A DNA stretch of 6,970 nucleotides from a virus. Lineage: Duplodnaviria; Heunggongvirae; Uroviricota; Caudoviricetes. Location of the stretch: positions 1-6,970 of the IMG/VR virus record IMGVR_UViG_2547132415_000017. One strand, written 5' to 3'. Positions 1 to 6,970 of this stretch are shown here, in pieces. Positions within the stretch are counted from its first letter, which is position 1; the number at the start of each line of letters is the position of its first letter. The notes under the pieces are model-generated. The model was not told where the DNA came from. It worked only from the letters and a program-made list of their open reading frames with translations, and did no database searches. Made by a program: the position numbers and the translations under genes.

Positions 1-1
1 G

Positions 2-2503
2 GTGGCGCGTAACGCGTCCGCGGTGGCACAGAACACGGCAGCCGCGAAGAAGTCAGCCGGCGATGCCAGCACATCAGCCCGTGAGGCGGCAACCCATGCG
101 ACTGATGCTGCAGGCTCAGCACGCGCAGCCAGCACGTCAGCCGGACAGGCCGCGTCGTCGGCTCAGTCAGCGTCTTCCAGCGCAGGAACGGCATCAGCAA
201 AGGCCACTGAAGCATCAAAAAGTGCTGCCGCTGCAGAGTCCTCAAAAAGCGCGGCGGCCACCAGTGCCGGTGCCGCGAAAACGTCTGAAACGAATGCTGC
301 AGCGTCACAACAATCAGCAGCCACTTCTGCATCCACCGCGACCACGAAAGCGTCAGAAGCTGCCACCTCAGCCCGGGATGCGTCGGCTTCAAAAGAGGCG
401 GCAAAATCATCAGAAACGAACGCATCATCAAGCGCCAGCAGCGCAGCTTCCTCGGCAACGGCGGCAGCAAATTCTGCGAAGGCGGCAAAAACGTCCGAGA
501 CGAACGTTAAGTCTTCTGAAACGGCAGCGGGACAGAGTGCCTCAGCTGCGGCAGGCTCAAAAACAGCGGCTGCATCATCTGCCAGTGCCGCGTCAACAAG
601 TGCCGGGCAGGCCTCAGCCAGTGCCACTGCCGCCGGAAAATCGGCAGAAAGCGCTGCATTGTCCGCTTCAACAGCCACAACGAAGGCTGGCGAAGCCGCT
701 GAACAGGCCAGCGCAGCAGCGAGGTCAGCTTCCGCAGCGAAGACATCCGAAACGAACGCGAAAGCGTCGGAAACCAGCGCAGAATCCTCAAAAACGGCTG
801 CCGCATCGTCAGCCAGTTCGGCGTCGTCATCGGCCTCATCGGCGTCTGCTTCAAAAGATGAGGCGACCAGACAAGCGTCAGCAGCGAAGGGCAGCGCCAC
901 GACGGCATCCACGAAGGCAACAGAGGCTGCTGGCAGTGCGACGGCGGCATCTCAGAGCAAAGTTGCTGCTGAATCCGCGGCAACGCGTGCCGAAACAGCG
1001 GCAAAACGGGCAGAGGATATTGCTGATGCCGTATCTCTGGAAGATGCGAGTACGACGAAAAAAGGTGTGGTTCAGCTCAGTAGCGCCACTAACAGCCCGT
1101 CTGAAACGCTGGCTGCGACACCAAAAGCGGTTAAGGCGGTAATGGATGAAACGAACAAGAAAGCGCCCTTAAATAGTCCTGCACTGACCGGAACGCCAAC
1201 AACGCCAACTGCGCCAAAAGGTACTAATAATACTCAGATCGCAAGTACGGCTTATGTGATGGCCGCGATTGCCGCCCTTGTAGACTCGTCGCCTGACGCA
1301 CTGAATACGCTGAACGAGTTAGCGGCGGCGCTGGGCAACGACCCGAATTTTGCGACCACCATGACTAACGCGCTTGCGGGTAAGCAACCGAAAGATGCCA
1401 CCCTGACGGCGCTGGCCGGGCTTGCTACTGCGGCAGACAGGTTTCCGTATTTTACGGGGAATGATGTCGCCAGCCTGGCAACCCTGACAAAAGTCGGGCG
1501 GGATATTCTTGCGAAATCGACCGTTGCTGCCGTTATCGAATACCTCGGTTTACAGGAAACGGTAAATCAGGCTTCTGGCGCATTACAGAAAAACCAGAAC
1601 GGCGCAGATATTCCGGGAAAAGATACCTTCACCAAAAACATTGGTGCCTGCCGCGCATATAGCGCATGGCTGAATATTGGTGGCGATAGTCAGGTCTGGA
1701 CAACTGCGCAATTTATTTCGTGGCTGGAGAGTCAGGGGGCATTTAACCATCCTTACTGGATGTGCAAAGGCTCATGGGCTTATGCAAATAATAAGGTTAT
1801 TACAGATACAGGTTGCGGAAATATTTGTCTTGCAGGTGCTGTGGTGGAAGTTATTGGCACTCGCGGCGCAATGACCATACGCGTTACTACGCCGAGCACG
1901 TCCAGCGGTGGCGGAATTACTAACGCTCAATTCACTTATATTAATCATGGTGATGCTTACGCTCCTGGCTGGCGACGAGACTACAACACGAAAAACCAGC
2001 AGCCTGCATTTGCTTTAGGGCAAACAGGACGCAGGGTCGCAAATGATAAAGCTGTTGGCTGGAACTGGAATAGCGGTGTTTATGATGCAGATATCAGTGG
2101 TGCATCGACATTAATCCTCCACTTCAATATGAATGCGGGGAGTTGCCCTGCTGTACAGTTCCGCGTGAATTACAGGAACGGCGGTATTTTTTATCGTTCA
2201 GCGCGTGATGGTTATGGCTTTGAAGCTAACTGGTCAGAGTTTTACACCACAACACGCAAACCCTCTGCGGGGGATGTTGGTGCATATACGCAGGCAGAAT
2301 GTAACTCAAGGTTTATTACAGGTATTCGCCTTGGCGGTCTGTCATCTGTTCAGACATGGAAAGGCCCCGGCTGGTCTGACAGGTCAGGTTATGTCGTTAC
2401 GGGTTCAGTTAACGGAAACCGTGATGAATTAATTGATACAACTCAGGCAAGGCCAATTCAGTATTGCATTAATGGGACGTGGTATAACGCGGGGAGTATT
2501 TAA
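2..2503 (+). CDS. Phage side tail-fibre protein (Stf-like), 5'-partial; constant part 2..~1545, variable receptor-binding C-terminal cassette ~1546..2503
   Basis: ORF open from the window edge (833 codons). The N-terminal ~330 aa are Ala/Ser/Thr-rich with a recurring AAK(T/S)SETNA motif. A fibre-type segment follows (KKGVVQLSSATNSPSETLAATPKAVKAV...). The C-terminus ...RPIQYCINGTWYNAGSI parallels the C-terminus of the opposite-strand cassette (...FRPIQKYINGTWYNVVQV). The ORF crosses the left crossover site in frame (VIEYLGLQETVN). Stop TAA at 2501-2503. Confidence 0.9.
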   Translation: MARNASAVAQNTAAAKKSAGDASTSAREAATHATDAAGSARAASTSAGQAASSAQSASSSAGTASAKATEASKSAAAAESSKSAAATSAGAAKTSETNAAASQQSAATSASTATTKASEAATSARDASASKEAAKSSETNASSSASSAASSATAAANSAKAAKTSETNVKSSETAAGQSASAAAGSKTAAASSASAASTSAGQASASATAAGKSAESAALSASTATTKAGEAAEQASAAARSASAAKTSETNAKASETSAESSKTAAASSASSASSSASSASASKDEATRQASAAKGSATTASTKATEAAGSATAASQSKVAAESAATRAETAAKRAEDIADAVSLEDASTTKKGVVQLSSATNSPSETLAATPKAVKAVMDETNKKAPLNSPALTGTPTTPTAPKGTNNTQIASTAYVMAAIAALVDSSPDALNTLNELAAALGNDPNFATTMTNALAGKQPKDATLTALAGLATAADRFPYFTGNDVASLATLTKVGRDILAKSTVAAVIEYLGLQETVNQASGALQKNQNGADIPGKDTFTKNIGACRAYSAWLNIGGDSQVWTTAQFISWLESQGAFNHPYWMCKGSWAYANNKVITDTGCGNICLAGAVVEVIGTRGAMTIRVTTPSTSSGGGITNAQFTYINHGDAYAPGWRRDYNTKNQQPAFALGQTGRRVANDKAVGWNWNSGVYDADISGASTLILHFNMNAGSCPAVQFRVNYRNGGIFYRSARDGYGFEANWSEFYTTTRKPSAGDVGAYTQAECNSRFITGIRLGGLSSVQTWKGPGWSDRSGYVVTGSVNGNRDELIDTTQARPIQYCINGTWYNAGSI
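1533..1566. repeat. Left inversion crossover site (gix/pix/hix-like), embedded in frame in the tail-fibre ORF
   Basis: ttatcgaatacctcggtttacaggaaacggtaaa; its reverse complement matches 4578-4611 at 32 of 34 positions. The 26-bp core TTATCGAATACCTCGGTTTACAGGAA resembles serine-invertase crossover sites as I recall them. Central dinucleotide TC here versus GA at the right site. Confidence 0.85.
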
Positions 2504-2505
2504 CG

Positions 2506-3039
2506 ATGATGCACTTAAAAAACATTACTGCTGGCAACCCTAAAACAAAAGAGCAATACCAGCTAACAAAGCAATTTAACATCAAATGGCTTTATTCAGA
2601 TGATGGAAAAAACTGGTATGAGGAACAAAAGAATTTCCAGCTAGACACTTTGAAAATGGTCTATGACCATAACGGCGTTATTATTTGTATTGAAAAGGAT
2701 GTTTCAGCAATTAATCCAGAGGGTGCAAGCGTCGTTGAATTACCTGATATTACAGCAAATCGCCGGGCTGATATTTCGGGGAAATGGATGTTCAAAGATG
2801 GCGTAGTGATAAAGCGAACTTATACCGAGGAAGAGCAGAGGCAACAAGCGGAAAATGAAAAGCAAAGCCTGTTGCAACTTGTCAGGGATAAAACCCAGCT
2901 ATGGGACTCACAGCTACGGCTGGGCATCATTTCCGACGAGAATAAACAAAAATTAACCGAGTGGATGCTCTATGCGCAGAAAGTCGAATCTACAGACACT
3001 TCCGGCCTGCCAGTAACGTTTCCCGAACAACCAGAATGA
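2506..3039 (+). CDS. Tail-fibre assembly protein (Tfa family), cognate to the expressed fibre cassette
   Basis: 177-aa ORF with ATG 2 nt after the fibre stop (TAACGATG) and GGGGAG 9-14 nt upstream. The N-terminal ~110 aa are closely similar to the opposite-strand paralogue ([22 protein letters not shown]...DGKNWYEE...PDITANR...SGKWMF), with divergent C-termini. Stop TGA at 3037-3039. Confidence 0.88.
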   Translation: MMHLKNITAGNPKTKEQYQLTKQFNIKWLYSDDGKNWYEEQKNFQLDTLKMVYDHNGVIICIEKDVSAINPEGASVVELPDITANRRADISGKWMFKDGVVIKRTYTEEEQRQQAENEKQSLLQLVRDKTQLWDSQLRLGIISDENKQKLTEWMLYAQKVESTDTSGLPVTFPEQPE

Positions 3040-3043
3040 GAGA

Positions 3044-3061
3044 AGGCCCGCTATCGGGCCT
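3044..3061. terminator. Bidirectional hairpin between the convergent tail-fibre assembly genes
   Basis: AGGCCCG-ctat-CGGGCCT (7-bp GC-rich stem, 4-nt loop), followed by TTAATTTTT on the plus strand and flanked by T-rich sequence on the minus strand. Sits in the 28-bp gap between the stops of the two Tfa genes. Confidence 0.6.
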
Positions 3062-3067
3062 TAATTT

Positions 3068-3595
3068 TTACTCTGGTTTTTGTGGCCATTCAGGATTTGC
3101 CGTATCCACACGGCTGACCAGAACACTGTAGCGTTCCCATGCTTCCAGTCGTGTGCGTTCCTCGTCTGTTGCCATATTCAGCCTGACAGCGCGTTCCAGC
3201 GGTTGGATGACTGATTCAGCTTCGGAAAGCAATGCGGCCTTTTGTGATTCGGCCTGTTGTTGTTGCTCGTCTGCCGTATAAATCCGTTTAACCACAGCTC
3301 CGTCCCTAAACATCCACTTACCGGAATCATCAGCGCAGCGGTTGGCTGTAATATCTGGAACCTCAACGACGCTATAACCTTCAGGGTTAAGCGTGGAGGC
3401 ATCTTTGGTGATGGCGACAATAATATTATTTGCATCGTAAACAATCTTTATTGTGTCTGGCTGAAAGTTTTTCACTTCCTCATACCAGTTTTTTCCGTCT
3501 TCGGACCATAACCAGATAACATCAAAATTCTTTGTTAGCTGATATTGTTCTTTTGTTTTTGGATTTCCAGACTTAATATTTTTTAAATGCTGCAT
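3068..3595 (-). CDS. Tail-fibre assembly protein (Tfa family), alternative copy for the silent cassette
   Basis: 175-aa ORF on the minus strand, paralogous to 2506..3039. Its ATG lies 3 nt after the stop of the upstream minus-strand fibre cassette, mirroring the plus-strand arrangement. Confidence 0.88.
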
Positions 3596-3598
3596 AAA

Positions 3599-4603
3599 TT
3601 ACACCTGTACGACGTTATACCATGTGCCATTGATGTATTTTTGTATTGGTCTGAATACTGCCGGATCATCGCCATCAACTGCACCGATAATGCCAAGCCC
3701 CGTAATTGCATGACCTGATTTCTCATACATCACGCCTTTTTGCATAGTCTGAACAACACGTGTACCAAGTCGGACATCTCTCACATAACGTGAGTCAAAA
3801 TTACCATAATTGCCGGGAATAACTTGCGCACCGCAAAGCCAGTTGCCATTGTTGTCCATGTACGCCTGACCATCGGTGCCATTGGCTGTCCTTGAGTTAT
3901 TAATCATGTAGATGCCAAATTGCTTATTCCCCAGTCCACCAATCATAAATTTGCGATCAGCGTGGTCCTGACGAAGTAATGCCTGCGCACCATCGGTGGA
4001 TACCGCATTGCGTCCCAAAATAACATTCTGGTCACGCATATGAATCCACATGCCGGTACTACTGTTAATTGCAAAACGGTTTGCAAATATATCCCCTGTA
4101 ACATCAAGACCATGCCCCATGCTTATCCGACCAGTTCTGAGATTAAGCGTAAAGGGGCGTAGTGGCCCTATATCACCATTTTCTCCCTCATTCTCTCGTG
4201 TAGGGATGATATGCAGGCATTCTTCAGAACGACGAAAAATAGCACCAAAAGATGAATTAAATATCCTCAGTGCATTGACTGTCGATATTTTTACTTCACT
4301 GCTGAAAAGGGCTTTAACAAGGACAGACAAAGCATCCCATTTAAGAGTCATCAGGTCTTTTGTTGTGGTGCTCTGGCGGCTTCTCCATTTGAAATATTCA
4401 TTGCCGTTGTCGCCTGTTTCAAACCACATGTATGAATCAGTGTCGCTGTCGGCATTATTTTTAAAACCAATCTTTGCCCAGTCAGTATTTCTAATCCAGG
4501 CAAGGATTGAGTCGTTTTCAAAAGTAAGCCCACCGGACAAGGTATCGCCATTCTTTTGCACGGCGTTCCTGGCCCTGTTTACCGTTTCCTGTAAACCGAG
4601 GTT
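3599..4603 (-). CDS. Silent alternative tail-fibre C-terminal cassette (Sv'-like); no own start or promoter, expressed only after inversion fuses it to the constant fibre region
   Basis: Minus-strand frame is open for about 334 codons from directly after an in-frame TAA (4604-4606) through the right crossover site (N-LGLQETVN-RARNAVQKNGDTLSGG...) to a stop at 3599-3601. The early sequence parallels the plus cassette (QETVNQASGALQKNQNG...). The C-terminus ...FRPIQKYINGTWYNVVQV parallels ...RPIQYCINGTWYNAGSI. The M at 4561 in the ORF track is a GTG and is probably not a real start. Confidence 0.8.
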   Translation of the reverse strand, partial: NLGLQETVNRARNAVQKNGDTLSGGLTFENDSILAWIRNTDWAKIGFKNNADSDTDSYMWFETGDNGNEYFKWRSRQSTTTKDLMTLKWDALSVLVKALFSSEVKISTVNALRIFNSSFGAIFRRSEECLHIIPTRENEGENGDIGPLRPFTLNLRTGRISMGHGLDVTGDIFANRFAINSSTGMWIHMRDQNVILGRNAVSTDGAQALLRQDHADRKFMIGGLGNKQFGIYMINNSRTANGTDGQAYMDNNGNWLCGAQVIPGNYGNFDSRYVRDVRLGTRVVQTMQKGVMYEKSGHAITGLGIIGAVDGDDPAVFRPIQKYINGTWYNVVQV

Positions 4604-4611
4604 TTAGATAA
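4578..4611. repeat. Right inversion crossover site (gix/pix/hix-like)
   Basis: tttaccgtttcctgtaaaccgaggttttagataa; core TTCCTGTAAACCGAGGTTTTAGATAA. Inverted copy of 1533-1566 with 2 mismatches. Lies about 55 bp upstream of the invertase start. Confidence 0.85.
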
Positions 4612-4665
4612 TGGCGGTTTCTGGCCTGCATGGCATGATTTGTGCTTTTGGACGGGAGATTCAGC

Positions 4666-4860
4666 GTGCTGATTGGCTATGTAAGGGTATCAACAAATGA
4701 CCAGAATACAGACCTGCAACGAAACGCTCTTGTTTGTGCAGGATGTGAACAAATATTTGAAGATAAATTAAGCGGAATAAGGACAGGCCGACCTGGATTA
4801 AAACGTGCTTTAAAGCGCCTTCAAAAAGGTGACGCACTGGTTGTCTGGAAACTGGACTGA
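4666..4860 (+). pseudogene. pin: Serine DNA invertase (Pin/Gin/Cin/Hin family), truncated: 64 intact N-terminal codons then TGA; a degenerate 3' remainder continues to about 4995
   Basis: GTG at 4666 preceded by GGGAGA (4654-4659). Product VLIGYVRVSTNDQNTDLQRNALVCAGCEQIFEDKLSGIRTGRPGLKRALKRLQKGDALVVWKLD matches the conserved invertase N-terminus, including the catalytic-serine motif YVRVSTNDQ. Stop TGA at 4858-4860 sits where intact invertases have Arg (WKLD-RLGRS...). The next in-frame codons ([12 protein letters not shown]) still weakly resemble LGRSMKHLISLV, after which no frame resembles an invertase. A full-length gene of about 190 codons would not fit before the convergent gene ending at 5066. 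Confidence 0.8.
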
Positions 4861-5003
4861 CTGGGTCACTGTATGCGGCATCTTGTCGTGCTGGTGGTGG
4901 AAGCCTGGAAGAAGTATCGGGTGTTGCTGAACCGTGTTAATACAACAACTGCACCGGATATTGAATGGCCAACAGGACCCATTATCGAATAGTGCATTAC
5001 GAA

Positions 5004-5036
5004 CTGCAGGATATTATATGGGATAATATTCTGCAG
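5004..5036. terminator. AT-rich palindromic hairpin between the invertase remnant and the 3' end of the GGDEF gene (possible bidirectional terminator)
   Basis: ctgcagGatattat-atggg-ataatattctgcag: 14-bp stem with one mismatch and a 5-nt loop, followed by TTTATTGGGGCTGTATTTT on the plus strand. Confidence 0.4.
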
Positions 5037-5065
5037 TTTATTGGGGCTGTATTTTAAAAAGGTGT

Positions 5066-6397
5066 TTATTTTGAGTGAGTTATCACCTTGTTTTTTCCGG
5101 TTCTTTTGGCTTGATATAACGCTTTATCGGCATTGACTAACATTTCAGATGGACTGAGATTATTCTCTTTTGAAGTAAAGCAACCAATACTGACAGTTAT
5201 TTTCTCAGGTCCATGCGATAATAATTTTTCCGAGCATTGCTCTTCAATGTTTTTTCTGATTCGCTCTGCAATTGATAGCAAGAGCTTTTGAGTATTACCT
5301 TTAATGATAATACCGAACTCCTCACCGCCTAAGCGCCCTAATATATCCTCTTTCCTGATGGATTTTTTTATTATTCTGGTAACCATTACTATGACTTGAT
5401 CACCCATATGATGCCCCCATTTGTCATTGATGCTTTTGAAATTGTCAATATCTAACATTATTACTGAGAAATCATGGTGTTTTGATATATTCTTCAATGA
5501 GTCAATAAAGTATCTTCTATTGTATGTATTCGTTAGTGGATCATGAATTGCCATATGATTAGCATGATTTAATTTCCTGAAAACATAATACATGAGTGTT
5601 GAAATGATATAAATCATTGATATCAATTCAAGAAATTTTGTCATGTACCATGCAGGATGGGATTTATCAATAAAATACAATAAAATTAGATTATTGCATA
5701 CTGACACTATACTAATAAGTATTATACACAACCATATTTTTGAGTAATTACGTATGCTGATGCATGAGCTGATAAGTAATACAAGCCAAAATACTGATAT
5801 TATTTTGGTGTACACGATATTCCACGTCGGCAAATGACGATTCAGCGAGTATTGTATAATATTAAGACTATATTTTATATTGTCACTGCTTAGATTTTTT
5901 GCTACAAACGGAGTAATAAAAAGAATTAATATTGACAAAACAACAATTATTATGTTTCTTTTATCTTCTAAAACACTTTTGTTTTTAACATTGGTGGAAT
6001 AAACAGCCAGAAAGATTATAGATATAAAGCTGAACTGACGGAATAGATAATATATTGCGATATCATTTGATTTCTGATAGATTGTAGATAAATCGTTACC
6101 TAACGGAGATAAAGAAATAATAGCCACTTCTAATAAATAATACGTGTTGCTCAAAAACGCGAATGAAAGAATTAAGAGATAACTTTGTCTCTGATTAGAA
6201 ACATAGTAAAGCAATAGAAAAATAAAAATCATCAGGTTTATGAAAAAAAGCCCAATAATGAAAACACTATAACTTATTTGTGTTGTTTGTGTTATGTATA
6301 TTCCATTATTTGCATGCAGTAACAAAAATATAATAGAGATGCATGAAAATAAAAAGATGAAGATTTTTATTTTTATAGGTACCTGGTTGATAATCAT
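5066..6397 (-). CDS. Membrane-anchored GGDEF-domain diguanylate cyclase: about 8 predicted TM helices (MASE-type sensor region, possibly YcdT/DgcT-like) plus a C-terminal GGDEF domain
   Basis: 443-aa ORF. The N-terminal ~275 aa are strongly hydrophobic, with about 8 stretches of 19-25 residues. The C-terminal domain has canonical GGDEF-domain motifs: DPLTNTYNRRYF, IMLDIDNFKSINDKWGHHMGDQVI, and RLGGEEFGII (GGEEF encoded at 5315-5329). An RxxD motif (RKED) sits 5 residues upstream of GGEEF. Also ADKALYQAKRTGKNKV. ATG at 6397-6395 with AGGTG 7-11 nt upstream. Very AT-rich. Family assignment of the N-terminal domain is from architecture only and is unverified. Confidence 0.88.
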   Translation of the reverse strand: MIINQVPIKIKIFIFLFSCISIIFLLLHANNGIYITQTTQISYSVFIIGLFFINLMIFIFLLLYYVSNQRQSYLLILSFAFLSNTYYLLEVAIISLSPLGNDLSTIYQKSNDIAIYYLFRQFSFISIIFLAVYSTNVKNKSVLEDKRNIIIVVLSILILFITPFVAKNLSSDNIKYSLNIIQYSLNRHLPTWNIVYTKIISVFWLVLLISSCISIRNYSKIWLCIILISIVSVCNNLILLYFIDKSHPAWYMTKFLELISMIYIISTLMYYVFRKLNHANHMAIHDPLTNTYNRRYFIDSLKNISKHHDFSVIMLDIDNFKSINDKWGHHMGDQVIVMVTRIIKKSIRKEDILGRLGGEEFGIIIKGNTQKLLLSIAERIRKNIEEQCSEKLLSHGPEKITVSIGCFTSKENNLSPSEMLVNADKALYQAKRTGKNKVITHSK

Positions 6398-6655
6398 GTA
6401 CGCACCTGAGAATGATATATATATAATATGTATCGCTACAAATAACGATAATTTCTTACTGGTGATAGTATACTATTATTCTGGTTAATCGCTGTCAAAT
6501 TGATGATTTTGGTTAGTATTGCAATAGCGAAGAGTTTGATCCGGTAAGACTGGCTAGGCAAGGCTATACCAAAAAATCAGTGTAGGTTCAGAAAATGATG
6601 CACCATACAATCATCAATAATTTCAAATTGTCCATTGTGCATAAATCATAAAGAA

Positions 6656-6692
6656 AACCGCAGCACGTCGTATGCAAGAACGTGCTGCGGTT
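6656..6692 (-). terminator. Rho-independent-type terminator hairpin oriented for minus-strand transcription
   Basis: Perfect 12-bp stem aaccgcagcacg / cgtgctgcggtt (6656-6667 and 6681-6692) with a 13-nt loop. On the minus strand it is followed by TTTCTTTATGATTTAT; on the plus strand the following sequence is not T-rich. Confidence 0.5.
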
Positions 6693-6878
6693 GGCTGGTG
6701 AACTTTCGATAGTGCGAGTATTGAATGATTTCCAGCTGTTGCCGATTTTACTATGTTTTCAGTAGAACACTTAGACAAAACTGAGGCACACAAATCTTTG
6801 CACTGGATTGCAAGGCTTTGTGCTTCTCTGGAGTGCGACATGTTTGATAACAAAAAATTAGCGCAAGAAGACAAAAAT

Positions 6879-6970
6879 TAGACTGGCCCCCTGAATCTCC
6901 AGACAACCAATATCACTTAAATAAGTGATAGTCTTAATACTAGTTTTTAGACTAGTCATTGGAGAGCAGA
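6879..6970 (+). mobile_element. IS2 insertion sequence, left terminal inverted repeat and leader (partial; continues beyond the window)
   Basis: TAGACTGGCCCCCTGAATCTCCAGACAACCAATATCACTTAAATAAGTGATAGTCTTAATACTAGTTTTTAGACTAGTCATTGGAGA... matches the IS2 left end as I recall it, the region just upstream of the transposase orfA start. Recognised from memory, not by search. Confidence 0.8.

Follow-up and report, generated by a model that had tools for sequence, protein, structure and literature searches.

A Mu G-type invertible tail-fibre segment on a lambdoid prophage of Escherichia coli, with a dead invertase gene and both orientations among natural genomes

Invertible tail-fibre segments are a textbook hedge of temperate phages between hosts. 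The stretch of DNA that we analysed (the window, 6,970 nucleotides of the Caudoviricetes record IMGVR_UViG_2547132415_000017) carries such a segment next to an invertase gene that is dead, which raises the question of whether the segment is still inverted and, if so, by which enzyme. The initial annotation had described a complete G-segment-type tail-fibre cassette of a known class, with every part visible. Crossover sites, reading frames, chaperones and homology to phage Mu all agree with this textbook type of system, and the cassette type itself is not new. The claim of completeness holds for the sites, the fibre ends and the chaperones, but not for the invertase. We propose that the window carries a Mu-type G segment, that the gene bearing it is stf (side tail fibre) in a lambdoid prophage integrated at attB-lambda, and that this segment has lost its own invertase and is probably flipped by a serine invertase supplied in trans (probability of about 0.8).

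The segment is bracketed by two gix-type crossover sites of 26 bp, the left one at 1533-1558 on the plus strand and the right one at 4586-4611 on the minus strand. They enclose about 3.05 kb, close to the 3.1 kb first estimated, and the distance rotated between them is 3,053 bp. A repeat finder returned inverted-repeat arms of 38 nt (1529-1566 and 4578-4615, 92% complementary), and when we recounted the 34-nt arms described earlier (1533-1566 and 4578-4611), 32 of the 34 positions paired, as had been stated. The left site has the sequence TTATCGAATACC TC GGTTTACAGGAA with the central dinucleotide TC at 1545-1546, and the right site reads TTCCTGTAAACC GA GGTTTTAGATAA with the central dinucleotide GA at 4598-4599 on the plus strand. 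Aligned with the gix sites at the annotated boundaries of the Mu G segment, the repeats proved to be gix-like, with 24/26 matching positions for the left site and 25/26 for the right site; no differences from Mu gix fall within the inner half-sites or the 2-bp core. These sites are the sole matches of a degenerate core pattern in the window, and 200 dinucleotide-preserving shuffles gave no match.

The constant part of stf, Sc, extends over 2..1532 on the plus strand (the window starts 335 nt inside the gene) and is Ala/Ser-rich and repetitive. The open reading frame 2..2503 runs through the left site at 1533-1558, where it reads ...AAVIEYLGLQETVNQASG..., and this repeat thus lies in frame within the fibre gene, as initially annotated. 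The minus-strand frame across the right site reads ...II*NLGLQETVNRARN... and stays open from the site as far as 3599, in line with the earlier view that the right repeat starts a silent minus-strand cassette; the LGLQETVN junction predicted for both sites is seen in both frames. A Pfam search of the 833-aa plus-strand fibre ORF returned no family, and the ORF was identified through PHROGs (tail-fibre families) and a PDB sequence search. Its expressed variable end (1559..2503, plus strand), the receptor-binding part, is of the S' type, being 96.5% identical over 314 aa to the variable part of Mu S' and matching PDB 8ju3_A with E = 2e-212. The silent variable end (3599..4585, minus strand) is of the S type and has the expected homology to tail-fibre C-termini: it matched Mu S in PDB 5yvq_A (E = 3e-145), contains a Gp34_trimer domain and shares 69.9% identity with Mu S residues 175-504. 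This silent end has no start codon and depends on being joined to Sc. Inversion would exchange 315 residues for 329, where a swap of about 320 had been estimated.

Each fibre end comes with a tail-fibre assembly chaperone, as the initial annotation had it, and the two tfa genes form a convergent pair in which both members match Caudo_TAP. The expressed gene (2506..3039, plus strand, E = 1.7e-35) is of the U' type and its product shares 96.6% identity with Mu U'. The silent gene (3068..3595, minus strand, E = 7e-38) is of the U type; its product has 93.7% identity with Mu U and 97.1% with P1 U, and matched PDB 5yvq_B over the full length. A putative terminator-like GC hairpin (3043..3062, plus strand), found as a consensus scan match only, lies between the convergent genes. 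The two tfa genes also form a longer inverted repeat with each other (161 nt, 75%).

Across positions 1530-4611 the window shares 85-94% DNA identity with Mu, D108, SfMu, P88, P1 and P7. The architecture had been likened to that of the Mu G, P1 C and e14 P segments, which is correct as to class but understates the relationship: by homology, the segment is directly orthologous to Mu G / P1 C, beyond shared architecture. It contains two alternative fibre C-termini in opposed orientations, each with its own chaperone; the constant N-terminal part is not included in it, nor is the promoter. As the expressed pair corresponds to Mu S'/U' and the silent pair to Mu S/U, the window is in the G(-)-equivalent state. 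The Mu homology starts at 1530-1533 and not earlier in the fibre gene.

Beyond the right site, at 4666..4860 on the plus strand, lies the remnant of a gin-type serine invertase gene. It comprises 64 codons with 95.3% identity to Mu Gin residues 1-64, followed by a TGA at a position where alignments to gin and cin place an Arg codon. The Resolvase domain match is limited to profile positions 2-73 of 145 and the DNA-binding domain is absent, the remainder being replaced by the C-terminal remnant of a lambdoid tfa (4894..4992, plus strand, Caudo_TAP profile positions 104-130 of 131), which is fused to the truncated gene and annotated in RefSeq as partial tfa. Judged from its sequence, the invertase gene has been destroyed by the nonsense codon and by the loss of everything past about codon 79. 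The local invertase was dead in every locus examined, and no functional serine invertase gene adjoins the segment. Since the adjacent gene is a dead 64-codon stub, the cassette, which is Mu G-type by homology, is not an autonomous system. The remnant does contain a recombinational enhancer equivalent, a putative Fis-binding sis region (4684..4755, plus strand), which is identical at 72/72 positions to nt 19-90 of Mu gin. The P1 record places its annotated inversion enhancer at the same coordinates of cin, and the distance from the site centre to the start codon of the invertase is 67 bp, the same as in Mu. In strain YJ6, a copy of IS2 sits within the invertase stub and not at 6879.

The element that carries the segment is an E. 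coli prophage of the lambdoid type, integrated at attB-lambda. In strain C2 its genes run from nohD, terminase and portal to J, lom, stf and tfa, and the prophage adjoins ybhB-bioA. The full-length stf of this strain follows J and lom and encodes 945 aa, the lambda att core lies 160 bp past the position equivalent to the window end, and a DgcX-type diguanylate cyclase adjoins the prophage locus. One tail gene of the C2 prophage is frameshifted. The same module, including the dead invertase junction, is present at other prophage sites too, and the same invertase-tfa junction occurs in a prophage at the Rac site. We considered the neighbouring pinR as the invertase of the segment and rejected it, as this gene is found only in the Rac-site copies, is absent from the window and is 43% identical to the stub.

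Both isomers occur among close relatives. The window's orientation was present at the same locus in 63 complete E. coli genomes, identified by the as-is right junction. The inverted junction, predicted initially and searched for as a synthetic sequence, was found in 26 E. coli genomes at a coverage of at least 80%; 22 complete genomes matched it over the full length at 99.4-100% identity, five of them at 100%. The match takes in the same invertase stub and diguanylate cyclase flank in both orientation classes. We compared 17 loci, in which the junctions were exact and the whole segment was reversed in the inverted loci. The fused fibres are intact ORFs in nature, with 945 aa versus 959 aa in the inverted isomers. 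RefSeq lists fibres in the inverted state as partial; we rejected the idea that they are broken because translation gives intact 959-aa ORFs, and the split is an annotation effect.

The orientation of these 17 loci did not agree with a tree made from 6.6 kb of flank. Fitch parsimony on the flank tree required 8 orientation changes, both orientations were found within each of five flank haplogroups, and pairs with opposite orientation differed by 2-22 SNPs per 6.6 kb. The identical truncation junction in both orientations means that at least one flip postdates the truncation of the invertase gene, and the five mixed haplogroups raise this number to at least five independent flips. Because near-identical strains differ in orientation after so many independent events, inversion appears from this comparison of genomes to be ongoing or recent. 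SNPs inside the segment track the flank haplogroup and not the orientation, which points to inversion in situ. The natural inverted isomers are joined at the left site, where the exchange point narrows to the 25-bp stretch of perfect identity common to both repeats, and the differences in the outer half-sites remain with their own flanks in all isomers.

The local invertase is dead and yet both orientations occur; therefore another enzyme would have to flip the segment, and inversion is most likely catalysed in trans. In the mechanism that we propose, a serine DNA invertase of the Gin/Cin/Pin/Hin type would cut both 26-bp gix sites at the central TC/GA and rotate the DNA between them. In the window's orientation the constant shaft would be joined to the S'-type receptor-binding end, followed by the U'-type chaperone, and in the inverted orientation to the S-type end, followed by the U-type chaperone. 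Inversion should thereby alter which bacterial surface the phage binds, and from the 96.5% identity to Mu S' and the 70% identity to Mu S we infer a change in host range. The crossover sites and the enhancer within the gene stub seem to be still intact and could be used by an outside enzyme, which might come from another prophage, a P1-like plasmid or an infecting phage. Catalysis would be site-specific and presumably dependent on Fis and the enhancer.

Activity in trans has precedents among invertases of this kind. PinQ and PinR flip the e14 P segment, which is located in a different prophage, and inversion of both Mu G and the Salmonella H segment by PinE has been reported (PMC12529663). According to a passage in the same source, Fin of prophage Fels-2 acts in trans on a Salmonella site pair adjoining another invertase gene (PMC12529663). 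As a proxy for helper enzymes at the present locus, we used chimeric queries and counted matching places per record, for chromosomes only. At least one further Gin-like or PinR-like match, intact or not, was present in 10 of the 12 inverted-state chromosomes among the matches listed. Two inverted strains, 74-2 and PSJ-14, had no Gin-like or PinR-like DNA elsewhere on the chromosome. A near-full-length Gin/Cin/PinE-like gene was detectable by blastn in only 1,730 of 5,426 genomes.

Other explanations were weighed against this proposal. Inversion could have ended with the loss of the invertase, so that both orientations would represent old lineages that have been stable since. Such a frozen state would fit with the dead invertase in all loci examined, with carriers that have no other invertase-like DNA on the chromosome and with the two strains sequenced twice, T28R and 2018-02-2CC, which keep one orientation in both records. 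However, the shared truncation junction and the haplogroups mixed at 2-22 SNPs place several flips after the truncation, and we consider this explanation very unlikely. The opposite orientation could also have been imported, through a double crossover, from another prophage (at the Rac site, for instance) that has its own copy of the module. Donors are available in some genomes, since the module with the dead invertase junction is found at other prophage sites. We rejected import on the pattern of internal SNPs and give it hardly any credence: 14 variable positions inside the segment track the local flank haplogroup irrespective of orientation, so that the inverted ETEC6 shares its internal SNPs with the as-is YJ6, as do BS15R-A with 90-1 and PSS-13 with ET76. 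Moreover, many carriers have a single copy of the junction region.

RecA-dependent homologous recombination across the short inverted repeats would need no site-specific recombinase. As the crossover point can be placed only within the 25 bp of identity, sequence alone cannot separate site-specific from homologous exchange, and outer-half-site differences that stay with their flanks are expected from both; a helper invertase is also not evident in every carrier. However, 25 bp lies at the lower limit for efficient RecA-mediated exchange and such events should be very rare, whereas orientation changes are frequent among near-identical strains. The near-perfect gix sites and the enhancer at the exact Mu spacing also argue against the homologous route, as does the 161-nt repeat between the tfa genes, which gave no rearranged product in the 17 loci. 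Hence, we regard this route as improbable and favour flipping by a serine invertase acting in trans.

In a speculative reading, to which we assign a low probability, the orphaned segment would have been retained with its sites and enhancer because a co-resident invertase-bearing prophage, P1-like plasmid or superinfecting phage can still act on it and would set its state. The host might then exploit products of the flipped fibre, for example by keeping other phages from adsorbing, an effect reported for the e14 P segment with PinQ, and the benefit would not be just a second host range for the prophage. The locus indicates that a Mu/P1-type host-range module was moved as a block onto lambdoid side tail fibres, with the graft edge at the outer edge of the crossover site, and that, with its invertase gene already dead, it spread to lambdoid prophages at more than one chromosomal site. 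That the orientation changes often in natural lineages of E. coli implies that mobile elements sharing a cell influence one another. The locus is thus a natural and widespread test case of DNA inversion in trans, which the work on PinQ/PinR has lately brought back into view, and it cautions that orientation differences between assemblies should not be taken as stable strain markers.

Among known systems, the segment is closest to Mu G/Gin. The sites agree with gix in 24-25 of 26 positions and share its TC core, the gene order is Sv'-U' facing U-Sv in a segment of about 3.05 kb, and DNA identity to Mu, D108 and SfMu is 87-92% across the whole segment. For the expressed end with its chaperone, identity to S'/U' is 96-97%, and the 5' end of gin with its enhancer and spacing is identical. 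Unlike in Mu, a lambdoid Stf shaft takes the place of Mu Sc as the constant fibre part, with homology beginning at the outer edge of the site; the invertase gene is reduced to a dead stub joined to the remnant of tfa, the silent S-type end has just 70% identity with Mu S, and the segment resides in a lambdoid prophage at attB-lambda. The C segment of P1/P7 is homologous in U, U' and much of the variable ends (85-92% DNA identity, 97% to P1 U), and P1 too has its enhancer region in the 5' end of the invertase gene, according to the annotation of its record. Its cix sites are more distant (cixR 21/26, cixL 17/26, TT core), its segment has 4.2 kb with long inverted repeats, and the invertase fragment of the window is merely 72% identical to Cin.

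The e14 P segment of E. coli K-12 resembles the present one as an invertible tail-fibre segment in a lambdoid, partly defective prophage. It is flipped in trans by recombinases of other prophages and occurs in both orientations among sequenced genomes (PMC12529663; PMC4272514). It differs in its size of 1.8 kb, in its own intact invertase PinE, in its fibre ends and in its repeats, which are TTGGTTTGGGAGAAGG (PMC12529663). In Hin/Fin flagellar phase variation, a promoter and not a fibre C-terminus is controlled and the local invertase is intact, but there, as proposed here, a second invertase encoded by a prophage acts in trans.

The segment is an orthologue of the G segment, as well as having its architecture. 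Window positions 1530-4611 could be aligned end to end with P88/PhiR68_1 (about 94% DNA identity), P7 (92%), D108 (91.5%), SfMu (89.9%), Mu (87.5%), and P1 (85%). The Mu alignment begins only at 1530-1533, the left site's outer edge, so that the shaft preceding it is unrelated to the Mu shaft. At the protein level, the best match of the expressed variable end (1559-2503) was Mu S' (96.5% identity) and that of the expressed chaperone was Mu U' (96.6%), while the silent chaperone best matched Mu U and P1 U (93.7% and 97.1%). The silent variable end (3599-4585) is 69.9% identical to Mu S residues 175-504, which identifies the minus-strand cassette as a tail-fibre C-terminus. All four protein parts are covered by solved structures (8ju3_A, 5yvq_A, and 5yvq_B), and by Mu naming the window shows the G(-) orientation. 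Homology across the segment, in both DNA and protein, thus bears out the G-segment-type class proposed in the initial annotation.

A repeat finder returned a single outstanding inverted repeat in the window, with 38-nt arms at 1529-1566 and 4578-4615 (92% complementary). The 34-nt repeat pair described initially lies within these arms, with 32 of 34 positions matching when counted from the sequences. The 26-bp cores are TTATCGAATACC TC GGTTTACAGGAA (1533-1558) and TTCCTGTAAACC GA GGTTTTAGATAA (4586-4611), and a degenerate core pattern occurs in the window at exactly these two places, with no match in 200 dinucleotide-preserving shuffles. We compared the sites with the sequence records of Mu (AF083977, annotated G-segment boundaries) and P1 cixR. 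Both Mu boundary sites read TTATCCAAAACC TC GGTTTACAGGAA and match the right site at 25/26 and the left site at 24/26 positions, the core and inner half-sites being identical to those of Mu, whereas P1 cixR matches at 21/26 positions. The left site is in frame within the fibre gene, as had been proposed: the plus-strand ORF (containing AAVIEYLGLQETVNQASG) crosses it and stays open to 2503. The silent minus-strand cassette likewise starts at the right repeat, where II and a stop are followed by NLGLQETVNRARN, and reads through the right site, open to 3599. Two convergent tail-fibre assembly genes (Caudo_TAP) lie inside the segment, the expressed chaperone at 2506-3039 on the plus strand and the silent one at 3068-3595 on the minus strand. 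Exactly between them, at 3043-3062, is a GC-rich hairpin with a T-run (consensus match only), which may act as terminator for the chaperone gene transcribed at the time.

The ORF next to the segment (4666-4860) shares 95% identity with residues 1-64 of Mu Gin, and its TGA stop falls where Gin and Cin have an arginine. Past the TGA come about 14 more recombinase-like codons, which lead into the 30-odd codons at the 3' end of a lambdoid tfa. The ORF's Pfam match to the Resolvase profile is confined to positions 2-73 of 145, and it contains no match to a DNA-binding domain. A serine recombinase fragment of such extent would be unable to dimerise or bind DNA. The adjacent invertase is dead. The initial description of a complete cassette with every part visible hence holds for the cassette and its sites and fails for the adjacent invertase, of which 64 codons remain before a TGA. 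The DNA elements (sites, enhancer-equivalent region, and spacing) are intact in sequence: window 4684-4755 is identical to Mu gin nucleotides 19-90 (72/72), the P1 record marks the inversion enhancer at these coordinates of cin, and the distance from site centre to start codon is 67 bp, equal to Mu. The invertase-tfa fusion at 4861-4992 has an identical counterpart in the Rac-site prophage of strain TUM9868 (locus L004, 7642-8671), with an intact, distantly related pinR downstream. These observations suggest that the fusion was one illegitimate recombination event that later spread between lambdoid prophages; with the same dead junction at the Rac site, the module evidently spread with its invertase already dead.

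The window matched E. coli chromosomes. In strain C2, the equivalent region is a lambdoid prophage at the lambda attachment site, with the order nohD, terminase, portal, head and tail genes, J, lom, a 945-aa fibre gene, the segment, the short recombinase ORF, partial tfa, and a diguanylate cyclase, followed by ybhB-bioA. The window starts 335 nt into this fibre gene, and its equivalent end is 160 bp short of the lambda att core. From the lambdoid gene order and attachment site, the fibre is therefore the lambdoid side tail fibre (Stf), its distal end swapped for a Mu/P1-type module. The shaft (1-1100) is Ala/Ser-rich, with many imperfect direct repeats spaced by multiples of 21 nt; its identity between strains is only 92-97%, although the flanks are >99% identical, and its length varies (fibre of 1003 aa in BS15R-A versus 959 aa elsewhere). 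Prophage decay differs among loci L006 (YSP8-1), L007 (Z0117EC0098), L020 (M9682-C1), and L019 (90-1), where the shaft or most of the late genes have been lost through an IS1 insertion and deletions and, in one strain, the expressed fibre end carries a frameshift; all four kept the segment, stub, and cyclase gene. The AT-rich cyclase gene (5066-6397, minus strand; MASE4 and GGDEF, 443 aa) is the last before the prophage end. Its architecture and position at attB-lambda beside lambdoid prophage DNA fit DgcX, known from E. coli O104:H4 and ETEC (PMC4287979). The last 92 nt (6879-6970) are the left end of IS2, 98.9% identical to the annotated IS2 of YJ6 and inserted about 160 bp before the att core; IS2 was at this position in none of 22 near-full-length relatives in the genome collection.

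The inverted right junction predicted in silico (reverse complement of 1546-2245 joined to 4599-5300; 1,402 nt, including stub, tfa remnant, and the cyclase gene start) served as query against 5,426 complete E. coli genomes. The inverted isomer, which the initial annotation proposed to look for in assemblies, was present: 26 genomes contained its junction, 5 of them identical to it along the full 1,402 nt, and 63 contained the junction in the window's (as-is) orientation. We fetched 17 loci (8 inverted and 9 as-is). Each inverted locus has the entire 3,027-bp interior reversed as a single block, flush with the sites, and both site sequences were unchanged in 13/13 loci examined, in both orientations. 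In natural strains the fused fibre is an uninterrupted ORF in either state, with 959 aa in the inverted and 945 aa in the as-is form. RefSeq gives the inverted-state fibre (loci L008, L009, and L011-L013, about 1768-4647) as a 'partial' CDS plus 'hypothetical protein' or as a gap; with the 959-aa ORF intact, the 'partial' labels are an annotation effect, and automated annotation wrongly calls one of two phase states a pseudogene.

On a tree of the 6.6-kb right flank (stub to bioF, 267 variable sites), orientation is scattered, with 8 changes by Fitch parsimony and both orientations within each of 5 well-separated haplogroups. Inverted and as-is loci differed over these 6.6 kb by 2 SNPs (ETEC6 and YJ6), 3 SNPs (2018-02-2CC and PSS-16; PSS-13 and VTB97420v), 13 SNPs (BS15R-A and 90-1), or 22 SNPs (Z0117EC0098 and C2). 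Such differences could also reflect import from another segment copy, but 14 variable positions within the segment track flank haplogroup whatever the orientation, which argues for inversion in place. Since the dead invertase is common to all these loci, at least five flips followed its death. RecA-mediated exchange within the 25 bp of perfect identity could in principle reverse the segment, yet is unlikely given the frequent flips and the exact conservation of Mu-type sites, enhancer, and spacing. Action in trans has good precedents: the e14 P segment is inverted by PinQ and PinR, which are encoded in Qin and Rac; inversion of both Mu G and the Salmonella H segment has been reported for PinE; and Fin works alongside Hin (PMC12529663). 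With blastn, near-full-length Gin/Cin/PinE-like genes could be detected in 1,730 of the 5,426 genomes. As a proxy for helpers, we used chimeric queries that rank locus carriers first and counted how many more places matched on each chromosome. At least one extra Gin-like or PinR-like place was present in 10 of the 12 inverted-state chromosomes listed (chromosomes only, matches counted whether intact or not); by the same chromosomal counts, 74-2 and PSJ-14 had neither elsewhere.

Overall, our analysis confirms the initial observation of the cassette and supports its interpretation, with corrections. Invertible fibre segments such as Mu G, P1 C, and e14 P are textbook systems and have been systematically catalogued, prophage fibres with homology to Mu S among them (PMC9881135; PMC4272514). 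A limited literature search found no published description of an orphaned G segment on a lambdoid side tail fibre. The clean Mu-to-lambdoid graft, and an orphaned segment that nevertheless still flips, add usefully to ongoing studies of trans-acting prophage invertases. The segment has the crossover sites, paired fibre ends and chaperones, homology, and two natural orientations of the G type, with the enhancer present as sequence, but no working adjacent invertase, and we classify it as a non-autonomous, orphaned G-segment orthologue on a lambdoid side tail fibre.

Follow-up and report, generated by a model that had tools for sequence, protein, structure and literature searches.

A tail-fibre switch of a lambdoid Escherichia coli prophage is probably inverted in trans beside its own truncated invertase gene

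The 6,970-nt stretch of DNA analysed here (the window) comes from a lambdoid prophage, of which it covers the right end; in close relatives this prophage lies at att-lambda, beside ybhB and bioA. The constant N-terminal part of a side tail-fibre gene, stf, enters across the left window edge (positions 2-1532, plus strand, within an ORF at 2-2503) and reads in frame through a 26-bp gix-type crossover site at 1533-1558 (plus strand) into a variable fibre C-terminus, cassette A (1559-2503, plus strand), whose fusion to the constant part marks the expressed orientation. It is followed by tfaA, the gene for the 177-aa chaperone of cassette A (2506-3039, plus strand; Pfam Caudo_TAP, E=1.7e-35). A second fibre C-terminus, cassette B (3599-4585, minus strand; Pfam Gp34_trimer, E=5e-11), is silent in the window and is accompanied by tfaB (Tfa'; 3068-3595, minus strand; 175 aa; Caudo_TAP, E=7e-38), which encodes its chaperone. 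A GC-rich hairpin with a T-run, terminator-like by consensus match only, separates the convergent tfa genes at 3043-3062 (plus strand). A second 26-bp gix-type site at 4586-4611 (minus strand), found like the first by inverted-repeat detection, closes the array. The invertible segment comprises 3,053 bp and extends from one central dinucleotide to the other (1546-4598); when precisely these bases are inverted in silico, the sequences of flipped relatives become almost identical to those of relatives in the window orientation.

The initial annotation had described the unexpressed cassette (334 codons) and Tfa' (175 codons) as free of stops and frameshifts, and both counts proved exact. The cassette B frame is open on the minus strand from 4603, through the inner half-site, to a stop at 3599-3601, and the ATG of tfaB lies 3 nt past that stop. 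In random sequence of the same composition, 334 stop-free codons would arise with a chance of ~8e-10 and 175 with a chance of ~2e-5; because of these low values and the Pfam matches, cassette B and tfaB are real genes and not chance ORFs. An in-frame TAA directly upstream of cassette B, in the outer half of the right crossover site, blocks read-in. The full Stf ORF is intact in relatives of either orientation (945 aa in the window orientation, 959 aa when flipped), each followed by its own tfa: in flipped relatives, cassette B forms the C-terminus of the 959-aa Stf and tfaB comes next. PGAP labels stf in flipped loci as "incomplete"; we considered this label as a sign of cassette B decay and rejected it, since direct translation yields the intact 959-aa ORF.

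The invertase gene to the right of the switch is truncated. This gene, pin' (4666-4860, plus strand), encodes 64 codons of a Gin-type serine invertase, with a Pfam match to the Resolvase N-domain only, and extends from a GTG at 4666 (an alternative GTG lies upstream, at 4642) to a TGA at 4858-4860 that aligns with a CGC (Arg) codon of intact Gin. About 11 PinE-like codons follow the TGA up to a fusion, at about 4890-4905, with the last ~33 codons of a tfa gene (4894-4992); alignment places this composite remnant at 4861-4992 on the plus strand, where PGAP annotates a tfa fragment in relatives. The C-terminal DNA-binding (HTH) domain is absent, and the segment lacks the adjacent functional invertase that characterizes the Din family. 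The claim that the adjoining invertase is dead was thus upheld, as judged from 64 codons, a stop and a fusion to a foreign gene fragment. Because the enzyme is cut after codon 64, the locus is a fibre switch without an invertase of its own; it behaves as a Din system yet is not self-sufficient. In relatives at the Rac site, an intact pinR lies ~100 bp past the tfa fragment. We searched for a cognate invertase beside the window locus and found none; a MASE4-GGDEF diguanylate cyclase gene (5066-6397, minus strand; ORF and Pfam match) takes the place of pinR.

Sequences acting in cis are better preserved. The left crossover site reads TTATCGAATACC-TC-GGTTTACAGGAA and the right site, in reverse complement, TTATCTAAAACC-TC-GGTTTACAGGAA; the two are inverted, agree at 24 of 26 positions and share the central dinucleotide TC/GA. 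The left site is identical to EC958 Phi4_5prime, and the outer half of the right site matches EC958 Phi4_3prime (Table 3 of PMC4134206). The crossover point falls inside the fibre ORF, so that a constant N-terminus receives one or the other C-terminus, and each C-terminus has a chaperone gene of its own. Within the stub, 113 nt (4665-4777) are identical to the intact gin of a Mu-like prophage of E. coli W, and the first 195 nt of the stub are 97% identical to the same gene. A loose motif scan located two G-N13-C sites in this part, at 4687-4701 and 4736-4750, with centres 49 bp apart; ~96 bp separate the nearer site from the crossover centre. In gin, cin and hin, the enhancer sits in the 5′ end of the invertase gene, as Kahmann (in 1985) and Johnson and Simon (in 1985) reportedly described. 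The geometry of the pair in the stub resembles that of the native Hin enhancer, where hixL and the proximal Fis site are ~100 bp apart (PMC3798978). From the identity to gin and this loose motif, we infer that the 5′ end of the stub probably retains a Fis-binding recombinational enhancer (4687-4750). The cis requirements for inversion therefore appear complete, with the enhancer as their predicted component.

The module closely resembles the G segment of Mu, with the same Sc-Sv-U / U'-Sv' layout and an invertase gene reading away from the right site. The Mu-like prophage of E. coli W carries an intact 193-aa gin together with orthologues of all four ORFs, to which cassette A is 95.3%, tfaA 93.8%, tfaB 91.0% and cassette B 79.2% identical; its gix sites differ from the window crossover sites by 1-2 bases, and its cassette A orthologue stands in the silent orientation. 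Unlike Mu, the constant part here is a lambdoid side tail fibre and not Mu S, and the invertase is cut after codon 64 rather than present as gin. The P segment of e14 offers a second parallel: it is also an invertible fibre/chaperone segment of a cryptic E. coli prophage, occurs commonly in both orientations in sequenced genomes, and is flipped by an enzyme from a different prophage (PMC12529663), as is likely for the window module. However, e14 keeps an intact cognate pinE, its segment spans 1.8 kb rather than 3,053 bp, and its sites are different, with central TT/AA instead of TC/GA. A defence phenotype (StfE2) has been demonstrated for e14 (PMC12529663), whereas none is known for the window module.

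We searched 5,426 complete E. coli genomes with a synthetic query representing the right junction after inversion (reversed cassette A, pin', the tfa fragment and the cyclase flank; coverage of at least 80%). The flipped junction was present in 55 genomes, six of which were 100.0% identical to the query over 962 nt, and the junction of the window orientation was present in 92. In roughly one in three genomes with the module, it is thus cassette B that forms the expressed fibre end. Pairs of near-identical loci document the flip. EC20-4B-2 (window orientation) and PK8566 (flipped) differ, after in-silico inversion, at 2 of 12,962 nt; they share the same prophage remnant, consisting of a terminase fragment, nohD, ynfO, a DUF1398 gene and an stf without its N-terminus, with the tail genes deleted. 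For the Rac-site loci of TUM9868 and 1217KP, the count is 5 differences over 11,900 nt, none of them inside the segment. In all flipped loci that we retrieved, the inner half-sites had moved and the outer half-sites never had, and in several carriers the segment had flipped even though stf lacked its N-terminus. No strain was seen assembled twice in different orientations, the duplicate pairs of T28R and 2018-02-2CC each being concordant. Since near-identical loci with the same stub differ only by a precise flip, the segment is not locked. The pairs imply at least two independent inversions after truncation of the invertase, one of them after stf had been decapitated. Together with the ST131 pair described below, they also contradict a deep split of flipped and unflipped loci into two clades. 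The expectation that the silent cassette, locked by loss of the invertase, ought to decay thus fails on both counts, as both orientations stand beside the same stub and all copies are young.

The same arrangement is found in a sister prophage of ST131 strains. In JJ1886, a prophage beside the trp operon shares the stop and the fusion point of the invertase stub; its pin' region is 96.4% identical to that of the window over 362 nt, and 98.0% over a 246-nt junction probe. Its two orientations are represented by 373 and 144 genomes, and its silent cassette and Tfa' are intact as well. The Swedish isolates 4/0 (urinary infection) and 4/1-1 (faeces), which bear related strain names, show no difference over 12,900 nt after flipping. 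Their inner half-sites are swapped and, because the ST131 sites differ in both half-sites, the crossover can be placed within ~13 bp around the central dinucleotide. Such a pattern points to site-specific exchange and away from homologous recombination. The sister prophage corresponds to Phi4 of EC958, for which Forde et al. (2014) described the same 26-bp sites and a truncated invertase without the HTH domain; they recovered a Phi4 contig of the alternative orientation from PacBio reads of a single DNA preparation, and inferred inversion by another enzyme in trans, perhaps the invertase of Phi1, in whose segment an estimated ~50% of reads were inverted (PMC4134206). The window module shares with Phi4 the stub-tfa fusion, the outer half-sites TTATCGAATACC and TTATCTAAAACC, the central TC, a ~3.1-kb segment, the stf-tfa / tfa'-stf' layout and the occurrence of both orientations in nature. 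In contrast, the variable cassettes are 76-83% identical or unalignable, Phi4 is integrated beside the trp operon and the window type at att-lambda next to ybhB/bio, and the gene after the stub encodes a methyltransferase in Phi4 and the MASE4-GGDEF cyclase in the window. Trans inversion and the same stub are thus already published for the sister prophage; the different cassettes and integration site are new here. Inversion by a trans-acting invertase, one of three explanations offered in the initial annotation, is strongly supported by the orientation polymorphism among near-identical loci with the same stub, in agreement with that report (PMC4134206).

The stub itself is widespread. A direct search for it returned 734 carriers at a coverage of at least 80%, a count that we did not use because it is inflated by intact gin genes, which match exactly 80% of the query. 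The stub fusion was spanned by 27 of 40 evenly spaced rows sampled from this result, which corresponds to about 530 records, and the four junction-specific searches (92 + 55 + 373 + 144) placed the stub in 664 genomes.

Enzymes that could act in trans are common in carriers. We used a composite probe that joined the cyclase gene to the invertase 3′ halves absent from the stub, and counted the additional matching places on the chromosome. Among 60 carrier chromosomes, a Gin/PinE-type 3′ half was matched on 39, a pinR/Q-type gene on 44 and either type on 54; these are match counts, and some of the matches may be pseudogenes. On the other 6 chromosomes, such as those of 74-2, ET474 and PSJ-14, neither type was detected in this chromosomal count, and some copies of the switch may accordingly be frozen for now. 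Opposite orientations of the segment occur in PK8566 and EC20-4B-2, where the pinR/Q type alone was matched. Gin and PinR share 36% identity, and experiments have shown that PinQ and PinR can invert the e14 P segment in trans (PMC12529663). Gin/PinE- and PinR/PinQ-type enzymes are thus candidates to act on the window module.

The age of the module bears on why its silent genes are intact. All copies are about 99.9% identical: the whole 3,053-nt segment holds 11 SNPs among 11 sequences, and the 987 nt of cassette B show no substitution in the 14 retrieved loci where the cassette is present at least in part (13 have it complete). A stop would be created by 4.0% of the possible substitutions in cassette B and tfaB. 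If indels are taken to arise at 0.1-0.2 per substitution, the probability that both genes stay intact under neutrality is 0.7-0.9 at a divergence of at most 0.1% per lineage, and less than 0.12 at 1%. Because the copies differ by only about 0.1%, intact ORFs are expected even without selection. The truncation itself is not recent, because it is common to the diverged ST131 prophage with its own intact silent genes. The suggestion that the invertase was lost recently therefore stands in part: the loss is widespread and shared with diverged prophages, but the present set of cassettes, being ~99.9% identical, is too young to have decayed.

Relative to the Mu-like orthologues, dN/dS of the four ORFs is 0.05-0.23 (cassette A, 0.095; tfaA, 0.052; tfaB, 0.079), values which show that the genes evolved under constraint in the past; as part of this divergence accumulated while the genes belonged to functional phages, the values do not tell whether constraint continued after truncation. 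Within the cluster, 8 polymorphisms are nonsynonymous and 3 synonymous, and none falls in cassette B, so that with only 11 SNPs dN/dS at this level is powerless to separate selection from neutrality. When cassette A, tfaA and tfaB are set against their Mu-like orthologues, nonsynonymous changes are significantly enriched within the cluster relative to this divergence (Fisher p=0.002); adding cassette B removes the significance (p=0.12). Relaxed constraint could account for the 8:3 ratio, and so could the surplus of nonsynonymous variants that is usual among young polymorphisms. Comparison with orthologues, as proposed in the initial annotation, hence bears out constraint in the past. The polymorphisms within the cluster show no trace of purifying selection after it formed, and flipping may be incidental rather than kept for function. 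Decay does occur. The silent tfaA of YSP8-1 carries a frameshift, and IS1 insertions or deletions have truncated six loci, among them those of ET474, strain 1409 and three ETEC O6:H16-type genomes; in the latter three, the left site is gone and the segment is truly locked.

These observations allow several explanations of the intact silent genes to be weighed. If the segment had been locked since the death of its invertase and were decaying neutrally, too little time might have passed for a stop or a frameshift to appear. The near identity of the copies, the unchanged cassette B in 14 loci, the neutral probability of 0.7-0.9, the 8:3 nonsynonymous enrichment (p=0.002, or 0.12 with cassette B) and the decayed copies (the YSP8-1 frameshift and the six truncated loci) are all as this account would have them. 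It founders on the lock: the same stub stands beside both orientations in loci 0-5 nt apart over 12-13 kb, and the truncation is common to the diverged ST131 prophage, whose silent genes are intact too. We therefore consider youth by itself an improbable explanation, while the youth argument survives as part of the one we prefer.

It is very unlikely that cassette B and Tfa' are instead expressed in place and selected for another role, such as receptor blocking of the kind exerted by e14 StfE2. Tfa' does have its own ATG, with an AGGTG motif 8 nt upstream, and in e14 a chimeric fibre fragment serves in defence (PMC12529663); that role arises after inversion, however, and the precedent hence does not extend to expression in the silent state. 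The TAA directly upstream of cassette B and the lack of a start codon at the crossover site argue against expression of the cassette, and minus-strand promoter-like sites are not enriched (two weak matches, against 4.3 ± 2.0 in shuffled sequences). Nor is there an excess of synonymous over nonsynonymous changes within the cluster. Independent expression, which had been raised as the third explanation, was accordingly set aside. Still less credible is RecA-dependent homologous recombination, with the 38-bp inverted repeats as its substrate, as the source of the flips. The arms of window-type loci share 24 identical inner bases, so that the crossover cannot be placed more narrowly from those loci, which leaves room for such a route; the ST131 pair closes most of it, its exchange having taken place within ~13 bp around the 2-bp core. 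Efficient RecA recombination needs ~25 bp, well above this length. The outer half-sites are unmoved in every flipped locus, and the recovery of an alternative Phi4 contig from a single DNA preparation, with Phi1 ~50% inverted (PMC4134206), is far above the rates of homologous recombination between such short repeats.

We thus favour, with a probability of about 0.85, the explanation that a Mu G-type switch flipped in trans, together with the youth of the module, accounts for the intact silent genes. The locus would be an invertible host-range switch of the Mu G-segment type built into a lambdoid side tail-fibre gene, in which the constant Stf N-terminus is joined to cassette A and TfaA or, after the 3,053-bp inversion, to cassette B and TfaB. 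What inversion needs in cis, namely the two gix sites and the predicted Fis enhancer in the stub 5′ end, would have survived the death of the stub, and serine invertases encoded elsewhere in the genome, with the Gin/PinE and PinR/PinQ types as candidates, would flip the segment in trans. The silent genes would then be intact because cassette B is expressed in about a third of carriers and because the copies are in any case only ~0.1% apart. Flipping may continue in the window's own genome.

A more speculative extension is that the stub is a cis enhancer module, perhaps with a promoter, kept in its first ~200 bp, and that the switch free-rides on co-resident invertases; we regard this as doubtful. 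On such a reading, a lambdoid lineage found in about one of every ten complete E. coli genomes would have dropped its own invertase and retained this stretch of the gene for the Fis enhancer in it.

For the interpretation of prophages, these findings mean that a truncated invertase beside a fibre switch does not equal a locked switch, that the orientation in an assembly is a snapshot, and that the label "incomplete", which annotation pipelines give to the flipped fibre gene, is wrong. Beyond such housekeeping, the finding is of little import. If the enhancer-module reading were true, flipping, and possibly a defence like that of PinQ/StfE2, would hinge on the other prophages in the cell, and a stub selected as an enhancer module would neatly illustrate the dependence of one prophage on the recombinase of another.

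In three enterotoxigenic (ETEC) O6:H16-type genomes, a deletion that fuses a fragment of the J gene to the middle of tfaB, the chaperone gene of fibre cassette B, has removed cassette A, its chaperone gene tfaA, and the left crossover site. The invertible segment is thus truly locked in these copies. Despite this locked state, their cassette B remains 100% identical to that of the window.

When the window is compared with its closest relatives, nearly all differences lie within positions 59 to 751, in the repetitive, Ala/Ser/Thr-rich N-terminal part of the side tail-fibre protein Stf; across 752 to 6878, only two differences separate the window from strain fS58a. Comparison with 10 loci revealed a nonsynonymous difference at residue 46 of TfaA (position 2642), which is Leu in the window and Pro in all 10, and another at Stf residue 808 (position 2424), where the Asp of the window is replaced by Ala in five of the 10. 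Both of these sit in genes expressed in the present orientation of the window.

PGAP annotates stf as "incomplete, missing C-terminus" or as split in five relatives with the segment in the opposite orientation (L007, L008, and L010 to L012). Since direct translation yields an intact 959-aa ORF, these calls are artefacts that arise in annotation from the alternative C-terminus.

The truncated invertase gene (the stub; 4665 to 4905) is a mosaic, identical to Mu-like gin up to position 4777 and ∼97% identical up to 4857, past which identity to gin falls sharply to ∼55 to 60% and the sequence is PinE-like. Additional lesions were found in the stubs of relatives, in strains 2018-02-2CC (Q29* and TGA65>TGG) and JJ1886 (W61*).

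The final ∼92 nt of the window (6879 to 6970) diverge from nearly all relatives and read like an IS2 terminal inverted repeat; only strain YJ6 matches through the window end, and its annotation there is an IS2 transposase. At the prophage end lies a low-GC (∼28 to 30%) gene for a MASE4-GGDEF diguanylate cyclase (5066 to 6397, minus strand), whose place is taken by pinR-ydfK in relatives at the Rac site. The cyclase gene looks like a moron substituted for the adjacent recombinase gene. In the Rac-site prophage, the invertible fibre segment adjoins pinR, and both orientations were seen in the Rac-site loci L002 and L012, which come from strains other than K-12. A recent paper that used K-12 rac and Qin sequences as probes reported inversions in e14 only.

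Follow-up and report, generated by a model that had tools for sequence, protein, structure and literature searches.

The DNA examined here, 6,970 nucleotides in all (the window in what follows), forms the right-hand end of a lambdoid prophage integrated at the lambda attachment site; loci nearly identical to it run on into ybhB-bioABFCD. It opens on the plus strand with stf, the side tail fiber gene, in what we call orientation A (2-2503, the N-terminus being cut by the window edge). This gene was taken from the ORF listing, and in near-identical loci it is annotated as 'prophage tail fiber N-terminal domain-containing protein'. Its constant part extends to 1546 and its variable C-terminus A occupies 1547-2503. 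The N-terminal part (window 1-1000) has long low-complexity repeats rich in Ala, Ser and Thr, with 61-62% GC and long spurious ORFs in other frames. Next come tfa, encoding the chaperone for C-terminus A (2506-3039, plus strand; Pfam Caudo_TAP, E = 1.7e-35), and, on the minus strand, tfa', encoding the chaperone for C-terminus B (3068-3595; Caudo_TAP, E = 7.3e-38), and the alternative Stf C-terminus B itself (3599-4597; Pfam Gp34_trimer, E = 4.5e-11), a cassette that is without promoter or start codon in the window orientation. The two alternative C-termini and both Tfa chaperone genes together form an invertible segment of about 3.05 kb (1547-4597).

Two 26-bp sites with the 12-2-12 layout of gix flank this segment. 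The left site (1533-1558, inside stf) reads TTATCGAATACC TC GGTTTACAGGAA, and the right site (4586-4611) reads TTCCTGTAAACC GA GGTTTTAGATAA and matches Mu gixR at 25 of 26 positions. The sites are in inverted orientation and lie within a 38-bp inverted repeat, I2 (1529-1566 and 4578-4615, 92% complementary); those of the dgcX locus, to which the window belongs, share a 25-bp identical core. Natural inversions break inside the sites, the junctions in locus L003 and others falling within 1529-1571. Flipping the segment in silico gives an uninterrupted stf of 847 codons followed by tfa'. Either orientation of the window therefore yields an uninterrupted stf ORF with its own Caudo_TAP gene, and both forms are annotated in natural genomes.

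To the right of the segment lie the remains of an invertase gene, described below, and then dgcX (5066-6397, minus strand), a convergent prophage cargo gene at lambda attB that encodes a MASE4-GGDEF diguanylate cyclase (Pfam GGDEF, E = 9.6e-45; MASE4, E = 7.4e-36; ybhB-bioA downstream). The same gene, at the same chromosomal site and adjoining lambdoid prophage DNA, has been reported as cargo by Richter et al. 2014 (PMC4287979); the available extract of that paper has no mention of an invertible tail fiber module or of an invertase stub upstream. The dgcX block (5001-6500) has 28-35% GC compared with 47-62% in the adjoining tail fiber genes, a difference that would agree with a foreign origin of the cargo. 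A near-perfect palindrome (ctgcaggatatta...taatattctgcag, 5003-5037) between the facing stop codons of the upstream reading frame, a tfa remnant, and dgcX is probably a bidirectional terminator; it is also kept in strain S43, which has the native tfa-dgcX arrangement. A 41-nt terminator-like hairpin at 6654-6694 (aaaaccgcagcacg...cgtgctgcggtt) recurs with 97.6% identity at positions 8224-8265 of locus L002, in the interval from ynaM to uspF where the Rac prophage region has its right end. The left end of an IS2 (6879-6970) interrupts the region downstream of dgcX. Most relatives match only to 6878; the closest relative of the window, strain YJ6, also has IS2 at this locus.

Full-length serine invertases of the Din family (Gin, Cin, Pin, Hin) have about 185-195 residues. 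The reading frame that begins with GTG at 4666, the same start codon as that of Mu gin, ends at a TGA after 64 codons (4666-4860, plus strand). Its product matches Pfam Resolvase (E = 3.5e-18, profile positions 2-73 of 145) and is identical at 61 of 64 positions to residues 1-64 of the 193-residue Mu Gin (PDB 4M6F, 3UJ3; E = 3.6e-36); the nucleophile Ser9 is kept, in the sequence YVRVST (motif YxRVST). In nucleotide alignments, 4560-4856 shows 93-95% identity to gin from Mu, D108, SfMu and related phages, and codons 1-36 (4666-4773) are 100% identical to Mu gin. Opposite the TGA (4858-4860), Mu gin has CGC and K-12 pinE has CGG, the first Arg codon of the second catalytic motif, D-R-L-G-R; the next Arg of the motif is replaced by His, in a stretch past the stop that still resembles PinE. 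This ghost (codons 66-78, 4861-4897, plus strand) was identified by alignment with K-12 pinE, to which its last 25 consecutive nucleotides (4873-4897) are identical. After codon 78 there is no invertase-like sequence in any frame, and the room before the convergent ORF at 5066-6397 is too small for a full invertase gene. The product, 64 of 193 residues, is without the helix E oligomerization interface and the C-terminal helix-turn-helix DNA-binding domain. Because the D-R-x-x-R motif is missing as well as these two parts, the encoded protein is no functional Din-family invertase and is unable to recombine DNA.

A sequence-only reading of this stretch had anticipated much of the above. It described near-canonical invertase codons with the catalytic serine motif, a TGA in place of the conserved Arg after WKLD, too little room for a full gene, and a truncated product lacking the dimerization helix and the DNA-binding domain; it accordingly called the gene a pseudogene and argued that inversion would need an invertase acting in trans. 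All of these points hold, and the last agrees with the finding that the locus encodes no invertase besides the defective stub. The DNA alignment to pin and gin that it proposed places the nonsense change at 4858-4860 and the breakpoint at about 4897/4898.

Is the stop real, and could a 64-residue protein still serve as a short functional invertase variant or as a regulator? Annotation pipelines might suggest so, since in most genomes PGAP treats the 64-aa ORF like any other CDS ('recombinase family protein', WP_001378636.1). The calls are inconsistent, however: elsewhere the stub is marked as pseudo, and an alternative call is a 72-aa protein starting at GTG4642 (WP_306299112.1). Against either possibility, the identical TGA and the identical downstream joint recur in dozens of independent assemblies at three loci. 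The TGA is kept in 16 of 18 independently assembled dgcX-locus genomes and in the copies at the Rac and trp loci, a recurrence that rules out read-through readings of the TGA as well as the sequencing error at 4858 that the earlier reading had named as a possible way out. The other two dgcX-locus genomes (L012/L019) have TGG at this position together with a new stop at codon 29, and the trp-locus copies L025/L026 have an extra stop at codon 61 and another in the tfa remnant. These stops at codons 29 and 61, independent steps of pseudogene decay, are tolerated, and the tfa sequence past codon 78 means that no frame restores an invertase. An assembly error or a functional short protein is thus extremely improbable, the product being the first third of Gin and devoid of the parts named above. 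With a stop at codon 65, fusion to an unrelated coding sequence at codon 78, and further stops in relatives, 4666-4992 is a scar, a pseudogene and not a working gene.

The sequence that follows the ghost (4898-4992, plus strand) is the 3' end of a tfa gene, comprising its last 31 codons and a TAG, in the same frame as the stub. It matches Caudo_TAP at profile positions 104-130 of 131 (E = 3.5e-10), its identity is also supported by DNA alignment to K-12 tfaR and to S43 tfa, and PGAP labels it 'tail fiber assembly protein, missing N-terminus'. The earlier description of a weak ghost followed by nothing invertase-like was therefore right about the ghost but took as empty a stretch that is tfa. 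Since tfa follows the ghost, what was taken for a deletion is an illegitimate fusion that links the 5' part of an invertase gene to the 3' part of a tfa gene. The joint lies at about 4897/4898, at codon 78, with microhomology of at most ~3-4 bp.

The same joint and the same TGA are found in three contexts, namely the Rac locus, a trpA/ompW prophage and the dgcX locus, which speaks against a nonsense change plus a deletion in place, as had been proposed. The Rac-locus copy (strain TUM9868) matches window 1-4971 at 98.4% and has an intact pinR 100 bp downstream on the other strand; it is colinear with the tfaR-pinR region of K-12 Rac from the tfa remnant through pinR, ydfK/ynaE and ynaM. The window differs from K-12 Rac in that its tfa remnant switches to a dgcX-type end and pinR is absent, its place being filled by dgcX; K-12 Rac, for its part, has no invertible segment. 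In the trp/ompW-prophage copy (L025/L026, 4297-4813) the scar has three stop codons in all and is followed by a gene for a class I SAM-dependent methyltransferase. Divergence between the three contexts is confined to the terminal part of the tfa remnant. The native dgcX arrangement is seen in strain S43, where dgcX comes after stf and a full-length tfa and there is no switch. The window is of the scar type up to ~4923 and of the S43 type from ~4944, which puts a second, homologous crossover, the link between the scar and the dgcX-type tfa end, at about 4912-4955, in the ~75-bp tfa remnant.

A search of 5426 complete E. coli genomes found the scar junction in 536, with the methyltransferase gene as neighbor in 410, dgcX in 91 and pinR in 19. 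A Rac-type locus with pinR was first assumed to be the ancestral context of the scar, an assumption that was dropped as only 19 of the 536 genomes have it. It is of note that dgcX itself is by no means restricted to these 91 scar-bearing genomes, being present in many more besides. The scar is a single old illegitimate joint that has since spread to at least three prophage contexts. In the sequence of events that we propose, the first 78 codons of a Gin/Pin-type invertase gene (codons 1-64 Mu-gin-like, codons 65-78 pinE-like, with TGA at the catalytic Arg codon) would have been joined once to the last 31 codons of a lambdoid tfa. Homologous recombination within the stf and tfa sequences on either side would then have carried the tail fiber module from one lambdoid prophage to another; in the attB-lambda prophage it now lies immediately upstream of dgcX, at a locus that has no invertase gene.

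Does the segment still invert? The flipped right junction was built in silico and both versions were searched against the 5426 genomes. At the stub-dgcX locus, 64 genomes have orientation A, as in the window, and 27 have the flipped orientation B (~30%); both sets contain junctions 100% identical to the query. Eighteen of these loci, 9 A and 9 B, were compared in detail and all have the same scar. In L003, L006 and L008-L014 the segment is inverted, at 99.7-99.8% identity, between otherwise identical flanks. Some A/B pairs hardly differ outside the segment. Strain 13C1065T (A) has 0 mismatches to cM2a and PSS-13 (both B) in 4.3 kb of left flank and 7.6 kb of right flank. PSS-16 (A) and 2018-02-2CC (B) differ at 1 and 3 flank positions and have in common the derived Q29*/TGG allele. 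In both cases a 3087-bp segment is inverted from site to site at 99.7-99.8% identity. A third pair, 63-2 (A) and YSP8-1 (B), has 5 mismatches in the 7.6-kb flank, and YSP8-1 keeps only ~2.5 kb of the inverted segment, the rest having been removed by IS1. Different haplogroups, by comparison, differ by 20-150 sites. Fitch parsimony on a neighbor-joining tree of the 7.6-kb right flank requires at least 7 orientation changes among 17 loci.

The copies in the trp/ompW prophage behave likewise, with 144 genomes in one orientation and 239 in the other. L025 and L026 differ by 1 nt in 6.1 kb of flanks and have the segment inverted; the identical core of their two sites is just 12 bp long (ACCTCGGTTTAC, surrounding the central dinucleotide), and the inner half-sites, which are polymorphic, change places when the segment inverts. 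Such a short core together with the half-site swap would fit a site-specific rather than a RecA-type exchange. For this prophage, isolates named 4/0 on the one hand and 4/1-1 and 4/4 on the other differ in orientation. The switch has been flipped repeatedly in natural populations despite its dead local invertase. The suggestion made beforehand, that it is probably frozen, is refuted as a general statement by the two orientations, the sister haplotypes, the parsimony count and the trp-locus counts.

A frozen switch would mean that, with its own invertase dead, the segment is fixed in its present orientation and the second cassette is a fossil. The local invertase is indeed non-functional, and some carriers are physically locked, their left site having been deleted or cut by IS1 (L001/L016, with a J::tfa' deletion, L006, L010 and L018). 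Six of about 68 scored genomes, moreover, have no other invertase-like sequence on the chromosome (see below). The population data run the other way: the identical lesion occurs in both orientations, sister haplotypes with 0-8 SNPs in 7.6 kb have opposite orientations, and the flips demanded by parsimony have to be accommodated. Both cassettes also remain intact ORFs and the window keeps both sites, its closest relative YJ6 having two other invertase-like loci on the chromosome. We accordingly regard freezing as unlikely for the locus as such; it is true only of particular genomes, those that have lost the left site and a few in which no other chromosomal invertase is detectable.

A different objection is that orientation differences arise by RecA-dependent homologous recombination between the 38-bp inverted repeats, with no invertase involved. 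The 25-bp perfect core of the dgcX-locus repeats is close to the minimum for RecA-mediated exchange, and the junction sequences there fit either mechanism. That said, flips are frequent relative to sequence divergence, the sites are canonical gix-type 12-2-12 sites, and the trp-locus orphan, whose identical core of 12 bp sits on the crossover dinucleotide, is nevertheless found in both orientations between flanks that are nearly the same. Inversion in trans of the e14 P segment, a segment of another prophage, by PinQ and PinR of Qin and Rac has been shown experimentally, according to the available text of Kirigo et al. (PMC12529663). RecA-dependent exchange is on these grounds a very improbable source of the orientation differences.

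Flipping by invertases of other prophages is the most likely explanation, and we looked for such enzymes with a composite query of dgcX, the pinE 3'-half and pinR, scored as the number of matching places per chromosomal record. Invertases were scored by presence and number of places on the chromosome, plasmid-borne ones such as P1 cin being separate records. The query has matches in 4704 of the 5426 genomes, mostly through its invertase parts. About 62 of the 68 scored genomes with a stub-dgcX locus have at least one additional invertase-like place on the chromosome. Six genomes have none by this query: four in the flipped state (74-2, ET474, PSJ-14 and PEC1003) and two in the unflipped one (MB52 and ET76). 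Either they must have inherited their orientation, or an enzyme encoded by a plasmid or phage, outside the per-record counts, must have set it; PEC1003 and ET76 retain both sites.

An invertase acting in trans would also need the recombinational enhancer. For Hin and Gin this element spans 65 bp, has Fis sites at its two ends and lies ~100 bp from one recombination site, such as hix (PMC3798978), and the available text of the same paper, citing Kahmann et al. 1985, locates the Mu enhancer 'within the invertase gene'. The stretch of the stub that matches the Mu enhancer region is identical to Mu gin DNA, and we place a presumed Fis-dependent enhancer at 4687-4750, ~90-150 bp from the right site, with candidate Fis 15-mers (G-N13-C) at 4687-4701 and 4736-4750, 49 bp apart. 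Scar copies differ by few substitutions, ~2 in the 64-nt enhancer and ~3 in the other 110 nt. The putative distal 15-mer has two of these, C4750T (L012/L019) and G4745A (L025/L026), in haplotypes that still differ in orientation, a point against use of the stub's putative enhancer, which may nonetheless serve in inversion. The locked state of e14 may be a parallel case: as given in the available text of PMC12529663, the published Keio deletion of pinE locks the e14 P segment although PinQ and PinR are present, and this may reflect loss of an enhancer inside the 5' coding region of pinE.

The cis-acting parts all appear intact: the two gix-like sites, both Stf/Tfa cassettes, and the 5' stretch of gin in which Mu has its Fis enhancer. 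Because everything needed in cis appears to survive without an invertase gene in the locus, we hold it to be quite probable that this is an orphan switch, in which a dead stub sits beside intact cis parts and the segment is flipped in trans; we infer both the acting enzyme and the use of the enhancer in the stub. Invertases from elsewhere (PinR/PinQ, PinE, or Gin- or Cin-type enzymes) would bind both sites, form a complex with enhancer-bound Fis and invert the 3.05-kb segment, thereby exchanging the tail fiber tip and its chaperone.

How does this orphan switch compare with known systems? With the G segment and gin of Mu (and of D108 and SfMu) it shares an invertible segment of ~3 kb that swaps tail fiber C-termini and chaperones, a right site 1 nt from gixR, the distance between that site and the start codon, and the use of GTG as start. 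Unlike in Mu, its invertase gene ends after 64 codons and runs into a tfa remnant, no invertase is encoded in the locus, and its host element is a lambdoid prophage with a Stf/Tfa-type fiber. The P segment and pinE of e14 likewise form an invertible stf/tfa cassette in a cryptic E. coli prophage, and ghost codons 65-78 of the stub are pinE-like. From the available text of PMC12529663, the e14 segment can be flipped by invertases of other prophages and is inverted in 33% of 562 genomes, about a third, much as at the stub-dgcX locus (30%). The two differ in that e14 keeps an intact pinE, whereas the window has only the 5' third of an invertase gene and depends entirely on enzymes in trans; the e14 segment is also shorter (1.8 kb compared with 3.05 kb), and the sites of the window are gix-type. 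The locus is a Mu-G-type invertible tail fiber segment transplanted into lambdoid prophages, with its own invertase reduced to a stub, and by analogy its mode of action would be that of the G, C and P systems, except that the enzyme comes from elsewhere in the cell.

The kind of system and cross-complementation among its enzymes were already known, and PGAP already flags the fragments. New are the detailed structure of the scar, the finding that it arose once and then spread widely, and the population evidence that this orphan switch flips frequently. For annotation this means that a dead recombinase gene beside an invertible segment does not imply a dead switch, a point that matters as the 64-aa stub is usually annotated 'recombinase family protein'. 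Assembly and typing are affected too, since strains that are otherwise nearly identical repeatedly differ in the orientation of the 3-kb segment, a structural polymorphism. About 10% of complete E. coli genomes have the truncated module, which occupies three prophage contexts and is still flipping; this extends the recent finding that invertases of one cryptic prophage act on segments of another. What orphans conserve may be the 5' end of the invertase gene, with its putative enhancer. As a tentative proposal, which we think somewhat doubtful, the stub may persist in ~10% of E. coli genomes for the sake of its Fis enhancer, as part of a cis-only client switch run by PinR, PinQ and PinE. If this is true, enhancer loss would explain why a full pinE deletion locks e14, cryptic prophages would share an inversion network, and the host might use that network for phage defense, as reported for e14 StfE2.

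Follow-up and report, generated by a model that had tools for sequence, protein, structure and literature searches.

At the right-hand end of a lambdoid tail fibre module, an AT-rich stretch containing a single GGDEF gene raises the question whether this gene belongs to the phage, was acquired separately, or is part of the flanking chromosome. The window analysed here is a stretch of 6,970 nt from a virus of the Caudoviricetes (IMG/VR record IMGVR_UViG_2547132415_000017, positions 1 to 6,970). A preliminary description had seen in it a sharp compositional break and an AT-rich accessory island abutting the prophage end, interpreted as cargo acquired separately or else as an islet of the chromosome beside the attachment region.

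Base composition

Windowed G+C bore out the sharp break. Recursive likelihood segmentation of bases 1-6878 gave change points at base 1502 (LLR 42.8) and base 4980 (LLR 89.5), separating segments of 59.6%, 45.3% and 31.9% G+C from left to right, and the maximum-likelihood position of the break under study is thus 4980. In the 200-bp profile G+C dropped from 0.485 (4801-5000) to 0.34 (5001-5200), stayed between 0.245 and 0.365 until ~6500 and then rose to ~0.40. The break falls on the stop codon of a tfa remnant (4990-4992) and a hairpin (5001-5039). This is where it had been placed before, within about 200 bp after the invertase remnant, and the palindrome then given as 5004-5036 is the inner part of the same stem. 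The two sampled G+C values of the preliminary description were also exact (70.0% for bases 1-60 and 28.3% for bases 5701-5760), but read as a single step they merge two independent ones. The step at 4980 alone amounts to ~45% to ~30%, and the step at 1502 (60% to 45%) lies where an invertible fibre segment has its left crossover site.

The AT-rich block (~4993-6647) contains a single gene, dgcX (5066-6397, minus strand), with a G+C content of 29.8%. In 1300-bp windows over the 42-kb syntenic locus, the dgcX window was the minimum (0.289, next-lowest 0.413; z = -5.3). Low G+C might be a mere by-product of encoding a polytopic membrane protein with many Ile, Leu, Phe, Asn, Lys and Tyr residues, in line with the very low G+C of codon positions 1 and 2 (30.6% and 27.5%) and with the core paralogue dgcT, which at 38.6% G+C is below the genome average too. 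However, GC3 was 31.3% in dgcX versus 58.9% in 19 flanking host genes and 60.5% in 17 prophage late genes, and therefore the shift is not solely an effect of the amino-acid composition. The synonymous-codon log-likelihood under host usage was -1.34 (host mean -1.11, s.d. 0.12), so that codon usage, which had been proposed as a check, deviates from that of host genes in both measures. The 250-bp non-coding stretch upstream of the gene is AT-rich as well, and dgcX is demonstrably accessory among E. coli genomes (see below). The probability of the by-product explanation is practically negligible.

Identity of the gene in the AT-rich block

Judged by its sequence, the gene is the published E. coli dgcX and as such already known; the preliminary description had not recognised it. 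Nucleotide identity was 99.6% over 1332 nt to dgcX of E. coli 55989 and of O104:H4 strain 2011C-3493, the strains in which dgcX got its name (PMC4287979). The gene was described in 2014 by Richter et al. (PMC4287979) and later by Cimdins-Ahne et al. 2023 (PMC10459773). It encodes a predicted membrane diguanylate cyclase of 443 aa with a MASE4 domain at residues 40-274 (Pfam PF17158, E = 7.4e-36, profile positions 4-237 of 239) and a full-length GGDEF domain at residues 283-437 (Pfam PF00990, E = 9.6e-45, profile positions 1-161 of 161). The A-site reads GGEEF (residues 357-361), and an I-site RKED (RxxD) is found 5 residues upstream (348-351). With this numbering E359 and E360 agree with the published mutants E359A and E360A (PMC10459773); the I-site of DgcX has been described as well (PMC4287979). 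NCBIfam contained no DgcX-specific model and gave generic GGDEF matches only.

In the literature dgcX is an accessory virulence and biofilm determinant. Carriers include enteroaggregative/Stx O104:H4, 55989 and the ETEC strains H10407 and E24377A (PMC4287979, PMC10459773). Overexpression of DgcX increased cellulose and repressed motility, while GGAAF and GGEAF mutants were without effect, and these mutant phenotypes support the synthesis of c-di-GMP by DgcX (PMC10459773). Activity of the gene's own promoter was seen with a lacZ reporter fusion (PMC4287979), and of all diguanylate cyclase genes in the 2011 O104:H4 outbreak lineage dgcX was published as the one with the strongest expression.

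Fibre module to the left of dgcX

The left part of the window is occupied by a tail fibre gene (2-2503, plus strand; an ORF with its 5' end outside the window), whose counterparts in strains C2 and YJ6 bear the annotation "prophage tail fiber N-terminal domain-containing protein". Its constant, Ala/Ser-rich part has ~60% G+C and reaches to ~1528, and its variable C-terminal part lies within an invertible segment. This segment is bounded by a left (1529-1566) and a right (4578-4615) crossover site, which form an inverted repeat with arms of 38 nt, 92% complementary and 3011 nt apart. We take these sites to resemble gix/pix. In the currently expressed orientation the fibre gene is followed by tfa (2506-3039, plus strand; Pfam Caudo_TAP, E = 1.7e-35). 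In the silent orientation the segment carries an alternative tfa (3068-3595, minus strand; Caudo_TAP, E = 7.3e-38) and an alternative tail fibre C-terminal cassette (3599-4561, minus strand; Pfam Gp34_trimer, E = 4.5e-11; RefSeq label "phage tail protein, missing N-terminus").

A dead serine invertase of the Pin/Gin type follows at 4642-4897 (plus strand; Pfam Resolvase N-terminal, E = 5.4e-18). Its ORF stops at a TGA (4858-4860) after 72 codons, and only positions 2-73 of 145 of the Resolvase profile are covered. The invertase-like reading continues in frame to ~4897 and is there fused to the 3' end of a tfa gene (4894-4992, plus strand; Caudo_TAP positions 104-130 of 131, E = 5.8e-11), a pseudogene in RefSeq. 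This remnant is the phage-homologous left flank of the dgcX cassette and accompanied dgcX in every context examined; strain 55989 has a full-length tfa in its place.

Hairpins, promoter and pre-attP segment

The tfa remnant and dgcX are convergent, and the gap between them holds hairpin hp1 (5001-5039), which has a 17-bp stem and a predicted RNA fold of -20.9 kcal/mol (plus strand) or -15.0 kcal/mol (minus strand). On the plus strand it is followed by UUUAUU, and the minus-strand side has no U-tract. The hairpin is conserved beside dgcX relatives of 85% and 67% identity. Judging from the sequence, hp1 would function as the terminator of the late operon and probably of dgcX too.

The right part of the block is the dgcX upstream region (6398-6647, minus strand). 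The best sigma-70-like site in this region has a -35 box TTGACA (6498-6493) and a -10 box TAGTAT (6475-6470) on the minus strand with 10/12 matches, in a region whose overall count of promoter-like sites was not above that of shuffled sequences. From this site we infer the putative position of the dgcX promoter.

The right phage-homologous flank is a conserved lambdoid pre-attP segment (6648-6878; 92.6% identity to HK106). It contains hairpin hp2 (6656-6692), a predicted intrinsic terminator on the minus strand (-24.7 kcal/mol) followed by UUUUCUUU. Equating hp2 with lambda sib/tI was considered and rejected, as alignment with the annotated HK97 record, which carries a "sib retroregulation site", puts sib/tI further right, from ~6850 onward. 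Hairpin hp2 is a separate terminator-like structure, present in HK97 and HK106 and absent in lambda. Of the sib/tI retroregulation hairpin, the left half occupies ~6850-6878, as the alignment with lambda, HK97 and HK106 shows. An Rfam scan gave sub-threshold partial matches only. The window closes with the left end of an IS2 element (6879-6970, plus strand; 98.9% identical to IS2 in strain YJ6), which has its insertion point in the loop of the sib/tI hairpin. In strain C2 this region is uninterrupted. The C2 prophage has a frameshifted tail gene.

Position relative to the attachment sites

A search allowing up to 3 mismatches did not find the lambda att core in the window. Since the window ends inside IS2 before attR, the att sites were mapped in syntenic genomes instead; the placement of dgcX inside the prophage thus rests on genomes with 99.4% identity to the window over 1-6878, not on the source strain. 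In strains C2 and 55989, the 15-bp core GCTTTTTTATACTAA and the lambda P arm are found ~780 bp past the dgcX start codon and adjoin ybhB. The P arm and core of attR are at L001 22178, past dgcX and beside ybhB, and attL (BOP') lies beside int-xis and ybhC. With the attR core past dgcX and attL at int/ybhC, dgcX lies inside the prophage. The contiguous arrangement dgcX-attR-ybhB was present in 585 genomes.

In HK97 and HK106, tfa is followed by ~125 bp without a gene and then by hp2-sib-attP, and homology to both phages starts again at window position 6648. The hp2-sib/tI-P-arm segment between dgcX and the core showed 89-97% identity to lambda, HK97 and HK106. On this sequence evidence dgcX is prophage cargo, i.e. 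a moron, which follows tfa and precedes the sib/attP region in a lambda-type prophage at ybhC/ybhB. The AT-rich block therefore does not abut the prophage end as had been proposed, because the att core and P arm lie beyond the gene.

A chromosomal islet beside the attachment site, independent of the prophage, would fit the observations that dgcX is the nearest gene to host ybhB on that side and that the window lacks attR. However, in the syntenic genomes attR, with its core and P arm, stands between dgcX and ybhB, uninterrupted ybhC-attB-ybhB junctions in 3493 genomes leave no space for a gene, and copies of the cassette sit at the Rac and argW loci too, each accompanied by a tfa remnant. An islet is extremely unlikely. 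The other interpretation offered at the outset, separately acquired cargo, was correct: the gene is present in some genomes only, its junction is empty in others, and ~125 bp take its place in HK97 and HK106.

Distribution and relatives

Among complete E. coli genomes, dgcX was found in 771 of 5426 (14%), and it was missing from lambda attB wherever this site was empty, i.e. where the ybhC-attB-ybhB junction was uninterrupted. The comparison of genomes with and without the prophage, also put forward in the preliminary description, assigns dgcX to the prophage. Neither DNA nor protein searches detected dgcX or another MASE4-GGDEF gene in any of 50,697 phage genome records, and this collection accordingly contained no packaged dgcX. 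Matches in these records were confined to partial GGDEF-domain hits below 60% identity (protein) and to the pre-attP segment at 6646-6878 (DNA). The contrast between 14% of E. coli genomes and 0 of 50,697 phage records is an odd one. Many of the dgcX-carrying prophages may be defective.

Relatives of at least 51% identity were all from Escherichia, and relatives of 41-43% are from Citrobacter (PMC10459773). The suggestion that the gene is foreign therefore holds in so far as its composition deviates from prophage and host, but an origin foreign to an enterobacterial host was not supported by any homologue. The shared cassette corresponds to window positions 4898/4903 to 6694/6759 (~1.8 kb). 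It was also found in the argW-dsdC island (89.8%) and at the Rac locus (99.3%), each time with a tfa remnant; at Rac it stops within the annotated boundary, ~230 bp away from it. All relatives of 51-94% identity were located at the ends of prophages, which occupied four other integration sites, and all had ~30% G+C. An 85% relative lies at torS-torT beside the full tfa of a baseplate-J-type prophage, with a sib/P-arm flank common at 97%, and a 51% relative lies at the Rac right end. A 67% relative near nfrB-nfrA-ybcH was considered as a clean ancestral locus and rejected: a C-terminal integrase remnant and tRNA-Arg(TCT) follow it, so this site is a decayed argU prophage and not a native locus.

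These contexts also bear on the possibility that dgcX is flanking host DNA captured by aberrant excision and hitch-hiking with the prophage, the specialized transduction of the original description (PMC4287979). An ancient event of this kind at another site could be the ultimate origin of the cassette. Such an event, as a substitution in the position of the b region, would, however, replace the phage DNA on that side and leave the cargo directly beside a hybrid att, one arm of which is bacterial. This is not the arrangement found here: the hp2-sib/tI-P-arm segment is intact and parts dgcX from the core, and on its left dgcX is flanked by the end of a phage tfa. The cassette at the Rac locus ends within the annotated Rac boundary, and no relative examined, down to 51% identity, was in a clean chromosomal context; all were inside or at prophage remnants. 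The position of dgcX inside the att boundary thus argues against the published wording, and we consider this explanation highly unlikely for the present locus.

Proposed explanation

The AT-rich block is very probably a moron carrying dgcX, the last gene of a lambda-type prophage at attB, between the fibre/tfa module and the attR region. DgcX would be an inner-membrane protein in which a MASE4 sensor is combined with a GGDEF domain with intact predicted catalytic motifs. It would make c-di-GMP and thereby raise cellulose and matrix production and lower motility, as the published phenotypes suggest. Transcription in the lysogen would start from the gene's own promoter, in keeping with the published reporter fusion and at the position deduced above. 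With the putative hairpin terminators on both sides, dgcX would act as a lysogenic-conversion gene independent of late and int transcription.

The cassette is framed by a tfa 3' end to its left and by the pre-attP segment to its right. Both edges appear to be common to many lambdoid phages, and homologous recombination in these flanks could move dgcX from one prophage backbone to another. Such exchange would account for the occurrence of one 1.8-kb cassette after different fibre modules and at several integration sites. At the present locus the original stf-tfa would have been replaced by a Pin-type invertible fibre module, whose invertase has since died and become fused to the residual tfa 3' end, and IS2 would have landed in the sib hairpin of the source prophage.

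A further reading is that MASE4 cyclases of the DgcX type may constitute a cargo slot reserved for the "last gene before attR", which temperate Escherichia phages with different backbones would keep for their own benefit. Backbones with this slot were lambda-like at attB, at the Rac site, at argW and at argU, and of the baseplate-J type at torS/torT. In the cases seen, the gene was convergent with tfa wherever a tfa gene or remnant survives, and the alleles across slots were 51-100% identical, all with ~30% G+C. The benefit may consist, e.g., in a c-di-GMP-dependent matrix or loss of motility shielding the lysogen from superinfecting phages; alternatively, dgcX merely hitch-hikes. We regard a dedicated slot as rather unlikely.

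The identification as dgcX fully accounts for the compositional anomaly, which is real, ordinary and already known. The sole addition made here is the mapping of dgcX inside the att boundaries, where it occupies a 1.65-kb slot with tfa on one side and the hp2/sib/attP block on the other. As the flanks of this slot are common to lambdoid phages, the mapping favours phage mosaic recombination and lysogeny over specialized transduction. The presence of diverged alleles in the same slot of other prophage types makes a selective role on the phage side testable; this question leaves the known facts on dgcX unchanged.

Comparison with known systems

The present gene agrees with published dgcX in sequence, architecture, motifs and locus (lambda attB, ybhC/ybhB), and in its location beside lambdoid tail fibre genes. 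Prevalence is similar, with 9/61 genomes published and 771/5426 here. The surroundings differ: dgcX of 55989 is preceded by a full-length tfa, whereas here an invertible module and a dead invertase precede it and tfa is reduced to its last ~33 codons, and IS2 is inserted in the sib hairpin upstream of dgcX, unlike in the published loci. While the papers place dgcX adjacent to prophage DNA, att mapping places it inside the prophage.

The moron concept reportedly goes back to Juhala and Hendrix and their comparison of HK97 and HK022. Lambda lom and bor are morons, and lambda DNA has a central segment of low G+C, the b region. Like morons, dgcX is an extra gene of deviant base composition, placed between elements that adjoin each other in sister phages; its putative own promoter and the predicted hairpin terminators on both sides would agree with a moron, too. 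Like the lambda b region, it lies in a non-essential region between tail fibre genes and attP; lambda DNA immediately left of attP has 36.9% G+C. Unlike known morons, dgcX encodes a c-di-GMP synthase and not a surface or exclusion protein, and it is in no sequenced free phage of the 50,697-record collection.

The core K-12 paralogues DgcT (YcdT) and CdgI (YeaI) have the same MASE4 and GGDEF architecture but share only ~37% identity with DgcX. A 989-member cluster at 37% identity to DgcX is presumably DgcT. The weakly expressed dgcT (PMC4287979) is a fixed chromosomal gene beside pgaABCD, whereas dgcX is a mobile gene carried by phages, with a G+C content ~9 points lower.

Base composition

The 200-bp G+C profile ran from 0.58 to 0.675 across the first kilobase of the window, from about 0.32 to 0.53 between 1500 and 5000, from 0.245 to 0.365 between 5000 and 6500, and was about 0.40 at 6500-6900. 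Likelihood segmentation of positions 1-6878 placed change points at 1502 (LLR 42.8) and 4980 (LLR 89.5) and yielded three compositional blocks with mean G+C of 59.6%, 45.3% and 31.9%. The compositional break reported by eye in the preliminary description is real and far beyond chance. The two lines sampled there gave exactly 70.0% and 28.3% G+C on recount; these values were right, but the contrast between them sums two separate steps and is not a single one.

The GGDEF gene of the third block was the G+C minimum of the 42-kb syntenic locus (0.289 in 1300-bp windows, z = -5.3; next-lowest window 0.413). Its third-position G+C was 31.3%, versus 58.9% in host neighbours (n = 19 genes) and 60.5% in prophage late genes (n = 17), and its synonymous-codon likelihood under host usage lay about 2 s.d. 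below the host mean. The shift, with its change point at 4980, was thus found in both windowed G+C and codon usage, the comparison proposed earlier.

Identity of the AT-rich gene

The 443-codon ORF (5066-6397, minus strand) encodes two domains, the membrane sensor MASE4 (E = 7.4e-36) and GGDEF at full length (E = 9.6e-45), with the motifs RKED at 348-351 and GGEEF at 357-361. Published DgcX has its I-site 5 residues upstream of the A-site (PMC4287979), with catalytic mutants E359A and E360A (PMC10459773), and the positions of both sites are those of the window ORF. The name dgcX was given in E. coli 55989 and O104:H4 2011C-3493, and the window gene was 99.6% identical to theirs. The AT-rich gene is the already described dgcX, and its discovery value is therefore low. 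The block encodes an intact diguanylate cyclase, whose activity is experimental knowledge from published work. In that work dgcX showed the highest reporter expression among E. coli diguanylate cyclase genes, driven by both sigma-70 and sigma-S (PMC4287979), and overexpression increased cellulose and repressed motility in a GGEEF-dependent manner (PMC10459773).

Position within the prophage

Strain C2 was 99.4% identical to window positions 1-6878. The order of its locus (L001) was lambda-type head and tail genes, J, lom, stf, the tail fibre assembly gene tfa, inverted tfa/stf, an invertase remnant, a tfa remnant, dgcX, 745 bp, ybhB and bioA. The 15-bp lambda core GCTTTTTTATACTAA occurred there as a single copy at L001 22178, 640 bp past the dgcX start codon; the P arm ahead of it shares 89% identity with lambda, and the bacterial B' arm comes after it. 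At the opposite prophage end, core and P' arm adjoined int-xis and ybhC. Dgc​X is therefore the last gene inside the prophage, a lambda-type element of about 47 kb at attB, and the same position was found in 55989. The block had been described as an accessory island, possibly cargo, abutting the prophage end; it is accessory (771 of 5426 genomes) and it is cargo, but the gene lies inside. The alternative of a chromosomal islet next to the attachment region is rejected, with the att core lying beyond dgcX in both C2 and 55989. The published phrase 'hitchhike by specialized transduction' likewise does not fit the structure, in which dgcX and the att core are kept apart by an entire phage P arm, sib included.

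Further likely morons, i.e. extra cargo genes, were seen in the C2 prophage (L017 8669-9751 and 13187-15301): one is an ompC-like porin gene between Q and the lysis genes, the other a block of emrE and the ybcK recombinase, where G+C reaches its minimum (0.361) for that prophage half.

Surroundings of dgcX

A hairpin with a 17-bp stem, hp1 (5001-5039, -20.9 kcal/mol, plus strand), lies between the tfa remnant and dgcX. AT-rich upstream DNA (6398-6647, minus strand) carries the region's best sigma-70-like site (-35 TTGACA, -10 TAGTAT; 6498-6470, minus strand), and a conserved pre-attP phage segment follows (6648-6878). It contains hp2 (6656-6692, -24.7 kcal/mol), a GC-rich hairpin followed by UUUUCUUU on the minus strand, which is conserved between tfa and sib in HK97, HK106, phi80 and many Stx phages but which lambda lacks. 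Rfam gave a sub-threshold hit for CssrB, a Shigella sRNA, at 6594-6689 (plus strand; 47.6 bits vs a gathering score of 76), overlapping hp2. The sib/tI retroregulation hairpin maps from 6850 onward, according to the HK97 record annotation and an alignment of HK97, HK106 and lambda. In the window strain an IS2, of which one end is in the window (6879-6970, plus strand, left end at 6879), was inserted in the sib hairpin loop; no IS2 at exactly this site was found among the complete genomes of the collection. In strain YJ6 it is the invertase remnant that an IS2 interrupts.

This layout suggests that transcription of dgcX would start from a promoter of its own, near 6470-6498, and that hp1 could end both the convergent late-operon transcript and that of dgcX. 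Hp2 and tI might shield dgcX from int-side transcription in the circular phage and from ybhB-side transcription in the prophage.

Fibre module and invertase

To the left, a side tail fibre gene (2-2503) and tfa (2506-3039) on the plus strand face a second tfa (3068-3595) and an alternative fibre C-terminus (3599-4561) on the minus strand. The 3-kb G/P-type invertible segment (1567-4577), which holds alternative fibre C-termini and tfa genes, two of each, is bounded by 38-nt inverted repeats (1529-1566 and 4578-4615) with 92% complementarity, in which TTCCTGTAAACCGAGGTTTT occurs. The change point at 1502 falls at its left crossover site. The Pin-type serine-invertase gene (4642-4860, plus strand; invertase-like reading in frame to about 4897) is doubly dead: a TGA at 4858-4860 follows codon 72, where Pin has an Arg codon, and the gene is also cut short at about codon 85 and joined to a tfa 3' end. 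The fibre segment is therefore frozen, barring an invertase supplied in trans by another prophage. The tfa remnant (4894-4992, plus strand) comprises the last ~33 codons (Caudo_TAP positions 104-130 of 131, E = 5.8e-11). A sub-threshold Rfam hit for IS009, a family of candidate sRNAs in E. coli (4870-4949; 48.7 bits vs a gathering score of 117), spans the invertase/tfa-remnant junction and is probably shared prophage sequence, not an RNA gene.

Distribution and relatives

Among 5426 complete E. coli genomes, 771 (14.2%) carried dgcX, full-length in 767; published prevalence was 9/61. The contiguous order tfa remnant-dgcX-attR-ybhB was present in 585. In 3493 genomes the ybhC-attB-ybhB junction was uninterrupted, hence without dgcX at that site. 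Only 22 genomes shared the whole 6.9-kb window, so the tail-fibre module left of dgcX varies. Searches of 50,697 phage records at DNA and protein level gave no dgcX. Published work confines dgcX to Escherichia, and no homologue of at least 51% identity was seen outside this genus; the suggested origin outside enterobacteria is not demonstrable.

Several contexts shared a cassette (window 4898/4903 to 6694/6759) comprising the tfa 3' end, hp1, dgcX, its upstream region and hp2. A copy at the Rac locus was 99.3% identical and ended within annotated Rac, ~230 bp from the boundary; in an argW-dsdC island (~86 genomes) the cassette was 89.8% and the gene 94.2% identical. Such cassettes may move between prophage backbones via homologous recombination in the phage-derived flanks.

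More distant relatives (85%, 67% and 51%) likewise lay at prophage ends. The 85%-identical protein, between torS and torT, adjoined a full-length tfa in a prophage whose tail genes include baseplate-J and sheath-initiator genes, with a sib/P-arm flank in common at 97%. The 51% relative lay at Rac's right end, with a 195-bp Rac terminus duplicated around it. At this locus (L009 6600-9630) the two ~195-bp copies of the right terminus are direct and include the ttcC edge; the arrangement resembles what would be left of a second, tandem Rac-site prophage that has lost all but its cyclase end. The 67% relative sits in a decayed argU prophage: after it come the C-terminal piece of an integrase and tRNA-Arg(TCT). 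In L007 (1571-9714; GCA_013817505.1, CP057162.1) it was directly downstream of an nfrB-nfrA-ybcH-like operon and upstream of the integrase remnant and argU. This operon encodes the c-di-GMP-dependent exopolysaccharide system that phage N4 requires, and the adjacency may be a simple outcome of the DLP12/argU attachment site. DgcX and its relatives had 29-31% G+C, the core paralogue dgcT 38.6%.

Comparison with known phages

In HK97 and HK106 the tfa stop codon and hp2 are separated by ~125 bp with no gene between, thus delimiting an AT-rich insert at ~4993-6647, which agrees with the earlier extent of 4861-6640. The gene is missing from these phages at the very junction where the window prophage carries dgcX. 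The dgcX block is a classical moron arrangement, and it lies in the classical AT-rich stretch of non-essential DNA that extends from the tail-fibre genes to attP. In lambda itself the DNA to the left of attP has 36.9% G+C.

Follow-up and report, generated by a model that had tools for sequence, protein, structure and literature searches.

The window analysed here is a stretch of 6,970 nucleotides assigned to a virus of the Caudoviricetes (IMG/VR record IMGVR_UViG_2547132415_000017, positions 1 to 6,970). On its minus strand it carries an open reading frame that a preliminary description, made from the letters alone, had read as a membrane-bound GGDEF cyclase lying between a prophage end and an IS element, and as a candidate for phage- or island-associated control of c-di-GMP. 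This locus raises the questions of which gene this is, whether its product would act as a diguanylate cyclase, and whether it belongs to the phage or to the DNA beside it.

Identity and distribution of the gene

The reading frame under study is the following:

5066..6397, minus strand: dgcX coding sequence, encoding a MASE4-GGDEF diguanylate cyclase of 443 aa plus stop, with an ATG start

This gene, whose ATG is preceded at 5 nt by an AGGTG Shine-Dalgarno sequence, is dgcX, an accessory diguanylate cyclase gene of E. coli whose first description came from the O104:H4 strain of the 2011 outbreak (PMC4287979). It is thus a known gene, already described and tested, and we identify it as such because of its near-identity to the O104:H4 DgcX, the matches of published primers, and the fit of the residue numbering at E359 and E360. 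The RefSeq entry for the coding sequence of the window is WP_001468417.1, a "sensor domain-containing diguanylate cyclase" recorded from hundreds of E. coli genomes, and the DNA of the window is 100% identical to the gene of this entry in many of them. The copy in the O104:H4 genome NZ_CP064387 is 99.6% identical to the window at the DNA level. The O104:H4 protein (WP_000586343.1) shares 439 of the 443 residues, including an identical GGDEF domain, and all four substitutions (window to O104:H4: A29E, P190S, I194T and K245Q) fall within MASE4. Each of the four published dgcX primers (Table S3, PMC4287979) matches the window with its 3' part, at positions 6774-6792 (dgcX-d-412), 6385-6406 (dgcX-u-18), 6424-6448 and 5069-5087; the first of these matches contains one mismatch, which adjoins an engineered EcoRI site. 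Additionally, the mutants published by Cimdins-Ahne et al. (2023), E359A, E360A and E359A/E360A (PMC10459773), land exactly on both Glu residues of the GGEEF motif of the window. The association with a phage suggested by the preliminary description was upheld, while its reading of the gene as a new candidate was not, since the published dgcX is the same gene. Naming it dgcX classifies the window correctly and keeps a known gene from being reported as a discovery.

Of 5426 complete E. coli genomes, 771 contain dgcX, 665 of them at an identity of 99% or more and 86 with an allele of 90-95%. In a large protein collection, the exact DgcX protein occurred on at least 1000 contigs, and its cluster at 90% identity comprised 6087 members. 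When contigs of 185,579 species representatives were searched, three loci matched dgcX: one in E. coli, one on a 2.5-kb contig in a Bacillota MAG (99% identical), and a weak alphaproteobacterial match. The contig binned as Bacillota is almost certainly mis-binned E. coli DNA, and these 185,579 representatives gave no clue to a low-GC donor of dgcX.

The membrane and catalytic domains of DgcX

Two domains and two motifs were recognized in the product:

5576..6280, minus strand: MASE4 integral-membrane sensor domain, residues 40-274 (PF17158)
5087..5551, minus strand: GGDEF catalytic domain, residues 283-437 (PF00990, TIGR00254)
5315..5329, minus strand: A-site GGEEF, residues 357-361 (motif; E359 and E360 mutated in a published study)
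5345..5356, minus strand: I-site RxxD, R348-K-E-D351 (motif and alignment to the RxxD of PleD)

The N-terminal region of about 275 aa had been credited with about eight hydrophobic helices, and the hydropathy profile agrees with this count, showing eight peaks within residues 10-272 (approximately 10-28, 47-63, 73-89, 113-129, 149-165, 199-215, 223-240 and 256-272). Richter et al. (2014) similarly described an N-terminus of ~270 aa with eight predicted transmembrane helices and named YcdT and YeaI as paralogues (PMC4287979). The statement that this region has no obvious signature did not hold, given that the MASE4 profile PF17158 matched with 124.2 bits (cut-off 28.4; E 7.4e-36) over profile positions 4-237, that is, 234 of 239. 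Eight transmembrane segments would place both the N- and the C-terminus in the cytoplasm, and the positive-inside rule was in modest agreement with this topology (10 Lys/Arg in the predicted inner loops vs 7 in the outer ones). The periplasmic loops would comprise residues 29-46, 90-112, 166-198 and 241-255. An AlphaFold2 single-sequence model was set aside, as its quality (mean pLDDT 48.9, pTM 0.26) was too poor for a helix count or a fold search.

The assignment of the C-terminal part as a GGDEF cyclase domain was borne out by the profile search, in which PF00990 scored 152.7 bits (cut-off 23.8) over all of its 161 positions (1-161) and TIGR00254 scored 163.9 bits (cut-off 37.4). The GGEEF and RKED motifs were found at the canonical spacing that the preliminary description had claimed, with the five residues ILGRL between D351 and G357. 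An intact A-site with an RxxD motif five residues ahead was also reported for DgcX by Richter et al. (2014) (PMC4287979).

The GGDEF domain of DgcX aligned to the structures 1w25 and 2wb4 of PleD (E 6e-25), the Caulobacter enzyme (1w25, 2v0n, 2wb4) that shares with it the GGDEF fold and the aligned catalytic and I-site residues, and on which the mechanism of GTP condensation and of product inhibition through RxxD is modelled. In the numbering of the PleD literature, D316, N324, D333 and K431 of DgcX correspond to D327, N335, D344 and K442, which act in catalysis and in metal and GTP binding. In the same numbering, R348 and D351 correspond to R359 and D362, and the GGEEF motif at 357-361 to PleD 368-372. 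The sole mismatch among the catalytic residues is K435 at the position of PleD R446, a conservative Arg-to-Lys change. This Lys is also found in the O104:H4 DgcX, a protein that is active in vivo. The RKED I-site would be expected to bind c-di-GMP and thereby limit output. The two proteins differ at their input, given that PleD is a soluble response regulator in which phosphorylation drives dimerization, whereas DgcX has a membrane MASE4 input, in addition to the Lys in place of R446.

The likeness to MASE-type cyclases such as YcdT (DgcT) that had been proposed earlier was confirmed by the MASE4 match and by an identity of 37% to DgcT of E. coli K-12 across 408 residues (E 4e-83). DgcT has a similar length (452 aa) and is likewise a MASE4-GGDEF protein with GGEEF and RxxD motifs, but it is encoded by a core-genome gene adjoining pgaABCD that is weakly expressed and repressed by CsrA, and its gene has a GC content of 38.6% vs 29.8% for dgcX. 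The closest K-12 relative is CdgI (YeaI), with 38% identity across 426 residues (E 3e-90), which shares MASE4 and an intact I-site with DgcX; nevertheless, CdgI has a degenerate EGEVF motif where DgcX has GGEEF, and it binds c-di-GMP without being a cyclase.

This closeness to CdgI brings up the idea that DgcX has no catalytic activity and serves as a c-di-GMP receptor or scaffold that acts through its I-site and protein contacts only. CdgI, besides binding c-di-GMP, contacts other GGDEF domains, the Lys at the PleD R446 equivalent could be taken in the same sense, and the rdar morphotype of strain Fec101 changed little when the chromosomal dgcX was deleted (PMC10459773). Against this, overexpression of DgcX in strain Fec10 strengthened the rdar morphotype at 28 °C and caused csgD-independent cellulose production at 37 °C, and this overexpression effect was lost in the GGEAF and GGAAF mutants, with a slight remainder in GGAEF (PMC10459773). 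We consequently regard a silent receptor as highly improbable. The Congo-red and GGAAF-mutant test that the preliminary description had proposed has in this way already been published, with a motif-dependent induction of cellulose as its outcome (PMC10459773). The published evidence for the activity of DgcX was obtained in vivo, by overexpression, with a protein that differs from the allele of the window at four MASE4 residues; an in vitro cyclase assay or a measurement of I-site inhibition was not found in the two DgcX papers (PMC4287979, PMC10459773). For DgcX itself, we infer that it would act as a cyclase in vitro, that its product would inhibit it, that it has the membrane topology given above, and that MASE4 may control it.

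Place of dgcX in the lambdoid prophage

On both sides of dgcX, the window contains DNA that can be placed on the lambda map, followed on the right by an insertion sequence:

4895..4970, plus strand: 3'-end remnant of tfa (lambda-type tail-fibre-assembly gene), left flank; 93.4% identical to lambda 22460-22535 (end of orf-194/tfa)
6658..6759, no strand assigned: right flank, homologous to non-coding DNA of the lambda b region; the match is lambda 24162-24265 (89.4% identity), which separates ea47 from ea31
6785..6878, no strand assigned: DNA adjoining the attP P arm on its left (the sib/tI region in lambda coordinates), in which IS2 ends the homology
6879..6970, plus strand: IS2, left end (IRL), with its reading direction away from dgcX; identity to the start of IS2 in the related genome L002, 98.9%

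Phages HK106, phi80 and HK633 likewise contain matches to the segment at 6658-6759, in their attP-proximal DNA. In the related genome L003, in which IS2 does not cut the comparison short, the homology runs on at 89% to lambda 27471-27742, including the att core, which lies 641 bp past the dgcX start. The window itself stops inside IS2, short of the att core and ybhB; it shows the tail-fibre side, and the closest genomes put the same arrangement at ybhB-bioA. The usual site of dgcX, attB-lambda, lies between ybhC and ybhB. The gene order in these closest relatives is gpJ, lom, stf, tfa, an inverted segment with tfa' and stf', a truncated recombinase, the tfa remnant (annotated there as an incomplete tfa), dgcX on the opposite strand, 745 bp, ybhB and bioA.

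In four related genomes (L001, L002, L003 and L011), the att core GCTTTTTTATACTAA stands between dgcX and ybhB. Because of this position of the core, dgcX lies inside the prophage, within its b region, and not beside it. Of the flanks given in the preliminary description, the IS element was correct (IS2 at 6879-6970), but the prophage end was not. By the alignment to lambda, dgcX stands where ea47 stands there and, like it, reads leftward, with ea31 to ea59 (lambda 24266-27470) missing here. In lambda, ea47, ea31 and ea59 occupy the same slot between the 3' end of tfa and attP and are also leftward and convergent with stf-tfa, although they are unrelated to dgcX in sequence and function. What is new here is a modest refinement: dgcX fills the ea47 slot of the lambda b region, with conserved lambda DNA on both sides.

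The O104:H4 and EAEC 55989 DgcX has the same MASE4-GGDEF architecture, A- and I-sites and upstream region as that of the window and, going by the closest genomes, probably the same attB-lambda prophage context. The two arrangements differ in that the O104:H4 tfa is full length and abuts dgcX, whereas in the window the functional tfa is separated from dgcX by an invertible tail-fibre segment of the Pin type, together with a truncated invertase, which explains why only the tfa remnant abuts dgcX here. A second difference is the IS2 located 481 bp upstream of the dgcX of the window. This insertion, in phage DNA proximal to the attP arm, falls at about lambda 27564, 19 bp to the left of the annotated Int arm site (27583). 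Among the 5426 complete E. coli genomes, not one contained the dgcX-IS2 junction at a coverage of at least 80%, and we therefore consider it strain-specific; a larger rearrangement mediated by IS2 may have occurred in the source strain.

The edges of the segment that carries dgcX could be narrowed by comparison with other prophages. Homology with a prophage at the Rac site that lacks dgcX ends at position 4974 of the window, and a divergent copy in an island between argW and dsdC is 89.8% identical over approximately 4898-6759, including the tfa remnant. These two observations together delimit a module of ~1.9 kb whose edges are conserved lambdoid sequences.

Richter et al. (2014) reported that dgcX always adjoins lambdoid prophage DNA, mostly at attB-lambda, and suggested that it hitchhiked by specialized transduction, as host or island DNA taken up beside attB through aberrant excision instead of as an integral gene of the b region (PMC4287979). 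Its base composition would suit such an origin, as the GC content of dgcX (29.8% overall and 27% in the MASE4 part) is foreign to E. coli and to the neighbouring phage genes on the left (tail-fibre genes, ~50%). The same can be said of its absence, by megablast and tblastn, from all 50,697 deposited phage genomes, where the matches were limited to the lambda-like flank and to remote GGDEF domains of less than 40% identity; dgcX was also absent from the PLSDB plasmids by megablast. In contrast, the att core between dgcX and ybhB places dgcX on the phage side of attR, DNA homologous to lambda is found on both of its sides, and ea47 is replaced in the same orientation. According to the standard map of lambda bio-transducing phages, a capture from the bio side should have left dgcX on the bacterial side of the core. 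Furthermore, the module, together with the tfa remnant, is also present at argW, where a different integrase (IntS) operates. In view of these data, specialized transduction seems quite unlikely as the origin, and an integral b-region cassette appears well supported by the flanking homologies.

Expression, spread and role of dgcX

The following elements were located around the coding sequence:

6398..6801, minus strand: dgcX upstream region, the published dgcX::lacZ fragment (-412 to +18), placed by primer matches
6656-6692, minus strand: terminator-like hairpin followed by a U-tract (-25.3 kcal/mol, z -3.9)
5001..5039, no strand assigned: hairpin with a 17-bp stem, located where the tfa remnant and dgcX converge; a candidate terminator for both directions

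The dgcX::lacZ fusion with this fragment showed very high expression in growing and stationary cells, to which RpoD and RpoS contribute (PMC4287979), and among the diguanylate cyclase genes of E. coli, dgcX has the highest expression reported. Within the fragment, the best sigma70-like site has a -35 element TTGACA at 6498-6493 and a -10 element TAGTAT at 6475-6470, matching 10 of 12 positions. The consensus promoter scan was rejected as independent evidence, since it returned 12 sites vs 11.2 +/- 2.9 in shuffled sequences. Folded as the plus strand, the hairpin at 5001-5039 reaches -24.8 kcal/mol (z -5.5) and is followed by a U-tract; folded as the minus strand, it reaches -15.8 kcal/mol (z -5.2) and has no such tract behind it. 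We also considered whether IS2 drives or disrupts dgcX and rejected this idea as unlikely; its left end faces dgcX, its transposase gene reads in the opposite direction, and the element lies 481 bp off, beyond the 412-bp fragment that confers high expression. From its orientation and its insertion outside this fragment, an effect of IS2 on the expression of dgcX is unlikely.

Taken together, our preferred reading, to which we assign a probability of roughly 0.93, is that dgcX is a horizontally spread accessory diguanylate cyclase gene that lambda-like prophages carry as cargo in their non-essential b region. The eight-helix MASE4 domain would anchor DgcX in the inner membrane and would pass an input signal on to GGDEF; in the cytoplasm, a dimer of GGDEF domains would condense two GTP into c-di-GMP at the GGEEF half-sites, and product bound at RKED would cap the output. 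The c-di-GMP so formed would promote biofilm matrix, in the form of cellulose in Fec10 and, as has been proposed for O104:H4, of curli through CsgD. As for its dissemination, recombination between lambdoid phages at the conserved flanks would move the dgcX cassette; because conserved lambda sequences lie on both flanks, this could account for its presence among lambdoid prophages and at different integration sites, and it would explain the spread of dgcX better than specialized transduction.

A related question is whether the phage itself benefits. It could be proposed that the selected role of dgcX is lysogenic conversion, for example with c-di-GMP-driven matrix or reduced motility protecting lysogens against superinfection and with MASE4 sensing envelope stress. 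The location in the b region, the usual site of lambdoid morons, near lom and the tail-fibre genes, is consistent with this, as are the strong activity of its own promoter both during growth and in stationary phase (PMC4287979) and the fact that several PHROG families, as well as unrelated phages, include GGDEF proteins. Nevertheless, this proposal is compatible with the reading of dgcX as b-region cargo rather than an alternative to it, and many copies of dgcX reside in islands or in prophages that have decayed (H9Ecoli and the argW island are examples), from which it follows that the gene is kept without a functional phage. Strains with an intact dgcX prophage include O104:H4 and fS58a. As an account of what dgcX was selected for, we find it unlikely. 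The fuller version, a true lambdoid lysogenic-conversion gene in the form of an autonomous b-region cassette that recombines at its flanks and whose MASE4-gated c-di-GMP is selected for the benefit of the phage, is similarly doubtful as a whole, although its structural half, the integral b-region cassette, is well supported; if it were true, DgcX would alter the surface or lifestyle of the lysogen, for example by shielding it with matrix from superinfection or by favouring persistence in the gut. For the bacterium, DgcX has been proposed as a contributor to the curli phenotype and strong adherence shown by the O104:H4 strain of the 2011 outbreak.

The invertible tail-fibre segment

The left part of the window is occupied by tail-fibre genes, which include an invertible segment and comprise the following features.

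2-2503: stf (side tail-fibre gene), 5' end cut by the window start
1529-4615: Pin/Gin/Cin-type invertible tail-fibre segment, ~3 kb
1529-1566 / 4578-4615: inverted repeats (38-43 bp) bounding the segment
2506-3039 (+): tfa, within the segment
3068-3595 (-): tfa', inverted, within the segment
3599-4561 (-): alternative stf C-terminus, within the segment
4642-4860: serine-recombinase ORF (72 aa) beside the segment

In relatives, stf measures 2838 bp, and the window opens within the gene. Its N-terminal part consists of Ala/Ser/Thr-rich low-complexity repeats (~350 aa, 58-63% GC), and a Pfam search gave no match for the fragment held in the window (2-2503). The adjacent recombinase ORF, at just 72 aa, reaches only halfway through the Resolvase N-terminal domain; because of this, the tail-fibre switch is probably frozen, barring the action in trans of another Pin.

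dgcX in other locations

A second allele of the diguanylate cyclase gene dgcX was found at positions 6001-7332 of locus L012 (NZ_AP021944), with 94.2% DNA identity, 28 amino acid differences and an I-site that reads RKDD. This allele, found in ~86 genomes, resides in an argW-dsdC island beside intS and with the same tfa remnant; its other neighbours are non-lambda genes, encoding an AraC regulator, an alcohol dehydrogenase and an alpha/beta hydrolase. The search of complete E. coli assemblies placed dgcX on plasmids in 3 of 776 places, and no copy was detected in the plasmid collection PLSDB. At 99% identity, dgcX was also present in L008 (JAEWTL010000008.1, 2.5 kb), a contig binned in a 'Bacillota bacterium' MAG; this fragment almost certainly comes from E. 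coli and was mis-binned.

IS2 and a hairpin at the prophage end

Two further features lie on the other side of dgcX.

6656-6692 (-): strong hairpin, 14 bp, then UUUUCUUUAU
6879-6970: IS2 left end, in lambda sib/tI-proximal DNA

The IS2 insertion site is ~160 bp left of the expected position of the att core, and a search of 5426 complete E. coli genomes did not turn up its junction. This element could have split the prophage from its own attR, or it could mark a rearrangement. In L002 (strain YJ6), which carries a prophage of this type, a separate, independent IS2 at 9786-11118 interrupts the truncated recombinase gene; IS2 has therefore targeted this end of the prophage repeatedly.

The hairpin is located within the homologue of lambda 24162-24265, further upstream than the promoter region of dgcX, and resembles an intrinsic terminator that acts leftward. 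Such a structure would shield dgcX from int-side (pL/pI) transcription once the phage has been excised.
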